Below are positions 1 through 64,000 of a stretch of 64,000 nucleotides of DNA, one piece after another; the first letter of the stretch is position 1; every line of letters begins with the position of its first letter. Origin of the DNA: a virus. The notes below the pieces were generated by a model. The model made no database searches and was not told the origin of the DNA. It worked only from the letters and a program-made list of their open reading frames with translations. A program made the position numbers and the translations under genes. The stretch lies in the IMG/VR virus record IMGVR_UViG_3300030688_000001. One strand, written 5' to 3'.

Positions 1-209
1 AACTTACCATTAAGAGCATCATACTCACCCCCAACGTCTACCAAATAATCAGCACCTATCCAATCAACAGGATCACGACTTCTTATTACCGTTACAGGGA
101 TCTCTTCAGAATAAAGTAGTTGAAGGGTGGCACAAGCAAATACTTCATCGGCGTGAAAAATTCCTGTATGGGTCACTATAGTTATTTTTTCAGTTTTTGG
201 CTCTTCCAT
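1..209 (-). CDS. MYG1 (UPF0160)-family metal-dependent hydrolase/exonuclease, N-terminal part (runs off the window edge)
   Basis: Manual translation from ATG at 209: MEEPKTEKITIVTHTGIFHADEVFACATL...IRSRDP...ADYLVDVGGEYD. This matches the MYG1 motifs THxGxFHADE and DVGGxYD. Not in the ORF track because it is truncated. Confidence 0.8.
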   Translation of the reverse strand, partial: MEEPKTEKITIVTHTGIFHADEVFACATLQLLYSEEIPVTVIRSRDPVDWIGADYLVDVGGEYDALNGK

Positions 210-212
210 AAA

Positions 213-746
213 TCAGATTTTGGTTTTGATAATGTGTTCAACCAGATTGATTAACTTCTTATACTGCTTACCAAACTTATTGTTTTTATGAGTCTTTTCT
301 ACTTTGTTTTTGAACTCAGTCAAATTTCCTGTAAAACAACCACAATCTACTTGAACATTCTTTCCTACCCAATAAATGGTAGTTTGAGCGTTTCTAGAAC
401 CAATTTTAGAAGAAGTAAATCTTTGTGGGTTAGATTTGAAACCAATACAAGTAATACAACTTATACAATCTCTACAATCTCTACAATAATTACAACTATT
501 ACAATCTCTACAATCATAGCAACCATTACAACCTTTACAATAAATACAATCATTGCAATATCTACAATTACTACAATTATTACAACTACTACAATTATCA
601 CACCAACCACAATCAATACAACTAGTACAACCGGTTAGGGTAGGTGAGTATAGAGTAGCTAATTCTTCTGATAACCAGCTATTATTGTTTTCGTCATACC
701 ATCTATTATATCTTTTTGTTATTTTCATAGTATTCAAAAGCTTCAT
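213..746 (-). CDS. CxxC-repeat protein, paralog 1, with a C-terminal GSRN..TT..CGCFxGxLxEF domain
   Basis: About 20 tandem CxxC units. N-terminus shared with 6632..7027 and 37975..38370. Probable start is ATG 728 (MKITKR). Confidence 0.75.
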   Translation of the reverse strand: MKLLNTMKITKRYNRWYDENNNSWLSEELATLYSPTLTGCTSCIDCGWCDNCSSCNNCSNCRYCNDCIYCKGCNGCYDCRDCNSCNYCRDCRDCISCITCIGFKSNPQRFTSSKIGSRNAQTTIYWVGKNVQVDCGCFTGNLTEFKNKVEKTHKNNKFGKQYKKLINLVEHIIKTKI

Positions 747-957
747 CTAATTGTTTTAAAGCCTGGTCACGTTTTGACCCTTCCTTATACTTGAGATTAA
801 TACCTTTATTACCAGTAAGTCCAATATACAACCATGCTTTAAGTAGATCTCTAGGTTGAGGTGATGGACTATCAAACTCATTATATGCATAATAATTAGT
901 TATAGCTGATAAAACTAACCTATGTCCATCTATAAATATAATTTTAGAATTTTTCAT
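706..957 (-). CDS. hypothetical protein
   Basis: 83-aa ORF, co-oriented with and overlapping the next gene. Confidence 0.5.
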   Translation of the reverse strand: MKNSKIIFIDGHRLVLSAITNYYAYNEFDSPSPQPRDLLKAWLYIGLTGNKGINLKYKEGSKRDQALKQLDEAFEYYENNKKI

Positions 958-980
958 TGTTTTAGTTTTGTTGCTTTGGT

Positions 981-1054
981 TGGAGACGGTAATAGGAATT
1001 GAACCTATGAAACTTGTTTTGCAGACAAGTGCTTTGCCATTCAGCCATACCGTC
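981..1054 (-). tRNA. trnC: tRNA-Cys(GCA)
   Basis: Acceptor GACGGTA/TACCGTC, U73 discriminator, encoded CCA. Anticodon arm CTTGT-CTGCAAA-ACAAG. T loop GGTTCAATTCC. Confidence 0.92.
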
Positions 1055-1168
1055 TAGGATTAAAATTAGTACAGTACTTCAGCTTACGTGATGACTAAAT
1101 ATTTAGCAGGAACGAGTATGAAGTACTGTAATATCATCATAATATTCGTGACCTATAATGATGAAAGC

Positions 1169-1307
1169 GGAGCCGTGGGCCGGATTTGAACCGACATCGG
1201 CCGAATTTACTTCGGTGCTCTTCTTATTGAGCTACTTTTTCAAAAGACATTAATTAGCTAGATTAACGCGCGCTCTAGCCAACAACGTACAGTTAATAAT
1301 TCACGGC
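1169..1307 (-). ncRNA. aberrant tRNA-like element (possible pseudo-tRNA)
   Basis: D arm TAGCTCAATAAGAAGAGC; anticodon arm CCGAA-GTAAA-TTCGG with only a 5-nt loop; T arm GTCGG-TTCAAAT-CCGGC; 3' CACGGC. The complementary GCCGTG lies about 70 nt upstream of the D arm. Confidence 0.5.
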
Positions 1308-1312
1308 ATTAA

Positions 1313-1340
1313 GGCCTGTCAAATAATGAAATTGACAGGG
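1313..1340 (-). terminator. hairpin downstream of tmRNA
   Basis: CCTGTCAA-N9-TTGACAGG inverted repeat immediately after the tmRNA CCA. Confidence 0.45.
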
Positions 1341-1344
1341 AAAG

Positions 1345-1756
1345 TGGTGGACGTGGTTGGATTCTCACCAACGTGTTTACTTCAAAACAATATGATTTCT
1401 ACAAGCTTAGCCAGAATTTTAATACTAGAATAAGGAACTGACTCAACCTTAGCTATTCCAGTATTTTGTCCTTGTTAATTAGATTGTAATAGTACATAGA
1501 CTAAACTATCACAACTCACTTATAGATTACGGTTCGTTAGTCCCATAAGTTTCAGACCAGGAACCGGTATTGGTTAAACCAACACTTCATTGACGGAGGG
1601 AACGAACTCATCCGCTTGCGCAGAAATCGCCATCGCTTCATCAAGAATGCTCATTTTGTTAGCATTTAACGTTTGCATTCATTTTTAGGTAGCCGAGAAT
1701 GCTTCTACCGCTTGCTGTCATATCTTTCTAAAATAAGTCGATTATGTTACACGCCC
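1345..1756 (-). ncRNA. ssrA: tmRNA (one-piece)
   Basis: Acceptor GGGCGTG/CACGTCC-A-CCA with the G3.U70 alanine determinant. 5' ...AATCGAC motif. Pseudoknot 1 (GGTAG/CTACC and GCATTC/GAATGC). Resume codon GCT lies 11 nt after pk1. Tag frame 1663..1574. Confidence 0.93.
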
Positions 1757-1913
1757 ATAAAGCATATAAGAAAATGTTACACTACTAAATTATAATATGC
1801 TAGTATAATTTAGTTAAAGAAGGATTTGATTCTATTAAAGAACTTATCCTTTATTTTTGTTATTCTCCTGATAATTGAATCAGGTTTTCGACTAAGGGGG
1901 CTTTATTATTTAG

Positions 1914-2047
1914 TGCAGGAGGTAGGATTCGAACCTACAAGACGAATCTAATATCTTCAATGCTACGTTCGTCGACGGAGACCGGCTACTGATTGAAGTC
2001 AGGTAAGCCTACTATCCGTTGCGTCTGCCAATTCCACCACTACCTGC
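1914..2047 (-). ncRNA. non-canonical tRNA-like RNA (Leu-type body with extended anticodon and variable arms)
   Basis: Acceptor GCAGG(T)AG/CTCCTGC-A; Leu-type D loop GTGGAATTGGCAGAC; stem ACGGA/TCCGT enclosing 35 nt; variable stem GACGAA/TTCGTC; T arm GTAGG-TTCGAAT-CCTAC. Confidence 0.75.
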
Positions 2048-2051
2048 AAAA

Positions 2052-2555
2052 CTATTCCTTAGACTTAAACTTACGTAATTGATACTGAGAAACACTAGAA
2101 TAGACCTTACTGAGGTTGTTGTAAATTGCTTCAAATATATCACCGAACAAATTCCAAAACACACTCCAAGGCCAATAAGCAATCCAAGTTATAATCTTAG
2201 ACTTCCAATAAGACAAGGATAGCTCACTTTTTAAACTCATTAATTGAACTTCACTTAATTCATTGCCGTATGCTGTTTTAAATTTTTCTATTATTTTTGC
2301 AGAAAACTTGAACCACCGAAAAATGGACCAAAGCATTCCTATCACTAAATAACAGAAAGAATAAAGAATGACTGAACCCAAAGTTAAATGATGATGAATA
2401 GGTTCCCAACACATAAAAATCAAACTAGCCAGAACTATACTTCCAAATACTGGTTTATTGTGATCAATAGCGGCTGCCAATATCAGATTGGCAATTATGA
2501 GTAGCAACCAGAAAGCTAAGGTGCCAACTGCGAACAATGTGAATAAAGTATGCAT
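2052..2555 (-). CDS. multi-pass membrane protein
   Basis: Three to four hydrophobic helices; last gene of a tight operon. Confidence 0.7.
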   Translation of the reverse strand: MHTLFTLFAVGTLAFWLLLIIANLILAAAIDHNKPVFGSIVLASLIFMCWEPIHHHLTLGSVILYSFCYLVIGMLWSIFRWFKFSAKIIEKFKTAYGNELSEVQLMSLKSELSLSYWKSKIITWIAYWPWSVFWNLFGDIFEAIYNNLSKVYSSVSQYQLRKFKSKE

Positions 2556-2564
2556 ATTGGTTTA

Positions 2565-3134
2565 TTAGAATTCAAGACCGATCCCTGCCTGCCAACGAAC
2601 TCCATTATCACTCCCACTAGTACGCCAACTCTTACCTGATTCTTGAGTAAACAAGTCATAATTAGCGCCGGCATAAGAATAGGTATGATCGTTAAAATAC
2701 CATTGCAGCAAGATTTCAGGCCCGGTTCTCCACAAATCAGAAACACCAGCACCATAAACGTTACCTATACTCCAACCTCCGTTAAAGTATAGGTTCCTCC
2801 AAATCTGCTGGTTCCAATCTGCATCAATATCTGTAGCCCCACCAAACAAAGGCTGCCAGTAAATGCTCTGACTAGCACCAACCCAGATACTCGGAACCTG
2901 TTTGAACGGATCAATAGAGAAGGAGGTATCAAATCCTACTGTATTGTGGTTGTTATATGAAGTACCGGCACCACCAAATGTAATGTCGATCTTATTATAG
3001 TCAACACTACCTACATTAGTTTCACTCAATGTAGGCGGACTGAGTATAATTGGTGTGTGGTTAGTATTGGTTTCGGCCAATGTTGTAATTGCTGACAATA
3101 TAGTAATTGCCAGCAAGATTGTAGTTTTTATCAT
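2565..3134 (-). CDS. secreted outer-membrane beta-barrel-like protein
   Basis: N-terminal signal peptide, alternating amphipathic strands, C-terminal WQAGIGLEF resembling a BAM beta-signal. Confidence 0.65.
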   Translation of the reverse strand: MIKTTILLAITILSAITTLAETNTNHTPIILSPPTLSETNVGSVDYNKIDITFGGAGTSYNNHNTVGFDTSFSIDPFKQVPSIWVGASQSIYWQPLFGGATDIDADWNQQIWRNLYFNGGWSIGNVYGAGVSDLWRTGPEILLQWYFNDHTYSYAGANYDLFTQESGKSWRTSGSDNGVRWQAGIGLEF

Positions 3135-3149
3135 TGCTTTTGTTTTGTT

Positions 3150-4226
3150 TTAGTTTGAATTTACTGGGATGATGGATTGTAGAATAATGACCTTAAAAAG
3201 CACCATCAATTGCTGCTTACTAATATTGTTACCTGTCAGATCAATTGTAACTGCTGAATGTGACGTTGCATCATCTACTAATGGCAACGTATCTTTATAT
3301 TTTATCGTACCGGTCAATCCTGCAATCTTGGTATCAGTATCAAAGAAAGAGGATTCATCAGATGTTGATACACTAAAAGCTGCATCAGGATTAGGTAGAG
3401 GTTCATTAACTCTGATATCGAAGTCATATTCACCCAAACCATTTGATTCTCGATTAGGATCAGGAACCCACCTAAAAATACCAGCAATTCGATCAATTTT
3501 CACACCACTTATATCATTGTATTGAGCAGTCAGATTATTAAGAAACCAACATTTCTTATCATAATCATATAACAGCTCACCATTGACAGTAACGGAATCA
3601 TAATAACCTAACGGGCCTTGACCAATTATGACTTGATTAAACGACATCTTATCATACTTCTTTAGTTGTACTGTAGTTGTCTTACCATTAATACATCTGG
3701 TAATGTTAATCAGGCTTAGACTATCAGCCCAATTATCCGGTTTATTAGGTATCTTGCCAGCAGCAGTTCCTTTAAAGTAGCTAGTAAATCCTCCAGCTTG
3801 TCCCATTGGTAGAATATCAAATACTAGACTACCTGAATCATAGTTATATACCCCATTATCATTAATAGGTACAATACCATGTAATGATCCAATATTCTTG
3901 GTTTGAGCAGGATTATGTGGGTTAACTACATCACAATCAACGTTATAAGCCAATGCTCGATGTTGAGTCACAGCCTTGCTCACCCAACCACTAATGATTT
4001 GTGGAGTGTCTTGAATAGTACCGTGAAATAAGACACTATTGGCTACGTTGAAATTCAGATTATACACATCCCTCACACCAGGTATGTTGGGTGAATTGAA
4101 GGTATTGAATTTAATGTCCATTGTCCCTTTAATGAATAAGGGTGAGGGAGGTGTTTGAGCCGATACTCCGAGCACAAAAAGAAGTGATAGGAGTAAGCTG
4201 TTGATTTTCCAAAGATGTGTGTTCAT
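3150..4226 (-). CDS. secreted beta-rich protein of unknown function
   Basis: Signal peptide ending GVSA-Q; 358 aa. Confidence 0.7.
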   Translation of the reverse strand: MNTHLWKINSLLLSLLFVLGVSAQTPPSPLFIKGTMDIKFNTFNSPNIPGVRDVYNLNFNVANSVLFHGTIQDTPQIISGWVSKAVTQHRALAYNVDCDVVNPHNPAQTKNIGSLHGIVPINDNGVYNYDSGSLVFDILPMGQAGGFTSYFKGTAAGKIPNKPDNWADSLSLINITRCINGKTTTVQLKKYDKMSFNQVIIGQGPLGYYDSVTVNGELLYDYDKKCWFLNNLTAQYNDISGVKIDRIAGIFRWVPDPNRESNGLGEYDFDIRVNEPLPNPDAAFSVSTSDESSFFDTDTKIAGLTGTIKYKDTLPLVDDATSHSAVTIDLTGNNISKQQLMVLFKVIILQSIIPVNSN

Positions 4227-4229
4227 GTA

Positions 4230-4364
4230 TTAGTTTTGTTGTTGGTTTTGGTCAGGCATAACAGCTTGACTATCTTGTTGTTGTTGAGCACGGTTTAAGG
4301 CCAAAGCTACCAAAATCAAGATGACTATGATAACAATTGACCCCATCAGTTTATAGTGTTTCAT
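4230..4364 (-). CDS. 44-aa single-pass membrane peptide
   Basis: Manual translation MKHYKLMGSIVIIVILILVALALNRAQQQQDSQAVMPDQNQQQN. ATGA overlap with the stop of the upstream gene. Confidence 0.6.
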   Translation of the reverse strand: MKHYKLMGSIVIIVILILVALALNRAQQQQDSQAVMPDQNQQQN

Positions 4365-5152
4365 GTGATTTTTTGTTTAGGTATTCTCACGATGTCATTG
4401 TTACTAGTTGAAGTAACTTCCGCATCCCAAATCTCAGCATCTTTTAAGGCTTTAGGGGTTGAGCTAACAATAGCTTTCTGTTTATCCGCCTCTTCCTCAG
4501 CTAGACTGATCTCCAAACTACTGAATGCCTGATTAAGACTAGTCTGCACGCTATCCAGAGCTGTAGTAGTCTTTATCTTGGCAAAAATATCATTATCATT
4601 GAATCCAGCTGCCTCATTAGCTTCTCTAGCAGCTTGAGCTAATTGCCATTCAGCATCGACTCTTTCAATAGTCTTGCCAAACTTCTGCAATTCATCCTTA
4701 GCCGCCATTAATTTCTGGGTCCTGGCTTTATAGATTTGATGGAGTTTCACACTCTCATCCCGATAAGCTGCTGCTCTATCAGGATAGTCTTTAATAAAAC
4801 CATCCAATTTACTGTCAAAATTCTTGCACTGGGCACCAATATTCTCTACTGCAACTTTAGCAGCATCCCACAATTTCTGCTTACGCTGCTGTTCCACTAA
4901 TAGAGTTTCTACTGGGTTTTTATTAGCTTCAGCCCTAATAGCCTTCAACCTCCAATTAGCAAATTTCATGCCGATATAAGGCCAGAAGTAGAGGGTGGAG
5001 TAACTGATACCGAAAGCAACTATCATACCCACCAATCCTTGGATAATGGTGAATATAAATGGAGCAACTATCAATGCGGTTAAGCAAAGTCCTCCAATTT
5101 TTACAATTGCTTGAATTCTTTCTTTACGTTGTTCTGGTGTTAATGTGTTCAT
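4361..5152 (-). CDS. PspA/IM30-like coiled-coil protein with N-terminal TM hairpin
   Basis: Two N-terminal hydrophobic helices, NPVETL motif, then long heptad coiled coils. The fold call is an inference. Confidence 0.55.
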   Translation of the reverse strand: MNTLTPEQRKERIQAIVKIGGLCLTALIVAPFIFTIIQGLVGMIVAFGISYSTLYFWPYIGMKFANWRLKAIRAEANKNPVETLLVEQQRKQKLWDAAKVAVENIGAQCKNFDSKLDGFIKDYPDRAAAYRDESVKLHQIYKARTQKLMAAKDELQKFGKTIERVDAEWQLAQAAREANEAAGFNDNDIFAKIKTTTALDSVQTSLNQAFSSLEISLAEEEADKQKAIVSSTPKALKDAEIWDAEVTSTSNNDIVRIPKQKIT

Positions 5153-5184
5153 TATTTGTTTTGTTTTGGCTGTTGTTCAAAGGA

Positions 5185-5216
5185 GGGAGTGGACCCTTAG
5201 CACGGTATCCACTCCC
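5185..5216 (-). terminator. GC-rich hairpin
   Basis: GGGAGTGGA-N14-TCCACTCCC. Confidence 0.5.
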
Positions 5217-5283
5217 CATAATTATATTTCAGATATAACGTCTAGGCTAATCAACTTATTAATCACAATGCAACAAATGTTTA

Positions 5284-5405
5284 ACTTAATCATAACGCTC
5301 TACCGCTAAGCTACCGGGCAATTCTGTGAAGTGGAATAAAATGGCTGCCCAGCTCGGATTTGAACCGAGGTCTTTACTTTAGTACATCTGTTATTGTAAT
5401 TAACT
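5284..5405 (-). ncRNA. circularly permuted tRNA mimic (YrlA/Y-RNA-like topology)
   Basis: Order 5'->3': stem strand, T arm CTCGG-TTCAAAT-CCGAG, CTGGGCA-G-CCA, 21-nt linker, TGCCCGG, D arm TAGCTTAGCGGTAGAGC, complementary stem strand. No anticodon loop. Confidence 0.75.
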
Positions 5406-5525
5406 ACCTAAACTAATTTTGAACTTAGGGTGAAAACTTGAGCTTCAACCTTATCTTTAACTTTAACTTGAGCTTGAGTTGCAGAGCATAGTATATCTAT
5501 GTCTCTGCTCACCCAAATTGTTTGA

Positions 5526-6269
5526 TCACTTACCAAGGATGTATTTGACTATGTCCTGGCCGATTTTCTCGCCCACAACATCAATATTGTTGGCGCGTGC
5601 TTGTGCTGACTTGATAGCGGCCACCAAGTCCTCACAACGAGACAAAAGATCACTTTTTTCAGCTGGTGTGAGCATGCCAGACCACTCCGTTTCATGCTTA
5701 TAACCTATTATCACATCCCTTACTTCTTTCGTAGCCTGGGCCGGATGTTGAGCTGTGGCAGGAACCAGTACGAAAGGATAGAACTCCTTGGTAGTCCTGG
5801 AAGTGACCCGAGGTTCAGCTTTATAAACATCTTCACCTTGATCATGGTCAGGCTTGAAGTTTTTGACTGGATCAAGAGTTGGGATCTTTTCGAGCAGACT
5901 TTTGAAGGTCTGAATATGCTTTTCAAGTTCCAGCAGACCAGTAGCCGGAATGTCCTTGAGTAGAACTGTACCATCCACAATTACATCTGCCTTAGCCAGA
6001 CAATTTGTGGAATTGATTCGATTACAGACATCCAGAACATTAGCAAAATCATTGCCGATCCAGCTCAGTTCTTTCCGTACTGTAGTTTGCCGCTTCACGT
6101 TCTTCTCCACCACATCCTGTTGATTTTCGCCCAAAGGTTTGAATATAACATGTTCTTCAACAAAGTGAAGGTGCTTCTTAGTGAAGAGTTCAGTCAAGTC
6201 ACTGATTAGCTTTGTGAGCTTACCAACGACACCTGACTTTACTGCCAGGATTTCATGTAGTTTAGCCAT
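5526..6269 (-). CDS. conserved hypothetical protein (MAKLHEILAV... family)
   Basis: 247-aa ORF with motifs ADVIVDG, PATGLLELEK, PTLDP and ATAQHPAQ, resembling a family I recall from bacteria and phages; function unknown. Confidence 0.8.
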   Translation of the reverse strand: MAKLHEILAVKSGVVGKLTKLISDLTELFTKKHLHFVEEHVIFKPLGENQQDVVEKNVKRQTTVRKELSWIGNDFANVLDVCNRINSTNCLAKADVIVDGTVLLKDIPATGLLELEKHIQTFKSLLEKIPTLDPVKNFKPDHDQGEDVYKAEPRVTSRTTKEFYPFVLVPATAQHPAQATKEVRDVIIGYKHETEWSGMLTPAEKSDLLSRCEDLVAAIKSAQARANNIDVVGEKIGQDIVKYILGK

Positions 6270-6317
6270 AATTAGTTTGAGTTTAATGTTTAGTTTGAGT
6301 TTTAGCTTAGTGTTAGT

Positions 6318-6485
6318 TCAGGAATATACTTCCCGTTCTTCGTTTCTTTTTGTTTCACCAGTTCCTTTACAGACTGGACATTTTTGCTTGTTTCTTTTGT
6401 TGGTTACGTGATGCTTGCCAACAATCCCTCTCCCACCACAATTAAGGCAGGTGGTTGGTACTTCGACTAGTTTTGTGTGTTTCAT
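6318..6485 (-). CDS. 55-aa DnaJ-type zinc-finger protein
   Basis: Manual translation contains CLNCGGRG and CPVCKGTG (two CxxCxGxG motifs); GGAG upstream. Confidence 0.65.
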   Translation of the reverse strand: MKHTKLVEVPTTCLNCGGRGIVGKHHVTNKRNKQKCPVCKGTGETKRNEEREVYS

Positions 6486-6631
6486 GATTTTAGTGTATTA
6501 CTCCAAAATGTTTAAGGCACCAGAAAATAAAGTAAATAACCCCGCACAGTATAGTTAAATAGATTGTTACTGTAATCACCCAACCTAAAATTAGGTATTT
6601 GATCGCTTTTTTCTTGTAGTCAAGCATAGTT

Positions 6632-7027
6632 TTAGTGTTTTGTTAAATAGTTTACTAACATAAGTATCAAGGTTCCTCCAAGCAATACAAGAAATAGTTT
6701 TAAAACGAAATAAGGATATTTATTTCGGTCCTGTATAGAATTGACGTTATGATGATAATCTTTACGATCTCTACAATATGTACAACCACTACAATTATTA
6801 CAATCACTACAATGACCACAATAACTACAATCAATACAACTACTACAATTACTACAATAAGCACAACTACTACAACTACTACACCATCTACAATAACTAC
6901 AACTACTACAATCACTACAACATCTACAATTAGTTAGGGTAGGTGAGTGTAGAGTAGCTAGTTCTTCCGTATCCCAACTATTATCGTTTTTGTCATACCA
7001 TCTATTACCTCTTTTTGTTAGTTTCAT
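6632..7027 (-). CDS. CxxC-repeat protein, paralog 2, with C-terminal TM helix
   Basis: Shared N-terminus MKLTKRGNRWYD..NSW..EELATLHSPTLTNC; CxxC tract; hydrophobic tail. Confidence 0.75.
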   Translation of the reverse strand: MKLTKRGNRWYDKNDNSWDTEELATLHSPTLTNCRCCSDCSSCSYCRWCSSCSSCAYCSNCSSCIDCSYCGHCSDCNNCSGCTYCRDRKDYHHNVNSIQDRNKYPYFVLKLFLVLLGGTLILMLVNYLTKH

Positions 7028-7506
7028 AGTGTAGTAGTGTAAACTGCAAGTGTATTGCTAAAGAATTGTTCATAAGGCCAGGTAACCATATAATTAGTTC
7101 TGGTCCAAGGATTGTAAAGACCGTGTTTTAATACTACATATGTACTAGTAAAATAGACTAGACAAGCATGTGGATTGGTATTGTAATAACCAACCCAAAC
7201 ATAAGGTTGATTAAATTTTATCTTACCTACGAATTTTAAAGTCTGTCCAGTCTGTTTAAACCAAGCTGCTTTTATAGCAGTCATTGGTTCATTAGTCAGA
7301 TTCCATGTACTAGCCTCAATATCCATGTTAAGTCCCTCTGCTGCAAACATGGATAGAGTAGCAGGCCCACAAAAAGGTTGGGTTTGTTCTTGATAACTAG
7401 GTGTAGGAATGTGTTTAAATTGGTGAATTGAGATGAGCCAGGCTACAAAAAATCCACACATCCAACCAAAACACATTAATAGACCAGAAATTGTTTCCTT
7501 TTTCAT
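7024..7506 (-). CDS. membrane-anchored hypothetical protein
   Basis: N-terminal TM helix; ATGA overlaps at both ends. Confidence 0.6.
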   Translation of the reverse strand: MKKETISGLLMCFGWMCGFFVAWLISIHQFKHIPTPSYQEQTQPFCGPATLSMFAAEGLNMDIEASTWNLTNEPMTAIKAAWFKQTGQTLKFVGKIKFNQPYVWVGYYNTNPHACLVYFTSTYVVLKHGLYNPWTRTNYMVTWPYEQFFSNTLAVYTTTL

Positions 7507-7736
7507 CTTTTAGTAGGGAGTGAGAGAATTACAAATCCGATAGCGGCTAAAACACCACTAATTCCATCTTCAATCAGTTCTGCATCTGATTGTGGAAATA
7601 TTTTGGAACCATGGAAAATTGTTTCGGTTAAACAATAATACAAGCCCATAAAAACAACCAACCAGCCTATAAAATTAGAGTTTTTCATAAGCAGCATATT
7701 CATGATAATCCACTTCAACAGCTTGCGTACATGCAA
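7503..7736 (-). CDS. small two-TM membrane protein
   Basis: Two hydrophobic segments; true start may be internal. Confidence 0.5.
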   Translation of the reverse strand: MHVRKLLKWIIMNMLLMKNSNFIGWLVVFMGLYYCLTETIFHGSKIFPQSDAELIEDGISGVLAAIGFVILSLPTKR

Positions 7737-7795
7737 AGCTTTGATGCTGAATTATAGAAATTAACAGTTTATAAATATTAGGTTTAATCATATGT

Positions 7796-8035
7796 TTATA
7801 TTCCAATTAACATTCGGTCAAAACCATCCTTTCTAAGATAGTTATAATGCTTTAGTTTTCTTGTATTCAATTTTTTACCTACATTTCGTTCCAATACTGT
7901 AAGTTTTACTCCAGCTCGTGTAACTTCCATGTTAACTACATTACCGAATGCATATATTTGTCCGTCCGTGTTAAACATCTGAACTAATTTTAAGGTTTTG
8001 TATGGCATATTTAGTTTATTGAACTTTAACTTCAT
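7796..8035 (-). CDS. hypothetical protein
   Basis: 79-aa ORF abutting the upstream gene. Confidence 0.55.
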   Translation of the reverse strand: MKLKFNKLNMPYKTLKLVQMFNTDGQIYAFGNVVNMEVTRAGVKLTVLERNVGKKLNTRKLKHYNYLRKDGFDRMLIGI

Positions 8036-9400
8036 TCAGTTTAGTCCTCTTTGTAGTTGATGTTGCTTAAATAAACCTGTATTCGCCTTAATTAAGTCAG
8101 CTGCCTCAAATGGTGAAATGGCCTGACTCGCACCAGCTTGTCTAAGGAATGCTCTAGTAATTTCCTTCTCACTACTTAATTCTGGAGCAATTCTAAGCAT
8201 TTGTTGGTAAGCATCTACTACATGATGAGTAGGAAACTTACTTATAATAGGATCAGTAGCTACAAGTTCTTGTAGTAATAATGCTCTATCCCTGTTCGCT
8301 TCAGGAGTATTAGTACTGGCACTCAATTCTGGTTTACCTTGTTTATCCTTATAACCTGAAAAGCTTTTAGTTATATTCATGAGGTCAATTGCAGACTTAA
8401 TTCTACTATCAAACTCCTCCTCTACCGCAGCTTTCTTTTCAGCAATACAAGTCATAACCGGATCTTCAGGGTCAGCCTTGGCAATCTTACTTCTTTCTGC
8501 CTTGATAGATGCATCGACCTGGGCTAACAAAGAATCAGTATCTGCTATCTTTTCTATATCTTGTTTAAACAATCCTTTAAAATAACTCTGTTCAAAATTA
8601 AGGTTATAGGCTGCATCTTCTGACTTTACGGTAGCTTCTTTAAGATATGTTACACTATTAATAAACTTATCATATAGTTCAGTTTCATTACATAGTGCAG
8701 CTAATTTAATGTTGGAATCATGAACACCTCTTTCTTCTTTTAGATTAGAGGTTTTATATAACAAATCCAAATATCCATTACTAGCATTACCATACTTACT
8801 AAATACGCTAGTTTCAAATTCATGCCAGGCAGATCTACAATCATTACTCTCAGCGAATTTTCTAAGTATATTGCAGAAGTTTTTATTTACTTCAAATTCA
8901 GCATCTAATCTATCTGCTTCAGCATCATAGGCTTGTTTTTGTAATTTACTAATATATTTTACACTCTTATCATAAGCACCAGATTTACTTAATTCATTTT
9001 TACCTACATCTTCAGTAAGTATTAGTTTAGCATAAGCTTCTTTATAAGGTCCTGGCTCCAAATATCTTGCAAATTTAGGAGCAGTTTCTTGGATTTGAAA
9101 AGAAGAGAATAGTTCTGATTCCAATTCTGAGGCAGTCTTTTCTTTTCCGCTATATATATCTTCAGCAACTTTGGCTGCATCAACTATGGGAAAATCATCA
9201 GCTTTTGAGTCTGGATGCTTCTTAAAGTGATCATAGTGCAAAGCTACATTAATAGCTTCACAACTACGCTTAATAAAGTTATGATTAAGTTCCAGTGATT
9301 TAGCAACCTTAGTAGCTGCTTCTTGAGGTGGAGTACCAGTATTTATCTCAGTAACTATCTCATGGACTGCAAATTTTACCAATTCTTCAGGTGTGCGCAT
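8036..9400 (-). CDS. putative virion (head-internal) protein with multiple K-x-A motifs
   Basis: 454 aa, helical; contains KFA, KQA, KLA, KIA and KKA motifs. Confidence 0.6.
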   Translation of the reverse strand: MRTPEELVKFAVHEIVTEINTGTPPQEAATKVAKSLELNHNFIKRSCEAINVALHYDHFKKHPDSKADDFPIVDAAKVAEDIYSGKEKTASELESELFSSFQIQETAPKFARYLEPGPYKEAYAKLILTEDVGKNELSKSGAYDKSVKYISKLQKQAYDAEADRLDAEFEVNKNFCNILRKFAESNDCRSAWHEFETSVFSKYGNASNGYLDLLYKTSNLKEERGVHDSNIKLAALCNETELYDKFINSVTYLKEATVKSEDAAYNLNFEQSYFKGLFKQDIEKIADTDSLLAQVDASIKAERSKIAKADPEDPVMTCIAEKKAAVEEEFDSRIKSAIDLMNITKSFSGYKDKQGKPELSASTNTPEANRDRALLLQELVATDPIISKFPTHHVVDAYQQMLRIAPELSSEKEITRAFLRQAGASQAISPFEAADLIKANTGLFKQHQLQRGLN

Positions 9401-9452
9401 AAAAGTGTTTGTTATATCTATATTAATATGTTATATAATTCTAGTCAATTCA

Positions 9453-10523
9453 TTAAGGCTTTACCTCCAACACATCTACATATGAAGGATATTTGCCTGG
9501 ATTCTCTAATAACATCATTTCTCTTAAGTTTTCCATTAAAGTATTATCTTCTACGGTAAGACTTACAGTTTCATTGATACCCAACTCTTTTTCTATTCTT
9601 TGAGCATTCAACCTCATTACTGCAGCCCTTTGTTCAAGTTCAAGTCTGTGTAGATTAGCATTAACATAACCTACTACAGAATTATTAAAGATAACTGATT
9701 CTTTAAGACTAGTTATGGCAAATCTCTGATCCATTAAGTTATCCACACCTGCTCCAGCTAAATAAGACTTAACCTCATCCCTTTCATCTTCAGTTAATAC
9801 TTGATGTCCCAATATACTTCTTAAACCCAGTTCTCCTAAATCATAAATACGCTTAAATGCATGATAATCAGCATCATCTATCTCTTTATTATTGGCTAAT
9901 TGTCTTAAGCAACTATATTGAACTAACTTATCTTTAGGCCAGCCAGAATAGTCAAAGAATATTAATCTTAAAGCTTCTATGAATTTAACTGGCTTATACC
10001 ATTGTTTAGCTAGTTCTATATCTGTTTTATTACCATATATACTATAATTTAACCATTTACAATTAGTCTCATTAGTCTTGGTTTTATAGAACTTTATAGC
10101 TTCTGAAATATACTCATTAGCTTCATAGTTATAGCAATGAAAGATAAGTTTTTGAACATAATCGTCATTAATCTTTTTAACCTTATTAATGTTCCAGTTA
10201 ATCATCCCTGCCCGGTTATTATTGAAAGTAACTTTTCTAACCCTATTATTAAAGTATCTTTTATCCCAAACTTTTATAAGTTGTTGATAAAGTAAGGCTG
10301 GAAGCTTGTTATATAATTGTTTAATATATATAGGTAGATCATAAGAATCTACAGGAACGATACCATTAGAAATTAAACGCTTTAAATTGCCTGAGTTAAC
10401 ACCGGGCTGGGAACAGAACTTTTCAAATCCAAATCGTTCAGGGTAAAAAGCTAATTGATATCTCCAGGAAGGGGATTGAAACTGAGTCCCCATCTTGCTG
10501 ATTGGAACTATAGGTAAAAGCAT
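9453..10523 (-). CDS. hypothetical protein
   Basis: 356-aa ORF; no family recognised. Confidence 0.7.
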   Translation of the reverse strand: MLLPIVPISKMGTQFQSPSWRYQLAFYPERFGFEKFCSQPGVNSGNLKRLISNGIVPVDSYDLPIYIKQLYNKLPALLYQQLIKVWDKRYFNNRVRKVTFNNNRAGMINWNINKVKKINDDYVQKLIFHCYNYEANEYISEAIKFYKTKTNETNCKWLNYSIYGNKTDIELAKQWYKPVKFIEALRLIFFDYSGWPKDKLVQYSCLRQLANNKEIDDADYHAFKRIYDLGELGLRSILGHQVLTEDERDEVKSYLAGAGVDNLMDQRFAITSLKESVIFNNSVVGYVNANLHRLELEQRAAVMRLNAQRIEKELGINETVSLTVEDNTLMENLREMMLLENPGKYPSYVDVLEVKP

Positions 10524-10546
10524 GATTACTATCTGATTCCATCTAA

Positions 10547-10861
10547 TTAAATACTAAATGGTTTATTATTTAGATTTGGAACTACTCCCGGTACTTGAGA
10601 TATTGGATTTTGTTGTCTGAACTGGGAGAGTAATTGGTAGAAAGGGAGTTGTTGTGCTCCTGATTGATTTTGTGGTTGTGAAGGTTGAGCTGGTCTAGTA
10701 GCTTGAGGTCCTGGTTGATTCATTGCAGGGTTAGGTTGTGACATATTACTCATTGCACCTAAAGCCGGAATTTGACCACCTTCTCCTAACGCTGCTTTTA
10801 TAAAACCATTAATATATGCATCTTCTATTGTCATATTATATATCATTTTTAGATTGGTCAT
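10547..10861 (-). CDS. small P/Q-rich protein with YINGFIKAA leader
   Basis: Shares the F/Y-I-N-G-F-I-K-A-A/S motif with 17465, 24059 and 28414. Confidence 0.65.
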   Translation of the reverse strand: MTNLKMIYNMTIEDAYINGFIKAALGEGGQIPALGAMSNMSQPNPAMNQPGPQATRPAQPSQPQNQSGAQQLPFYQLLSQFRQQNPISQVPGVVPNLNNKPFSI

Positions 10862-13079
10862 TAGAATTGATATCCATATTTGGCATCTGTTTTTTTAGGA
10901 AGATTACCAGATCTCCTAAATTATTAAATACATTTTTAACTAATTCAATTAGTTCTGGAAGTTGATCTTTGCCGAACAATTCATCAAATTCATCAGTATT
11001 CCAATAAGTTAAAAACAACATTTTACCAAGTTTATCTAGAGCCGATACAAAGTTAGGCACGTATTCCTGTATTTTATCTCCAGAATTAGTATATTTAGCC
11101 AATGCACCAATAGTCTGGGTATCGAATATTTCTTTTTGTCCTTGTTGAGCTAATTGAACTGCATGATTGATTGTACCGTCTAATTGTGCTTCATCAGGCT
11201 TAACCCCCAAACCTTGCTGTGTAGGATCTTTGGTATACCCATCACTACAATCATGCTGGTCTACCCAAGGAATGCCATAATAAGTAGGTTGCCCAGCTTC
11301 ATTACTTTCCGGAGTTTCATCTTGTAGAGTTAAAGTATGGTCACCTAACACAGATATTTTAACCATTCCTTCTCTTTTCTTATTAGGAATTAGGTCAGCC
11401 AAAACTGCCTCTGCATCCTTTTCTCTCAATCCAATATCAGTAACCATTGCAATTTTAGCTTCAAGTGGATTTGCATAAGTTACTTTTGCGCCAGCTACAT
11501 TAAGGAAGAAGTCACTACCATTTGTGTGTAAAGTTAACGGGAAAGTATTGTTCTCTCTAAGGAAACTAGTTAGATAACATAGACCACCAGGTTTGCCAGA
11601 CTTGATTTCAGACTGCTGTTTCTGACCCTCCATTCTCTGTTTATCTTGTTGTGTCTTGGAAGCAGAATAATCTATGTCAGGACGATAATAAGAACTTAAA
11701 TGTATTTTAAGCAATTTGAATCCTTTAGGAACATAGACAGCCTTATTACGATGTTCTAGTTTATCCCCTGGTTTTTTAGTAAGTACCAATATTGTTTCGC
11801 CATTGTCTTTCTTCCTAGGTTCACCACAGTTATAAGCTTTTTTAGCTTCATTATACCAGGTAGGTTCAATTTTAAGCCTTCTAATACCAGAACCATCTTT
11901 ATAGTTCTCAATGATTCTAAAAGGTTCAGTAGCTTTAAGATTCTCATTCAATAATACATAGTCATCATAGCTAGGCAAGGCTTCAGCTAATTCCTCCAAA
12001 TTCTTCATAGCCTCACTTATATCTTTAACTACTATTTGGTCCTTAATAAATATATCCTTTACATTGCAATCATAGGCCTGTCCCGGTCTAGCTGCTTGTA
12101 AATCTATAACCAAGGCTTTATCATGACCATAACCAGGTATTAATGATTCAACACTAGTTAATACTAACCCATATCTAATAGTACCTAACTCAGTTATATA
12201 TGGATAAAAACCAGTTTGTACAGGGTTGCTAAACTGCTCAGTAAACTTAAAGATACCAACTTCAGATATCTCTTCCTTCATTCTATTATCTACAATAGAA
12301 ATTCCTTTAGTAACCAGTTCTTTCTTAGTATGTTCAGACAAATCTTTAAAGTTAGTTTCGGTATCAAAGTCTATTACCTTTAATTTCTTAGGTTTAGCTT
12401 CTTTTACAATAGCTGGAACAGTCAAAGCTTCAGCAATTGCATTATCAGAATAGAATGTCCTGACAGCATCAGTAAATTCAGCATTCTTATTCATAACGTC
12501 CCAAAATGCTTCTTTAACTGAATTATCCGAGTTTTTTATATAATCTAATAAAGAAGGGATAGGGAGAAAATCTTTTTTATCTAACAAGCTCTCAGCAACC
12601 TTATCAAATACTTCTGAATTCTTTTCTTCCAAATCTTTAGCTTCAGCATAACTAATACGTCCAGTACGAGGAGGCCAGATCACATTACGCATACTAGGAG
12701 CAACAATATCTTTTTGCACATCCTCTTTACGTTGATTGCTTACACTTCCCATCCCAGTTACATCATCTTTTAAGAATAGTTCTGCAAAATCTTCAGTAAG
12801 TGGGTACATTTGTTGATTGTTCTTACTATATAGTATGTCCAAGTCTTTAATTTTTCCATCAACAAAGAAAGCAGGGACAAACATGATTTGTCCATTATTA
12901 CTCTTAAATCCAAAAACACCCACAGCTTTGGTATCGTTATCACTCTTTTTAATTAGCTGGAAGCCTACTAAGAATGGTACTAGGTTACTTAGTTTGCCTT
13001 GTAACTTATCATATGCAAGAGTAAAGAACGCTTTCTCAAAATCATCCTCAGAACTCGCTAATTTAGTTGAACTATTCAT
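10836..13079 (-). CDS. large putative virion protein
   Basis: 747 aa; N-terminal KLA and internal KVA/KEA motifs; no enzyme motif recognised. Confidence 0.65.
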   Translation of the reverse strand: MNSSTKLASSEDDFEKAFFTLAYDKLQGKLSNLVPFLVGFQLIKKSDNDTKAVGVFGFKSNNGQIMFVPAFFVDGKIKDLDILYSKNNQQMYPLTEDFAELFLKDDVTGMGSVSNQRKEDVQKDIVAPSMRNVIWPPRTGRISYAEAKDLEEKNSEVFDKVAESLLDKKDFLPIPSLLDYIKNSDNSVKEAFWDVMNKNAEFTDAVRTFYSDNAIAEALTVPAIVKEAKPKKLKVIDFDTETNFKDLSEHTKKELVTKGISIVDNRMKEEISEVGIFKFTEQFSNPVQTGFYPYITELGTIRYGLVLTSVESLIPGYGHDKALVIDLQAARPGQAYDCNVKDIFIKDQIVVKDISEAMKNLEELAEALPSYDDYVLLNENLKATEPFRIIENYKDGSGIRRLKIEPTWYNEAKKAYNCGEPRKKDNGETILVLTKKPGDKLEHRNKAVYVPKGFKLLKIHLSSYYRPDIDYSASKTQQDKQRMEGQKQQSEIKSGKPGGLCYLTSFLRENNTFPLTLHTNGSDFFLNVAGAKVTYANPLEAKIAMVTDIGLREKDAEAVLADLIPNKKREGMVKISVLGDHTLTLQDETPESNEAGQPTYYGIPWVDQHDCSDGYTKDPTQQGLGVKPDEAQLDGTINHAVQLAQQGQKEIFDTQTIGALAKYTNSGDKIQEYVPNFVSALDKLGKMLFLTYWNTDEFDELFGKDQLPELIELVKNVFNNLGDLVIFLKKQMPNMDINSNDQSKNDI

Positions 13080-13163
13080 AAATTGAAAGAAGAAGGCTTC
13101 TTATATATACTCATCTTCACTTATTATTATCATATTAGGAAAGTTATAGTTAAGCAATGTCTA

Positions 13164-14519
13164 TTATACATTAGCTAATTCACTCCTAACTTTATTTTGC
13201 ATCATTTTATTCTCATTATTCAAGTTGTCTATGTCTTTATTATGATAATGATTATAAGCACCTATAGCAGCTGTAGGGGCTCCAATAATACCACCAGCTA
13301 CTAGATATGGTTTTAAAGCTTCCCATCCCGTAGCAGGCTTAGAAGGTGCTACGGGTAAGCCAGGTTTAAAACTATCATTAATATTCTGTCCTATCTGCTT
13401 AATCTTTTGAACTGAGTTGGATTTGTCAAAGTTAATATTCTCAGCACCAGCACCTTCAATACCTTCAATAAGATTAGCTGGAGTCTTAAATACATTACTG
13501 CCTAATCGTGTTAATGCTTTTGGAAGAGTATCAAAGTTACCACTATTATCATTTTGTCTTTCAGCTATAGTCTCTGCACTACCTAATATAGCTGAAGGAA
13601 TCATTAAACTCTTGACTGGATTCCTAGTAATAAAATTGTTTAACAGAGTATTAGGATGATTTACATTCTTTTGTAATATGTTTAGAGGAACTGCATTATC
13701 TTTAGCATTACTTATCAGTTCTTGTAATTTATCAACTCCAATATTAGATGGTCGGTTTATATATTTTTTAAACAGAGGGTTGTCTACTATTCTATCCAAT
13801 ACTGATGCTTGTTTATGAGTAAGCATCTGTAATAAAGCATTTGTTCTTTCAGCTTCTTCTTTTCTATGCTTCCTAGTAATGGCATCATAAGCCATAACCG
13901 GGCCAGCAGAAAGAGCGGTAGCCCCTAATATGCTTTTAACTGGATGATTCGCCATATCTTGCATAGTACTAGAGAATATGCCTTTACCAAATTCCTTGCC
14001 TGCCTCATTATAAAGAGGACCCATTTTCTCATTAGCCTTGTCTATTAATGCTTCAGCAAATTCATTTCTAGTAGTAGGATTAGTTATATTAGATAGTGAA
14101 TCCAATACTTTCTGAGCATTAGGATTTTTATCTACACTATTTAATACACTATCAGAAGCAGAACCAAGAGCAGGACCAGCACCAGTAGCATTAAGTATTG
14201 CACTAGTTAGATGGCCTACTTGTCTACCAGTCCAAGGAGCACCACCCATTTCTAGATGACCGTGTAAAGCATTATTAATAGTCCTTCCACCTGATTCTAG
14301 AGTTGCTGAGGCTAACCCTGCTCCCAAACCTAGACCGGCAGCACCTTTCAAACCAGCTCTACTATAATCAAATATACGTCCTAATTGAGATAATACGTTA
14401 GCTTTCTTATCAATGAAATTAGTCAAAGCTTTAGTATTGGCATTCATATTACTCAAATGATAACTGCTCTTCCAGTTCTTCTGCAAATTTATGGGTCCCA
14501 AATCCTTTGGCATATGCAA
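13164..14519 (-). CDS. glycine-zipper membrane-type virion protein (putative ejection protein)
   Basis: Three blocks, each opened by KKA or KQA and carrying GxxxG-rich helices; probable start ATG 14447. Confidence 0.6.
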   Translation of the reverse strand: MHMPKDLGPINLQKNWKSSYHLSNMNANTKALTNFIDKKANVLSQLGRIFDYSRAGLKGAAGLGLGAGLASATLESGGRTINNALHGHLEMGGAPWTGRQVGHLTSAILNATGAGPALGSASDSVLNSVDKNPNAQKVLDSLSNITNPTTRNEFAEALIDKANEKMGPLYNEAGKEFGKGIFSSTMQDMANHPVKSILGATALSAGPVMAYDAITRKHRKEEAERTNALLQMLTHKQASVLDRIVDNPLFKKYINRPSNIGVDKLQELISNAKDNAVPLNILQKNVNHPNTLLNNFITRNPVKSLMIPSAILGSAETIAERQNDNSGNFDTLPKALTRLGSNVFKTPANLIEGIEGAGAENINFDKSNSVQKIKQIGQNINDSFKPGLPVAPSKPATGWEALKPYLVAGGIIGAPTAAIGAYNHYHNKDIDNLNNENKMMQNKVRSELANV

Positions 14520-16788
14520 GCCCTGGTATTGGAGATGGTCCCTCCAAACTACTAGAAGCTCCAGTATTGACAGCCTTTATTAATCTACGTTCCAGATTAG
14601 TACTATATAAGGTATGCATCCAGTCATGTTCATGTGCTGGGACATCTAATAATCTTTGCATTTCTGGTTCAAATTCAGGTTTTGTCTCATTTACCGTAAC
14701 ATAATCGATATTATGTTTCTTCAACTCATTAATTACAGTACTGGTGATTCTAGTTCCTATTGTATAGTGTAATTCAGGTATTTCCAAGTATAAACCTTGA
14801 GCCATATCAGTTCTGACCTTCTTACTATTAGTTCTAGGAGAATAGGCTTTCTCCAGTGTATGATAATTTACTATACTGTCTGGCAAGTTATTCCCTAAGC
14901 CTTTAGGATTGGTTATTTTAACATGAGTAATTAAACCTTTACTTATAATATCAAAATTACGTTTATTTATTCCACCTAATTGACTAGTTTCAAATGTATC
15001 TTTAATAGCTTTGGAGAAATACCTTCTACCTTCTCCAATACCTTTATGCTTTGTTATTTTAGCTGGATTAGGTATACCATCACTTAACACATCACCTTCT
15101 TCAACTAGCTGGCCTGATTTAACCAATACTTTCAAATCTGGGTGTACATAATATTCTTCAAGTTTTCCATTATCATGCTTAATAACTATATAATGACCTC
15201 CTTGTGGTGCTACTCTTACTTCTTCTATCTTACCATCAGAGTCAGCTATTGGGGCTTCATGGACAAATGAATCCGGGATATTAAATAATTGATTGATGTA
15301 TTTAAAGCCACCAAATTGATTAGAACCAGTTGCACTACCTCCCTTGTGCTTACTATTATGTACTATTAAGCCATTCGCTAATACAAATAAAGCATCTTTA
15401 CTATCTACTTCAATATCCCAACATTGTATTAATCCTAGATACTCTGGTTTATTGTATAGTACTACCCAATAATCATTTGTAGTAACTACATCTATAGTTT
15501 CATCAATATCTTTTAGAGGCATTTCTGTTAATACATTACTACATTCCAGGGTTTCACAAAGTATCTTATGATTCTCTGTAGCATATAGTTCAATTACTTT
15601 ATCTTTATTATCTATAAATATATATTTATTAACAGGTTGTAATCCTTGATTGAATAACCTTAGAACTTTGACTGGAGAGGTTTGACCAGCGTTATCAGAG
15701 CCAAGCACCATATCTCCGACCTTTATATCTTGAATAGCTTTAATAGAATAATCTGCCATTCTTACTAGTGTTCCTTCAGCTAAACAGTTTAACGCCCCTT
15801 GTGCTACTGGTTCTGCTGCTGAAGTACCGGCAACAACTCCAATAAAAGAATTAAGTTCAGACAAGCCTTTACCTCTGATACCCACACATAATTGACAAAG
15901 AGCACTAGAAGTTCCATCATGACTAGCTTCACAAGTTATAGGATTTCTAACTACAATCTCTTCTATGCCTTTGCTTTTTAGAATACCCAGCATACTAGAG
16001 GTAACTTCATTATTATAGTGATATTTGTCTATAGGATGAGCTAAGAACGAACCGATGTAATCATTATCATTTGTTTTTACAGGTATTCCATTATGAGTAC
16101 CACAATCATGTTCTTCTATCACCATTGTCATGTTTGCTCTAGCTAATTGCTTGCCTAAAAACCCACCTTCTGCCACTGATAATTTTGTGGCCGCGCTGGC
16201 TTGTCTCGCACCAAAAGTATGTGCCAAATATTGGGGCAAGGTTAATCCTTCAGCAAAAGATCTATCAATAATAAAATCAGTTAGAATACCGCCTTTATTA
16301 TCGTTAACGGCTACTGGGGAGAAAATAGTTTGACGATATTGTTCGGGACTCCCTCTCGCTCCGGCTTTAACTACCTTGGCTAGAGTCTTATTATCTTTAA
16401 GGCCTTCTTCTATTATTTCCTTATTTGCAGTGTCAGAAAACTTGTTGAGCAAATTTGTTAGTTCATCATCTTCTTTCTTTTTAGGTAACTTTTTATCCTT
16501 TATGCTCTTAATCTCTTTATTGAGTTCTTTAAATCTCTCATCTTTAAAGGAGGGTGGAAGCAAGTCACCTAGTCTGACAGTACTACCCAACCTAGTAGCT
16601 GATTCAAACCCAAGTCTAGTTAAATCTGATACTACTTTCTTATAACTATCTTCATTATGCTCTGCTAAATTAGAGAAGAAAGCACCTATATTCTTCTTAT
16701 CCAAATCTTTGCTTTCTATAAATGAATGAGAGTTAGCAGGAGAGTAATGCTTAAGCAGGATTTTGCCTACTGTTGTTACCTCAGACAT
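14449..16788 (-). CDS. rpoC: RNA polymerase beta-prime subunit, C-terminal part (bridge helix, trigger loop, Zn site), with mini-intein
   Basis: TTVGKILL, KAGARGS, SFAEGLTLPQY...GARQ...AEGGFLGKQL, EHDCGT, RNPITC...CQLCVG and AAEPVAQ|SKHKGG follow the order of conserved beta-prime blocks. Confidence 0.9.
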   Translation of the reverse strand: MSEVTTVGKILLKHYSPANSHSFIESKDLDKKNIGAFFSNLAEHNEDSYKKVVSDLTRLGFESATRLGSTVRLGDLLPPSFKDERFKELNKEIKSIKDKKLPKKKEDDELTNLLNKFSDTANKEIIEEGLKDNKTLAKVVKAGARGSPEQYRQTIFSPVAVNDNKGGILTDFIIDRSFAEGLTLPQYLAHTFGARQASAATKLSVAEGGFLGKQLARANMTMVIEEHDCGTHNGIPVKTNDNDYIGSFLAHPIDKYHYNNEVTSSMLGILKSKGIEEIVVRNPITCEASHDGTSSALCQLCVGIRGKGLSELNSFIGVVAGTSAAEPVAQGALNCLAEGTLVRMADYSIKAIQDIKVGDMVLGSDNAGQTSPVKVLRLFNQGLQPVNKYIFIDNKDKVIELYATENHKILCETLECSNVLTEMPLKDIDETIDVVTTNDYWVVLYNKPEYLGLIQCWDIEVDSKDALFVLANGLIVHNSKHKGGSATGSNQFGGFKYINQLFNIPDSFVHEAPIADSDGKIEEVRVAPQGGHYIVIKHDNGKLEEYYVHPDLKVLVKSGQLVEEGDVLSDGIPNPAKITKHKGIGEGRRYFSKAIKDTFETSQLGGINKRNFDIISKGLITHVKITNPKGLGNNLPDSIVNYHTLEKAYSPRTNSKKVRTDMAQGLYLEIPELHYTIGTRITSTVINELKKHNIDYVTVNETKPEFEPEMQRLLDVPAHEHDWMHTLYSTNLERRLIKAVNTGASSSLEGPSPIPGLAYAKGFGTHKFAEELEEQLSFE
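15355..15786 (-). mobile_element. 144-aa mini-intein in the RNAP trigger loop
   Basis: Starts CLAEGT; block B ATENHKI; ends WDIEVD...NGLIVHN followed by Ser; no LAGLIDADG motifs. Confidence 0.9.
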
Positions 16789-16790
16789 AA

Positions 16791-17462
16791 TTAGTGATTG
16801 CTATATAGTTCAAATAGAGAAGATTTCTTTACTATTTGAAATCTAGCAGGTGTAAGATCTAATACTTTAAGACTGCAAGAAATACCTAATATATCCGCCA
16901 TAGCTAAGTGATGATGTCCGTCAAGGATACTATCATTGAGTAACAATATATACTTATTATTATTCTTGGCTTGAAATTTATCGGCTAAAGCTTTCTTACC
17001 TAGTTTAGTCATTTCTTTCTTTATATGAGATTTAGCAGATTCGTAGTTATGTATATCTACTTTAGGTAATAGCTCACTAGTTGTCATACCATAAAGTACG
17101 AGTTTGGTATCTTTATCAGCTCCAGGAGCAAATTTTAATACATCTGCTTGAGTATCTTTGGGTAGGCTATTTACTGTAATATCAGCTACATAAGCAGAAG
17201 CAACCTTGCCAAATTCAGACTTATTCGGTTCAGGTTTAGCTATATCAGGCATCCATTTATCAATTTTTTGGTCAACCTCATCTTTAGTACGATTTGTTAG
17301 TGGCTGATTCTGTTCCTGGGCATGTAAAGCTGGTTGTTCGATTTCTTCTGTTTCTTCAGCATTAACTAGCTGGTCTAGTAAGGATGAAGCAGCCTTCTTT
17401 ACTTTTACATCCTTGGACTCTGCTGACTTTTCAAGAAATGATTGGATAACATTAAAGTTCAT
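16791..17462 (-). CDS. protein with C-terminal ParB/Srx-like domain
   Basis: ILDGHHHLAMA resembles the ParB-N I-x-D-G-H-H-R motif; N-terminal KSA, KKA and KVA motifs. Confidence 0.5.
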   Translation of the reverse strand: MNFNVIQSFLEKSAESKDVKVKKAASSLLDQLVNAEETEEIEQPALHAQEQNQPLTNRTKDEVDQKIDKWMPDIAKPEPNKSEFGKVASAYVADITVNSLPKDTQADVLKFAPGADKDTKLVLYGMTTSELLPKVDIHNYESAKSHIKKEMTKLGKKALADKFQAKNNNKYILLLNDSILDGHHHLAMADILGISCSLKVLDLTPARFQIVKKSSLFELYSNH

Positions 17463-17464
17463 TG

Positions 17465-18166
17465 TTAGATTTCTGGATTTCCGCCTGGTTCATCTTCACC
17501 ATTATCATATTCACTATCTTCTGATTTTCTATGCTTGCTATATAGATAAGCCCCTAAACCACCTAAACCTGCAGCGCCCAAACCTAATTCATAAGGAACT
17601 TTGTTGTTACTAATATGATTGGATAATACTTCAAATAAAGATTGGGGAGAAATATCATTCTTATGTAAAGCTTGTTCTGCTCCAGTTATAGCTCCATGTA
17701 TACTAGGTTTAATAGTAGTATTAGCATTTACATTATTAAATACATTACCTAATCCTTGACCAGCATAATGAGCACCTATGCCTCCACCTACTCCAAGTCC
17801 GGCAGCAGTACCTAGTCCCATGTCACCAACTGATTTACTTTTGAATAGTTTACTCAATACGGATTTGGCATCAATATTAGCTGGTTCTGGTTTACTATTT
17901 AATTTAAGTTGATTTCCTCCAAAGCCATCTAATTTAATCTTATTACTTATAGAACCTAGATTAAGTTTACTAGATGGAAAGTCAGAACTAGAAGGAGCTT
18001 TAGGTATAGCTAAATTAGAAACAGCTGCCTCTGGTATAGAAGCACCAGTAGCCTCAGTAGCACCAGTAACTTCAGGTTTAAGTACATTAGCCAATTCTTC
18101 AAATGACTTAATAGGATTTGCAGAAGCTTTAATAAATCCGTTAATAAATGCGTTATTTAGATTCAT
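17465..18166 (-). CDS. FINGFIKAS-leader glycine-zipper protein
   Basis: N-terminal AFINGFIKASA; two GxxxG-rich hydrophobic helices. Confidence 0.65.
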   Translation of the reverse strand: MNLNNAFINGFIKASANPIKSFEELANVLKPEVTGATEATGASIPEAAVSNLAIPKAPSSSDFPSSKLNLGSISNKIKLDGFGGNQLKLNSKPEPANIDAKSVLSKLFKSKSVGDMGLGTAAGLGVGGGIGAHYAGQGLGNVFNNVNANTTIKPSIHGAITGAEQALHKNDISPQSLFEVLSNHISNNKVPYELGLGAAGLGGLGAYLYSKHRKSEDSEYDNGEDEPGGNPEI

Positions 18167-18816
18167 ATACCTAGACCTTGTTGGGGTTGGGCTGATTGTG
18201 CTGGTTGGGTTGGTTGTGCAGGATTACTACCATCCATCGGCCCACTACCATAAATACCTCCACCCATCATACCTTGTTGTTGCTGTTGTTGCATCATTTG
18301 TTCTTGTTGTTGCTTCTGCTGTTCTTCTCTCTGCTTCTGTTGCTCTTCCCTATGCATCTTAGCACGTTCATATTGATGCTTTTCTTTTAATTGTTCAGTC
18401 TTCAAATGACTCTGTGTTGCCTTCCCGCCACTATGTAAATCTAATAGATCAGCTACACTTAATGTAACTGTAGTATCTTTTAACCCTCTAGACTGTTGTT
18501 TTGGGGCTAAATCATCACTTTGTCCTGGTTGTGGCTGACCTCCCTGACTCAGATCTTGCTGAGGTTGACCCTGGCCTTCTTGTTGCATTCCTTGGCCTTG
18601 ACCCATTTGTTGAGCTAATTGAGCCATCTGTTGTGGGTCTGGTTGTTGACCTGATCCACCTTGACTTGGTTGTGGAGATTGTGAAGATTGTGGAGGTTGA
18701 GGTTGTTGCCCAGGTAAACCTCCTTGTTGTTGAGCAGCAGTACTATTAGGTGATGGTATAAATGCTTGTTTATGCATCATACTACCTATTTCTTCTAAGA
18801 TTTGTCTGTAAGTCAT
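18163..18816 (-). CDS. Gln/Pro-rich low-complexity protein
   Basis: HKQA near the N-terminus; polyQ tracts. Confidence 0.65.
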   Translation of the reverse strand: MTYRQILEEIGSMMHKQAFIPSPNSTAAQQQGGLPGQQPQPPQSSQSPQPSQGGSGQQPDPQQMAQLAQQMGQGQGMQQEGQGQPQQDLSQGGQPQPGQSDDLAPKQQSRGLKDTTVTLSVADLLDLHSGGKATQSHLKTEQLKEKHQYERAKMHREEQQKQREEQQKQQQEQMMQQQQQQGMMGGGIYGSGPMDGSNPAQPTQPAQSAQPQQGLGI

Positions 18817-18879
18817 ATTAAAATTGGTATTATCTCTATTTCAAAGTTCTATCTATTATGGAGATTGATGGTAGTTATA

Positions 18880-19101
18880 TTAATGATACTTTTGTAATAG
18901 TTTCTCACTTTCCCAGGCCACAGCTTCATCAATAATAAATTCTTCCAAGGATTTTTTAACATTAGCTAATCTACCTTGGTCTATTCTACCCTTTAATTTA
19001 CTTTTAGGCAAATCAATATCTCTTAGTTGAGTTAGAGCTTCTATCAACTTATCTAATTTCTGTTGTTCGTTCAATACTAACCATACATCTCTAGTTATCA
19101 T
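18880..19101 (-). CDS. hypothetical protein
   Basis: 73-aa ORF in the operon. Confidence 0.55.
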   Translation of the reverse strand: MITRDVWLVLNEQQKLDKLIEALTQLRDIDLPKSKLKGRIDQGRLANVKKSLEEFIIDEAVAWESEKLLQKYH

Positions 19102-19117
19102 ATAAGGTCTTCTTCTT

Positions 19118-20839
19118 TCATTTCTCTATTTCTATGTTGTCTCCTGGCTCTAAATCACCTCTGTTATATGCAGCAACTACTTCTTGTTCAGTTTTATATT
19201 TTTTAGGAGTGTTATGTTTGTTTTCTGTACTTAGTCCATAAAGGCCCAAAGCTGCTTCATTACTAGGGATTAATACAGGTTGAAAAGATTTAACAGATAA
19301 TAAATTTTTGCTAGGCATCATTTTAGCTATAACTTCTTTACGTGCTTCTTCAGTGCCTGGAATATGGACATTAAGTTGGTCTCCGTCGGAATTTTTTGTA
19401 TATCCTCCTATAGTTAAGAAACTTCCGTAGTTTGGTATTTCCAAATCGTAAGCAGTATTAGATTGTAACTTAGTTACTCTTTTAACTTTCTTCCATTTTA
19501 AACTACCATTATACACCTTACCTAAATATGATATCCATTGTTCATTATTCTTTAACTCAACTAGAAGTATTTCAATTATTTCTTTTAAAGTGCTTTTACG
19601 AAATCTATCTGTTTTAAATTCCTGGCTTAATCTATATTTTAAATTATAAAGTTCCTTATTCTTTTGTAATTTATATTTATTATTAATAGCTGTAATTATA
19701 TTTTTTTTAACAGTTTCTGAAGGAAGTGGTACTAAGTCATTAAAGTTATCACCTATACCTGTTATATCTTTTAAGCTATTCTCTAATTTTTCCTTCTTCA
19801 ACTCATGACTTATTCTAAATTTTGTTCTTTCAACTAACTTTTTAAATGTCCCAGTATGAAATCTGAAGGAGAAATTATCTTTACTACTCAGCCTAGATGC
19901 CCCTTTATATACTCCATAATTTAAATTTAACCGTTTACTCATATATCTTAAACCGTTAATTAAATGAATTGATGATGTGCAGATACTTATATTTATAACT
20001 GTTTTATTAGAAGAACTGACACTTACTGTTCCATCAGTTGAGATTAACCCATCTAATATACCTAGTAGATGTTCTTCAGGACCGTTTAAACTAAAAGTAG
20101 GTATTTTCTTATTAAAAGCTCCACTCCCTATCTGCTCTTTTAACCACTTATTAAACCAGGCACAAGAAGCTCTAGTTTTACCTCTAGAAGTAAATTGCCC
20201 CATCATATTCTCACTAACTCTATCTATTTCTTTAACTCCATTTTCATAAGGAAGATATTCACTATTACATAAATCAGCAAATACTTTTCTATTCATTAAT
20301 TTTTCTTTGGTAGAACCGGCTAAGAAAAGTTGATTAGCATTATCTACCCAACCATCACCTAAAACCATTCCTATAAAAAGTCCGGTTTTATAATTAAGTT
20401 GCAAGTTAAATGAATTTTTAACAAATCCTTTTCCTCGTATTCCTTTCATTCCTCTAGTACCCATCATACCTTCAGCTAATACACTTGATTGAATATTGGG
20501 TGCTATAGTTGTAACATCACTAGGACAATACCTACCTACTGCCTCTTCGGTATCAACTTCTTCAATACCACTATCAGTATAAGCTAATAAACTATGATCT
20601 TTGGCTGCAAATATAAAATCCCCATCTATAAATTGTACCAAATATAAAGGTACATTAGGATGAATCGAGAATGTCTTTGGATTTACCCAATCTACTTCAC
20701 CAGTTATAAGGTTTAATGATTTTACTTCTACATTACTAGGTACATCATAAAGGATATTACCATTTATAGTAGTAGTGGCTGAATTTTCTATTCTAGGGAA
20801 ATCTGAAATAGGTACTAGTGTATATTTATAATTAATCAT
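19118..20839 (-). CDS. rpoC: C-terminal intein fragment (483 aa, with LAGLIDADG endonuclease) fused to a 90-aa RNAP beta-prime segment beginning SDGDQLNVH
   Basis: Block B AKDHSL; IGMVLGDG and LDGLISTDG motifs; block F AYDLEI; terminal Asn at 19391. The extein matches beta-prime DGDQMAVHVP..EA....M...N.L....P...PS.....GLY. Confidence 0.9.
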   Translation of the reverse strand: MINYKYTLVPISDFPRIENSATTTINGNILYDVPSNVEVKSLNLITGEVDWVNPKTFSIHPNVPLYLVQFIDGDFIFAAKDHSLLAYTDSGIEEVDTEEAVGRYCPSDVTTIAPNIQSSVLAEGMMGTRGMKGIRGKGFVKNSFNLQLNYKTGLFIGMVLGDGWVDNANQLFLAGSTKEKLMNRKVFADLCNSEYLPYENGVKEIDRVSENMMGQFTSRGKTRASCAWFNKWLKEQIGSGAFNKKIPTFSLNGPEEHLLGILDGLISTDGTVSVSSSNKTVINISICTSSIHLINGLRYMSKRLNLNYGVYKGASRLSSKDNFSFRFHTGTFKKLVERTKFRISHELKKEKLENSLKDITGIGDNFNDLVPLPSETVKKNIITAINNKYKLQKNKELYNLKYRLSQEFKTDRFRKSTLKEIIEILLVELKNNEQWISYLGKVYNGSLKWKKVKRVTKLQSNTAYDLEIPNYGSFLTIGGYTKNSDGDQLNVHIPGTEEARKEVIAKMMPSKNLLSVKSFQPVLIPSNEAALGLYGLSTENKHNTPKKYKTEQEVVAAYNRGDLEPGDNIEIEK

Positions 20840-20845
20840 ATAGAC

Positions 20846-20874
20846 ACAATACGGTGACTAGTTGAACTTGTCAA
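20846..20874 (-). promoter_or_regulatory. sigma70-type promoter for a leaderless IntC-rpoC transcript
   Basis: TTGACA (20874-20869), 17 nt, TATTGT (20851-20846), 6 nt, then ATG at 20839. The upstream TGA stop lies inside the -35 box. Confidence 0.7.
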
Positions 20875-23666
20875 TTAATTTTCTCTCTATAAATAATATA
20901 ATCTACAATACTATCCGCACCATACCCCTTAAATACTAATGGATTCATTTTAATAGTTTTATCTTTAGAATTTGGATTAGCAATTAAATTAAACCCTAAT
21001 AGATTATATTTATGCCAGGCTGGATCTCGCGTTATAATACCAGGTCTTACTGCCATCTCTTCCTTTAATGCCATAACTGCTAATGGACTATGTTTTTTAA
21101 CATAATCAACCGCACTAATAGCTGGTACACCCTTCATAACCAACCTTCTAATAACAAAAGGTTTATATATCTGCCACAGCATATCTTGAGGTACACTAGC
21201 CTGGTCTACATCCAATCTAGTATCTGGAGTTAACACAGCTCTTCCCACCAAATCCAGACTCTTATTAACCACCTTACTCTGAAACATTGTACTTTTAGCC
21301 GTTCCACCCTTTAATCCAAACATAGTAGCTAATATACCTTTAACATTCTTATCCTGGTGTTTCTTATTAATTGGATCACCCAAACCAAAGGCAGCTTTTA
21401 CTCCATCATATTCATTTTGTTTTAATTTCCTAACTACTTCGTCCGGCACATTCTCAGTATTTTTAAGTGCATTGTTATTTAGTATGAGGTCTTTATATAG
21501 ATTATTAACATCACTAGTTAATACTACATCACCCATCTTACTAGCAGGTCTGTATTGGGCTGGTAGAATAGGTACTTTATGCAACATCAAATCTTTAGGA
21601 TGTAACTTATGTTCTTTTAGTGTAGTGAGAAATTCTAACAATTTAACGGCATCATCTCTTCTAGTCTTCTTCTCACTACCTATATACTTCTTCATTTCTT
21701 CTATCTTCTTATCCAGATCTATATTATTAAGGGCTTTTTCCATTTCCCCATCCACTACCATATCATTAAACTTAAACTTGGTAACTCCTAACAACTTTCT
21801 GAGATAATCCTCACTAATAGGATTAGGTATGGGATGATTAAGATTTATGTGATTAAACTTGTCACCTAATATGCCTATTATATTAGGATCAAATAGTCCG
21901 CCAGGTTCATGTATTAGTTCTTCTTGATGTGGCTTGAATAATGAAGGTTTCTTAATTTCACCATTACTCAAAGCAGTAGTATCCTTATCTGTTAAAGGTA
22001 GGATATTAAAGGTATTACCAACTCTATCTACATTAATACCGGCAGCTTTTAAACTATCTATGAACTTGTTAAAGATGAATGGAACTTTAGGGCTGGGTGG
22101 GGTTTGGCCCAATTTAATAGCACGCCAGAATTCATCATTCTGAGTACCTTTAACAGTACCTATATCCTCCAATACATGTCTGACATCATGACTTAGCAAA
22201 GCTGTAGTACCTAAATTTCCTATTCTCTTTGATGAACCACCTTCCACTGCTGACTTACTTGGTTGCCGGTCGAAACTGTATCCGGACCCCTGACTTCTAG
22301 TACTTAGTTTATCTTCACTAATATGAGTTAACCTACTATAGAATAATGGACCTACAACTGCTTCAATATTTCTACCAGTAATTGGATCATATAGTTGTTC
22401 AGTATCATTTATATTATTCTTCTTTAATACATTAATTACATTCTTAATAGATGAATCCTTTCTAAACTGATCCATTTTAATAGTCTTACCAGTCTTCTCA
22501 GCTAATTTACCAAGGCCTAGAGTTATGGCTAAGGCTGGTGCAACTCTTGACGTGATGGACATGGAGTTAAGCATGATATCAACTGGCTTCCCATTAGGTA
22601 GTAGTGGAGCTTGTGAGTCTGATACAATCTTCGTTACACCCTTAGCTCCAAAGTAATTAGAAATCTTATCACCAGGTAATAGACTTCTTACCGTCTTGAT
22701 ATGTACTGTAATAAGTGGGCCATGTTTGGTTACATCCACTACTTCTCCATCATGTTCGTAGTCCCAGGCTTCTGAATTATCTTTGAATGCATGTTTTAAT
22801 ACTTTACTCAGCTTACCTAATGCCAAATCTGTACTCTTTAATGCTCTGGGTGAGTAAGCCAGGATTACCGGGTCTCCAGCTTTCAATCTAGACCCTACTA
22901 TAACCACTCCATCTGAATCTATATTTTTAATTTGATTATTCGTATATTTATTAGGAAATAGTGCTACAAATTTATCCTTGCCTGCCTCTACTCCAAATTT
23001 CTCTTCAATACTAAAATTGATCATTTGTTCTGCTGCCAACTTTTTAGCACCACTTTCAGTCACTGCAAAAGCATCCTCAAAGTTGTCTGAGCGGTACGGG
23101 ATTATAGCAGTAGTAAGGTTAGTTCCCATCGCCATATTACCTTCTTTATCATTATAATTACTGTAAGCTATTACTTCATTAGTTTTAACTTTATCACCAA
23201 CCTTCACTTTAGGGGTATGAGTAATAAAGCTTTTCCTGCCTAAATGAAAGTTATTATATAGTTGATAGGTAGACTTGGTTTTATCTGTATTATCTACTTT
23301 AATATGATTTTCAGTAACTTCAGTAACAGTACCAGGTTTAGTTGCAGTTACAGATAAATAATGTTTACCATATAGTTCTTGAGTACTTTCTTTGTTAGTG
23401 TCATCTGAACTTTCTACTAACGGACGTTCAGGATTTACTAAAGGTATAGCTTGGAGAGAAGCCTTGGCTCCTAGTAACACACGCCCGCCGGAAACTGAAT
23501 TTAGCCCAGTAATCATGTTAGTAGGTAAAGCAAATAAATCCCTACTCGAAGGCATGGATATATGATCTTCATTTAGTTTGTCCACCTTCTCAAAATTTCC
23601 CTTATTAAGTACAGTATAACTCATATTTTGATTATATACTCTTATTATTGATTTCCACAACCTCAA
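20871..23666 (-). CDS. rpoB: fused RNAP beta C-terminal / beta-prime N-terminal subunit ending in a 13-aa N-intein
   Basis: Beta blocks GRVLLGAKASLQAIP, YRSDNFEDA, GDKISNYFGAKGV and RLTHISEDKLSTRS. Beta-prime blocks GGLFDP, PILPAQYRP, SDVNNLY, DLVGRAVL, RDPAWH and GYGAD, followed by SIVDYIIYREKIN*. Probable start ATG 23624. Confidence 0.9.
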   Translation of the reverse strand: MRLWKSIIRVYNQNMSYTVLNKGNFEKVDKLNEDHISMPSSRDLFALPTNMITGLNSVSGGRVLLGAKASLQAIPLVNPERPLVESSDDTNKESTQELYGKHYLSVTATKPGTVTEVTENHIKVDNTDKTKSTYQLYNNFHLGRKSFITHTPKVKVGDKVKTNEVIAYSNYNDKEGNMAMGTNLTTAIIPYRSDNFEDAFAVTESGAKKLAAEQMINFSIEEKFGVEAGKDKFVALFPNKYTNNQIKNIDSDGVVIVGSRLKAGDPVILAYSPRALKSTDLALGKLSKVLKHAFKDNSEAWDYEHDGEVVDVTKHGPLITVHIKTVRSLLPGDKISNYFGAKGVTKIVSDSQAPLLPNGKPVDIMLNSMSITSRVAPALAITLGLGKLAEKTGKTIKMDQFRKDSSIKNVINVLKKNNINDTEQLYDPITGRNIEAVVGPLFYSRLTHISEDKLSTRSQGSGYSFDRQPSKSAVEGGSSKRIGNLGTTALLSHDVRHVLEDIGTVKGTQNDEFWRAIKLGQTPPSPKVPFIFNKFIDSLKAAGINVDRVGNTFNILPLTDKDTTALSNGEIKKPSLFKPHQEELIHEPGGLFDPNIIGILGDKFNHINLNHPIPNPISEDYLRKLLGVTKFKFNDMVVDGEMEKALNNIDLDKKIEEMKKYIGSEKKTRRDDAVKLLEFLTTLKEHKLHPKDLMLHKVPILPAQYRPASKMGDVVLTSDVNNLYKDLILNNNALKNTENVPDEVVRKLKQNEYDGVKAAFGLGDPINKKHQDKNVKGILATMFGLKGGTAKSTMFQSKVVNKSLDLVGRAVLTPDTRLDVDQASVPQDMLWQIYKPFVIRRLVMKGVPAISAVDYVKKHSPLAVMALKEEMAVRPGIITRDPAWHKYNLLGFNLIANPNSKDKTIKMNPLVFKGYGADSIVDYIIYREKIN

Positions 23667-23715
23667 ACTTTAGTCTTTAATTAACCTGGAATATACATTA
23701 AACTAGGTTAGATTT

Positions 23716-24066
23716 ATGAAGAGTTGGATTATTATTGTATTTAGCTTGATTAGTATTAGTATTGAAGCACAACAATTAAATAAAGTCTATCTAAATCACT
23801 TATTAGACGCTATTTATCTAGCTGAGGGTGGGGCTAATACTAAATATCCTTATGGAGTGATTGGAGATTTTAAAAAGAGTCCAAGAATTATAGCTGCCAA
23901 TACTATAAAACATAATTACAATAACTGGTTAAATAGTAGTTCTAAAACAGATTTCTTAAGATATCTACAACAACACTATTGTCCTATAAATGCTAAAAAT
24001 GACCCTAATCATTTAAATGATAACTGGTATAAGAATGTATCTTTAATAATGAAACAGTATGAATAA
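23716..24066 (+). CDS. small secreted lysozyme/glucosaminidase-like protein
   Basis: Signal-like N-terminus; AIYLAEGG and YCPINAKNDPNHLNDNWYKNV resemble lysozyme-superfamily cell-wall hydrolases. Confidence 0.45.
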   Translation: MKSWIIIVFSLISISIEAQQLNKVYLNHLLDAIYLAEGGANTKYPYGVIGDFKKSPRIIAANTIKHNYNNWLNSSSKTDFLRYLQQHYCPINAKNDPNHLNDNWYKNVSLIMKQYE

Positions 24067-24736
24067 GTTAGATGCATTTATTAATGGTTTTATCAAGGCT
24101 GCTGGCCCACTCCCTCCACCTCCTCCACCTCCTACACCTCCTACACCTCCAAAAATTCCGATGATTTCATTACCACACAATGCTTATACTGTTGGTGGTC
24201 TCCCTCCAAATATGCATAATTTTGTTAATAAAGGTGGTAATACCCTTAATATAAATGCTCACGGTGGTCCTGATAGTGCTATTAATGGAGAATATGCATT
24301 TCAAAGTGATTCTAATAATTCTAAAAACTTGCTTTATAACAATGAACCACTAACTTATACTCCTCAAACATTGGCTAAACTTATTGGTCCAGCTACTAAC
24401 AATATCAATAATATTTATACTACTGCTTGTAATGGTGGGGATTGCTCCAATACTAATGTGAGTCCAAACGAAGTGCTTAAAGGGTTTGCTACTCCAGCTA
24501 TGTACCGTAAATTATTCCCTAATCTTACTAACGTTGTTCAAATCCCTCCCAGGCATTATGGTCCATTAATTCCAAGTCAATTTAAGACTAATGAATACCC
24601 AGACGTAGTGAATATAATAAATAGAATTATTAAAGATAGGAATCCTAATGATCCAATAACTACAAGCTTGCCTCATCAATATAATCTACAAGGTGGTACT
24701 AATTGGGTGGATAAAGGGACTTACTATAATTACTGA
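24059..24736 (+). CDS. FINGFIKAA-leader protein with Pro-rich linker and possible clan CD cysteine-peptidase domain
   Basis: LNINAHGG and IYTTACNGG resemble the His-Gly / Ala-Cys dyad. Confidence 0.5.
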   Translation: MNKLDAFINGFIKAAGPLPPPPPPPTPPTPPKIPMISLPHNAYTVGGLPPNMHNFVNKGGNTLNINAHGGPDSAINGEYAFQSDSNNSKNLLYNNEPLTYTPQTLAKLIGPATNNINNIYTTACNGGDCSNTNVSPNEVLKGFATPAMYRKLFPNLTNVVQIPPRHYGPLIPSQFKTNEYPDVVNIINRIIKDRNPNDPITTSLPHQYNLQGGTNWVDKGTYYNY

Positions 24737-27593
24737 TATGACAGACCGACACAATGTATATGTAGTTGAATTGGATAAGGAGGTCTTAGCTAAAAAAAAG
24801 TTTTTAAAGTTGAATCCTAACTACAATCCAGAACTACCTCCACTTTATGTAGGAGAGACTGGTTTGAGTCCTGAAGCTAGATTCGAGAAACATAAAACTG
24901 GACTAAAAGCCAATATCTGGGTAAAGAATCATGGGCTTAGACTTAGGCCTGAACATTATAAAGATTTAAATCCCATGCCATTTCATAAAGCTGAAAGAAC
25001 CGAGGAATGGTTGGCAAAGAAGTTAAGGGCTGAGGGTTATCCAGTAGTAGGTGGGAATCCTAGAACCGTACCTTTGAAGAAGGAGGCTGGTGAAGAAGCG
25101 TTACAACCTCAACAAGCTAGAGTAATTAAGAAGATTCAAGATAAGAATACTTCAGGGTTAGTGCTTTATCATGGGATGGGTAGTGGAAAAGGATTGGTTA
25201 TAGGCTCAAAGATATTAACACCTACAGGGTGGATAAATATAGAAGATATAAAACAAAACACAGAAGTGATTTCTGTTAATGGTGTGAAAGCTAATGTGAC
25301 TGGAGTCTATCCTCAAGGGTATAAAGATGTGTATAAAATTACTTTTAGGGATGGTGCTACTATAGAATGTGATGATTCTCATTTATGGTTCACTCAATCT
25401 AGATGTGAACGTAAAAATTACGTTAAAAGCAAGGATCAATTTAAATATAGGTGGGTAGGTAAAGTCAGGAGTACAAGCGAAATTAAAGATACAGTATTAT
25501 CTAATGATAATAGTTTAAATTATACTATTCCTATTGTGAAACCTATTCATTTTAAATATAGAAAACTTCCACTAGACCCGTATTTTGTTGGTTTGATTTT
25601 AGGAGATGGTAGTATTTGTGGAGGTGGCTGTGCGATAACAACAGCAGATGACGAAATTCTGCAATCAATTAAGTCTTTATTTCCAAATTTTACTCTTAAA
25701 AAATATTCTAAATATACTTATGGATTAGGTAAACCAAAAGGATATAACAGTTACATTGTTCAAGCATTTAAAGAATTAAAATTACAAGGTATGAATTGTT
25801 TTACAAAATTTATACCTGATATTTATATGTTTAACACAGTGAAATCTCGCATAGCATTATTACAAGGGTTAATGGATACTGATGGTACTGTAAGTAAAGA
25901 TGGTATGGCTATAGTTTATGAGTCCGTCTCAAAACAGTTAGCAGATGGTGTGCAATTCCTTGTTGAATCACTAGGAGGTTTAGCAAAGATAACAACTAGA
26001 ATTCCAACATATTCATATAAAGGAGAAAAAAAGAAAGGAGCTTTATGTTATAGGGTTTGGTTAAGTTTACCACCAAATATCAATCCATTTAGATTACACA
26101 GAAAAGCAATTCAAGTAATTCCTAAGACTAAATATAAACCAACTAGATATATAAAAAGTATAGAATATGTTGGAAAAAAAGAGACAATCTGTATTGCAAT
26201 CGATGACCCTTCTCATCTATATATTACTGAACATTGTATAGTTACGCACAATACACGCGAAAGTATTGAATCCTGGAAAGCATTAGGATTACCTAAGACT
26301 GATATCATTGTTCCAGCTTCATTAAAATCCAACTATCGTAAAGAGTTGCAGAGATGGTATGGCAATTCTAATCCTTCTAATATCAACTTAATTAGTCAAC
26401 AAAGATTTGCTAATTCTAAGTTAAATACTCCAATATACAATACTGGTTTGCAGATAGTAGATGAAGCTCAAAAAGCTAAAAATAGTAATAGTGAATTATA
26501 TCAAGCATTGGTTAAAACGAATCCAGCCAAGCGCCTTCTCCTTTCAGGAACTCCAATTCTAAATGATCCTACTGAATTAAGTAATCTTGTTAACTTAGTA
26601 GCAAAGAAACAAGTATTACCTAATAATTTATCTGAGTTTAAAAAACAATATTTTAAACAGGAAGAAGTTAAACCTGGATTTTTTGGTAGATTAATGGGAG
26701 TTTCTCCAGGCATTCAATATAAGCTACAGAATAAAGCTCAACTATCTAAGATTCTGGATAAGTATGTTGACTACTATAAACCTACTCAAGAAGGATATCC
26801 TACTGTGACGGAGCAAGAAGTTAATGTTCCTATGGGTGCTAAACAACAAGAGATATATGATACAATACTCGGAAAGACACCATTTTGGACACGTTATCGA
26901 ATTAAACATAATTTACCTCCTGGACGTGGTGAATTAGAAGGTATGCGAGCATTTTTAAGTGGACCTAGACAAGTAAGCAATTCAACTGCTGGATTTACTA
27001 AAAATTTAAGAGACGTGGAATCCCCTAAAATAGATGCAGCTTTTAAGTTTTTACAAATACAATTAAAACAAGATCCAAACTATAAAGCTCTAGTATATAG
27101 TAATTATCTTAATAATGGTCTTAGACCTTATGAATCATTATTAAGAAAGAATAATATACCATTTGGAGAGTTTAGTGGAGCTGTAACACCTACTATAAGA
27201 GACCAGGCAGTTAAAGATTATAATGCTAATAAATTAAGAGCATTATTAGTATCAGGAGCTGGGGCTGAAGGATTGGATTTGAAGGCTACAAATTTGACAC
27301 AACTTTTGGAACCTTTTTGGAACCTTCCTAAAGAGAGACAAGTTATCGGAAGATCAGTACGTTTCCATAGTCATGATAGTTTGCCTCCAGAAAAGAGAAA
27401 GGTTTTAGTGCAACGTTATTTTGCCACACCAAAACCTAGTTTATTGGATAAACTTACATTCAATCCCAAACCTACTGGTACAGATTCATATATTAGAAAT
27501 TCAATCAGTAAACCAAAAGATAATCTTAATCAAGAAATAACTAATTTAATAGCCAAGAATCAAGAACCTAAATCTTGGCTTAACTACAATTAA
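24693..27593 (+). CDS. GIY-YIG-like domain fused to SNF2/SF2 helicase, intein-containing
   Basis: NVYVVEL, LYVGETG and RFEKH motifs; Walker A HGMGSGK|T; IVDEAQ; LLSGTP; GAGAEGLDL; QVIGRSVR. Probable start ATG 24738. Confidence 0.85.
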   Translation: MVLIGWIKGLTIITDMTDRHNVYVVELDKEVLAKKKFLKLNPNYNPELPPLYVGETGLSPEARFEKHKTGLKANIWVKNHGLRLRPEHYKDLNPMPFHKAERTEEWLAKKLRAEGYPVVGGNPRTVPLKKEAGEEALQPQQARVIKKIQDKNTSGLVLYHGMGSGKGLVIGSKILTPTGWINIEDIKQNTEVISVNGVKANVTGVYPQGYKDVYKITFRDGATIECDDSHLWFTQSRCERKNYVKSKDQFKYRWVGKVRSTSEIKDTVLSNDNSLNYTIPIVKPIHFKYRKLPLDPYFVGLILGDGSICGGGCAITTADDEILQSIKSLFPNFTLKKYSKYTYGLGKPKGYNSYIVQAFKELKLQGMNCFTKFIPDIYMFNTVKSRIALLQGLMDTDGTVSKDGMAIVYESVSKQLADGVQFLVESLGGLAKITTRIPTYSYKGEKKKGALCYRVWLSLPPNINPFRLHRKAIQVIPKTKYKPTRYIKSIEYVGKKETICIAIDDPSHLYITEHCIVTHNTRESIESWKALGLPKTDIIVPASLKSNYRKELQRWYGNSNPSNINLISQQRFANSKLNTPIYNTGLQIVDEAQKAKNSNSELYQALVKTNPAKRLLLSGTPILNDPTELSNLVNLVAKKQVLPNNLSEFKKQYFKQEEVKPGFFGRLMGVSPGIQYKLQNKAQLSKILDKYVDYYKPTQEGYPTVTEQEVNVPMGAKQQEIYDTILGKTPFWTRYRIKHNLPPGRGELEGMRAFLSGPRQVSNSTAGFTKNLRDVESPKIDAAFKFLQIQLKQDPNYKALVYSNYLNNGLRPYESLLRKNNIPFGEFSGAVTPTIRDQAVKDYNANKLRALLVSGAGAEGLDLKATNLTQLLEPFWNLPKERQVIGRSVRFHSHDSLPPEKRKVLVQRYFATPKPSLLDKLTFNPKPTGTDSYIRNSISKPKDNLNQEITNLIAKNQEPKSWLNYN
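25191..26252 (+). mobile_element. 354-aa class 3 intein with LAGLIDADG endonuclease, inserted in Walker A
   Basis: Starts with Gly (GLVIGS). WCT triplet: HLW in block B, ICIAID in block F, VTHN in block G. +1 residue Thr. GLILGDG and QGLMDTDG motifs. Confidence 0.88.
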
Positions 27594-27844
27594 GCTTTCT
27601 CTTCCTTTTCCTGCTCCTTAGCTAATTGCAGTATTTTCCGCATCAAGTCTGGGGTGAATCTTAGCGGCTGATCTCCGAAATCAAATACATTGCATAGTTC
27701 ATCCATTACCGAACTAGCGATTGTATTTATAACTACCTCAGGTTTGCTAAAGTTATTCACATCTTTAAGTAATGCCTCAACTCCAGAAGTAACTCCACTA
27801 ACCACTGAATTTTCTGTAACGATATAAGAATTAATATTTATCAT
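27590..27844 (-). CDS. hypothetical protein
   Basis: 84-aa ORF directly behind a promoter. Confidence 0.6.
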   Translation of the reverse strand: MININSYIVTENSVVSGVTSGVEALLKDVNNFSKPEVVINTIASSVMDELCNVFDFGDQPLRFTPDLMRKILQLAKEQEKEEKA

Positions 27845-27851
27845 AACTGTA

Positions 27852-27879
27852 AATATAGCTTAATATTTTCTTATGTCAA
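27852..27879 (-). promoter_or_regulatory. sigma70-type promoter (leaderless)
   Basis: TTGACA, 16 nt, TATATT, 7 nt, then ATG 27844. Confidence 0.55.
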
Positions 27880-27921
27880 TTACTGATAGCTAAAAAAAGG
27901 GATTTGCAGTCTCCCCTCTCA

Positions 27922-28419
27922 TTACAACAAGTCTTTATAAGCCTGTACTGCCAAACTATCTGCTTCTTCATTTAGAGGATTTCCGGCATGGCCCTTAGTC
28001 CATTCCCAGGTAATCTTTAATTTATCCATAAAACAATCCATAGTTTCCCACAGTACTTTATTTTTTACTGGTTTTTTATCTTTTGTCCTCCAACCATTTC
28101 TCTTCCAATTAGTTATCCATAGACTAGCTCCCAATACTACATACTCACTATCAGCAATTACTTTAACTATAGTACCTAGTTCGGGATTGTCTAGTATGTA
28201 TGATAATCCTAAAATAGCACCATAAATTTCCATCTGGTTATTAGTAACATCAGGGTAAGCCGCAGTTAATCTTTTTATTACTATATCGTCATTACATATA
28301 ATGGCGCTACACCCACCAACCTTATCTTTTGAACTTGCTCCACCATCTGTATAAATTATTAAAGCCATATTGTTGTTATTGTAAAAATTGTTATTGTTTG
28401 GTATTATATCATTATGCAT
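27922..28419 (-). CDS. rnhA: ribonuclease HI
   Basis: YTDGG, TNNQMEI, DSEYV, WKRNGW, VKNKVLW and KGHAGNPLNEEADSLA motifs; probable start ATG 28368. Confidence 0.95.
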   Translation of the reverse strand: MHNDIIPNNNNFYNNNNMALIIYTDGGASSKDKVGGCSAIICNDDIVIKRLTAAYPDVTNNQMEIYGAILGLSYILDNPELGTIVKVIADSEYVVLGASLWITNWKRNGWRTKDKKPVKNKVLWETMDCFMDKLKITWEWTKGHAGNPLNEEADSLAVQAYKDLL

Positions 28420-29208
28420 TTAAATGAACACTTTATTAATGGTTTTATTAAGGCTGCTCTAACTAATCCAGGCAATATTAGTCAACCTAAGCCAGCTCCT
28501 AAACCCAGCTCTCCACCTATTCAATCAGCTCCTTCACCTAACCCAGCTCCACCTCCTCCTTTAGCCAACACTCCTCCACCTCAAGTTCTACCTACTCAAC
28601 CACCTACTAATCTAAATCATGGTATTATGCCACAATATGATGGTTGGAAATTGAGGGGATATGCTAAATCTAATAATGGTGGAACTTATGATTACCAAGA
28701 TACTGCTGGTAAGTATCATTTAATGAATCATGAATTAGGTGAAGGTGCTCAAAGTTTGGAGGATTTTAACAACGATAATAGTATATCTAATGAAAAACCA
28801 ATTGCTAGACAAGCTATTACTCCAGAAGTAGAGAACCAAGCTTTGCGTTCAGCTTATAGTAATTTAGGGAAACCAGATCTGGATTTGAATAGATCTGCTA
28901 ACGATATATTAGGTGATCCATATACTAGTGTTGGTCTTCCTAGAGTAGATAGCGTTACTAGAGGTGGTAGTCCTGAACCTGATCCTAATGAGTTATATCA
29001 AAGACTGCAACACAATATGACGAATAATAACGGTCTATTCGATCAATTACAAAGTGCTGCTAATGGTCTGCCTGGTAGATTGTGGAATAGTGATCCTGGA
29101 ATTCATGAACAAGGTATGGGTCAACTATTGCAGATGGTTAAACATCTAGCCACTACTAATCCACCTTTAGCTCAAGAATTGTATCAGAAGTACTTTGGGC
29201 AAAATTGA
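28414..29208 (+). CDS. FINGFIKAA-leader Pro-rich protein
   Basis: HFINGFIKAAL followed by a Pro-rich linker. Confidence 0.65.
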   Translation: MHLNEHFINGFIKAALTNPGNISQPKPAPKPSSPPIQSAPSPNPAPPPPLANTPPPQVLPTQPPTNLNHGIMPQYDGWKLRGYAKSNNGGTYDYQDTAGKYHLMNHELGEGAQSLEDFNNDNSISNEKPIARQAITPEVENQALRSAYSNLGKPDLDLNRSANDILGDPYTSVGLPRVDSVTRGGSPEPDPNELYQRLQHNMTNNNGLFDQLQSAANGLPGRLWNSDPGIHEQGMGQLLQMVKHLATTNPPLAQELYQKYFGQN

Positions 29209-29255
29209 TAGTTAAAAAAGAGGTTGAGTTTGCACTCTCAACCTGTTGTTTTAAC

Positions 29256-29696
29256 TTATACTCCTAATACTTTAAAGGTACTAGTAAGGTCAGCTTGGAG
29301 ACGCTTCTTTTCTGAGGCCCTACAGAACCAACCAACGCCTCTGCTTGTTGGTAAAAAGTTGTATTTAAACAACATTTTCTTATCTGCCGCTGCCTCATTA
29401 AATTCCTGCTCAGAACAAGGAACATAACCATCGCCGGTTTCATCAGGTTTTGAAAACACCCATATATCATAGGTTTCCTGTGTATCAGGATGATTAGTAT
29501 TTGCAGCATCAGAAGCCCCAAAAGGAGCTTTGGTTATTTCAAATGGTCCTTTTGTTGGCAAGCCTGGTGCCAAAATCCATATCTCACCGGATCCATCGCT
29601 TGCCGGCAGTTGAGGCCAACAACGCTCACAAGAAGCCACTATTACGGTGCAGCCCCTTCCCTCAAATATTTCTTTTATTTCCTGCCTCGTTCTCAT
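29256..29696 (-). CDS. hypothetical protein
   Basis: 146-aa ORF with A-rich leader. Confidence 0.65.
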   Translation of the reverse strand: MRTRQEIKEIFEGRGCTVIVASCERCWPQLPASDGSGEIWILAPGLPTKGPFEITKAPFGASDAANTNHPDTQETYDIWVFSKPDETGDGYVPCSEQEFNEAAADKKMLFKYNFLPTSRGVGWFCRASEKKRLQADLTSTFKVLGV

Positions 29697-29782
29697 ATTT
29701 TTTGTCTTTCATCCTTTTGCTTAGTTTGTTATGCTGGGATTGTATTGTTAAAAAAGAGGGATGATTAATCCCTCATGAAATA

Positions 29783-30250
29783 CTAAATCCGCCCTACAAA
29801 CACCCACTGCTTGTGTTCGAAAGTAGGTTTCCCACCTTCCACCGTCCGTTGCACATTCCATGCAGAGTAGCATGGAATTGCCGTCCCACCTCCAGTTACA
29901 TATCTTGCAGTTTCATTAACCAAATGGGACTGCACCGGTGCTGCAAAGACACCAAACACCGCCGAGAATATATTCTCGGAGGGAGGACAGTCAGGAGGAC
30001 AGTCAGGAAGCTCCGCGTACTGCAAGTACGCCACCACCCCCAATAAATCGTCATCAGTCTGGATTGACATGGAGGCATACTTTGTTGCCTCCTCCAATAT
30101 CACCAGTTCGAACCCCATCCCCACCGCCTCAGCGGTTTGGACAGGGGTTGGGGTATGCCGTGAAAACCACAATGCTTTTTTCATATTTATTAATTGTTGA
30201 TTGTTCTTATAACAAAGGCTAATATCCTTGTTCATTATGTTATACCACAA
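29783..30250 (-). CDS. hypothetical protein
   Basis: Probable start ATG 30184 (MKKALWFSRH); TGnTATAAC extended -10 upstream. Confidence 0.65.
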   Translation of the reverse strand: MWYNIMNKDISLCYKNNQQLINMKKALWFSRHTPTPVQTAEAVGMGFELVILEEATKYASMSIQTDDDLLGVVAYLQYAELPDCPPDCPPSENIFSAVFGVFAAPVQSHLVNETARYVTGGGTAIPCYSAWNVQRTVEGGKPTFEHKQWVFVGRI

Positions 30251-30293
30251 TTACTTGAAATCATGGTAGAGGGGTGGGGTAGGTAAGTGAATT

Positions 30294-30617
30294 TCATTTC
30301 ATCTTAATGAGAAGCCCAGTCCTGGCGAATTCTGTCAACTCTTTGTCAGTAAATTGGGCTAACACTGATTGTCTTGGTTCAACAATCAAGTTACCAGTCA
30401 TGTCCCAGATGTAACTGTCTCTTATTAATACTGAATCTATAGTTAGACATATACTAACCAAGGAATCATCTACCCATAACGTCCGTGAATACCCACCATG
30501 GTTAACTCCATTAGTGAGTACGTTCGCGTTATACACTATACCGTCAACTAGCTGAAAAGCTAGGTCCTTAGGTTTAGTTCTGAATATTTTGACTCCGGCC
30601 TGCTCGACCCCCGGCAA
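30294..30617 (-). CDS. hypothetical protein
   Basis: 107-aa ORF with TTG start; start uncertain. Confidence 0.45.
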   Translation of the reverse strand: MPGVEQAGVKIFRTKPKDLAFQLVDGIVYNANVLTNGVNHGGYSRTLWVDDSLVSICLTIDSVLIRDSYIWDMTGNLIVEPRQSVLAQFTDKELTEFARTGLLIKMK

Positions 30618-30785
30618 ACCGTTGCAAGTCGAGCTCCTGTCCGCTCGTAATGATTACCAGCACGTCCTGAATAAGTTTTCGGTCCCCGAAACCAACATAA
30701 TGTATAGCATGGATTGCTTTATTCATATCTTAATTCCTTTTTATTATAGTTAGTAGCATGCACTCTACTAACTTTTATTGATTAT

Positions 30786-31070
30786 TTAAAGCTCAGTGAA
30801 AACCCGGTATCCAGCATCTTTCAAAGGCTGGACTAATAGTTGACCTACTTTTTTATCACCAATGCCTGGCAACTTTTTCATCGCCTTGACATTAACCACT
30901 ACCGAGACAACCGCTTCTTCATTTTCAGGATTGTCCAAGTCATTATGCCACAGGACTTTGGTGAACTGCAAATTTTTCCCTGCAATCTTGTTAATTTCAA
31001 GAATGCAGGTTTGGACTAACTCAAAGTCTACTTCCATATTTTTCCTTTCTTGTTTAAGGTTGACTAGCAA
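30786..31070 (-). CDS. hypothetical protein
   Basis: Contains KKLPGIGDKK, a helix-hairpin-helix-like motif. Confidence 0.55.
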   Translation of the reverse strand: MLVNLKQERKNMEVDFELVQTCILEINKIAGKNLQFTKVLWHNDLDNPENEEAVVSVVVNVKAMKKLPGIGDKKVGQLLVQPLKDAGYRVFTEL

Positions 31071-31428
31071 GATAATTATCTACAAACAGTTTTGCGCGTT
31101 CGATTGTAACTGGAACACTACAACCATTATCGGTAACCTCATATTTAAGTTCACCAGACTCCAGGGCTATCATAACTTCTATCAGAAATTTTGCCAGTTC
31201 TAATTTTTGGTCTTTGTAAAGACGGAGACGGAGAGGAAGAGGATCACCAGCTTTCCGTCTAGTAGTAGGCAATTCAATAACATACTCAGTAGTAATAGGC
31301 AACTCTTGGTTTATTGACAATTCCTTTTTTTGCCTTGCAAGTTCTTCCTGTGCCTCTTCAACAGAGAGGGTTATTACTGTTTTGTATTTCATAGTGGTTC
31401 TTGAAATGAGCAGGAAATTACAAGACAC
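31054..31428 (-). CDS. hypothetical protein
   Basis: Probable start MKYKTV. Confidence 0.55.
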   Translation of the reverse strand: MSCNFLLISRTTMKYKTVITLSVEEAQEELARQKKELSINQELPITTEYVIELPTTRRKAGDPLPLRLRLYKDQKLELAKFLIEVMIALESGELKYEVTDNGCSVPVTIERAKLFVDNYLASQP

Positions 31429-31513
31429 CAGAGCAAGTACCTTTTGAATTTGGACTTGCCCCGGAAATCTTGGAGGGAAAATCCTGCTGCCCTCATAGTT
31501 TTAATTGTAGTGT

Positions 31514-31831
31514 TCATGATTGTAATAGCGTTGTTTCTCCAAGAGTCAATATTGTATCATCATTCATAAAGACTAGTTCTTCTGATGATTTAATGAAGCC
31601 TAATACTATCAAGGCTTGGATTGCTTGGAACAAATTACCAGAGTGACTAATATCTTTTGAACGCACCCCGTTGTTGAGAGCAGAATTTATCAAGTCTCTC
31701 ACTGTGATTTGGGTAGGAGAGGTTTTAACAACTCCTACCAGCCAGTTAATTGTTTCTTGAGTAGTTTTCATATTATTCTTTTTCCAACCATAGAACTGTA
31801 CCTCGTTCAAATAAAGGTACCATTCCTTCAA
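31514..31831 (-). CDS. hypothetical protein (possible winged helix)
   Basis: Probable start MKTTQE. Confidence 0.5.
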   Translation of the reverse strand: MKEWYLYLNEVQFYGWKKNNMKTTQETINWLVGVVKTSPTQITVRDLINSALNNGVRSKDISHSGNLFQAIQALIVLGFIKSSEELVFMNDDTILTLGETTLLQS

Positions 31832-32042
31832 CTAGTTGAGGAGTAGAACCACCTCCTAAACAAGAAGTATGGACTGCCGGATCGAACTCGGCTTCCCATC
31901 CATCCTTCGATACATCAACAAAAACACTGTTAGCTGGATGGCGTTTCATTACATATTCTTGATTAGCCGGATTATCCAAGAATGCTCCATTAACTACGAA
32001 TCGTTGGCATTCACAACAAACTGCATTTGCAAAATTTTTCAT
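31773..32042 (-). CDS. hypothetical protein
   Basis: Preceded by the repeated leader AATAAAATGATAAAAT. Confidence 0.6.
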   Translation of the reverse strand: MKNFANAVCCECQRFVVNGAFLDNPANQEYVMKRHPANSVFVDVSKDGWEAEFDPAVHTSCLGGGSTPQLVEGMVPLFERGTVLWLEKE

Positions 32043-32100
32043 ATTTTATCATTTTATTAAAGAGGGTGGACTCATTTAGAATCCACCCTCCTAGTTTAAT
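32041..32100 (-). repeat. 60-bp intergenic direct repeat, copy 1 (hairpin plus leader)
   Basis: Near-identical to 32743..32802; GAGGGTGGA/TCCACCCTC hairpin. Confidence 0.85.
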
Positions 32101-32105
32101 TGTAG

Positions 32106-32744
32106 TTATTGATCTTGATAGACCAAGATCCCTTCTAGAGTATCAACCACTCCAGATTTAGAACTGCTACCACGACCAAACAGGTAGCCCACTATGCCTG
32201 GCCTATAATGCCCATGGTGGCTGGTACATATATGTGCACCTACTAGCAGCACTTGATGGCGGTATGTACCACCGACATCCCATCGGATAAACTCTGTTTT
32301 CAGTTTGCGAACTTCTGTGAAGTCCTGATTATTAGCCCATAGATATAGGGCCACCTCTTTTGCTAGGCCTATCCAATGACCTAGCCTTGCTATTTCGAGG
32401 TAACAAAGGTGCTTGGCTGTTTCATCAGCCATATACTGCTTTAAAGCAGCAATATATCCGGCTCGGTACGATTCCGATGTGTCCCTGAATTCGGCATTAA
32501 TGCCGGTAGATATGAACTTTCTACCATCCCACCGGCTGAATGGGGTGTAAACCAACTCGTCCGGATAGTTTTCCGGAATTTCTTTTATCCAATAAGATTG
32601 GCATTCCGCCGTCCCTGCCAGATACCCATGTTCCCAGTCTTGCTGGGATTTAGTCATGGATTCTGCCCATTTTTGGGCAACCTCTTTTATTCCATTTTCC
32701 TTTGCAGCCATCAAAGCTGCAATTAATCTTCTATGTTTTTTCAT
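32106..32744 (-). CDS. hypothetical protein
   Basis: 212-aa ORF bracketed by the two 60-bp repeats. Confidence 0.7.
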   Translation of the reverse strand: MKKHRRLIAALMAAKENGIKEVAQKWAESMTKSQQDWEHGYLAGTAECQSYWIKEIPENYPDELVYTPFSRWDGRKFISTGINAEFRDTSESYRAGYIAALKQYMADETAKHLCYLEIARLGHWIGLAKEVALYLWANNQDFTEVRKLKTEFIRWDVGGTYRHQVLLVGAHICTSHHGHYRPGIVGYLFGRGSSSKSGVVDTLEGILVYQDQ

Positions 32745-32802
32745 ATTTTATCATTTTATTAAAGAGGGTGGACTCATTTAGAATCCACCACTCCTAGTTT
32801 AA
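32743..32802 (-). repeat. 60-bp intergenic direct repeat, copy 2
   Basis: Differs from copy 1 by a single-base insertion in the hairpin. Confidence 0.85.
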
Positions 32803-33128
32803 ATTTGAGACCAGTGAACGGGCTGAGACTCTACCGGAACATTAACATAAGCTGGTAGATCGCCAGCAGTTGCCGTCATATCATCAGAGTAGTGCTTCTC
32901 GATATGCACACCACCCTGGTAATGCCCTACTACGATCACAGTGAAGTGACCGTTGATCGTCTTGCCACAAAAAGTAATGCTTTCCAACTTCAGAATCTTG
33001 TGAGGATTAGCACTACTATTCTGCTGCCCTAAGTTCACTGCAATATCAGTATGCAGTGGAATTTTCCCCGGATCTGTCCGCCTCTTAAAGAGACGGTTCG
33101 CCCTATTATAGTTATCTAATGATGCCAT
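32799..33128 (-). CDS. hypothetical protein
   Basis: 109-aa ORF. Confidence 0.6.
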   Translation of the reverse strand: MASLDNYNRANRLFKRRTDPGKIPLHTDIAVNLGQQNSSANPHKILKLESITFCGKTINGHFTVIVVGHYQGGVHIEKHYSDDMTATAGDLPAYVNVPVESQPVHWSQI

Positions 33129-33129
33129 A

Positions 33130-33516
33130 TCAATATTGTTTTTTGGTTATTACTAGATACGGAATGTACCCAGCTTTCGTTGGTTGGTCTAGTTTGAGAG
33201 CTTTGACTAGCTCTATTTTAACTACATGACCGTGCTGCACTAATGCAACCGGTCTATTGAATCCTTGTAGTTGCTCCAAACTATCATCTAGCTGGAACAG
33301 GTGATATGTGAATACAAAGCCTGGAAACCGAAGTCTCAAGGCTCCTAACGGGTTAAGTCCGAAGGCATAGCACATCGGAACGAATTCCTGAATTAACTCC
33401 TGGTAATCAGGATGATGTAATAGTAGGGTATGATCTCCATGTACCCCTATATTTTCCAATTCAGTGAAGAGGGTTTTTAAAACCTCTCCTACTAGTCGGT
33501 TAGTTTTTGTTTTCAT
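33130..33516 (-). CDS. hypothetical protein
   Basis: 128-aa ORF. Confidence 0.6.
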   Translation of the reverse strand: MKTKTNRLVGEVLKTLFTELENIGVHGDHTLLLHHPDYQELIQEFVPMCYAFGLNPLGALRLRFPGFVFTYHLFQLDDSLEQLQGFNRPVALVQHGHVVKIELVKALKLDQPTKAGYIPYLVITKKQY

Positions 33517-33586
33517 TTAGATTAACTACAGCTTCTTATGGGAGCTAGTCCAGGTTGTGTTATTATAGTCAACCAACTATATTATT

Positions 33587-34429
33587 TTACCCTTCCCGAA
33601 CAAACCTGATCTTATCTGCACATGGCCCCTTCTTATTAGTGGAATATACGAAAGAGACGGTATCTCCTTCATATAGTTTCCCGCTATCGATGGGAAATGT
33701 TACATCTTCCCAGTTAGTGACGTGCCAGTATAGCCGTTGTGCCCCAGGGATATTGGGAAGAATAAATCCATACCCATTAGTGAAGATGGAGATGACAGTA
33801 CCCTCCACCCTTTCATTAGATGAGGTCAGTTCCTTCAACCCAATGTACCGAATCTGCCCACCAACTGAAGAAACGGTTTTCATCTCGAACTCAGGTAACA
33901 TTTCAATGATTTCGGAGAGCGATGTAACTCCGAACTCAGTGTAGTCTATCTCTGGGTTGAGCTTTTTCAAAGTCTCCCCTACAGATGCTAAGTTCGCACT
34001 CGGCCCACCCAACTGCCTTATCGTAGCTAAATAGGCAGCCTTGATTTGCTGCTTCACTACATCTGATATTGGTGGGAATGCCTCCGGCTTGATCTCCTTC
34101 ACTACCAAAGTAGCAATGGAGTTGGTTTCGCCACTAACCGGATCACGCTTTACCACATTAAGCTGAATTTTCCCAGCCTGCAGTTTCCGGAGCATGAATC
34201 CGGCATACTTCCCACCCGCCAATGTAATGTCAATAACCAGATCGATTACCTCCTGTTCGACCTTGACCGACTTCATCTCTGGTTGAATATTAGTGAGTTT
34301 AGTGAGTTTAACAACTTCCTCAACCTCAAGTTCTGTTAAGGAGCAGGAGGTTGAGTTGAGCCGAGGGACATACTTGAGAATCTCCTTACTAGAGATTCCC
34401 AACTTCTTAGCTAATTCGTGAACGCGCAT
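33587..34429 (-). CDS. RNA-binding protein: IF2 N-terminal HTH + OST-HTH/LOTUS + cold-shock domain
   Basis: MRVHELAKKLGISSKEIL (IF2_N); LASVGETLKKLNPEIDYTEFGVTSLSEII (LOTUS); GTVISIFTNGYGFI...YWHV...VSF...KGPCA (CSD). Confidence 0.75.
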   Translation of the reverse strand: MRVHELAKKLGISSKEILKYVPRLNSTSCSLTELEVEEVVKLTKLTNIQPEMKSVKVEQEVIDLVIDITLAGGKYAGFMLRKLQAGKIQLNVVKRDPVSGETNSIATLVVKEIKPEAFPPISDVVKQQIKAAYLATIRQLGGPSANLASVGETLKKLNPEIDYTEFGVTSLSEIIEMLPEFEMKTVSSVGGQIRYIGLKELTSSNERVEGTVISIFTNGYGFILPNIPGAQRLYWHVTNWEDVTFPIDSGKLYEGDTVSFVYSTNKKGPCADKIRFVREG

Positions 34430-34794
34430 ATGTTTTTAGTTTGAAGGAGGAACAAGGAATTTATCTTGTCCCTATTATTGATTGTGAGTTTTACAGGAGT
34501 TCTAACAACCCCCTCCTGCCTTATCTTTATTGCTGGAACAAAAGCCAGCAATTGAATTTTTGCGATTTTGATTTTCATTAAGTTAACAAACTCTGTTCAA
34601 TATATTATACCTGATTATGGTAAATATAGATGGTGGGGGGAGGGGTCGTTATTCATATGTATCGTGTAATATAGTACCCGACCCCTCCCCTCCTAATTAT
34701 TTTGCCTAAATAAAGGTATAATAGTCTGATAGAGCGTCTTTAAATATTTAGAGATGTTCTCAGTAAACCGCAACAAACGTTACTACAAAACATT

Positions 34795-34908
34795 ATGAAG
34801 ATCACTGTTATCTGTTTATCCGTGGCCTGTGTCGTTTTACTGGGCTGGGCCATTGTCAAGACCACCCCCTCTGGGAGCAGAGCCCCGGCCCCTACTGCCC
34901 AGAAGTAA
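34795..34908 (+). CDS. 37-aa membrane/secreted peptide
   Basis: Manual translation MKITVICLSVACVVLLGWAIVKTTPSGSRAPAPTAQK. Confidence 0.4.
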   Translation: MKITVICLSVACVVLLGWAIVKTTPSGSRAPAPTAQK

Positions 34909-35012
34909 GTACAAGTTTCAACCCTGGCGCGCCCAGCAGTAAGCCAACGGTTGCGGTAGGAGGGGGCTGGAGAAGAGTAGTCTTCAGCCCCTATCCTTCC
35001 AGTTACATTCAG

Positions 35013-35056
35013 TAGTAAGTAAACTACCTAGATACTCATAGGTAGTTTACTTACTA
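35013..35056. repeat. perfect 18-bp inverted repeat
   Basis: TAGTAAGTAAACTACCTA-N8-TAGGTAGTTTACTTACTA; collapsed in the second copy near 35864. Confidence 0.85.
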
Positions 35057-35097
35057 TTTTGTCATCTAATTTTTTTTGCTAGCGAACAACAAACAAC

Positions 35098-35370
35098 ATG
35101 AACATTTCTTTACTACGAGCACAATATGATAACGCAGGGTCAAGGTCATGGTCAGGGACAAGGTCAGGGTCAAGGTCAGGGTCAGAGTCAGTGTCAAGGT
35201 CAAGGGCAGGGTCAGGGTCAAGGTCAGGGTCATGGTCAGTGTCAAGGTCAGGGTCAAGGTCATGGTCAAGGTCAGGGTCAAGGTCATGGTCAGAGTCAAG
35301 GTCAAGGTCAAGGTCAAGGTCAGGGTCAAGGTCAAGGTCAAGGTCAGGGTCAAGGTCAGGGACATGGTAA
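35098..35370 (+). CDS. RS/GS/WS dipeptide-repeat protein, copy 1
   Basis: MNISLLRAQYDNAGSRSWSG...; N-terminus identical to copy 2, which fixes the reading frame. Confidence 0.65.
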   Translation: MNISLLRAQYDNAGSRSWSGTRSGSRSGSESVSRSRAGSGSRSGSWSVSRSGSRSWSRSGSRSWSESRSRSRSRSGSRSRSRSGSRSGTW

Positions 35371-35445
35371 AAATAATAAAGTTCTGATCAACTCTACCAA
35401 CGAACAACAAACAACAAACAACAAACAACAAACAACAACAAAAAT

Positions 35446-35808
35446 ATGATTAACATTAATGAACTAACTATTGGGGAAGTCAAGGAACTGGCAAAAATTG
35501 CTCAGTCGTTAAACCTCTGTTCCAAACCTGCTCCTGAAAATAACTCCCATCCGTACCAAGTCGGTGATAAATATTTCGTACGGACCGTTACCCATCACTA
35601 TACCGGCCAGTTAGAGCAGGTATCGGAACATGAGTTGGTCCTCTCCCAGGCCGCATGGGTTGCAGATGATGGTAAGTTTTCAGCAGCGGTCAGTTCTGGT
35701 AATTTCAATGAAGTTGAGATGTACCCGGCTTGCCAGAAAGTGATTATTGGTAGGGCTGCGATTTTGGATGCAGTAATGATTCCGGTGTTACCTACCCAGA
35801 CCAAGTAA
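35446..35808 (+). CDS. Sm/LSm-like fold protein
   Basis: VGDKYFVRTVTHHYTGQLEQVSEHELVLSQA resembles Sm1; VIIGRAAILDA resembles Sm2. Confidence 0.55.
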   Translation: MININELTIGEVKELAKIAQSLNLCSKPAPENNSHPYQVGDKYFVRTVTHHYTGQLEQVSEHELVLSQAAWVADDGKFSAAVSSGNFNEVEMYPACQKVIIGRAAILDAVMIPVLPTQTK

Positions 35809-35929
35809 GTGAAGTTAATAGGAGGGGTTGGAGAAGAATAGTCTTCAGCCTCTCCTAATTATATTTAGTAAGCAGTTTACTTACTATTTTGTCATCTAAT
35901 TTTTTTGCCAGCTAACAATAACAAACAAC

Positions 35930-36268
35930 ATGAACATTTCTTTACTACGAGCACAATATGATAACGCAGGGTCAAGGTCATGGTCAGGGACAAGGTCAAG
36001 GTTAGGGTCAGGGTCAGGGTCAGGGTCAGGGTCAGGGTCAAGGTTAGGGTCAGGGTCAGGGTCAGGGTCAGGGTCAGGGTCAGGGTCAAGGTCATGGTCA
36101 AGGTCAGGGTCAGAGTCAGTGTCAAGGTCAAGGTCAGGGTCAAGGTCAAGGTCATGGTCAGGGTCAAGGTCATGGTCAGGGACAAGGTCATGGTCAGGGT
36201 CAGGGTCAGGGTCATCGTCATCGTCATGGTCAGGGTCAGGGTCAGGGTCAAGGGCAGGGTCATCGTAA
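35930..36268 (+). CDS. RS/GS/WS dipeptide-repeat protein, copy 2
   Basis: As copy 1; the repeat continues for 9 codons past the TAA at 36266. Confidence 0.65.
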   Translation: MNISLLRAQYDNAGSRSWSGTRSRLGSGSGSGSGSGSRLGSGSGSGSGSGSGSRSWSRSGSESVSRSRSGSRSRSWSGSRSWSGTRSWSGSGSGSSSSSWSGSGSGSRAGSS

Positions 36269-36308
36269 TGGTCAGGGTCAAGGGCAGGTGCTATTAAGTA
36301 AGCAATTT

Positions 36309-36349
36309 GAATTGGTAGAATAGTTCAACTCTGGCTATTCTACCAATTC
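36309..36349. terminator. perfect 15-bp hairpin
   Basis: GAATTGGTAGAATAG-N11-CTATTCTACCAATTC. Confidence 0.6.
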
Positions 36350-36519
36350 CTTAAAAATAAATAATTTAACTTATTTTTAACTATAAGTAACTGTTTTACC
36401 TTATATACCACATTTACCCTCCTATCCACCTCCCTCCACCCCTCTCTGCATCCCCTAACCCTCACCTTTACCCTATAAACATTACTCATTATATCAAACT
36501 GTAGTATTATTTTATCTAT

Positions 36520-36867
36520 ATGAAACATACAACTCGAATTACAATAAACCACCACTCCCTACCTCCAGAATACAAACTAACCCTGATAAATAAACTAACC
36601 CTCCTATACCCCCTCTCTTCAACTACTCACTATTATTTAATCGTTCTTATACATGCCTTAACTAGCGCTACCACTAATATTACCTATTATGAGATTGGTA
36701 GATTCTTTTATAAACTATTTAAATGTATTAAGAATAATAAAGTTGAAGATAGAGTATATATTAATGCTAACCAATACTTAACCGAAACTGACATGCAAAT
36801 CCTCTCCAACCTGATTGAATTCCATGACCTTACTACCGAACAAAATCAAGCTAATATCCAAAACTGA
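36520..36867 (+). CDS. hypothetical protein, tandem paralog 1
   Basis: LPPEYKLTLINKL ... LTETDMQIL. Confidence 0.6.
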   Translation: MKHTTRITINHHSLPPEYKLTLINKLTLLYPLSSTTHYYLIVLIHALTSATTNITYYEIGRFFYKLFKCIKNNKVEDRVYINANQYLTETDMQILSNLIEFHDLTTEQNQANIQN

Positions 36868-37126
36868 TAGACTAGACCTTATTTATAGTTTAACTAATAT
36901 ATTCTTTGATACCATTCTAGTTAATACTGGTAGAAGTAATAAAGATAAAGTATCACTATTAACCGTAGTACATGCATTATCTTTTCCTAGCTCAGACTGG
37001 TATCCGATAACAGGATATTATAAAAAGCTCCTAACTTACATTAAAGAAGATGAACTAGAGGCTGATCCTAATATCAATATATATTTTACTAAGAAACATA
37101 TAAAACTACTGAAATCAATTATATGA
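36815..37126 (+). CDS. hypothetical protein, tandem paralog 2
   Basis: ISKTDRLDLIYSL ... FTKKHIKLLKSII. Confidence 0.55.
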   Translation: MNSMTLLPNKIKLISKTDRLDLIYSLTNIFFDTILVNTGRSNKDKVSLLTVVHALSFPSSDWYPITGYYKKLLTYIKEDELEADPNINIYFTKKHIKLLKSII

Positions 37127-37479
37127 ATAACAATCCTATCTTTAATGAACCATTTATCCTCAATTTAAGTAGTGAGGCCAAACTACTACTAATTAAAGCC
37201 TTATGTAAACTAGCTATAAGTAATTTCAGCCATACTATATTAATTGATTCTTTTATAGTTATTAATAGTATAGTAAATAACCTGGAACGGGATACTGTTA
37301 ATCTAGGTGATTACTGGCGAACTCTACCTACTAGTAAAAGAACTAAGTGGGTAAGAATACTAGTATATATAAAGAATAGTCAGAACTTGGCCGAGACGCT
37401 TACATATCAACGAGGAAGCAGAGTTATTAATCTGCTAACTGAACATGAATACGAACTACTTAAACAACTGATATTATGA
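37123..37479 (+). CDS. hypothetical protein, tandem paralog 3
   Basis: LSSEAKLLLIKAL ... LTEHEYELLKQLI. Confidence 0.6.
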   Translation: MNNNPIFNEPFILNLSSEAKLLLIKALCKLAISNFSHTILIDSFIVINSIVNNLERDTVNLGDYWRTLPTSKRTKWVRILVYIKNSQNLAETLTYQRGSRVINLLTEHEYELLKQLIL

Positions 37480-37844
37480 AAGATAAGATTAAGAAAGTAT
37501 TGATTGAACGCAGTATTATGGAGCTACCTCTTAGTTTAAGTGGTGGATATGCTAATGGTTATGTAGGTATGCCTCCTGAACATCCTTGGTTCGGTAAGTA
37601 TTATACTAATCTTGACGTTTCCATTCACGGTGGGCTTACTTATTCCAACCCGTATTTACCTAATAATATATATGATACAACATTGTGGTGGATAGGATTT
37701 GATACTAGTCACTACGGCGATACTATAATTACCTGTAATAGAACTTACTGTGAAAATGAATTGAAATCCTTATATAATCAAGTAGTGGCTGCAATTCCTG
37801 GCATATACTGTATTTACGTTGATACTATCTGTCCTAAATTATGA
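37476..37844 (+). CDS. conserved phage protein of the HGGLTY type
   Basis: GYVGMPPEHPW, IHGGLTYS and WWIGFDTSH motifs. Confidence 0.7.
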   Translation: MKDKIKKVLIERSIMELPLSLSGGYANGYVGMPPEHPWFGKYYTNLDVSIHGGLTYSNPYLPNNIYDTTLWWIGFDTSHYGDTIITCNRTYCENELKSLYNQVVAAIPGIYCIYVDTICPKL

Positions 37845-37974
37845 GATTATTCATACCTTTAATCCTGGTAGTCTCCCTGCTCAGCTATTGGTTCTGGTCC
37901 ACCTATATCAGAAGTGAAAGTAAAAGACGTAGGGATATTAATTCTGACATTGAAAATAAACGCTTTGATGACTT

Positions 37975-38370
37975 ATGAAACTAACAAAAAGAGCTGATAG
38001 ATGGTATGACGAAAACGATAATAGTTGGTCTACAGAAGAATCAGCTACTACATATTCACCTACCTTAACTAATTGTTATAATTGTAGAGATTGTAATGCT
38101 TGTAGTGGTTGTAGTGGTTGTAATGGTTGTAGAGATTGTTATAATTGTAGTAATTGTATTGATTGTAGAGATTGTATTGATTGTAGTTATTGTGATGATT
38201 GTAGTGATTGTATTGCGTGTATTAATTGTATTACTTGTAGTGAGTGTAGTAGTTGCAGTAATTGTACTAATTTAATAGATTGTGAACCATCGCCCAGACC
38301 TAAAATAATTCAAAATGATACTAGACCAGAACTGAATATTAATGATAGAAGGCTAGAACTTGAACTATAA
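37975..38370 (+). CDS. CxxC-repeat protein, paralog 3
   Basis: MKLTKRADRWYDENDNSWSTEESATTYSPTLTNC followed by a CxxC tract. Confidence 0.75.
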   Translation: MKLTKRADRWYDENDNSWSTEESATTYSPTLTNCYNCRDCNACSGCSGCNGCRDCYNCSNCIDCRDCIDCSYCDDCSDCIACINCITCSECSSCSNCTNLIDCEPSPRPKIIQNDTRPELNINDRRLELEL

Positions 38371-38463
38371 AATATGACCTCTTATTTCTTCTAATAAGGC
38401 TCTCTTAGGTCATTCTTTTAGAAGGAAATATCTCATGTGTTTCCTTTTTTTAGCTAATAGTAA

Positions 38464-38491
38464 TTGACAATAATCCGTATACCTCTAAACT
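38464..38491 (+). promoter_or_regulatory. possible sigma70-type promoter
   Basis: TTGACA, 16 nt, TAAACT upstream of ATG 38506. Confidence 0.4.
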
Positions 38492-38505
38492 CTTTATTTA
38501 TCTAA

Positions 38506-39315
38506 ATGTATTCACGTAGTCAGATCATCTCTAAATTAGTCTATAGTATTGACCAACTATCAGCTCAGAACTTGGTTGGAGATATACTGGTTACGGCTAA
38601 AAGGTCTGATCAGTATGACGGTGAATTTCCTAACAAGTTAAATAAGCTGAATGCCTGCTTAAAGAAGTTGTTTAGTAAAGGAGTCTCTATCGTAACCAGG
38701 TCTGATTCTGGTAAACTACATGCTCATATAGGTGTGGAGATGCCTGGTCCTGTCACTAACTTTGACTGGGTAGCTTTTGAACAGAGTGAAAGATACTACA
38801 ATCTATATAAGCATTTTAAAGATAAGGATAGCTTGAAATTCTACAACTATTATACCAAGAAGTATAGAAATAGCCTCCCTACTACCTGGCAAGTTATTAA
38901 TAGTAAACTAATGAGTATAGGTAAAAAGCTGGGTTTAGGTCGAATATTCCTAACCCCTATTAGAAAGAATCTAACTGCATATAAATGGTATTTAGTATCT
39001 AATGTTCCTTATAAAAGAGAAAAGAGAGATAAATACATTAGATTCTTCTTTAGTTGGGGTATGGCGGTAGTAGATAAATGTCAGATATTAAATAAGTATA
39101 CTAAAGCATACCGTAATAAGCTCAAGTCATTTGCTGAAGGCTTGCAATTAACTAGTGAATCCTATAATATGGTTTTAAGAGATGTACTAGGTAATTCCTG
39201 GCATTATCGTGTTAATGAATTGATCAAACATATAGATTCTTTAGACTCTTTAGAATTAATCAAATATAATGAATTAAAGTCAACTGTAGCCCTGCATTTA
39301 CTTCGTTCTCAATGA
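38506..39315 (+). CDS. HUH-family (rolling-circle Rep-like) endonuclease homolog
   Basis: SGKLHAHIGV (HUH motif); LGLGRIFLTPIR...AYKWYL (motif-3-like tyrosines); LGNSWHY tail. Confidence 0.55.
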   Translation: MYSRSQIISKLVYSIDQLSAQNLVGDILVTAKRSDQYDGEFPNKLNKLNACLKKLFSKGVSIVTRSDSGKLHAHIGVEMPGPVTNFDWVAFEQSERYYNLYKHFKDKDSLKFYNYYTKKYRNSLPTTWQVINSKLMSIGKKLGLGRIFLTPIRKNLTAYKWYLVSNVPYKREKRDKYIRFFFSWGMAVVDKCQILNKYTKAYRNKLKSFAEGLQLTSESYNMVLRDVLGNSWHYRVNELIKHIDSLDSLELIKYNELKSTVALHLLRSQ

Positions 39316-40331
39316 ATAAAACATCCTTCTATAAAGGTTTACTAGCTGAGTTAACCAAACTAACCAAACTATCTGAACTAGCTAAAGAACCATCTAAAAA
39401 ACATTGGTATCAGAATCCTTATGTATTAGGAGGATTAGGTATTGGTGCTGGCGCTCTAGGTACTTATGGATTGAATAGATATTTTGATAATCCTGCAACA
39501 AGCCCAACCCAATCAATTACTACCTCTACTCCTACCACTCCTACCACTCCTGCCCCTACCTCATTTAACTCTTTGAATAATGGAATAGCTACTGGAGTTG
39601 GAGCAGGTTTAGGTGGTTTGGCTGTAAAGAAATGGGGCCTTAATGGAGTATCTGGTGGAGTTGATGCTCTTAGTGGAATTAATAATATATATGATAGTGT
39701 TTCAAATCCTGATAACTTAAGTCCTGGTTTAAGAGCAGTTCAAGGTGTAGGTGGTGCATCTCAAGCAGTATTAGGTGGTTTAGGTTTGGCTGGTAAATCT
39801 GTTCCTATGGGTGGATTTGGTAGTCTAGGTAGATCAGTATCTATGAGACCAATAACCAACCTTGCCTCCAAACTACTACCATCAGCTCTTAGAAGTACTG
39901 CCCCAGCTATACAAAGCTTCTTACCAGGTTTTGCTGCACCTCGAGCCATGACTGCTGCTGCTGGTAGTGTAGCTGCTGTACCGTTATCTGGTGGGGCTGC
40001 AGTTCAAGCTTTATTAAATGAAGGAGGAGATAAAGCTCAACAACATTCAGATTTGCTAGGTAGTGTAGCAGATAGTCTAGTAGGTACTAAGAATAACCCT
40101 GGTATAAGACAGGAACTAAGGTCTGGCGATCCGGCCTTAATCAATGATGCTAAACAAAGATTAAATAGTTTCTTTAGTTCTGGATCAAATAATCTAGTGA
40201 CAAGTCCTGGTACATTAGCTAATATAGGTTATAACCCTACTCCTTGGTCTAATAAAGGAAATACTGAGAATTTTCAGACTATTGCACATTTACTAGAACA
40301 AGTACGTAGAGAGGCAGAGTTAACCAAATAA
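39312..40331 (+). CDS. glycine-zipper putative ejection protein
   Basis: SFYKGLL leader; several GxxxG helices. Confidence 0.65.
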   Translation: MNKTSFYKGLLAELTKLTKLSELAKEPSKKHWYQNPYVLGGLGIGAGALGTYGLNRYFDNPATSPTQSITTSTPTTPTTPAPTSFNSLNNGIATGVGAGLGGLAVKKWGLNGVSGGVDALSGINNIYDSVSNPDNLSPGLRAVQGVGGASQAVLGGLGLAGKSVPMGGFGSLGRSVSMRPITNLASKLLPSALRSTAPAIQSFLPGFAAPRAMTAAAGSVAAVPLSGGAAVQALLNEGGDKAQQHSDLLGSVADSLVGTKNNPGIRQELRSGDPALINDAKQRLNSFFSSGSNNLVTSPGTLANIGYNPTPWSNKGNTENFQTIAHLLEQVRREAELTK

Positions 40332-40333
40332 TT

Positions 40334-41095
40334 ATGAGTAACTTATATAATGAATTTGTAAGCGGTTTCTTAAAGCTGGCTGAAGAAGAGAAGTGTGACG
40401 TAGATTTCCTCAAAGGCTATATTAAGCAAGCTGATGAAATAGTAGATATTTGGACGCAAGCCTTTGACGTACTAGCTAAAGAATCTGGTGACCCTCAATA
40501 CAAGGTTAAGCTAGCTAATGAGATTATTAGATTTACTCAACTACTACCTCAAATACATAAACAAGCAGATTTACAAGATACTGAGAAAGGTTATGAAAAC
40601 TTCCTAGGCGGACTTAATAATGGAGGATTAAGCCAGGGTCAAAATTGGCTGGAGCATCAATCCTGGATGCCTCAATTTATACAGCAAGCATTACATAACA
40701 ATCCAAACCTATTATCTAGTCTACTCTCTGGTAGTATGGGTGGTGGTTTAGGAGGACTATTAATTGGTGCATTGCTAGGTCATCCAATGTCTGGTCTGAT
40801 GCTGGGTGGTTTAGGTGGTGCAGCTTCAGGAGCATTCTTAGGTAATCAAGGTATTAGAGATATGTTTAATTCTGGAGATGGAGTTCCCAAACCTACTCCT
40901 CCTCCTCAAGAACTTCCAGACAGGGCTCCTAGTAGTCTGAATCATGGTCCTGACGATCTACCTACTAGTGCTCCTAGTAATCAGAGTCATGGTGTTATAG
41001 AACCAACTCCTACCTCAGCTCCTACTAATAGTATTCCTAATGTTAAACCTATTAGTCCTGTTAATAATGCAACAAATACAGTACCACATAAATAA
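40334..41095 (+). CDS. glycine-zipper putative ejection protein
   Basis: EFVSGFLKLA leader; KQA (twice) and KLA motifs; GGLGGLLIGALLG helix; Pro-rich tail. Confidence 0.65.
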   Translation: MSNLYNEFVSGFLKLAEEEKCDVDFLKGYIKQADEIVDIWTQAFDVLAKESGDPQYKVKLANEIIRFTQLLPQIHKQADLQDTEKGYENFLGGLNNGGLSQGQNWLEHQSWMPQFIQQALHNNPNLLSSLLSGSMGGGLGGLLIGALLGHPMSGLMLGGLGGAASGAFLGNQGIRDMFNSGDGVPKPTPPPQELPDRAPSSLNHGPDDLPTSAPSNQSHGVIEPTPTSAPTNSIPNVKPISPVNNATNTVPHK

Positions 41096-41099
41096 TCAT

Positions 41100-41312
41100 A
41101 TGTTTCTATATCTTACACAAATCCTTAAAGAAGCTAATGAGTTTGGTTTCGCTAATCAACCAAATACAAGTTTTAGTAATACAAATCCAGCTCCACAATC
41201 AGCTTCATTACCTCCTCCTAATCCTGCCCCACGACCTAGTCCTGTTCCTAGTATTGGCGGTATGACACCTAATATACAGACAAACAGCCCAGGGTTTACC
41301 AGAACTATATGA
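41100..41312 (+). CDS. small Pro-rich protein
   Basis: Probable start ATG 41100 (MFLYLTQILKEA). Confidence 0.5.
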   Translation: MFLYLTQILKEANEFGFANQPNTSFSNTNPAPQSASLPPPNPAPRPSPVPSIGGMTPNIQTNSPGFTRTI

Positions 41313-42220
41313 AACTAGATATTAATGATTTTAGTGAAGGTGTTAAAGATATCCTGGCACTATATAAACAAGGTAACAATATCTTTGAAATGAAGAGTGG
41401 TGATTTATTCCCTCACAACACTTCTCAATCTACCTGGCAGTTCGCCAAGGATAATGGTAATATACATTTCTCTGATGGTACTCATACTTATAGTTTTAAA
41501 GGTGATCTAAGTGAGTATGATACAGAATTGGAGAAGATGCCAGAAGCACCACTACCTAATGTATTTTCCAATGCTAAGATTAAGGGTAGGGCTCAGGTAC
41601 ATAGATCAGATCCAGGTAGTATATATTTTACTTTGCAAGAAGGACGAAATAATCCAACCTATACTTTAAAACATCAGGGAGATAGTAAATGGAAAGCTAT
41701 TCCTAAACCTAGAAAAGTCAAAGCCCAACTAAAAGAAACAGTTACTCCTCTTAATGTAAACTTGGAAAAAGTAAAAGAAGGTATGTTAAAAGAGTTGGAG
41801 GAATTCATTAAAGAAGGTGATGGACCAAGTTTTTTTGATAATGCCAATCATGTAATAGGTAGAGGAGTGCAAGGATTGGCTAATGGAATTACTAAACTTC
41901 CTCTATTACCTGGTAGAATTGGTGGAGAAGTACCAGTACAACAATCAGATAACGGTCCAATATCTACTGAGGGTGCAGGAACTATAGCCGGTAATGCCTT
42001 GCTAGCTAGTGGGATAGGTGCTGGTAGTGGTTTATTATATCATTTAGCTAAACGTAATCTGTTAAATACGACTCAAGAAAATGCTGAAGAAGATGCAGAA
42101 GGTGGAAAACTTGGTAAAAGAGTGATGTTACCAGCTCTAGGTATGGCTGGTTTAAATATAGCTGGTAGACAGATGCTACCTAACGCTATTAATGATCCTA
42201 AATTAAACATATTTCCTTAA
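41309..42220 (+). CDS. putative virion protein with C-terminal membrane helices
   Basis: 303 aa, in the operon. Confidence 0.65.
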   Translation: MKLDINDFSEGVKDILALYKQGNNIFEMKSGDLFPHNTSQSTWQFAKDNGNIHFSDGTHTYSFKGDLSEYDTELEKMPEAPLPNVFSNAKIKGRAQVHRSDPGSIYFTLQEGRNNPTYTLKHQGDSKWKAIPKPRKVKAQLKETVTPLNVNLEKVKEGMLKELEEFIKEGDGPSFFDNANHVIGRGVQGLANGITKLPLLPGRIGGEVPVQQSDNGPISTEGAGTIAGNALLASGIGAGSGLLYHLAKRNLLNTTQENAEEDAEGGKLGKRVMLPALGMAGLNIAGRQMLPNAINDPKLNIFP

Positions 42221-42224
42221 TTAA

Positions 42225-42527
42225 ATGGATATTGATACTATAATGAATCTGGTTAATAATGATAATAACCTGAGTAGTGAGCAGAAACAGGAATTGAATC
42301 AAGCAGAGAATAAACAGAAACTTGAAAAGTTATTATCTAGTGTAGCTGGTTCCGCTATAGGATTGGTAGTTGCTAAATTTAATGATTTAAGCAAGACTAC
42401 CCAAGTATTGTTAACACTATTAGGTTTTGGTCTGGGTAGTGTGATTTATGATTATTATCATCGTAGTAAGTTTGCTAATTACGATGACAAGACTAGAACT
42501 TATAAGATTGATACTGATAAATATTAA
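42225..42527 (+). CDS. two-TM membrane protein
   Basis: Two hydrophobic helices. Confidence 0.65.
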   Translation: MDIDTIMNLVNNDNNLSSEQKQELNQAENKQKLEKLLSSVAGSAIGLVVAKFNDLSKTTQVLLTLLGFGLGSVIYDYYHRSKFANYDDKTRTYKIDTDKY

Positions 42528-42530
42528 TAT

Positions 42531-42869
42531 ATGAATAAAGCTGAATTGATAAAAGAAGCAATCTCTGCTGAATTAGCTAAAGAAGGTAAGACATTGTTAG
42601 ACTTGGAGAGAGCCTTGAGTAAAGAGGCTGGTGGAGGTGGCTTGTTCTTTTCACCAGAATCGTTCACTAATGTAGGTAAAGGTCTATTAAATCTTTACGG
42701 AGCCTCAGCATTAGCGGTAGGTGCATTAGGAGGTACTGGTGCTTATATGGGGTTGCAGGCTAATGAGGATAGTACTAATCAACAATTAAAGAAAATCAGG
42801 GAAAAACAACAATACGAAGAAGCTACCAGATCTTTAATAGAACATATTAAAAACCCTTCAACTCTATAA
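42531..42869 (+). CDS. putative virion protein
   Basis: SKEA motif followed by a Gly-rich TM helix. Confidence 0.6.
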   Translation: MNKAELIKEAISAELAKEGKTLLDLERALSKEAGGGGLFFSPESFTNVGKGLLNLYGASALAVGALGGTGAYMGLQANEDSTNQQLKKIREKQQYEEATRSLIEHIKNPSTL

Positions 42870-42871
42870 TT

Positions 42872-43276
42872 ATGCCTAAGAAAAATATTGAGATTAAGAA
42901 TCGTGAAGACTTCATGCTGCAAGGAACATTGAGTGAGGTACCTTGGGAACCAAAGTCTGAAGAACAGATTCAGAAAGATTTATTTAAAAGTAGTGACCCG
43001 GATAAGATACTTGATGCTTTTGAAACTCAACTAGGTATAAAATCAAATAATGTACCTATTCCTAATGAGATCTATAAGTGTATATTTTTAAAACCATGTA
43101 GTGATGATGAACATGCTCAATTATTACAAGATTTATATAATAACTCTAGAAGATATAGAGTTTTGAATCGGTCTGATAATTGGACCCATAAAGGAGATTT
43201 GGTAATGTTTGTTGAATATGTTGAAAACCTGGATGTTAAAGCAGAGTTGGAGAAAGAGAAGGAAAACAATATATGA
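42872..43276 (+). CDS. hypothetical protein
   Basis: 134-aa ORF. Confidence 0.65.
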   Translation: MPKKNIEIKNREDFMLQGTLSEVPWEPKSEEQIQKDLFKSSDPDKILDAFETQLGIKSNNVPIPNEIYKCIFLKPCSDDEHAQLLQDLYNNSRRYRVLNRSDNWTHKGDLVMFVEYVENLDVKAELEKEKENNI

Positions 43277-44241
43277 ATGAAATTTTAAAGAAAGCTTCAG
43301 GCTATACTCCCCCAGAATTGATGTTGTTATCTGCTTTGGGTGGCGGAAGTGTATTTGCCGGACTAAGGTTGCTCACAGATATGGGGAGTAAATTAAATCC
43401 ACCTAAAGTAGAGCAAAATAAAATCAAGCTACAATTACCGGAAAATAATGGAATTGCTTCAGTAACTCCTGGGGAAGCTGGTCCATTACAAGGTTTCGGT
43501 AAATCAGCAGAACCAATGCAGCCTGATTGGTATGTTTCTCCTCTCTCAGCCTTAGTAGGTTTGCCTATAGGATTCTTAGGAACTAAAGCGCTTTATGACA
43601 AATATCAGGAGAATCAAGGAAATGCTCAGATAGCCGAAGCTAAAAAGAATTATACTAAGCAGTTAATGCTAGCTCAACAAATGAATAAAATGAGTGAAGA
43701 AACACCATTAGTAGATGCATTCTGTAAAGCTGCTGCAGAAGAATTGGATAAAGAAGCTGCTTCTTTACTTAGTTTGACAAAAGGTCTGATAAATAAAGTA
43801 CCAGGTCTTAATGCTGTAAAAGGTTTCACTAATCAACATAAATGGGTTACCCCTATCGCAGGTTTAGGTGCATTAGGTGTGGCTGATAATTATGTAGAAC
43901 CAACTACTAAATCTTTAACAGAAAATGCACCAAATGCTATGGGATTTGCTCCCTCAGCAGTACCTGGTATTGATAGTAGTACTATTATGAAGAATCTCCC
44001 TACTGATGATGCTAGCTTGTTAAGTGCTGAAGATAGTTTATCTAATAAAGCTTCTAAAGGTGGTAATGCATTTGTAAACAAGCTTACTGGTAATTATTGG
44101 GGACAGACTAAAGATACTTGGAAGGCATTAGCTGGTTTAGGTACAGCTGGTACATTCGGTATACTATTAAATAATCATCTAAAGAAAAAAGAGAAGGAAG
44201 AAAAAGCTCAATATCCTGTAGGTGTTGAATATGCAAAATAA
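43273..44241 (+). CDS. glycine-zipper putative ejection protein
   Basis: KKA, KSA, KAA and KEA motifs separate helical membrane-type segments. Confidence 0.65.
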   Translation: MNEILKKASGYTPPELMLLSALGGGSVFAGLRLLTDMGSKLNPPKVEQNKIKLQLPENNGIASVTPGEAGPLQGFGKSAEPMQPDWYVSPLSALVGLPIGFLGTKALYDKYQENQGNAQIAEAKKNYTKQLMLAQQMNKMSEETPLVDAFCKAAAEELDKEAASLLSLTKGLINKVPGLNAVKGFTNQHKWVTPIAGLGALGVADNYVEPTTKSLTENAPNAMGFAPSAVPGIDSSTIMKNLPTDDASLLSAEDSLSNKASKGGNAFVNKLTGNYWGQTKDTWKALAGLGTAGTFGILLNNHLKKKEKEEKAQYPVGVEYAK

Positions 44242-45031
44242 TGCTTTTTATAGAGGAGTACTTAGTGAGATAAATAAGTTTGCTCAAGTAACTCCTCCTA
44301 CACCTCAAATAACACCTTCAGCTCCTAGTCCAGTTATCTCAGGTATTAAGGCACCTCTTCTCTCTCAAACTCAGCATACAATAAATGATTTTGAAAGTGT
44401 TTATCCTAAAGTAGAATCAGCTTTGCCTAATATAGAGAAATCTATTAGTAGTATACCAGATAATCAATTAGCTTCCACTACTCCTGAGCAATTTAAAAAT
44501 ACAGTCACTCCTTCATTTTCACAGATACTAGCACATCCTATAAATAGTGCTTCATTAGCTGATAATCAAGGTAAACTTAATGATGTATTTACTAGTTTTC
44601 AAAATTTACCTCCTGAACAGCAAGCAGTAGCAATAAATACTATAGGTACTTATCATCCAGATTTAGCCAAATTCTTAAGTAGTCAGATAGAGAGAGGAGC
44701 TAAATCCAGTTTTAGTAATGCTTCCTGGTCTGATTTAGGTAGTGCTGCTAAACAAGGCCTAACTGGAGATCATAAAACATTATCTAGTGTGATGATGCAA
44801 GATCCTAAAATAAAGTCTCTAGTCACTAATTCTATGTTAGGGAGGGCTGGAGAACTTAGTGGTCAGTGGTTAAAGAATAATTGGCAGACTCTGGCTAGTG
44901 TGATAGGTGGAACAGCTTTGATAGGTTTGGTGTATAGTATTATGAAAAATACCGCAGCCACAGCCCAAGCTACCCAACAAACTCAACAAAATAGTTTACA
45001 ACCTAGGCTGAATGCTCCACAATCATTATAA
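44222..45031 (+). CDS. putative virion protein with C-terminal TM helix
   Basis: AFYRGVLSEINKFA leader; probable start ATG 44231. Confidence 0.65.
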   Translation: MLNMQNNAFYRGVLSEINKFAQVTPPTPQITPSAPSPVISGIKAPLLSQTQHTINDFESVYPKVESALPNIEKSISSIPDNQLASTTPEQFKNTVTPSFSQILAHPINSASLADNQGKLNDVFTSFQNLPPEQQAVAINTIGTYHPDLAKFLSSQIERGAKSSFSNASWSDLGSAAKQGLTGDHKTLSSVMMQDPKIKSLVTNSMLGRAGELSGQWLKNNWQTLASVIGGTALIGLVYSIMKNTAATAQATQQTQQNSLQPRLNAPQSL

Positions 45032-45033
45032 TT

Positions 45034-45732
45034 GTGAACAATCATATAGATCCATTATATAGTTTGCCTATTCCAAAGAATGTGCGTGGTTTTTTCGATC
45101 CAGAGAAGACTAGGGAATGGTTACATACTAAAGCCTTGGATTCTTTTCAGAAGAAGCTTAATACAATTGAAAGTCCAGCCTACAAACTAAAAGTAACAGA
45201 CTTATCTTATAATGCTCCTGAACATTCTCCAACTTATAAAGAACAAAATAAGGCTATAATGGAGAAAAGAGATTTGTCCACTCCATTACGAGGTACTTTT
45301 CAGATGATAGATAAGAAAACTGGTAATGTATTAGATACCAAAACTACAACTATCGCTCATATCCCCTGGCTTACTGAAAGGAATACAGTAATCTTACATG
45401 GTGCGGAATACTCAGTTGCACATCAACAACGTTTACTACCAGGTGTCTATACTCGTACTAAGGAATCTGGAGAAGCTGAAGCCCACATCAATGTCTTACC
45501 TGGAACTGGAGTAGGTGGCAAAGTAATTTTTTACCCTGACCGTGCATTATTCGTTTATCAAGTTGGAACTACTCAAATTAAGCTATATGGATTACTTAAA
45601 GAAATGGGCGTATCTGATAGTGAGATGGAGAAAGTTTGGGGTTCTGAAATATTCAATAAAAATAAATCTCAATATACTGGACTAGAATTTGATAAATTGT
45701 ATAATAAAGTCATAGGTAATGAAGAAGAATAA
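45034..45732 (+). CDS. rpoB: RNA polymerase beta subunit, N-terminal fragment
   Basis: IAHIPWLTERNTVILHGAEYSVAHQQRLLPGVY corresponds to beta [32 protein letters not shown]. Confidence 0.8.
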   Translation: MNNHIDPLYSLPIPKNVRGFFDPEKTREWLHTKALDSFQKKLNTIESPAYKLKVTDLSYNAPEHSPTYKEQNKAIMEKRDLSTPLRGTFQMIDKKTGNVLDTKTTTIAHIPWLTERNTVILHGAEYSVAHQQRLLPGVYTRTKESGEAEAHINVLPGTGVGGKVIFYPDRALFVYQVGTTQIKLYGLLKEMGVSDSEMEKVWGSEIFNKNKSQYTGLEFDKLYNKVIGNEEE

Positions 45733-45744
45733 CTACTCAAATAT

Positions 45745-46029
45745 ATGTCGAACGAAACACAATTAGAACAGCAATTGAATGCTGAATGGAGAAAAACTAT
45801 TAAAGATAATCTTGAAGAACTCAGGACTGGTCAAAAACAATTAGCTAAGGATATTACTGATATTAAGCTAAGTTGTGCTCAAGCAGATGAAGTAAAAAGT
45901 CTGAGAGAAAAGGTCGAAAAACTTGAATTATCTAAAGCTAAAACTACTGGAGTATTGGTAGCCGTAAATGTGATATTAATTTTTGCGGGCTGGTGTATTC
46001 AGACTTTACTGCTTGTACATCATAGTTAA
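45745..46029 (+). CDS. coiled-coil protein with C-terminal TM helix (holin/XhlA-like)
   Basis: Heptad repeats followed by a 20-aa hydrophobic helix. Confidence 0.45.
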   Translation: MSNETQLEQQLNAEWRKTIKDNLEELRTGQKQLAKDITDIKLSCAQADEVKSLREKVEKLELSKAKTTGVLVAVNVILIFAGWCIQTLLLVHHS

Positions 46030-46724
46030 GCAGGCCTTCTTCTTTCATTTCTTGGTAAGTTGAATTGTAGATATTTCTCATACTTTCTAGTCAGTCCAAT
46101 TCTGTCTTCTAGAAAGCCTTGATAAATATAGTTACCGAATTTATAACCACCACAAATGCTAGGTATAACTATTCTAGAACCCTTATGTCCAGTTTTTTTA
46201 TTAATCTCCCTCCCTATTCTATAATGAATCTCCATAGGTAATACTAATTTCTCAAAAGCAGACCAATCTTGAGTGTAGGGACCACAAATACTATAAGAAC
46301 AATGACCATCTCTGGATATACAAAAACAACCATCCCCATCACTGTAACCCCTCCACCAGTAATGAGTTAGGTTTTCAGGTATAATGCTTAATATTGTAGG
46401 AGCTTGATCTTTACTTCTATAATTGTAACTAATTAATTTAGTTGCTAATTCTACACTACCTTTTTGAAAACTCATTTGTAATTGCCCTGGTGGATTTGTT
46501 TTTTGTATATTTCTACGTATATTCCAATTCCAGGCTTTCATAAGTGTTGGTTCAATAATTACTGCATCAACTTGTTTTATAGCTATTTTAATTTTATTTT
46601 CTTTAGATATAGACCCGTCGGCCCAGATAAATCCTAACGTATATGCTGTCTCTGCTGTTATATTAGTTAAATCCATATAATGACAGTACACATTAGCTAC
46701 CACGCTGTCAATATTATAGCGCAT
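46026..46724 (-). CDS. free-standing double-motif LAGLIDADG homing endonuclease
   Basis: AYTLGFIWADGSI and WRGYSDGDGCF motifs; opposite orientation to its neighbours. Confidence 0.85.
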   Translation of the reverse strand: MRYNIDSVVANVYCHYMDLTNITAETAYTLGFIWADGSISKENKIKIAIKQVDAVIIEPTLMKAWNWNIRRNIQKTNPPGQLQMSFQKGSVELATKLISYNYRSKDQAPTILSIIPENLTHYWWRGYSDGDGCFCISRDGHCSYSICGPYTQDWSAFEKLVLPMEIHYRIGREINKKTGHKGSRIVIPSICGGYKFGNYIYQGFLEDRIGLTRKYEKYLQFNLPRNERRRPA

Positions 46725-46810
46725 ATATCTGTTGACTAAACTTATAATAATAGTTAATATAGAAATATACGAATAAACAATTATGTTTATTTTAACTAAT
46801 TATACAATCT

Positions 46811-47944
46811 ATGTCAGACGCCTCTAGTATTAGAAGGACATCAGCAGTTTTAGCTCCAACTTCTGGTAATGCTAACCCTAAGCCTGGTACATTGCCTGGA
46901 GTTTTGACTCCTGGTTCACAACAAAATAACCCTGGTGGTACTGGCTTTGCTGGTGCTCAAGCCACAGCAGCTGGATTTTTTGCTGGTGGTATCAGATTTT
47001 GTTTAAATCCATCTGGGTATTATTTCACTTATACTGATACAAGTGGTATTAGTAGACTCCGTGAAACTGGTCAGGCTTACATTAATACAGGCACGCAGTG
47101 GACTCCAGTTGGTAACAATCCACTAGATATCAATGTCCCCCTCGCCGCTAATGCTATTGATCAATATGTTTATGTAGCTGACCGTCCTTATAACGTATTG
47201 AGTGGTTCATTTGTATATACTACTCCTGGTGGCTCTTCTTGTGCACTTCAGTTAGGTGTATGTCCTTTCTCTCAAGGTATATTAGCTGGTGCTGGTACTA
47301 TTACTACTACTAACTCTTCTGCTACTGTTAATGGTGTTAGTACTACATTTACTTCTGCACTAATTGGTTCCGCAATTTTCAGTCCTTCAGGTACTTATAT
47401 TGGTACAGTCTCAGCTGTAGGTAGCACAACCTCTCTTACATTGGCTGTGGCTGCTTCTAATGCATGGGGTGGTGGTACTCAGGTATTGACTGGTTCTGCC
47501 TGGAATTACGGCCCTTATCTTACTGGTACTGGTAACCTTACTGCGTCTACTGCAACTTCTGCTGTGACTGTTACTGCTGCTGGTTTTGCTAGTTCTGTTA
47601 CAGTTGGTAGTAACTTGTATGATCAATATGGTAGAACTCTTGGTGTGATTGCTTCCGTTAATAGTACTACATCTCTTACTCTAACCGCCAATGCTGCTTT
47701 TAATGCAGCTGCTACAACTTGGTCATATAGCACCTTGTTTATTGGTGTGCCAGCTTATGGTACTAATGTGTTTACTGCTACCATCCCACTCACTGCAAGT
47801 CCGGGTATTGTACAAATTGGTACTTTGAATGCCACTATTGCTAATACTCAAATAACTACTGGACAGGCTTTGGCCCTTAGATTTACTGGTACTGTCACAG
47901 GTTTGGCTGGGTTGACTGGTACTGTTATCTTGCAACCTCAGTAA
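46811..47944 (+). CDS. virion structural protein (fibre/decoration-like) with internal duplicated beta module
   Basis: T/S/G/A-rich; two copies of G.G.(I/L)T....S..V...T.F.S....G......G...G.(V/I)..V.STTSLTL. Confidence 0.6.
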   Translation: MSDASSIRRTSAVLAPTSGNANPKPGTLPGVLTPGSQQNNPGGTGFAGAQATAAGFFAGGIRFCLNPSGYYFTYTDTSGISRLRETGQAYINTGTQWTPVGNNPLDINVPLAANAIDQYVYVADRPYNVLSGSFVYTTPGGSSCALQLGVCPFSQGILAGAGTITTTNSSATVNGVSTTFTSALIGSAIFSPSGTYIGTVSAVGSTTSLTLAVAASNAWGGGTQVLTGSAWNYGPYLTGTGNLTASTATSAVTVTAAGFASSVTVGSNLYDQYGRTLGVIASVNSTTSLTLTANAAFNAAATTWSYSTLFIGVPAYGTNVFTATIPLTASPGIVQIGTLNATIANTQITTGQALALRFTGTVTGLAGLTGTVILQPQ

Positions 47945-47962
47945 GCTATTTAATCTTATCAC

Positions 47963-47997
47963 AAAGCAACCTATTTACTTAGGTTGCTTTTTTATTT
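47963..47997 (+). terminator. rho-independent terminator
   Basis: AAAGCAACCTA-N6-TAGGTTGCTTT followed by a T tract. Confidence 0.7.
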
Positions 47998-48286
47998 GAC
48001 AACTTTCCTCTATTTTGAAATGATACTAAACATGAATGAACAAGCTACGTTAGACACACCAGTGATACCTAATTTTAAGATGTCGACTGAGCAGATAGTT
48101 AAGTTATTGCAGGGTTATTTGGCACAAGCAGATACTAGTTTAACTAGTTTACAATCTAATATAGATGATGCTACAAATAAATTGAATGAATGGAAGAGAA
48201 TGCAGTTGATTATAGTAGGACAGAAACAATTGATACAAGATATACTAAGTAAGACGGTAGACACACCTAAAGAAGAGACTAAATAA
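47984..48286 (+). CDS. coiled-coil hypothetical protein
   Basis: Probable start ATG 48032. Confidence 0.6.
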   Translation: MLFYLTTFLYFEMILNMNEQATLDTPVIPNFKMSTEQIVKLLQGYLAQADTSLTSLQSNIDDATNKLNEWKRMQLIIVGQKQLIQDILSKTVDTPKEETK

Positions 48287-48289
48287 ATT

Positions 48290-48484
48290 ATGGCTATAAC
48301 GCTAAATGACACCAAGACTAGAATATACAACCTTTATATAGAACAGTTGGAAGCAGAGGAAGAAAAGAAAGCTACTAGTAAGATGCATTCAGAAAATATT
48401 AAACGGATTAAATCTGAAATTAAGGATATTCTGAATGAAGAAGCAGAAGTTGTAAAGAATGCTCAAAAGAGTATTGACGATTAA
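48290..48484 (+). CDS. small coiled-coil protein
   Basis: 64-aa ORF followed by a hairpin at about 48503-48533. Confidence 0.6.
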   Translation: MAITLNDTKTRIYNLYIEQLEAEEEKKATSKMHSENIKRIKSEIKDILNEEAEVVKNAQKSIDD

Positions 48485-48543
48485 ATAGATTGAAGTAATA
48501 TGAGGCTAGGCTATTTAATGTAGTTTAGCCTCATTTTATTTAT

Positions 48544-48924
48544 ATGATTGATATTTTAATTTCATACCTATTATTAAGTGCAAGTATAGCCATGTTTTTA
48601 GTTATATGGTTTAATAATACTTTTGTTGAATATATGAATTTACTAAGATTGACTAAGTTCTTTTATATAGAAGAATACAATAATATTACTGTAGATGACC
48701 CTAGTTTGTCTTATCTAGAATATTTAGCTGCTAATCGGTCTAACTTCCTTGTAAAAATTATTAGTTGTCCCAAATGTATAGTAGTCTGGTTATCTATACT
48801 ATTACATATTCCTATTATCGTATTTATAGATTTTCCTTTAATATTTATTCCTGTAAGTATATTTATAGCAGCTTACTTTAGTTTGCTAATGTACTATATT
48901 TTGGTTAAACTAATGAATAAATGA
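48544..48924 (+). CDS. membrane protein with CxxC (SCPKC)
   Basis: Three hydrophobic helices. Confidence 0.6.
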   Translation: MIDILISYLLLSASIAMFLVIWFNNTFVEYMNLLRLTKFFYIEEYNNITVDDPSLSYLEYLAANRSNFLVKIISCPKCIVVWLSILLHIPIIVFIDFPLIFIPVSIFIAAYFSLLMYYILVKLMNK

Positions 48925-50741
48925 GTAATAGTTTCATAGATAGCTTGATTGAGGTAACTAATTCTACTAATCATCAAGCACAGTATATACCACAACCGTC
49001 TAGTAGTATTCCTAGTTCTGGATGTACTTTACCAGCATTGCTCACACCTCCTACTATCGGAGCAGTCACACCACCATCTAATGTAAAAGCTTGTGTACCT
49101 TTATTCGTACAATTTCCATTAGTACCAGAACCCTTTCCATTACCTGAGAATTGCCCTTCAGGTATTTCATTTACTCCTAATACTCAAGCTATAGGGATAT
49201 TAAATACTTCTGGAATGATTCCTTATACTTCTATTACTGTAGGTATAACTCCAGGAGTTGATGTTTGTCATTTTAATTTAGACATCCCACCTACACTAAT
49301 TATACCTTGCTATCCTACTGGTCCTTTATTTAGTGGAGTTTTACAGTTTAAGATGGTTGGTGATGGTTCTCCAATTGCAGATGATTTTTCATTAAGCACT
49401 ACTAGAATTAGTGGAGATATAACCCAGCCTTGTACCTGGAATATTGATACTATAATAAATCTACCAACCCCTAATTGCGCAGCTGGTATTTCATTTCAGA
49501 GCAATGTAACGGTAAATCTAAATAATAGTACAGCTCTACCACCAGTAATAACATATTTATATTCAAGGGTTTATTCTATAGGACAGAGCATAATTGATAC
49601 TAATGGAAATCTACAAACAGTCACTGCTATTACTGGTGATGGTACATCCGGTGTAACTGCTCCTACCTGGGCTATATCTGGTACTACTGTAGATCATAAT
49701 GTTACCTGGACCATGTCTCAAGCATCAATAAGTAACTATGCTTATGTTGATGTTTTAAGTCAGTATGATTATTATAGATTAATACATGGAATTCCCCCTA
49801 CTACCAAAGATTGCGGTTCAGTATTGTTAGGTAATCTTGAATTAGGTATTGTTTGTCCATCAGGTTTAAGTGTAGGAGGTAGTGGGACAGCTACCTTTTT
49901 ATTCCCTGGTGATATAGGTTATAGTGCTCCAGTAGGTGATCCAACTATTGCGTTATCTATTAGTTCTTGTAATTTAAATTTTGGTATTACTAATATAAGT
50001 TTCCCGGCTTTAAAATGTGCTTCAGGTTATACAGCAAACGCAGTTTCAGTAACTAGTGTAAAGGATGTATTAGGAAATACAGTTAGTCAGACTGGTGGAG
50101 GAAATACACCTTTTCAAATAACCCCCTCAGCTTGTTTAGGATTATCAAATCTAGGTAATCTAATAGTTCCTGGTTGTGCTCCTGGTAATTTTGTTAATTG
50201 GTATTTAAATTCTTCTACTTCAGGTGGAACTACTACATTATCTATTTCTAGTGGTTCTCCTACTACTAGCAGCTATTTAACTGTAACTCCTACTACTTGT
50301 GGTATAACTCCTTCTGGTTCATTTTCATTTAGCAGTGCTTCAAGTTTAGGAATAACTGATGGTACTACAAGTTTAAGTAATGTATCTAATATTACTTTTA
50401 ATGGAATGACAGTTGGAGGTACTAGTGGGGCAGCTACCGTAACTGGAACTAAGTTAACTGATGGCACTACTACATTAAATGGGGCACAGATGCTTACTTT
50501 TGTAGGTGGTACTTTAAGTGGTACTACTTCCAGTGCTACAATTACAATAAGTCCAGCTGGTTCCGGGCTTAATTATCGAGGAGTTTGGAGTGCATTATCT
50601 ACTTATAATCTTAATGATGTTGCAGTATTAGGGGCAGGTACTTCGTCTGGTATGTATATATGTTTAATAAATTCTAATACTAATAGTCCTGATACTGGTA
50701 CTGGCTGGTTTCAAGCCTGTTCTTATGCTACCTGGTTATAA
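48921..50741 (+). CDS. virion structural protein with C-terminal CBM5/12-like module
   Basis: Cys/Pro/Thr-rich; C-terminal YRGVWSALSTYNLNDV...YICL...GW. Confidence 0.6.
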   Translation: MSNSFIDSLIEVTNSTNHQAQYIPQPSSSIPSSGCTLPALLTPPTIGAVTPPSNVKACVPLFVQFPLVPEPFPLPENCPSGISFTPNTQAIGILNTSGMIPYTSITVGITPGVDVCHFNLDIPPTLIIPCYPTGPLFSGVLQFKMVGDGSPIADDFSLSTTRISGDITQPCTWNIDTIINLPTPNCAAGISFQSNVTVNLNNSTALPPVITYLYSRVYSIGQSIIDTNGNLQTVTAITGDGTSGVTAPTWAISGTTVDHNVTWTMSQASISNYAYVDVLSQYDYYRLIHGIPPTTKDCGSVLLGNLELGIVCPSGLSVGGSGTATFLFPGDIGYSAPVGDPTIALSISSCNLNFGITNISFPALKCASGYTANAVSVTSVKDVLGNTVSQTGGGNTPFQITPSACLGLSNLGNLIVPGCAPGNFVNWYLNSSTSGGTTTLSISSGSPTTSSYLTVTPTTCGITPSGSFSFSSASSLGITDGTTSLSNVSNITFNGMTVGGTSGAATVTGTKLTDGTTTLNGAQMLTFVGGTLSGTTSSATITISPAGSGLNYRGVWSALSTYNLNDVAVLGAGTSSGMYICLINSNTNSPDTGTGWFQACSYATWL

Positions 50742-50744
50742 ATT

Positions 50745-53639
50745 ATGTCTGTAGCTCCTGGTAATAACTTTAAATTAACTGATTTACAAGCATTAGCAAC
50801 TCAAGCTAATGCAGTCTCATCTACTAGTTTTGACTTGAGTACATTTTATTATGTGTATCCAATGTTTTATGACTTAAGTAGTAATCCATATGGTTATCGT
50901 ATTTGTGGTGCTTTTGCTTTAACTGCTAGAGGAAGTGGTTATGCTGTTGGAGATATAGTAGTTTCCCCAGGCTATACTACATATTTTGAAGTTGGTTCAG
51001 TAGATATTACTGGAGCTATTATAGGATTGGTAACTTATACTAATTCTGCCTTTTCTCCTTCCGGTGATCTGACTACCACACCTCCATTCCCTTCATATAC
51101 AGACCCTACTCCTGGCGCACTTAATACAGTAACTGGTTCTGGTACTGGAGCTACTATTACTTTTACTGTTAGTCAAGTAGGCCCTTCTCAAAATTATTCA
51201 TTTCCAGACTATAATCCTGGTAATGGTTATTTTACCGATTTTTATCTTTGTTTTGGAGGTACTGGTTATACTGCTGGCGATAATTTAACTTTGCCTGGAG
51301 CTAAGATAGTTGGTGGCAGTCCAGTTCCAGTACATGTTGTAAGTGTTGATGGTAGTGGCAAGATATTAACATTCACATTACCTAATACTACTTATATAGG
51401 ATTTCTTCAATACTTATCTAATACTCCACAATATTTAGCTGCTAGTGGTGGAACCGGTAGTGGGGCAACTTTTGGTGGTTTGTTTATAGTTCCTCAAAGA
51501 CCTACTTGGCTAGCTGAACTAAATAGACTTCGTAGTGCTATTTGGGGGTTGAAGGATTTGGATGATTCTTTTACATTTATGAATGTTACTTCACCTTCAT
51601 TATTGTGTGTTTCTGGACCCTGGCCTGTAGGTGGACCAAATGATAATTATGCAAGTACCTGGTTTTATTTTGAAGATACTGGTGGTGGAGCAACAGTTAC
51701 AATTAGTAGTAATTTCCCTGGTAGTGGTGCACCTTTTTCTGCAGGTTTAAGAACTAATGCCGTTTGCAGTATGCTTTTGTCAACGTTTCCACCATCACCA
51801 TACTATTATCCAGTAACAACAAAGCAACGACAAGCCTTTGTGGTTGGTGGTGTTGATTCTCTCTTTGTTAGTGGGACCTTCCATATAACTGCGGAGTATG
51901 TGCGTGGAGGGACTGCTGTGATAACATACCCTGGACCAACCACAACCATTACACCCGATACAGTTGACCCTAATACGCTTTGGTCTGTAAATCTATCTCC
52001 TAGTGGTGGTTATAATGCATTTCCTGGTTCAGTTTCTTATTCTACATTGGTGGCTGATACAGGATTTTGTAGTATTGGGATTGTCGAAATTTCAATAGCG
52101 GTGAGCGCGACTCTAGCACCGGGGCGGTATGAACTTGAGGTGGACATACCACAATTACCGGATGACACATCAGTTCCTATAACCGGTACACAGACCACAT
52201 ATACACGCCTTTTCCCAAATGGCACTAACCCACTAGATGATGGCAGCGGCGGCAATGGAAAATTATTTGGCCCTGTCACAGCCAGTATTAGTTATAGTAC
52301 AGCAGTTACAGCTTATGGAATTGATAATGCATGGCCAATTAAAAAGATAAACTTACCTGGTGATGGACTTTCTCACGGCCCAGGATTATTATTTGTGCAG
52401 GATATACCTAATAATAATTGGAATTCTGGAGCTGGCCCTACATTTCCTGCTATTACATATGATCCGGAAAAAATATTTGGTAATGGTTGGAGTATTGGTA
52501 CTAGTAAGGCTGGATTTTGGTCTTCAATGTCACCTGCTATTAGTAGTTTAGCTATTCCTAGTTTAACTTCAATGCCTTGGAATTTAACTAGAACTAAATA
52601 TGCAGTAGCCGGTAATGCTACAGTAAATCCAATGCTACAAGGTGATTTGGCTCCTAACGGTTCAGGTATGTTTGGTGCTTATGCTCAAGTATCTAACTCA
52701 TATAATCAACTCAGTCCAGTAGAAAGTCAATCCGAGCCTCCTAGTTGGGCTGCTTCTATATATTTTACGTCTGGATTTACAATTATAGATTCTAACGGTA
52801 ATTATCAAACAGTATTTACAGGTGGTATATCTGGCGGTTCACATCCAGTTTGGTCTGGGGCATTTGGTGGATCTACTACTGATAATGGAGTGGTATGGCA
52901 TTGTTCTAAAGTATTTACTGCACCGGCTACTACTTGGATAGCTAGTACAGTATTTCAATCAGGACAAACTATAATAGATTCTAACGGTAATATTGAAACT
53001 GCTCAAAATACCGGTACTAGTAATTCATCAGCACCTGCCTGGCCTGGAACTTTAGGAGGTACAGTAACTGATAATACTATAACCTGGAAATTTACTTCTC
53101 GTTATCAAGCTTTCCAACCAGGCCAACATAGAATCCCACCACTTCCTAGATACCCTGTTTATTGGTATAGTGAGACAATTCCTAGAATGATGCCCCCTAC
53201 ACTTACTAGCGGTAATACTATTTGGGGAGCTTATGATCAGTGGCAATATAATACTTATAATTCTCCTAGCTTTGATCAAGGTTGGCATCAAGTAGGTCCT
53301 ACTGATACACCAGCTAAAGGAAAAGCTTATGGTTGGTGGATATATAGTGTATCTATTAATAGAATAGCTAGTACTGCTGGAACCGTAGCTGTAACTTTAG
53401 GATGTATTAGAAGTAGTGTATTTAGTCCATTTGCAACTTATAATACTGGTACAACTAATCAAGTTCTTTGGCCCATATTTACAAGTGATGCCTTAGTATA
53501 TCAATGTAGTGAAAGAGTTGATGTTCAAGCATTAGCTATTGCTTCTACTAATAGTGTATCTCAAGGTCAAGTAGTACAATCTCCTATATGTGCAGCATTT
53601 GTTACCGATACTTCAGCTTTAATATCGCTAATAACTTAA
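50745..53639 (+). CDS. large tail/baseplate fibre protein
   Basis: GSGYAVGD, GSGTGAT and GGTGYTAGD repeats; two W..S..(F/Y)..G..IIDSNGN modules. Confidence 0.65.
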   Translation: MSVAPGNNFKLTDLQALATQANAVSSTSFDLSTFYYVYPMFYDLSSNPYGYRICGAFALTARGSGYAVGDIVVSPGYTTYFEVGSVDITGAIIGLVTYTNSAFSPSGDLTTTPPFPSYTDPTPGALNTVTGSGTGATITFTVSQVGPSQNYSFPDYNPGNGYFTDFYLCFGGTGYTAGDNLTLPGAKIVGGSPVPVHVVSVDGSGKILTFTLPNTTYIGFLQYLSNTPQYLAASGGTGSGATFGGLFIVPQRPTWLAELNRLRSAIWGLKDLDDSFTFMNVTSPSLLCVSGPWPVGGPNDNYASTWFYFEDTGGGATVTISSNFPGSGAPFSAGLRTNAVCSMLLSTFPPSPYYYPVTTKQRQAFVVGGVDSLFVSGTFHITAEYVRGGTAVITYPGPTTTITPDTVDPNTLWSVNLSPSGGYNAFPGSVSYSTLVADTGFCSIGIVEISIAVSATLAPGRYELEVDIPQLPDDTSVPITGTQTTYTRLFPNGTNPLDDGSGGNGKLFGPVTASISYSTAVTAYGIDNAWPIKKINLPGDGLSHGPGLLFVQDIPNNNWNSGAGPTFPAITYDPEKIFGNGWSIGTSKAGFWSSMSPAISSLAIPSLTSMPWNLTRTKYAVAGNATVNPMLQGDLAPNGSGMFGAYAQVSNSYNQLSPVESQSEPPSWAASIYFTSGFTIIDSNGNYQTVFTGGISGGSHPVWSGAFGGSTTDNGVVWHCSKVFTAPATTWIASTVFQSGQTIIDSNGNIETAQNTGTSNSSAPAWPGTLGGTVTDNTITWKFTSRYQAFQPGQHRIPPLPRYPVYWYSETIPRMMPPTLTSGNTIWGAYDQWQYNTYNSPSFDQGWHQVGPTDTPAKGKAYGWWIYSVSINRIASTAGTVAVTLGCIRSSVFSPFATYNTGTTNQVLWPIFTSDALVYQCSERVDVQALAIASTNSVSQGQVVQSPICAAFVTDTSALISLIT

Positions 53640-53644
53640 TTGAA

Positions 53645-53674
53645 TTGACTGGTATATCAAGTTTGTGTTAGAGT
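53645..53674 (+). promoter_or_regulatory. possible sigma70-type promoter (leaderless)
   Basis: TTGACT, 18 nt (ending TGn), TAGAGT, 7 nt, then ATG 53682. Confidence 0.4.
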
Positions 53675-53681
53675 TGGAATT

Positions 53682-54275
53682 ATGGAAACATCTAATGCGA
53701 TTGATTATAATTCTTGTACTGTTTTAAGAGGAGCCCAACACACTGAAACTTGTGAAGCTCATGGTGTTTATACTGCTAGATGTATAGACTCTAATAATAA
53801 TTTAATTTGGGAAGATACTATAGATAATGTAGTTAATACTGAAGGTAAAAACCTGGCTTTTAATACATTTTTAAACGGCTCTGCTTATACTGTTACTGGG
53901 CCTTATATGGGTTTAATTAGTTCAGTATCTTATTCTACCGTAGCTGCTGGTGATACAGCTGCTCAAATTAATGGTACTAATGGTTGGAAGGAAGCAGGTT
54001 CCAGCACTAATTATCCATTATACACTACTCCTAGAAAAACTTGTGCCTGGTCTGCTGCTTCTGCTGGTTCGATTTCACTTTCCGCAGCTCTAAGTTTTCC
54101 TATTATCACTACTGGTGGTACAGTTAAAGGATGTTTTATTATCTTTGGCTCTGGTGCTTCGTCCACTATTGCTAATACTTCAGGTACTCTTTGGTCTGCT
54201 GGTCTATTCTCAGGTGGTGATAAGATTGTTAACCCTGGTGATACAATTCAAGTATCATATAGTACTAGCATGTAA
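53682..54275 (+). CDS. tail-associated structural protein
   Basis: WEDTIDNVVNTEG...YMGLI...GDTIQVSY resembles conserved phage tail proteins. Confidence 0.6.
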   Translation: METSNAIDYNSCTVLRGAQHTETCEAHGVYTARCIDSNNNLIWEDTIDNVVNTEGKNLAFNTFLNGSAYTVTGPYMGLISSVSYSTVAAGDTAAQINGTNGWKEAGSSTNYPLYTTPRKTCAWSAASAGSISLSAALSFPIITTGGTVKGCFIIFGSGASSTIANTSGTLWSAGLFSGGDKIVNPGDTIQVSYSTSM

Positions 54276-54278
54276 TAT

Positions 54279-57200
54279 ATGGCTTTTGATGCCCATTCAA
54301 ATCTAGCAATATCACAAGTAGCCACTGCTCCATCACCACCTACTTCTGGTACTTCACTAACTGTAACTACTGGTCAGGGTGCATTATTTCCTACTCCCCC
54401 ATTTAATTGCACTGTCTGGCCTTCAGGTGTTATACCTACTACAGTTAATGCTGAGATTATTAGGGTTACTGCAGTTGCCACTGATACATTTACTATAACT
54501 AGAGCACAAGAAGGAACATCTGCTGTATCTATTGCTGTAGGATACCAAATAGCCAATACTGTTACTAAAAAGGTAGTTACAGATATTGAAAATGCAATTC
54601 CTACTACGTTACCTCCTAATGGTTCTGCTAGCGGTGATTTATCAGGTAGTTATCCAGGTCCTACAGTAGCAAAGATTAACGGCACTTCTTTAGCAGGATT
54701 AGCTACAGGGTTATTAAAGAATACTACTGGTACTGGTGTTCCTAGTATTGCAGCGTCTGGTGATTTGCCTGGTGGGCCATATTTAGGTGCTACTGCCTCT
54801 GCTTCTGGTGATTTATCAGGTAGTTATCCAGGTCCTACAGTAGCAAAGATTAACGGTACTTCATTAGCAGGTCTTGCTACCGGTATACTTAAAAACACTA
54901 CTGGTACTGGTGTTCCTAGTATTGCAGCGTCTGGTGATTTGCCTGGTGGACCTTATCAAACGACAGCATCTTATGGTGTGTTAGGGTTTTCTTCAGTAGC
55001 TACAGCTGGAAGTACAACTACATTAAGTGGATCAGCTACTAATTATATAATTTTTACTGGTACATTAACTCAGATTTGTGTACTACCTAATGCCACTACA
55101 CTTTCTAATGGGGCGTCATTCTTTATTGATAATAGTTCAACTGGAGCTGTTACTGTAAATATGAATGGTGGAACTACTTTATGGATTGTAGGAGCTGGAG
55201 CATTTTTAGAGTTAGTATTAACTAGTAATGGAACTTCAGCTGGTACCTGGAATACTCAATATTTTGGTAGTACGGTATCAACAGGAAAAGTCATTAACTT
55301 AGCTGATAATTTAACATCAGTAGCCAATACTCCAGGGGTATTTCAGAATGATGGAAGTGGTAATATATCTTACGGTCCACCACCACCTACTATAACCCAA
55401 CTTGATCTTTGGGGACATTCCTGGCTTGATGATATAGTTTATATTACTGGCGCAAATCAAATTACTGATCCTGCTGAAATATTAAATAACGTACTTACAA
55501 ATGCTTTGGGAATTTCTCAAGATAGAGTAAGAAATCATGCTAGGAGTGGTGCAAACCTTACGTCTCAAGGATGTTTAATGGGCGGTTATATGAGGTTTTT
55601 AACTGAAATAACTCGTACCAAAAAATATTCTCCATTTTATCGACAAGGTGGTTTATCTGTAATTGTATATGGTATTAATGATTTAGGTAATAATACATCA
55701 GCTAATCAATCATTAATGCGCTCAGTATTTTCGCAAGCCTTAACCATGGCTATTAGTAGAATAAGAGCTTCAGCTATTTTTCCTTGTGGCACTGGGTTAG
55801 CTCAATGGGCTTTTGGTACTAATTATGCAGCCGGTCCAGTAGCTAACCTTGAGTGGATGTCTACTGTTGGAATGCAAGCAACAGTAGTAGATTCTGGTGG
55901 TACTTCTACAGCAACTTTCACCATTCCATTTGGCTATAAAGGAGAACCAATAGGATTTCTATTAGTTGGTACTTCCGGAGCAACTTCAGGTATTGTTACT
56001 TGGGGTGGAAATATTACTGGAACTAGTGGTATTATTGGAACTACTACCACTTTAAACTCTACTTCCATAGATGCTCATGGACCTGTATTCGTTAGATGGA
56101 CTTCTGGTACTAATGGATTATCAGCTGCTAATGCTGGTCAGACTATTACTATCAAGGTAACTACTGCGAGTGGGACAGTACAATTAGATTCAGCCTGGAT
56201 TGAATCTCTTAAACCAAATCCTGTAGTTGTAGCCAATGTATATCAATGTGATTGTAGAACTATTACTTACGCTTTAGGGGATGGGGTAACTTCTGGTGTT
56301 ACTACTTCTTTTACTTCTGGTTCAGCCAATTTTAATTCAAGTACTGATGCTGGAAATTCAATAACTGAGACTGATGCTCAAGGTGCTTTTACTTCTGGTA
56401 AGACTATTTCATCTGTAACTAATGCAACCACCATAGTATTATCAGGAAATGCTACTGGTGCTTTTACATCCATTAAATATACTTTTGGGCGTATTTTAAA
56501 CGGTTACGCTAATTATGCTACTAATACAGATTTTAGTGGGGCAACTCCAGCTAGTCATAGTGCAGCAGACACAGATTTACAAAATTTAAATAGCACAATT
56601 ACTACAGTAGTTAATTCATTCGATTCAATGGTTCAATTAGCTGACGTAAATACAGCTATGGGGATTGGTGGAACTGGAACTCTGCCTACTAACGTCTATA
56701 CAACATCTGCTGATGGTTATCATCCTAATGCGGTTGGAGCAGCTTTGGCAACTAATGCTATATTTGCTGCTATTAAGAAGCTAGTACCTGTTGCTGATGG
56801 TTTAGGGACTCTAGGTGTATTAGAGACACAGACTCCACAAGGTTATCCAGTCGCTCCTAAACGAAATATTATTCGTCCTGGTAGTAATGTTTATTTACCT
56901 GAATTTGGTGTTTGGGGTGCTACATATACTGCAGTTGCTGGTGATACGTTTGCTATTCCTTTCTGGGTATCAGAAGGTGGGGCTAATATTACTGCATTCC
57001 AAGTACAACAAACCAATGCTCCTGCTACAGCTGGATCTAACGTAAGATTTGGTATTTATGATGATACTATGTTTACAGGTTATCCTTGTAACCTTAGATA
57101 TGAAGTTACATCAGGCGGTGCATTTGCGATGGGAACTACTGCAGCTATAAAGACTATTGGAACTAATACTTTTGGATGGCTACGATCAGGACTTTATTGG

Positions 57201-57431
57201 CAAGTATTTAAGATAGATTCCCTCGGTACAACTGCTAGTATAGTTAATACAATTGGAGGTCCTAGTCCGTATATGCCACAGTGGTTGGCCGCTGGTGGTA
57301 CTGCTTCACCTATTGCTTGGAAAGTAACTAGTGTAGCTGCTGGTGCTTTACCTAATGAATTTAGTGCATTAGCTGCTGGTACTGCAGTTACTACAGCTCC
57401 AGCTGTAGGAATGACAATAACTGTAACATAA
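54279..57431 (+). CDS. tail fibre/spike with SGNH (GDSL) hydrolase domain
   Basis: Blocks WGHSW (I), ARSGA (II), YGINDL (III) and DGYHPN (V); N-terminal CTVWP...NAEIIRVT...TFTITRAQEGT virion-attachment-like module. Confidence 0.75.
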   Translation: MAFDAHSNLAISQVATAPSPPTSGTSLTVTTGQGALFPTPPFNCTVWPSGVIPTTVNAEIIRVTAVATDTFTITRAQEGTSAVSIAVGYQIANTVTKKVVTDIENAIPTTLPPNGSASGDLSGSYPGPTVAKINGTSLAGLATGLLKNTTGTGVPSIAASGDLPGGPYLGATASASGDLSGSYPGPTVAKINGTSLAGLATGILKNTTGTGVPSIAASGDLPGGPYQTTASYGVLGFSSVATAGSTTTLSGSATNYIIFTGTLTQICVLPNATTLSNGASFFIDNSSTGAVTVNMNGGTTLWIVGAGAFLELVLTSNGTSAGTWNTQYFGSTVSTGKVINLADNLTSVANTPGVFQNDGSGNISYGPPPPTITQLDLWGHSWLDDIVYITGANQITDPAEILNNVLTNALGISQDRVRNHARSGANLTSQGCLMGGYMRFLTEITRTKKYSPFYRQGGLSVIVYGINDLGNNTSANQSLMRSVFSQALTMAISRIRASAIFPCGTGLAQWAFGTNYAAGPVANLEWMSTVGMQATVVDSGGTSTATFTIPFGYKGEPIGFLLVGTSGATSGIVTWGGNITGTSGIIGTTTTLNSTSIDAHGPVFVRWTSGTNGLSAANAGQTITIKVTTASGTVQLDSAWIESLKPNPVVVANVYQCDCRTITYALGDGVTSGVTTSFTSGSANFNSSTDAGNSITETDAQGAFTSGKTISSVTNATTIVLSGNATGAFTSIKYTFGRILNGYANYATNTDFSGATPASHSAADTDLQNLNSTITTVVNSFDSMVQLADVNTAMGIGGTGTLPTNVYTTSADGYHPNAVGAALATNAIFAAIKKLVPVADGLGTLGVLETQTPQGYPVAPKRNIIRPGSNVYLPEFGVWGATYTAVAGDTFAIPFWVSEGGANITAFQVQQTNAPATAGSNVRFGIYDDTMFTGYPCNLRYEVTSGGAFAMGTTAAIKTIGTNTFGWLRSGLYWQVFKIDSLGTTASIVNTIGGPSPYMPQWLAAGGTASPIAWKVTSVAAGALPNEFSALAAGTAVTTAPAVGMTITVT
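54628..54955 (+). repeat. 174-nt (58-aa) tandem duplication within the fibre
   Basis: ASGDLSGSYPGPTVAKINGTSLAGLATG(L/I)LKNTTGTGVPSIAASGDLPGGPY occurs twice with near-identical DNA. Confidence 0.9.
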
Positions 57432-57435
57432 TGAA

Positions 57436-59199
57436 ATGTTTGGCTCTTCATACTTTGGAGAAGGTTATTTTGGTGGCGATCCTCCATTACCAGATAGGGT
57501 AATTGAGGCAGCTAGTGCAGTTGATTCAGTTAGTGGTATAGCAGTATATAATGTTTCCGTAACAGAAACAGCTTCAGCTTCAGATTCAGTTGATTTAGCA
57601 GGTACAGTTTCAGTAACTTTCGGTGGTTTTTATCTCGCTCAGAATCAATTTGCTGGTGGTACAGCAATTCCTACTTCTCAAACTTATCTAGTTAGTGTAA
57701 GTGAATCAGCTTCAGCTCTAGATAGCCCTTCTAGTATAGCTGTATATGGAGCAAGTGATAGTGAATCTGCATCTGCTACTGATACTCCTAGTTCTACTGC
57801 TATATATCCAGGTTCTACTACAGAATCAGGTAGTGCAGTAGATAGTCCTTCTGTTAATGCTATATTTGCTGCAAGTACTTCAGAAAGTGGTACAGCAACT
57901 GACAATCCTTCAGCTAATTCTACTCTTCAAGCTAGTACTAGTGAATCTAATAGTGCAGTAGATAGTCCTAGTTCAACAGCTACATTTGCAGGGTCCATAA
58001 CTGAGTCTGCTTCAGCTCTAGATAGTCCAGCTGGCGGTTATTTAGTAACTATATCTGAATCTGCTTCAGCTACAGAGTCACCCTCAGCTAATGATTTATT
58101 AGCAGCAACAGTATCAGAAAGTGGTTCAGCTTCAGATAATCCTAGTGCTAATGCTTTATTTGCAGGAAGTGTAACTGAATCTGCTAGTGCTTCTGATAAC
58201 CCTTCTGCTAATGCTATATTTGCAGGTTCAGTAAGTGAAGCTGCTAGTGCTTCTGATAGTCCTTCATCTACTGCTAAATACAGTGTAAGTATTAGTGAAT
58301 CTGGTAGTGCAACAGATTCTCCTTCAGCTAATTCTACCCTACAAGCTAGTGTAACAGAATCAGCTTCAGCTCTAGATAGTATAGTTGGTGGTTATTTAGT
58401 AACTATAACAGAATCAGGAACAGCAACGGATAATCCTAGTTCTACTGCTATATATGCATGTTCTACTACAGAATCAGGTAGTGCAGTAGATAACCCTTCA
58501 GCCAATGATTTATTAGCAGCTTCTATCACAGAATCAGTTACCACAATTGATACTCCTAGTTCTACTGCTAATTATAGTGTAACTATATCAGAGTCAGTCT
58601 CAGCTAATGACAATCCTTCAGCCAATGATTTATTAGCAGCTTCTATTACGGAGTCAGGCAGTGCTTCTGATAGTCCTAGCTCAACTGCTACTTATCAAGT
58701 TAGTATAAATGAGTCAGGAACAGCCCTAGACAGCCCTACAGCTAATTCTACACTATTAGCTAGTATATCAGAGTCAGTCTCAGCTAATGATACTCCTACA
58801 GCTAATGATTTATTAACAAGTTCTATTACAGAGTCAGGTAGTGCAAGTGATTCTAGTTCAGCTTCAGTACTATTCAATACTTCTATTACTGAAACAGCTT
58901 CAGCCTTGGATAGTTTATCAGCTATTATAAGTTCTATAAATAGTGAGTCTGAAAGTGCCTCAGCTATAGATAATACTGATGCCACACTATTAACTCTAGC
59001 TAGTGTATTAGAATCTATTACCGCAATTGATACAGCTTCAACTAATGCCCCACCTATTATTTATAGTGTAAATGTATTAGAAGCAGCCTTGGCTTTAGAC
59101 AGTAATATCAACAATAACCCATTTGTTGAAGGTGTGATTAATAAGAAATTTATAAGTAGATTTCCGGTTCGAAAATCTAAATTATTGGCGAATGTTTAA
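57436..59199 (+). CDS. Ser/Ala-rich 20-aa repeat protein (fibre-like beta solenoid)
   Basis: More than 20 units of (S/T)ES(A/G)SA.D.PS.......S(V/I); N-terminal FG.SYFG.GYFGG. Confidence 0.75.
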   Translation: MFGSSYFGEGYFGGDPPLPDRVIEAASAVDSVSGIAVYNVSVTETASASDSVDLAGTVSVTFGGFYLAQNQFAGGTAIPTSQTYLVSVSESASALDSPSSIAVYGASDSESASATDTPSSTAIYPGSTTESGSAVDSPSVNAIFAASTSESGTATDNPSANSTLQASTSESNSAVDSPSSTATFAGSITESASALDSPAGGYLVTISESASATESPSANDLLAATVSESGSASDNPSANALFAGSVTESASASDNPSANAIFAGSVSEAASASDSPSSTAKYSVSISESGSATDSPSANSTLQASVTESASALDSIVGGYLVTITESGTATDNPSSTAIYACSTTESGSAVDNPSANDLLAASITESVTTIDTPSSTANYSVTISESVSANDNPSANDLLAASITESGSASDSPSSTATYQVSINESGTALDSPTANSTLLASISESVSANDTPTANDLLTSSITESGSASDSSSASVLFNTSITETASALDSLSAIISSINSESESASAIDNTDATLLTLASVLESITAIDTASTNAPPIIYSVNVLEAALALDSNINNNPFVEGVINKKFISRFPVRKSKLLANV

Positions 59200-59217
59200 G
59201 AAGCCCTCTTCTTTCAT

Positions 59218-59904
59218 TTAGTATTCAGGGATTAATACTTGTTTATCTAGAATTTCTTTGTGACTCATCCATTTAAGTTTTCCGTGCTTATCCTTCATAA
59301 TCCTATATAAATTACAATCTGCTCCTTTAGCTACATTTTGATTTATATAATTAGTAACACCTATCTTCGTGTTTTCTGCAATATGAACGGGATCATAAAA
59401 GCCAAAACTAGAAGGACTTACATTTCTAGATTCATCTGGTATTGCTGACTCTGATACAATTCCTCCCTGCCCCATCTTAGTTACTTTATGACTATTATCA
59501 AAGTGTTCTAATGGATTAATACCTTCAACGTTATTAGCTAAAGGATTTCCTACAATAACCGACCTGACTTGCTGAGAGAAGAAACCAGGAGTAAGCCAGT
59601 TAAGATTCTTTTTCATTTGCATTTTATAAGCTGCTTTTTGTTGTATTTTACCTGCATCCTTATTTATATGGTCGGCTATAAAATCCTCTAGTCCCATAAA
59701 TTTGGAGAATTTAAGGTTATCTCGATCATCACCTTCAACCTCACCTTTATTAATCTTAATTAATTTTGCTGAACTAGCTAATAAGACTTGGGGACTTATT
59801 TTATCCTCATCTACTCCAATATTATTCTTAACAATATCTTTATCTAGGGAGGTATGATTTAACCATTCCTTAAATTTAGTTAGTTTCTCGGTTCTAGTTA
59901 ACAT
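59218..59904 (-). CDS. rpoB: RNA polymerase beta subunit, middle fragment (fork-loop region)
   Basis: INPLEHFDNSHKVTKMGQGGI...DESRNVSPSSFGFYDPVHIAENTKIG corresponds to beta [21 protein letters not shown]...[25 protein letters not shown]. Confidence 0.85.
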   Translation of the reverse strand: MLTRTEKLTKFKEWLNHTSLDKDIVKNNIGVDEDKISPQVLLASSAKLIKINKGEVEGDDRDNLKFSKFMGLEDFIADHINKDAGKIQQKAAYKMQMKKNLNWLTPGFFSQQVRSVIVGNPLANNVEGINPLEHFDNSHKVTKMGQGGIVSESAIPDESRNVSPSSFGFYDPVHIAENTKIGVTNYINQNVAKGADCNLYRIMKDKHGKLKWMSHKEILDKQVLIPEY

Positions 59905-59905
59905 A

Positions 59906-60646
59906 TTAATTCTGTACTTGTATAAGGTCAGCTACTAATTGATCCATATTAAACCCGGAAGGAGATAAACCAGTATTATTAATCCAATCCTGACTAATCA
60001 ATGCATAAGCTTCCTCAGTCCTATTAGTCACCCAATCATAAGTAGCGGATTGTACAGCACCCCAAGTAATATATTCAAAAGTATTCTCTGAAAATGAAAA
60101 TGATGGTATGGCATGTCCTCCAATTATATTCCCAGTAGTATATTGCCAGGTAGTTATGCCACTTTCCACAGCATTCATATCATCCTCAGTCAAATCAACC
60201 CCAGTATAAACCCCTCCAAATAACCAGATAGCTATTTTTAGATGAAGTATATTCTTAGGATTAACACTTACGAATGCCCCTATCTTATGATTAGCAATAC
60301 CTGTAGTTTGCCAGTACTTCAATACCTCAAGTTCAACTGCTCCATTATCAGTAGCAGGATTATTAGGAGTATAGCCAGTAATTGCTTCATAGGCTCTTAA
60401 TACATCATCATTAGTAGGTGTGATGAGTGTAGAACTATTTGCAGTCCAGTTCATAATATAGTGAGCGGCAGCAGCACAAGTACAAATTCCTAGACTATCA
60501 TTGAGAAACATCTGATAAGGGTTATTACCTATTTTAGCCCACCAATTAATAGAAGTTGGTGGTATTAGTGTAGGAGCTAAATACTTTTCTAGTTTAAGCG
60601 CCCTCTTATCAAATACAGCCTTATTACGTCCTAATTTATAGTTCAT
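59906..60646 (-). CDS. papain-like cysteine peptidase
   Basis: NDSLGICTCAA (catalytic Cys), GGHAI (His) and ITWG motifs. Confidence 0.7.
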   Translation of the reverse strand: MNYKLGRNKAVFDKRALKLEKYLAPTLIPPTSINWWAKIGNNPYQMFLNDSLGICTCAAAAHYIMNWTANSSTLITPTNDDVLRAYEAITGYTPNNPATDNGAVELEVLKYWQTTGIANHKIGAFVSVNPKNILHLKIAIWLFGGVYTGVDLTEDDMNAVESGITTWQYTTGNIIGGHAIPSFSFSENTFEYITWGAVQSATYDWVTNRTEEAYALISQDWINNTGLSPSGFNMDQLVADLIQVQN

Positions 60647-60691
60647 AGTATTATTCTACTTTCTTGGAACTACTTAAACAATAAAATAAAG

Positions 60692-60720
60692 TTGACAACA
60701 TTACCGTACATTTCTAAAGT
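60692..60720 (+). promoter_or_regulatory. sigma70-type promoter (leaderless)
   Basis: TTGACA, 17 nt, TAAAGT, 6 nt, then ATG 60727. Confidence 0.65.
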
Positions 60721-60726
60721 AGTGTT

Positions 60727-60930
60727 ATGCAATTAGAGATAAATTACGAACCAGAAGATGAGGAAGTCACTATTATAGTTGATAATGCTGACGTTCTTAA
60801 AGCTACATTAGGGGAAAAGAATTTACTAGTGCTTAATAAGAAGTTTAAAGATATAAAAGATGATAACGAGAAACTTTATACTGCACTTAGAAGTATTACC
60901 CTGTCTTTAATGGAGCTTACTGAGGTTTAA
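60727..60930 (+). CDS. hypothetical protein
   Basis: 67-aa ORF directly after the promoter. Confidence 0.6.
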   Translation: MQLEINYEPEDEEVTIIVDNADVLKATLGEKNLLVLNKKFKDIKDDNEKLYTALRSITLSLMELTEV

Positions 60931-61048
60931 TTAGATATAACAAATTTAACGGTAGGCAAGTAAAAAATTTGCCTAAATCTTCCTTGTCCCTATTCCTAAG
61001 GGGCATTTTTTATGATAACTTGATTATTCAATCAACAATAATAACTAT

Positions 61049-61375
61049 ATGACAAATGACGAATACTTACAGTTTACAAGAACAACTGCAATCTATCCTA
61101 AAGATAGAGAATTAGAATACCTGGGTTTGGGCTTAGCATCAGAAGCAGGCGAGGTGTGTGGAAAATTAAAGAAAGTGATTAGAGATGATAATGGAGTTTT
61201 AAGTGATGTAGTAAAGTTAAGGTTGACAGATGAATTAAGTGATGCAGCCTGGTATTTAACTAGACTGGCCGATACTTTAGGTCTTACATTAACTGAATTG
61301 TTAGAACATAACTATATGAAACTATCTTCTAGGAAAGAAAGAGGAACTATAGGTGGCTCTGGGGATTTGCGTTGA
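61049..61375 (+). CDS. MazG-like nucleotide pyrophosphohydrolase
   Basis: GLASEAGEV and ELSDAAWY motifs; C-terminal KL..RKERG.IGGSGD.R. Confidence 0.9.
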   Translation: MTNDEYLQFTRTTAIYPKDRELEYLGLGLASEAGEVCGKLKKVIRDDNGVLSDVVKLRLTDELSDAAWYLTRLADTLGLTLTELLEHNYMKLSSRKERGTIGGSGDLR

Positions 61376-61869
61376 TTATGAACTGGGATGAATATTTTAT
61401 GAGGCGTGCATATTTAGCAGCCGAGATGAGCAAGGACCCGAGAACTAAAATAGGGGCAGTATTGGTTAGAGATGGTAAGTGGGATATTTCATCAGGTTTT
61501 AATGGATTCCCTGCTAAAGTTCAAGATTCACCAGAAAGATATAGTGATAGAAATACTAAGCTAAAAATGATAGTACATGCCGAGGCTAATTCTGTACTCC
61601 AATGTGCTAAACTAGGTTATTCTAGTTTAGGAACTACCTTATATACTCTTGGGATGCCTTGTAATGAGTGTATGAAAACAATAATTCAAGGAGGGATTAC
61701 AAGTATAGTACTTCATAAACAATGGCCAGAGATGACTTATTCTGGAGATTGGGTTGAAGCTTTTAGAATATCTACAATTATGGCTAGAGAAGCAGAAATA
61801 AATATTAGTTACTTAGATAAAGTACTAGGGATTAAGGGGTTTTGTGATGGTAAAGAAATGAATGTATAA
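61372..61869 (+). CDS. dCMP deaminase
   Basis: SKDPRTKIGA, VHAEANS and PCNEC motifs. Confidence 0.92.
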   Translation: MIMNWDEYFMRRAYLAAEMSKDPRTKIGAVLVRDGKWDISSGFNGFPAKVQDSPERYSDRNTKLKMIVHAEANSVLQCAKLGYSSLGTTLYTLGMPCNECMKTIIQGGITSIVLHKQWPEMTYSGDWVEAFRISTIMAREAEINISYLDKVLGIKGFCDGKEMNV

Positions 61870-61872
61870 ATT

Positions 61873-63984
61873 ATGGATAATAAAGATAATATTAACTTTT
61901 TAGAAGAAATTGCTAACTTTACTTTCATGAGTAAATATGCAAGGTATAACTCAATAGCTGAAAGAAGAGAAACTTGGGATGAGTGTGTAGATAGAGTAGA
62001 AAGTATGCATCTTCAAAAGTTTAGGAAATTACCTAAAGAAGATTTGAATGAAATTAAACAAGCATTCAATTTAGTGAAAGAAAAAGGCCTCACACCATCA
62101 ATGCGTTCTATGCAATTTGGTGGAAAAGCTATTCTTGCTCATAATAGTAGAATGTTTAATTGTGCTGTAAGACATATAGATAGTATTCGTTCATTTTCTG
62201 AATCTTTTTATTTACTATTGTGTGGTTGTGGTGTCGGGTTTGGTATCTCAGATTATTTTCTTAACAGGTTACCCAAATTAGTAAATGAAAAAGATAAGAA
62301 CGGTATTGTAATAACTTATGTAATCGAAGACACAATAGAAGGATGGGCAGACTCTATTGAAGCATTATTGAACTGTTATTTTAAGAACACTGCTTATACT
62401 GGTAGGAAGATTGTGTTTGACTATAGTAGGATTAGACCTGAAGGTACTCCATTAAAGACCGGCGGCGGCAAAGCTCCTGGTTATAAAGGATTAAAGCAAG
62501 CTCACATAAAAGTTAAGAAACTACTAGATAAAATTATTGAAGAAAATAAGCAAATCAGTCTTAAAACTATTAATGCTTATGATATTTTAATGCATTGTGC
62601 TGATGCTGTATTAAGTGGAGGTATTAGAAGGTCAGCTTGTGCCATTATATTTGATAAAAACGACCAAGATTTGATTAATGCTAAAACATTATTTAAAGTA
62701 ACTAGGTATAATAAATTTGATTTTGACAAGGATACTAATAAATATGAAGGAAAAGTTACTGTAGATGGAGAGAAGTATGAAGTTGTTATTGATAAGTTTG
62801 AATATGATTTCTTAGTTAAGGATAATACAATTAGCTGGATACATATCGAACCTCAAAGAGCTAGAAGTAATAATAGTGTATTATTACTTAGAGCTAGTAC
62901 TACGTTAGAAGAGTTTACAGATATAATTGAAAAGACTAAACAGTTTGGAGAGCCGGGGTTTGTTTGGGCGGACCACCCCCATCAATTATTTAACCCTTGT
63001 TTTGAGATAGGGTTTATTCCGGTTACTGAAGATGGTAGATGTGGTGTTCAGTTTTGTAACTTAAGTTCAATTAATGGAGCTAAGGTTAAGAATAAACAAG
63101 ACTTCTTAAATGCTGCTAAAGCTGCATCGATATTAGGTACTTTACAAGCTTCGTACACAGAAGATATGGTTTATTTATCTAGAGTAACTAAAGAACTTAC
63201 AGAGAAAGAAGCTTTGTTAGGAGTGTCGATTACCGGGTTTATGGATTCACCAGATATTCTATTAACTGCTGAAATGTTACAAGAAGGCTCTAAATTAGTT
63301 GTTAAGACTAATGAATTATGGGCTAAGAAGTTAGGTATTAATCCGGCTGCTAGATGTACTTGTGTTAAGCCAGAAGGAACTAACAGTATTGTATTAATGA
63401 GTGCTTCTGGTGCACATCCACATCATAGTAGAAAGTACTTTAGAAGGATTCAATGTAATAAACACGAACCAATCTATAAGTATTTTAAGAGTATAAACCC
63501 TCATATGTGTGAGCCTAGCGTATGGAGTGCTAACAAGACAGATGATGTAGTTATGTTTCCTTTAAGTGTAGACGAAAATGCTATAGTTAAAGAAGATCTA
63601 ACAGCATTAAAGCATCTTGAATATATAAAGTTAATTCAGGAAAATTGGGTATTGCCAGGTAGTACCATACATAATGAGAAGAATATTACTCATAATGTAT
63701 CTTGTACTATTCAAGTAGCTGATGATGAATGGGAAGAAGTTACTAAATATATTTATAATAATAAGAAAAATTTTGCAGCGGTTTCCTTTCTAGCTAAGAT
63801 TGGAGACAAGTTATATAAACAAGCTCCTATGGAAAGTGTTTCTACTAAAGAAGATAAAGATAAATGGGATGATATAGTTAGTAATTTTAAGAAAGTAGAT
63901 TATAAGAAACTTAAAGAAGAGGAAGATACTACTGCTTTAATGGCAGTTGCAGCATGTAGTGGTGGAAAATGTGATCTTTTATAA
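61873..63984 (+). CDS. nrdJ: class II (adenosylcobalamin-dependent) ribonucleotide reductase
   Basis: FNC, LLLCGCGVGF, GGIRRSA, NPCFEI, FCNL and CVKPEGT motifs; C-terminal CSGGKC; no small-subunit gene adjacent within the window. Confidence 0.9.
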   Translation: MDNKDNINFLEEIANFTFMSKYARYNSIAERRETWDECVDRVESMHLQKFRKLPKEDLNEIKQAFNLVKEKGLTPSMRSMQFGGKAILAHNSRMFNCAVRHIDSIRSFSESFYLLLCGCGVGFGISDYFLNRLPKLVNEKDKNGIVITYVIEDTIEGWADSIEALLNCYFKNTAYTGRKIVFDYSRIRPEGTPLKTGGGKAPGYKGLKQAHIKVKKLLDKIIEENKQISLKTINAYDILMHCADAVLSGGIRRSACAIIFDKNDQDLINAKTLFKVTRYNKFDFDKDTNKYEGKVTVDGEKYEVVIDKFEYDFLVKDNTISWIHIEPQRARSNNSVLLLRASTTLEEFTDIIEKTKQFGEPGFVWADHPHQLFNPCFEIGFIPVTEDGRCGVQFCNLSSINGAKVKNKQDFLNAAKAASILGTLQASYTEDMVYLSRVTKELTEKEALLGVSITGFMDSPDILLTAEMLQEGSKLVVKTNELWAKKLGINPAARCTCVKPEGTNSIVLMSASGAHPHHSRKYFRRIQCNKHEPIYKYFKSINPHMCEPSVWSANKTDDVVMFPLSVDENAIVKEDLTALKHLEYIKLIQENWVLPGSTIHNEKNITHNVSCTIQVADDEWEEVTKYIYNNKKNFAAVSFLAKIGDKLYKQAPMESVSTKEDKDKWDDIVSNFKKVDYKKLKEEEDTTALMAVAACSGGKCDLL

Positions 63985-64000
63985 TTAAAAACCATATATA

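What the first reader, a model, noticed from the sequence alone, without database searches (positions are those of the whole stretch)
1914..2047. tRNA-shaped RNA whose anticodon and variable arms are extended and end in complementary loops
Seen: acceptor (one bulged T), Leu-type D arm and T arm are intact. The anticodon loop is replaced by a second 9-bp bulged helix capped by CTTCAA, and the long variable arm carries TTGAAG, its exact 6-nt complement, allowing an intramolecular kissing loop. The cap reads CU-UCA-A, like a Sec/opal anticodon, but the geometry is not that of a decoding tRNA. Established: A73 with this D loop and a long variable arm are LeuRS identity features. Inference: a chargeable but non-decoding tRNA mimic, for example a decoy for anticodon nucleases, a synthetase sponge or an aminoacyl donor.
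Basis: partly seen in the sequence, partly recalled or inferred. Interest (0 to 1): 0.8.

Follow-up and report, generated by a model that had tools for sequence, protein, structure and literature searches.

The report
Anticodon-less leucine-tRNA look-alike in phage
A peat-soil jumbo phage carries a 134-base gene that keeps the parts of a leucine tRNA needed for folding, trimming and probably charging. It has two overgrown arms where a working anticodon should be, so it joins a widespread class of non-decoding phage tRNA look-alikes that I did not find described in print and whose job is unknown.

Summary
On the minus strand, 2047..1914 folds as a class II (Leu-type) cloverleaf with 34 standard pairs. 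It keeps U8, A14, A15, G18G19, A20a, the T loop and A73. One U is bulged in the acceptor stem.

The anticodon stem encloses a 35-nt hairpin capped by CUUCAA. The variable arm holds a 21-nt loop containing UUGAAG. This loop match is unlikely by chance but not decisive (P about 0.013).

ARAGORN and Rfam do not call it a tRNA. No single excision restores an anticodon arm better than chance. One metatranscriptome contig covers it unspliced and ends at its predicted 3' end.

It is not unique in kind. One narrow pattern finds more than 111 long Leu-type shells in IMG/VR, with covarying acceptor stems, mostly A73 and unrelated structured inserts. This scan has reported that class on other DNA at least ten times. 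I found no publication on it.

This copy's insert is an orphan: only identical copies in near-identical strains, and none in relatives at 57% protein identity. Covariation therefore cannot be tested here.

Best reading: a non-decoding, probably chargeable tRNA-Leu shell. Its function is unknown, and a decaying pseudogene remains a real rival.

The parts
1914..2047 (-). Whole 134-nt tRNA-Leu-like gene (5' end at 2047, discriminator A73 at 1914)
   Evidence: Sequence. Cloverleaf with 34 standard pairs. The model R1 built from it matches T4 tRNA-Leu in register.
2040..2047 (-). Acceptor 5' strand GCAGG-U-AG, with U6 (2042) bulged
   Evidence: Pairs with 1915..1921. The bulge is present in four independent assemblies.
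2021..2037 (-). Leu-type D arm: GUG, loop GAAUUGGCAGA, CGC
   Evidence: It carries A14, A15, G18G19 and A20a, which are LeuRS identity elements (PMC9976931).
1975..2019 (-). Extended anticodon arm: 5-bp stem ACGGA/UCCGU enclosing a 35-nt bulged hairpin
   Evidence: The minimum-free-energy fold of this piece alone gives the same structure, z -2.24.
1993..1998 (-). Hexaloop CUUCAA capping the extended anticodon arm
   Evidence: It is complementary to 1955..1960.
1941..1973 (-). Enlarged variable arm: 6-bp stem GACGAA/UUCGUC with a 21-nt loop
   Evidence: It aligns with the variable stem of T4 tRNA-Leu.
1955..1960 (-). UUGAAG in the variable-arm loop, the exact complement of the cap loop. It sits in a Phe-anticodon-like heptamer UUGAAGA.
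   Evidence: P 0.013. ARAGORN reads it as anticodon GAA once the first arm is deleted.
1922..1938 (-). T arm GUAGG-UUCGAAU-CCUAC
   Evidence: Rfam tRNA model positions 46-63.
1914..1921 (-). Acceptor 3' strand CUCCUGC plus A73. The next base, 1913, is C, followed by UAA. No CCA is encoded.
   Evidence: An RNA-library contig ends at 1913.
2052..2555 (-). Upstream 167-aa ORF. Its stop codon lies 4 nt before the element, and the two are co-transcribed.
   Evidence: ORF list. RNA contig 1913..2237 bridges ORF and element. The ORF is unique to this phage species.
2097..2125 (-). Weak sigma-70-like promoter match about 50 nt upstream of the element
   Evidence: 9 of 12 consensus positions. Such matches are no more frequent here than in shuffles.

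Best explanation
The gene makes a non-decoding RNA derived from a class II leucine tRNA.

Shown or inferred steps:
1. It is transcribed with the upstream ORF (shown by one RNA contig).
2. It is cut out like a tRNA, by RNase P at the 5' end and by 3' trimming plus CCA addition after A73-C74 (inferred from tRNA features; the contig end at 1913 fits).
3. It folds into a normal tRNA elbow and acceptor/T minihelix (inferred from intact tertiary-contact nucleotides).
4. Where the anticodon loop and the small variable loop should be, it carries two long arms. Their end loops can pair with each other over 6-7 bases and may lock the lower half into a compact shape (inferred).
5. LeuRS needs only A73 and the elbow, not the anticodon or variable arm, so the RNA is probably leucylatable (inferred from published identity rules).
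6. It cannot read a codon.

The tRNA shell most likely serves as a handle for processing, stability and docking. The arms are a payload. The target is unknown.

It is one member of a large phage class of Leu-type shells with unrelated structured inserts.
For: Structure: 34 of 34 standard pairs, including both enlarged arms. The model R1 aligns all five stems in register with T4 tRNA-Leu, 46 bits, and with other phage tRNA-Leu.

LeuRS elements present: U8, A14, A15, G18G19, A20a, U54-U55-C56, A58, U48, C2-G71 and A73 (rules from PMC9976931).

Non-decoding:
- ARAGORN and Rfam give no tRNA call.
- The only intron reading is Asn(AUU) with a 59-nt intron. A reading of that kind arises in 23% of shuffles.
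- Of 864 single deletions, 15 give an ARAGORN tRNA call, and none of these is Leu.
- The split-stem test recovers an anticodon arm in 30 of 48 class I long tRNAs. It finds none here.

Class:
- More than 111 IMG/VR stretches have a Leu D arm and a T loop 68-98 nt apart.
- 66 of 80 have 7 of 7 acceptor pairs built from many different sequences, mostly A73 and no CCA.
- With the intron option, ARAGORN assigns 33 different anticodons across the class, which marks these as forced fits.
- Several loci also hold a normal tRNA-Leu or further long copies.
- Between related members, insert helices show 6 compensatory, 13 one-sided and 0 disruptive changes.

RNA:
- Contig 1913..2237 in an RNA library is unspliced and ends at A73+1.
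- The spacer 1784..1912 is uncovered in all six RNA runs.
- The neighbouring tmRNA is covered at 48-1069x.
Against: - No diverged homologue of this insert exists in what I could search, so there is no covariation for this copy. The only other copies are 100% identical, in strains about 99% identical overall, where 0 changes in 134 nt is expected 28% of the time.
- Relatives at about 57% protein identity lack it.
- The bulged U6 in the acceptor stem is absent from the other class members and could impair RNase P or LeuRS.
- RNA evidence is one contig at depth about 3 in one of six runs. Standard libraries under-sample tRNA-sized RNA, so this is weak either way.
- Fold energies are only modestly better than shuffles.
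- No conserved partner protein lies near class members.
- No antisense target longer than 11 nt exists in the window. The payload's role is a guess.
Confidence: 0.6

Rival explanations
1. Decaying relic. A phage tRNA-Leu gene suffered two loop expansions and an acceptor-stem insertion, no longer works, and simply has not been deleted yet.
For: - The insert is an orphan, restricted to one phage species.
- It is absent from relatives that keep the neighbouring genes.
- The bulged U6 is seen in no other class member.
- RNA signal is low compared with the tmRNA 160 nt away.
- Folding z-scores are modest.
Against: - All 34 pairs are standard, including 14 in the two added segments, and every tertiary-contact nucleotide is intact.
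- The two added loops are complementary (P 0.013).
- More than 100 shells of the same kind exist elsewhere, with covarying acceptor stems and compensatory changes in their inserts. The architecture is therefore selected for in other phages.
Confidence: 0.2
2. Cis-acting processing or stability element. The tRNA shape serves only to recruit RNase P and 3' trimming. That would define and protect the 3' end of the upstream mRNA, as 't-elements' do in plant mitochondria and mascRNA does on MALAT1. The released RNA would have no role of its own.
For: - The element starts 4 nt after the stop codon of the 167-aa ORF, and one RNA contig spans both.
- Most class members are solitary, not in tRNA clusters (20 of 80 have a tRNA within 1 kb).
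Against: - RNase P needs only the acceptor/T minihelix. That would not explain retention of the full Leu D loop, A73, the Levitt pair and two well-paired extra arms.
- It would also not explain compensatory changes in the inserts of class members.
Confidence: 0.1
3. Interrupted tRNA. One or both inserts are removed after transcription to give an ordinary decoding tRNA, as proposed for the 'enigmatic introns' of Lak megaphage tRNAs.
For: - ARAGORN with introns allowed returns tRNA-Asn(AUU) with a 59-nt intron.
- Interrupted tRNAs do exist in phages. 30 of 48 long class I tRNA genes regain a perfect anticodon arm when a 44-64-nt insert at position 28/29 is removed.
- About 5 Leu-type members are interrupted tRNA-Leu(UAA/CAA).
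- Lak phage precedent: PMC6784885.
Against: - The Asn(AUU) reading arises in 23% of shuffles. It needs a class I body with a class II D arm and an unmodified A34.
- No excision point gives a Leu anticodon.
- Two separate excisions would be needed.
- The inserts are far too short for a group I intron, and Rfam has no match.
- The only RNA contig is unspliced and shows no joints.
Confidence: 0.05
4. Decoding suppressor or selenocysteine-type tRNA that uses the CU-UCA-A cap as its anticodon loop.
For: The cap contains UCA preceded by U. UGA-reading tRNAs have CUUCAAA loops.
Against: - The loop has 6 nt, not 7. It sits on an arm of about 13 bp with two internal loops, so the anticodon-to-CCA distance is wrong.
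- The D arm is Leu-type, not the 6-bp Sec type.
- Rfam tRNA-Sec gives no match.
- ORFs in the window read through cleanly under table 11.
Confidence: 0.02

Closest known systems
Class II tRNA-Leu of bacteria and phages (Rfam RF00005), e.g. phage T4 tRNA-Leu
   Same: Acceptor stem, 3-bp D stem with loop GAAUUGG-AGA, 5-bp anticodon stem, variable stem, T arm and A73 all align in register. It has all the E. coli LeuRS identity elements.
   Different: A 35-nt hairpin replaces the 7-nt anticodon loop. The variable loop is 21 nt instead of 3-5. There is an extra U in the acceptor 5' strand. It falls below Rfam and ARAGORN thresholds. It cannot decode.
Anticodon-less tRNA-Leu-like phage RNAs
   Same: Leu D arm, canonical T loop, paired acceptor stem, A73 then C with no encoded CCA, a middle of 68-98 nt or more without an anticodon loop, and phage-borne.
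   Different: - Its insert is unrelated to any other member.
- It is one of only 14 of 76 that keep helices at both the anticodon-stem and variable-stem positions.
- It has a bulged U6.
- Its acceptor and T arm match a phage tRNA-Met rather than the common AGUCAGG lineage.
Phage T4 stable RNA C (species 1 RNA, rnaC) and RNA D
   Same: About 120-140 nt, encoded beside tRNA genes. It has a terminal helix plus a canonical T arm with two long hairpin arms between them. It is expressed and its function is still unknown (PMC9697503).
   Different: There is no sequence or model similarity: R1 does not match rnaC. rnaC has no D arm and has U-U mismatches in its terminal helix. Nothing suggests Leu identity.
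tmRNA (SsrA)
   Same: A tRNA-like acceptor/T domain whose aminoacylation does not depend on an anticodon, with a large insert in place of the anticodon arm. A phage tmRNA lies 160 nt downstream.
   Different: No G3-U70 alanine identity, no reading frame or resume codon, no pseudoknots, and no Rfam tmRNA match over the element.
Lak megaphage tRNAs with 'enigmatic introns' (Devoto et al. 2019, PMC6784885)
   Same: Over-long phage tRNA genes that standard bacterial settings do not classify.
   Different: Those are read as ordinary tRNAs once an insert is removed. Here no removal restores an anticodon arm better than chance.
Engineered 'tRNA scaffold' for expressing recombinant RNA in E. coli (e.g. 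PMC3753655)
   Same: The design principle: a tRNA shell gives processing and nuclease resistance to a foreign structured insert that replaces the anticodon arm (paper listed; mechanism from my own knowledge).
   Different: That one is man-made. It uses Lys/Met shells, and charging is irrelevant to it.

Membership tests
Canonical decoding tRNA-Leu (RF00005, class II) | 7-nt anticodon loop with U33 and a Leu anticodon on a 5-bp stem | tested here: not met
   The loop enclosed by ACGGA/UCCGU is 35 nt. No Leu anticodon loop is recoverable by any single excision.
Canonical decoding tRNA-Leu (RF00005, class II) | Scores above the Rfam gathering threshold, or is called by ARAGORN | tested here: not met
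   14.4 bits against a cut-off of 29, T arm only. ARAGORN default finds nothing.
Canonical decoding tRNA-Leu (RF00005, class II) | Leu-type D arm, T arm, variable stem and A73 in register | tested here: met
   R1 aligns to T4 tRNA-Leu at 46 bits with all stems matched. Nucleotides checked.
Canonical decoding tRNA-Leu (RF00005, class II) | Regular 7-bp acceptor stem | tested here: not met
   8 nt on the 5' strand against 7 on the 3' strand, with U6 bulged.
Anticodon-less tRNA-Leu-like phage RNA class | Leu D loop GGAAUUGGYAGA and T loop GGUUCRARUCC separated by about 70 nt or more | tested here: met
   The window element matches the pattern that retrieves the class, with an 85-nt gap.
Anticodon-less tRNA-Leu-like phage RNA class | Paired acceptor stem, A73, no encoded CCA | tested here: met
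   7 pairs plus a bulge, then A73-C-U-A-A, like the ACUA/ACAA ends of most members.
Anticodon-less tRNA-Leu-like phage RNA class | No recoverable anticodon arm | tested here: met
   Split-stem scan negative for the window and for about 62 of 76 class members.
Anticodon-less tRNA-Leu-like phage RNA class | Made as a discrete, processed, possibly leucylated RNA | tested here: inconclusive
   One unspliced RNA-library contig ends at A73+1. Contigs cannot show 5' processing, CCA addition or charging.
tRNA-Sec (RF01852) | 8/5 acceptor/T geometry, 6-bp D stem, UCA in a 7-nt loop | tested here: not met
   The D stem has 3 bp and the cap loop has 6 nt. Rfam gives no match at E up to 10.
tmRNA (RF00023) | Ala identity (G3-U70), tag reading frame, pseudoknots | tested here: not met
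   A3-U70 instead of G3-U70. There is no frame. The tmRNA model matches only the neighbouring gene at 1345..1756.
YrlA / bacterial Y RNA | Permuted layout with the RNA ends in the helix that replaces the anticodon arm | tested here: not met
   The ends lie in the acceptor stem, as in a normal tRNA. No Rfam match.
Group I intron-bearing tRNA | Catalytic core of about 200 nt or more in the anticodon loop | tested here: not met
   The inserts are 28 and about 17 nt longer than normal loops. No intron family matches at E up to 10.
T4 RNA C-type stable RNA | Sequence or model homology to rnaC | tested here: not met
   R1 matches only tRNA-Leu in the T4 tRNA region, not rnaC. The resemblance is architectural only.

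The most novel reading that the evidence does not exclude
Phages widely use leucine-tRNA shells as chargeable, non-decoding carriers. The host matures and leucylates them because LeuRS ignores the anticodon, and each carries its own structured payload. In this jumbo phage the payload is a self-locking pair of arms: a UUC-containing cap kissing a GAA anticodon-like loop. The whole RNA would act as a decoy or sponge for a host factor that handles tRNA ends or elbows. Candidates are a defence enzyme that modifies or cuts acceptor ends, LeuRS itself, or the Leu/Phe-tRNA protein transferase.
Probability: 0.15. Interest if true: 0.8.

Novelty: new variant of a known kind. Interest (0 to 1): 0.55.

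Why it matters
Non-decoding tRNA look-alikes such as tmRNA, YrlA and T4 RNAs C and D are few, and most are unexplained. More than a hundred uncultivated phages keep a leucine-tRNA shell with unrelated structured inserts, and this jumbo phage adds one next to its own tmRNA. That pattern suggests a general, undescribed way for phages to make stable small RNAs, or to interfere with host tRNA handling.

Leucine identity is one of the few that survive loss of the anticodon, so charging is directly testable.

For annotation, these genes are invisible to ARAGORN and Rfam. When introns are allowed they are mis-read as intron-bearing tRNAs with arbitrary anticodons.

This single copy adds little new evidence about function. 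It is an orphan and shows no covariation.

Tried and rejected
1. Homologues of this copy.
- Exact and degenerate DNA patterns in IMG/VR gave none for this insert.
- blastn against 50,697 phage records gave none.
- The metagenome scan through the neighbouring 358-aa protein gave 12 loci, of which only the near-identical strain has the element.
- The upstream 167-aa ORF has one protein cluster in 5.8 billion sequences, from the same species.
- The bacterial-genome scan gave 8 hits, all with unrelated inserts or artefacts.
- The related 214-kb phage G001 has 20 normal tRNAs and a tmRNA, but not this element.

2. Intron readings. ARAGORN -i, an 864-variant single-deletion scan and a split-stem scan at three offsets all stayed at chance level.

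3. Kissing loops as a class-wide rule. Rejected: 3 of 45 members against 0.21 expected, and 2 against about 0.2 without this copy.

4. A partner protein encoded nearby. No family is shared by more than 5 of 80 loci.

5. An antisense target in the window. Only four 11-mers, which is chance level.

6. The idea that only Leu shells are extended. Rejected: class I D-arm shells with long middles are as easy to find, but most of those are interrupted real tRNAs.

7. Earlier lead that Bacillus phage phi3T carries a member. R1 found nothing in the first 50 kb. I did not search the rest.

8. blastn of another class member against cultured phages gave no match.

9. A shared ACUUCAAU 8-mer between this cap and the 3' end of class I tRNA inserts. 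I noted it but could not tell it from chance.

Full report
**What is there**

The finding lies on the minus strand: 5' end at window 2047, discriminator at 1914. I wrote the cloverleaf by hand and checked every pair. There are 34 pairs and all are standard.
- Acceptor stem: 7 bp, with one extra U (U6, window 2042) on the 5' strand.
- D arm: the class II leucine type, 3-bp stem with loop GAAUUGGCAGA.
- Anticodon stem: ACGGA/UCCGU. It encloses 35 nt that form a 4+4-bp bulged hairpin capped by CUUCAA.
- Variable stem: GACGAA/UUCGUC, enclosing 21 nt that contain UUGAAG.
- T arm: canonical.
- After A73 come C, U, A, A, so no CCA is encoded.

ARAGORN with default settings sees nothing. Rfam matches only the T arm, at 14.4 bits against a cut-off of 29, and no other family matches at E up to 10. 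A covariance model built from the element (R1) aligns to phage T4 tRNA-Leu at 46 bits with all five stems in register. The only differences are the two loops, 34 against 6 and 25 against 4 unaligned bases. It aligns the same way to other phage tRNA-Leu genes.

**Is it more than chance?**

Fold energies are only modestly better than shuffles: z -1.4 for the whole element, -2.2 and -1.75 for the arms. A 6-nt or longer complement between the cap loop and the variable-arm loop appears in 1.3% of within-loop shuffles. That is suggestive, but it was noticed after the fact.

**Context**

The window is part of a peat-soil jumbo phage with a split multisubunit RNA polymerase.

Gene order on the minus strand:
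1. A 167-aa ORF whose stop codon lies 4 nt before the element.
2. The element.
3. A 157-nt spacer with a good promoter match.
4. A phage tmRNA (1756..1345).
5. A second aberrant tRNA-like stretch (1286..1171).
6. tRNA-Cys.

**RNA evidence**

Six peat metatranscriptomes hold parts of the region.
- The tmRNA is covered at 48-1069x.
- The spacer 1784..1912 is covered in none of the runs.
- In one run a 325-nt contig at depth about 3 covers 1913..2237. It runs from inside the ORF through the whole element, is unspliced, and ends one base after A73.
- A second contig in the same run ends 3 nt after the CCA of tRNA-Cys.

These are assembled contigs. They show presence and an end, not abundance, 5' processing or CCA addition. 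No joints were seen.

**Relatives of this copy**

I found none that differ. Three other assemblies of a strain about 99% identical carry an identical element. With 31 mismatches in 3307 nt of flank, zero changes in 134 nt is expected 28% of the time. That strain also has a 1.67-kb insertion 20 nt downstream of the element.

Phages whose neighbouring proteins are 51-58% identical lack the whole RNA cluster at this place. One of them is a 214-kb IMG/VR contig with 20 tRNAs and a tmRNA elsewhere. Insert-specific and shell-specific patterns found nothing related in IMG/VR.

**It belongs to a class**

This distance excludes normal tRNA-Leu and tandem tRNAs.

Of the 80 loci returned:
- 66 have 7 of 7 acceptor pairs, built from many different sequences. 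Most have A73 followed by C and no CCA. Their middles are unrelated to one another.
- ARAGORN of 76. With introns allowed it assigns 33 different anticodons, which marks these as forced fits.
- R1 finds normal tRNA-Leu genes and further long copies in some of the same loci.
- Only 20 of 80 have a tRNA within 1 kb, and no protein family is shared by more than 5 loci.

Between related members, substitutions in predicted insert helices are 6 compensatory, 13 one-sided and 0 disruptive. The caveat is that the structure was predicted from the same pairs.

Bacterial genomes give only about four comparable elements among 185,579 species representatives.

This scan has reported the same class on other DNA at least ten times. 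My tests agree with those notes. I found no paper that describes it.

**Control, and the intron question**

A class I D arm followed by the same long gap is just as easy to find. There, however, 30 of 48 distinct elements regain a perfect anticodon arm, of many isotypes and each followed by a 5-nt variable loop, once a 44-64-nt insert is removed. In most of them the insert sits between positions 28 and 29. Shuffles give 4.75. Those are real interrupted tRNAs with recurring insert motifs.

The same test on the Leu set gives 14 of 76 against 6.5 expected. About five of these are credible, all tRNA-Leu(UAA/CAA). It gives nothing for the window element. The only intron reading of the window element is Asn(AUU) with a 59-nt intron, and a reading of that kind appears in 23% of shuffles. 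Of 864 single deletions, 15 give an ARAGORN tRNA call, and none of these is Leu.

I therefore reject the 'insert is spliced out' refutation at the level these data allow.

**Chargeability**

According to the identity review PMC9976931, E. coli LeuRS needs A73, the A15-U48 pair, G18G19, A20a and the D/T-loop contacts. [quoted passage not shown] The element has all the required nucleotides, plus C2-G71, which acts against SerRS.

The effect of the bulged U6 is unknown.

**Mechanism and odds**
- Most likely (0.6): a processed, non-decoding, probably leucylatable tRNA-Leu shell carrying two arms that may lock by loop-loop pairing. The shell gives processing, stability and docking. The payload's target is unknown.
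- Rival (0.2): a decaying relic.
- Rival (0.1): a purely cis-acting mRNA-end processing signal.
- Rival (0.05): an interrupted tRNA.
- Rival (0.02): a UGA-reading tRNA.

**Closest known**

The closest published analogue in architecture is T4 RNA C, at 139 nt. It has a terminal helix, two long arms and a T arm, lies beside the T4 tRNA genes, and its function is still unknown. There is no homology.

**Verdict**

This is a new, orphan member of a widespread class that I did not find described in print and that this scan has already met. It is interesting as a class and modest as a single case.

Noticed in passing
window 1171-1286 (minus strand): A second aberrant tRNA-like stretch lies between the tmRNA and tRNA-Cys. 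It has a canonical T arm, and a D arm and body that score 28.9 bits on Rfam tRNA (cut-off 29) over 1178..1235. Its anticodon-like loop has only 5 nt. About 44 nt sit between a weakly pairing 5' acceptor strand and the D arm. R1 matches it at E 0.086.
   Followed up: partly
loci L155-L233 (IMG/VR), e.g. L171, L159, L166, L168: Many phage class I tRNA genes of different isotypes are interrupted by a 44-64-nt insert, in most cases between positions 28 and 29 in the 5' strand of the anticodon stem. Removing it restores a perfect anticodon arm in 30 of 48 (shuffles give 4.75). The inserts share motifs ACAGCAA (18 of 48) and GAGUUACUUC (11 of 48). This looks like a distinct intron-like or mobile element.
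   Followed up: partly
L016 8334-10001, corresponding to window 1867-1894: A strain about 99% identical has a 1.67-kb insertion 20 nt downstream of the element's 3' end. It holds three small ORFs, including a CxxC-repeat paralogue, plus a 282-nt exact copy of window 8042..8323.
   Followed up: partly
window 1345-1756 (minus strand): The phage tmRNA is very abundant in six peat metatranscriptomes (48-1069x). In most runs the contigs end at 1746/1747 (1727 in one), some directly against adapter sequence. That is 9-10 nt inside the 5' end predicted by Rfam (1756).
   Followed up: no
window 5101-5700: This region has the second-highest RNA depth in the first 9 kb (up to 185x in three runs).
   Followed up: no
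L152 8617-8692; L151 5178-5301; L153 2006-2129: The element's acceptor stem and T arm are identical, apart from the extra U6, to a phage tRNA-Met(CAU) that sits 5 nt after a tRNA-Leu(UAA). Two other phages have a 124-nt Met-type long shell directly upstream of a normal tRNA-Met. The window element may therefore be a mosaic of tRNA genes.
   Followed up: partly
window 1954-1960 and 1993-1998 (minus strand): The variable-arm loop reads UUGAAGA, a Phe-type anticodon loop with anticodon GAA. The cap it can pair with contains the Phe codon UUC. The proposed kissing pair therefore mimics a codon-anticodon pair. ARAGORN calls tRNA-Phe(GAA) if the first arm is deleted.
   Followed up: partly
L139 2909-3047 (phage T4 rnaC): T4 species 1 RNA folds strongly (z -4.6) into a terminal helix, two long hairpin arms and a canonical T arm. 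No Rfam family covers it.
   Followed up: partly

Follow-up and report, generated by a model that had tools for sequence, protein, structure and literature searches.

How a multisubunit RNA polymerase (RNAP) comes to have a complete active centre when that centre is divided between two genes is the question raised by a locus of a peat-soil jumbo phage, in which the metal-binding catalytic loop is coded by two adjacent minus-strand genes. The window analysed here is a stretch of 64,000 nucleotides (IMG/VR record IMGVR_UViG_3300030688_000001), and its relevant features are listed in Table 1. The N-extein of the upstream gene (called product P0004, 917 aa) ends in NPLVFKGYGAD, the last residue of which is the first Asp of the catalytic DxDGD motif. 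The C-extein of the downstream gene, beginning with the Ser+1 codon (S484) at 19390, could be aligned both to solved RNAPs, at beta' NADFDGDQMAVHVP.., and to the C-terminal end of Arash gp206. The intein thereby interrupts the Mg-binding DxDGD motif directly after its first Asp, ahead of the x, and the joined exteins read GADSDGDQLN. Intein-less orthologues of about 990 aa have GADNDGDQLN at this place, which bears out the initial annotation in placing an intein within the loop; Arash gp206 has AADYDGD and ends about 90 aa beyond it. Ser at +1 was found only in intein-bearing alleles.

Table 1. Features of the split RNAP locus in the window (IntC parts are given in residues of IntC).
Feature	Position	Strand	Remarks
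beta-C/beta'-N gene (N gene)	23624-20871	(-)	ends ...KGYGAD, SIVDYIIYREKIN, TGA; Pfam RNA_pol_Rpb2_6, Rpb1_1, Rpb1_2
N-extein	20913..23624	(-)	904 codons; C-terminal half of RNAP beta joined to N-terminal part of beta'
IntN	20874..20912	(-)	SIVDYIIYREKIN, 13 codons; first beta-hairpin; Ser1 nucleophile; aligns with start of unbroken P0128 intein
N-gene stop TGA	20871..20873	(-)	within TTGACA
ATTAATT pair	20879-20873 and 20836-20830	(-)	43 nt apart; brackets 43 nt
Spacer	20840..20870	(-)	31 nt; part of TTGACA (20874-20869), TCACCGTAT (20857-20849), TATTGT (20851-20846)
C gene	20839-19118	(-)	ATG 20839; +1 frame relative to N gene
IntC	19391..20839	(-)	483 codons; ends ...GGYTKN; Hint fold and LAGLIDADG endonuclease
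IntC, Hint N-part	residues ~1-125		conserved H60; block B H82
IntC, LAGLIDADG endonuclease	residues ~140-350	(-)	motifs 20380-20345, 20068-20030
IntC, variable helical region	residues ~351-445
IntC, Hint C-part			block F D465, terminal N483
C-extein	19118..19390	(-)	SDGDQLNVHIP..., 90 codons and stop; second and third catalytic Asp; end of beta'-N subunit

The two intein pieces together have most of the residues expected of a class 1 intein. Ser1, H60, H82 of block B, D465 of block F (invariant in 16 family members), the C-terminal Asn (N483), Ser+1 and both LAGLIDADG motifs were invariant in the three split lineages described below. The penultimate His (block G) was absent, its place being taken by Lys in the window and in L003 and by Cys in P0126, and the block B Thr was not conserved; inteins lacking the penultimate His exist, and its absence is not disqualifying. 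IntC matched the Pfam families LAGLIDADG_3 (32.8 bits, the cutoff being 22.5) and Intein_splicing. The AlphaFold model of IntC residues 1-477 (pLDDT 86.8) had as its best PDB matches in Foldseek the TliVMA intein (E 5e-17), PI-PfuI, PI-TkoII and PI-SceI. The two endonuclease motifs, LFIGMVLGDGWV and LLGILDGLISTDG, with their acidic residues, point to a LAGLIDADG homing endonuclease, and the predicted fold of this part matched I-DmoI, I-SceI and others in a Foldseek search.

Comparison of homologous loci, as the initial annotation had suggested, yielded both intein-less and unbroken alleles. The unbroken allele, P0128 (1436 aa), contains a homologous intein at the same site and reads GAD, then S..(intein)..Q, then SDGDQ. 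The same break was identified in three lineages, namely the window, L003 (P0009/P0124) and ERZ1426851 (P0010/P0126). In the two relatives the N-pieces are 14 aa long (STIDYIVYREKLTS and SVIDHIIYREKLTS) and the gap is 24 nt, that of the L003 lineage being seen in both ERZ18630589 and ERZ1426849. The stop and the separate ATG, together with the equivalent break in these diverged relatives, confirmed that the intein is truly broken into two genes. Since the two ORFs are in a +1 relation in the window and in frame (0) in L003, the products appear to be separate polypeptides rather than one read-through product. Relative to P0128, the break falls in the loop from the hairpin to the next strand, which comprises 20-42 residues in the wider family. 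Our reading is that a contiguous intein became split where it stood, at an insertion-tolerant loop, and that the split has long been kept.

Among the three lineages, extein identity was 72-75% and IntC identity 55-61%, and ORFs of 560-573 codons were intact in all three. Between the window and L003, pS was 0.66-0.97, that is saturated, in every partition of at least 37 codons (0.42 over the 13 IntN codons), and pN was 0.17-0.30 in exteins, Hint parts and endonuclease. By these substitution patterns the exteins, the Hint core and the endonuclease are all under purifying selection. The figures bear on the possibility that the locus is decaying, the break having inactivated both the intein and the polymerase subunit, so that the ORFs are remnants and another enzyme transcribes. 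Early decay would look like a stop within an intein, the penultimate His is missing, and the search for a second subunit covered about 64 kb of a genome of about 218 kb. Against this, both ORFs have stayed intact in three lineages at saturated synonymous divergence, the catalytic splice residues have been kept, the exteins are as conserved as in intein-less orthologues (pN 0.17), and the break is retained in strain variants of a phage that is abundant across many peat samples and whose locus occurs in metatranscriptome libraries. We therefore regard decay as very unlikely.

Structure prediction addressed whether the two fragments could meet. A complex model placed the 13-aa IntN into the Hint core with a score of 0.81 (best of three controls, 0.14), a mark that 51 of 78 solved complexes reached, as did 2 of 108 mismatched pairs, although the partner's own fold in this model was uncertain (pLDDT ~48-50) and the predictor's prior exposure to solved inteins may account for part of the pass. 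The modelled interface involves residues 915-930 of P0001 and residues 2-15, 36-40, 65-77, 458-464 and 474-477 of IntC. Docking speaks to association only, and with the penultimate His missing it could be argued that the fragments associate without splicing, the intein halves serving as a non-covalent clamp on the catalytic loop. Ser1, the terminal Asn, Ser+1, the block B His and the block F Asp are, however, kept in all three lineages, although a clamp alone would have no use for these residues. Moreover, to judge from aligned solved RNAPs, an intein of about 500 aa left in the Mg-binding loop would sit deep in the active-site cleft and be hard to square with catalysis. Such a clamp is thus highly improbable.

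Trans-splicing via the 13-aa IntN, one of two routes considered in the initial annotation, is the best explanation, given that three diverged lineages share the break, that they show purifying selection and unchanged catalytic residues, and that the complex model passes. In addition, the 64 kb searched, out of about 218 kb, contain no further D.DGD motif. We consider it likely, from sequence and modelling, that the locus encodes an atypical S1-type naturally split intein that trans-splices. Trans-splicing is known for natural S1 splits with an IntN of 15-16 aa and for engineered ones with 11 aa (PMC13014065, PMC10189870, PMC11766414). The product of the first gene would be a beta-C/beta'-N polypeptide ending in GAD followed by IntN, with which the Hint fold opens as a first beta-hairpin; the second gene, starting 31 nt on, would provide the 483-aa IntC, then SDGD and the final 86 residues of the subunit. 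The 13-aa strand would dock into the incomplete Hint domain, Ser1 and Ser+1 would perform class 1 oxyester splicing, N483 would cyclise and the exteins would be ligated into a continuous subunit reading GADSDGD. Without ligation, the polymerase would have no intact catalytic loop. The spacer probably holds the start signals of the second gene, possibly including a promoter for a leaderless transcript. Both splicing and this role of the spacer are what we infer from the observed anatomy, conservation, selection and modelled docking.

The other route considered was a ribosomal bypass as in T4 gene 60, from the AAT before the TGA to an AAT 43 nt downstream, or some other recoding, giving a contiguous precursor that is spliced in cis. 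Only the window resembles gene 60, in that its stop lies directly behind a codon recurring about 45 nt downstream (AAT, the presumed take-off codon), and the sequence about that stop can be drawn as a small stem. Deletion of the 43 nt does restore ..REKIN-YKYTL.. in frame on the minus strand, as had been claimed. Comparison of the spacer DNA was made for two of the three split lineages, the window and L003. In L003 no matched codon stands beside the TAA, and its gap is 24 nt and in frame, whereas the window has 31 nt and a +1 relation. The hairpin at the window's stop exists, but it is no more stable than in shuffles (z -0.9) and is absent from L003 (z +1.6). Similarly, the ATTAATT pair brackets the break as described, but this 7-mer is frequent across the window (29 copies, fewer than in shuffles) and the repeat is not conserved in L003. 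AAT is a frequent codon in DNA of 36% GC, so the matched pair is likely due to chance. An ATG three codons ahead of YKYT is conserved in all three lineages, and a simple +1 shift is excluded because in the C-gene frame there is a TAG 18 nt ahead of the ATG. Since hairpin, repeat, matched codons, gap and frame are not conserved, bypass was rejected as extremely improbable. The proposal that the 43 nt are a discrete inserted element with a target-site duplication also lacks support, as no other copy occurs in the window or in IMG/VR. Finally, it is virtually impossible that the 43 nt are an assembly or sequencing artefact absent from the real genome, as the junction is the same in independent JGI and ENA assemblies (L004, L005) and in Logan assemblies, is present in a strain variant with 29 SNPs (L047, L048), lies in a stretch held in full by 14 peat DNA runs, is crossed with zero indels by one metatranscriptome-library contig (covering 20805-21144) and has its equivalent in diverged relatives. 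Entries for the N protein occur in 67 of the collection's blocks.

The spacer may be viewed as the start region of the IntC gene. In the window, TTGACA and TATTGT are separated by 17 nt, with six bases before the ATG; the one relative with DNA, L003, has TTGACT-17-TATATT-7-ATG, so that L003 preserves the hexamers, their spacing and their distance from the ATG, and the alignment of the two keeps TTGAC-N12-TCACCGTAT..TGTC..ATG. A lone 10/12 sigma-70-like match was not above chance (47 found vs 67 expected). The composite TTGAC-17-TAxxxT-ATG, a pattern defined post hoc, had six occurrences in the window, where shuffles gave 0.99 +/- 1.03, and each preceded an ORF of at least 50 codons; related loci totalling 202 kb showed no enrichment of it. 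Because genes in the window have no Shine-Dalgarno sites, promoters of the TTGACA/TATAAT type may be foreign to the host altogether. The internal promoter at the spacer is putative, and the idea of a switch on RNAP activity is speculation. A wider proposal, in which the split intein is still mobile (IntN, spacer and IntC with its endonuclease homing jointly into intein-less alleles of co-infecting relatives) and also a regulator, the spacer being an internal promoter for a leaderless IntC/C-extein transcript that times completion of the catalytic centre apart from synthesis of the large subunit, appears rather unlikely as a whole.

If splicing is confirmed, this would be the first multisubunit RNAP found in our searches with its Mg-binding Asp triad assembled by protein trans-splicing; full-text literature searches found no intein in NADFDGD or in a jumbo-phage multisubunit RNAP. 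On the same condition it would be, to our knowledge, the first natural split intein with a conserved homing endonuclease in its long fragment; VidaL, AceL-TerL and GOS-TerL are all, as far as we know, mini-inteins without one. The retained endonuclease would then bear on the origin of split inteins, pointing to a break in an insertion-tolerant loop and not to endonuclease loss, and three diverged natural variants can be compared. Ser1/Ser+1 chemistry is sought for protein semisynthesis and labelling under oxidising conditions. Confirmed splicing would also establish a natural IntN of 13 aa, below the 15 aa cited as the natural 'record' (PMC13014065).

Among known systems, the PolB16 OarG intein is a natural, atypically split intein of a PolB-type DNA polymerase from a sheep-gut metagenome (PMC10189870, PMC13014065). 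It is likewise split at S1, after the first beta-hairpin, with a very short IntN (15 aa) and Ser1/Ser+1 oxyester chemistry. Its extra conserved His upstream of block B (NX motif) has a candidate counterpart in the invariant H60, preceded here by Ile/Val instead of the Arg/Lys reported for that motif. The phage intein differs in its IntN of 13 aa (14 in the relatives), in its host protein, being inserted in the RNAP beta' catalytic loop, and in an IntC that contains the LAGLIDADG endonuclease in full and has several non-catalytic cysteines. Other natural atypical split inteins from metagenomes, VidaL (16-aa IntN), AceL-TerL (25 aa) and GOS-TerL (37 aa) (PMC13014065, PMC11766414), share the short IntN and long IntC, the separate ORFs and the viral-type genes, and VidaL is also split at S1; VidaL and AceL-TerL, however, have Cys1, and GOS-TerL has Ser1 with Cys+1. 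In engineered S1 split inteins (Ssp DnaB/DnaX S1, M86), an 11-aa IntN suffices for trans-splicing (PMC11766414, PMC13014065), but these are artificial, derived from mini-inteins and have Cys1. The best structural matches, TliVMA, PI-PfuI, PI-TkoII (also with Ser1; PMC10189870) and PI-SceI, likewise have a LAGLIDADG endonuclease inserted into the Hint fold but are contiguous, whereas here the first 13 residues are on a separate polypeptide.

The insert in the polymerase gene is a bifunctional intein that separates the first Asp of DxDGD, the Mg-binding catalytic loop motif of RNA polymerase (RNAP) beta', from the x position, as indicated by intein-less orthologues, by a contiguous intein in a relative and by structural modeling. 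More than 100 intein-less orthologues (about 990 aa) contained the motif GADNDGDQLN and no insert, and in the distant homologue gp206 of Salmonella phage Arash the motif was AADYDGD, with the protein end about 90 aa downstream. The relative P0128 (1436 aa, encoded in L009) had a contiguous homologous intein at exactly the same site (GAD/SILGVVKVYEQGEGKFVNIADVP...Q/SDGDQ). In the window, the intein is broken right after its first beta-hairpin: the N gene ends with ..NPLVFKGYGAD, then the intein start (IntN), SIVDYIIYREKIN, and TGA, and the C gene opens with the intein remainder (IntC). Residues 1-483 of the C-gene product matched Pfam LAGLIDADG_3 and Intein_splicing, and residues 484-573 (SDGDQLNVHIP...) aligned with beta' NADFDGDQMAVHVP in solved polymerases. 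For the AlphaFold model of IntC (pLDDT 86.8), the best fold matches were endonuclease-bearing inteins, including TliVMA (E 5e-17), PI-PfuI, PI-TkoII and PI-SceI; the profile search and fold were built on residues 1-477 of 483, and the last six (GGYTKN) were outside both. The pair of ATTAATT repeats, the continuous frame restored by deleting 43 nt and the TTGACA-17-TATTGT array, with ATG six bases further on, were all present as described in the initial annotation.

Positions of the split polymerase genes and of other features in the window
Feature	Position	Strand	Remarks
N gene, called product P0004 (917 aa)	23624-20871	-	Pfam RNA_pol_Rpb2_6, Rpb1_1, Rpb1_2
C gene, 573-aa ORF (P0002)	ATG at 20839	-	31 nt past the N gene
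ATTAATT repeat pair	20879-20873 and 20836-20830		43-nt distance
beta'-C subunit (779 aa)	14449-16788	-	Rpb1_5
SNF2-family helicase (966 aa)	24693-27593	+	
Other composite-pattern sites	6778, 27844, 46676, 53682, 60727		Directly before five ORF starts

The comparison of homologous loci called for in the initial annotation returned intein-less, unbroken and equally split alleles. In the P0009/P0124 lineage (L003; 75% extein identity, found again in a second ENA sample), the N gene ends with GAD/STIDYIVYREKLTS and TAA, followed by a 24-nt gap and a C gene that starts with MNNYKYT.. and whose intein ends with ..QKN/SDGDQ. In the P0010/P0126 lineage (72% extein identity), a 24-nt gap separates the N gene, ending with GAD/SVIDHIIYREKLTS, from the C gene, which starts with MNTYKYT.. 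and whose intein ends with ..TCN/SDGDN. IntC identity among the three split lineages was just 55-61%; Ser1, H60, H82, D465, N483, Ser+1 and both LAGLIDADG motifs were invariant. No matches to the locus were found by megablast in GenBank phages, IMG/VR scans using N protein, IntC alignment or spacer pattern as query were equally negative, and a scan of JGI metagenomes revealed chiefly intein-less C-exteins and no further split alleles. Among several 510-600-aa 'IntC-like' proteins from a search of 1.8 billion proteins, the three that were checked were ruled out as further splits (P0136 and P0276 are contig-edge truncations and P0154 is an internal-ATG call).

The window encodes a real, conserved and naturally split intein, and it is highly probable that this intein trans-splices to complete the polymerase active site. 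A model of the complex between P0002 (IntC plus C-extein) and N protein residues 882-931 supports docking of IntN into IntC, and bears on docking, not on splicing. Its score was 0.81 (best of three controls, 0.14); of 78 solved complexes, 51 attained the score mark, as did 2 of 108 mismatched pairs. On the N-protein side, the interface modeled with confidence comprised residues 915-930 (IntN and junction), and on the IntC side residues 2-15, 36-40, 65-77, 458-464 and 474-477 (Hint core and C-terminal splice strand). It should be noted that the N-protein partner's own pLDDT was about 48-50, and that the pass may partly reflect memory of solved inteins.

A gene-60-like AAT-to-AAT ribosomal bypass, the other route considered in the initial annotation, was rejected as a conserved mechanism because of frame differences, the constant position of the ATG and the lack of conservation of the AAT/AAT pair, repeat and hairpin. 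Both ORFs of L003 are in one frame with a single TAA between them, whereas those of the window are +1 apart, with a TAG in the C-gene frame 18 nt upstream of the ATG. The ATG lies three codons upstream of YKYT in all three split lineages, and neither the AAT/AAT pair nor the ATTAATT repeat could be found in L003. The stop hairpin can be drawn in the window as proposed, but it was no better than in shuffles (z -0.9) and was absent in L003 (z +1.6). Nor did the spacer prove to be a repeated element, with no other copies within the window; an Rfam search of 18500-24000 found no RNA families. A dead locus, in which intein and polymerase subunit have decayed, is contradicted by intact ORFs of 560-573 codons kept across saturated divergence and by extein conservation matching that of intein-less orthologues. 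Synonymous sites were saturated when the window was compared with L003 (pS 0.66-0.97 in all partitions of at least 37 codons; 0.42 in the 13 IntN codons), and pN was 0.17 in exteins and 0.22-0.30 in Hint parts and endonuclease; where intein and C-extein meet, the partition labels are off by six codons.

The 43-nt junction is real, as the same sequence was present in independent JGI and ENA assemblies (L004 and L005), and it was unaltered in a strain variant (L047/L048) with 29 SNPs across both genes. In the assembly collection, 67 blocks listed the N protein, with carrier contigs of up to 218 kb, and the whole stretch was present in fourteen peat-metagenome DNA runs. Pieces of both genes occurred at 100% identity in four metatranscriptome libraries, in which DNA carry-over is possible, and one such contig covered 20805-21144 with no indels; these RNA-library data are contigs only, from which transcript ends and levels are not readable. 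Contigs of two separate metatranscriptome runs ended at 20854 and 20855, within the spacer, and that of a third run crossed the site; contig ends are unreliable, and these may represent coincidence or an RNA end.

Across positions 19118-23624 of the window, 27 of the 29 strain SNPs were upstream of 21237 and the 1.5-kb intein had one, a pattern suggesting a recombination tract of the intein plus about 350 nt of upstream extein. A tract of this shape would be expected from homing with co-conversion. The (D/N)(F/V)P motif lies 20 residues from residue 1 in P0128 and 25 in the window (counting IntN and the beginning of IntC), compared with about 42 in members of the wider family; thus, the break sits in an insertion-tolerant loop. 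In the N-extein tree, the three split alleles and seven sequences without this intein formed a 10-member clade (support 100/98), in which monophyly of the split alleles was marginally rejected (AU p 0.028). A single origin with repeated precise loss and spread by homing are indistinguishable on these data.

The spacer is a candidate promoter of the C gene, for which we see a roughly even or slightly lower chance. The spacers of the window and L003 share their layout (-35, 17 nt, -10, 6-7 nt, ATG); TTGAC and TCACCGTAT, 12 nt apart in both, are conserved, as are TGTC and ATG. The single 10/12 promoter-like match was not above chance, and spacer DNA identity to L003 (62-67%) was the same as the locus mean (66%) and no outlier. 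The composite pattern TTGAC-N17-19-TAxxxT-N4-9-ATG, defined post hoc from two cases already seen, occurred six times in the window versus 0.99 +/- 1.03 times in shuffled sequences (never more than 4 among 100 shuffles), and all six sites precede ORFs of 50 codons or more; no enrichment could be observed in 202 kb of related loci. Such sites may represent a promoter class yielding leaderless transcripts. No Shine-Dalgarno motif was found before any of 36 ORF starts in the window, and its absence before the C gene is therefore uninformative. Window leaders were A-rich, GC content of the window was 36%, all carriers of the locus came from peat or permafrost metagenomes, and we infer a Bacteroidota-like host. 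A sigma-type promoter is conceivable since the Arash virion packages homologues of this polymerase and a protein annotated as sigma factor (PMC10585845).

Additional insertions were observed in the window and in other phages. Hint / Hom_end_hint matches at residues about 329-420 of the beta'-C subunit suggest a mini-intein, which may be missing from the L003 downstream gene listed with Rpb1_5 (634 aa only). An insert matching LAGLIDADG_3 / Hom_end, spanning roughly residues 374-458 of the SNF2-family helicase, is the third intein within 13 kb, and L004 and L005 were alike. Homologous endonuclease-bearing inteins of other phage RNAPs (P0129-P0140 and about 170 more; DFDGD/S...D/TxNVHV) occupy a site four residues downstream of the window site; some hosts had 2000-3700 aa, and many of these inteins appear to terminate in Asp, not Asn. 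In an unrelated phage, a 385-nt stop-rich gap (L007:3017-3403) between an ORF end ..KLGADHF.. and an intein-bearing frame ..NPFDGD/CC.. looks like a candidate group I intron beside the catalytic motif. P0008, P0036 and P0059 (1328-1337 aa) had an unbroken GADNDGD and about 340 additional residues elsewhere in the N-extein, probably another intein site. The intein-less orthologue P0012 (960 aa) has the motif GGDCDGD, whose x-position Cys might have been left behind by a Cys+1 intein since lost.

Our full-text literature search, whose coverage was incomplete, found no report of an intein at NADFDGD or in an RNAP of jumbo phages. IntN lengths range from 15 to 37 aa in natural atypically split inteins, including PolB16 OarG (15 aa, 'record-short', Ser1, S1 site), VidaL (16 aa, S1 site), AceL-TerL (25 aa) and GOS-TerL (37 aa), and engineered S1 splits are functional with 11 aa (PMC13014065, PMC10189870, PMC11766414). 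By analogy, the window element most likely operates as these natural and engineered inteins do. In contrast with the four natural examples, its IntN has 13 aa; it further differs from known atypical split inteins in that IntC contains a full, conserved homing endonuclease, the two genes are adjacent (24-31 nt apart) and the host site is within the RNAP catalytic loop.
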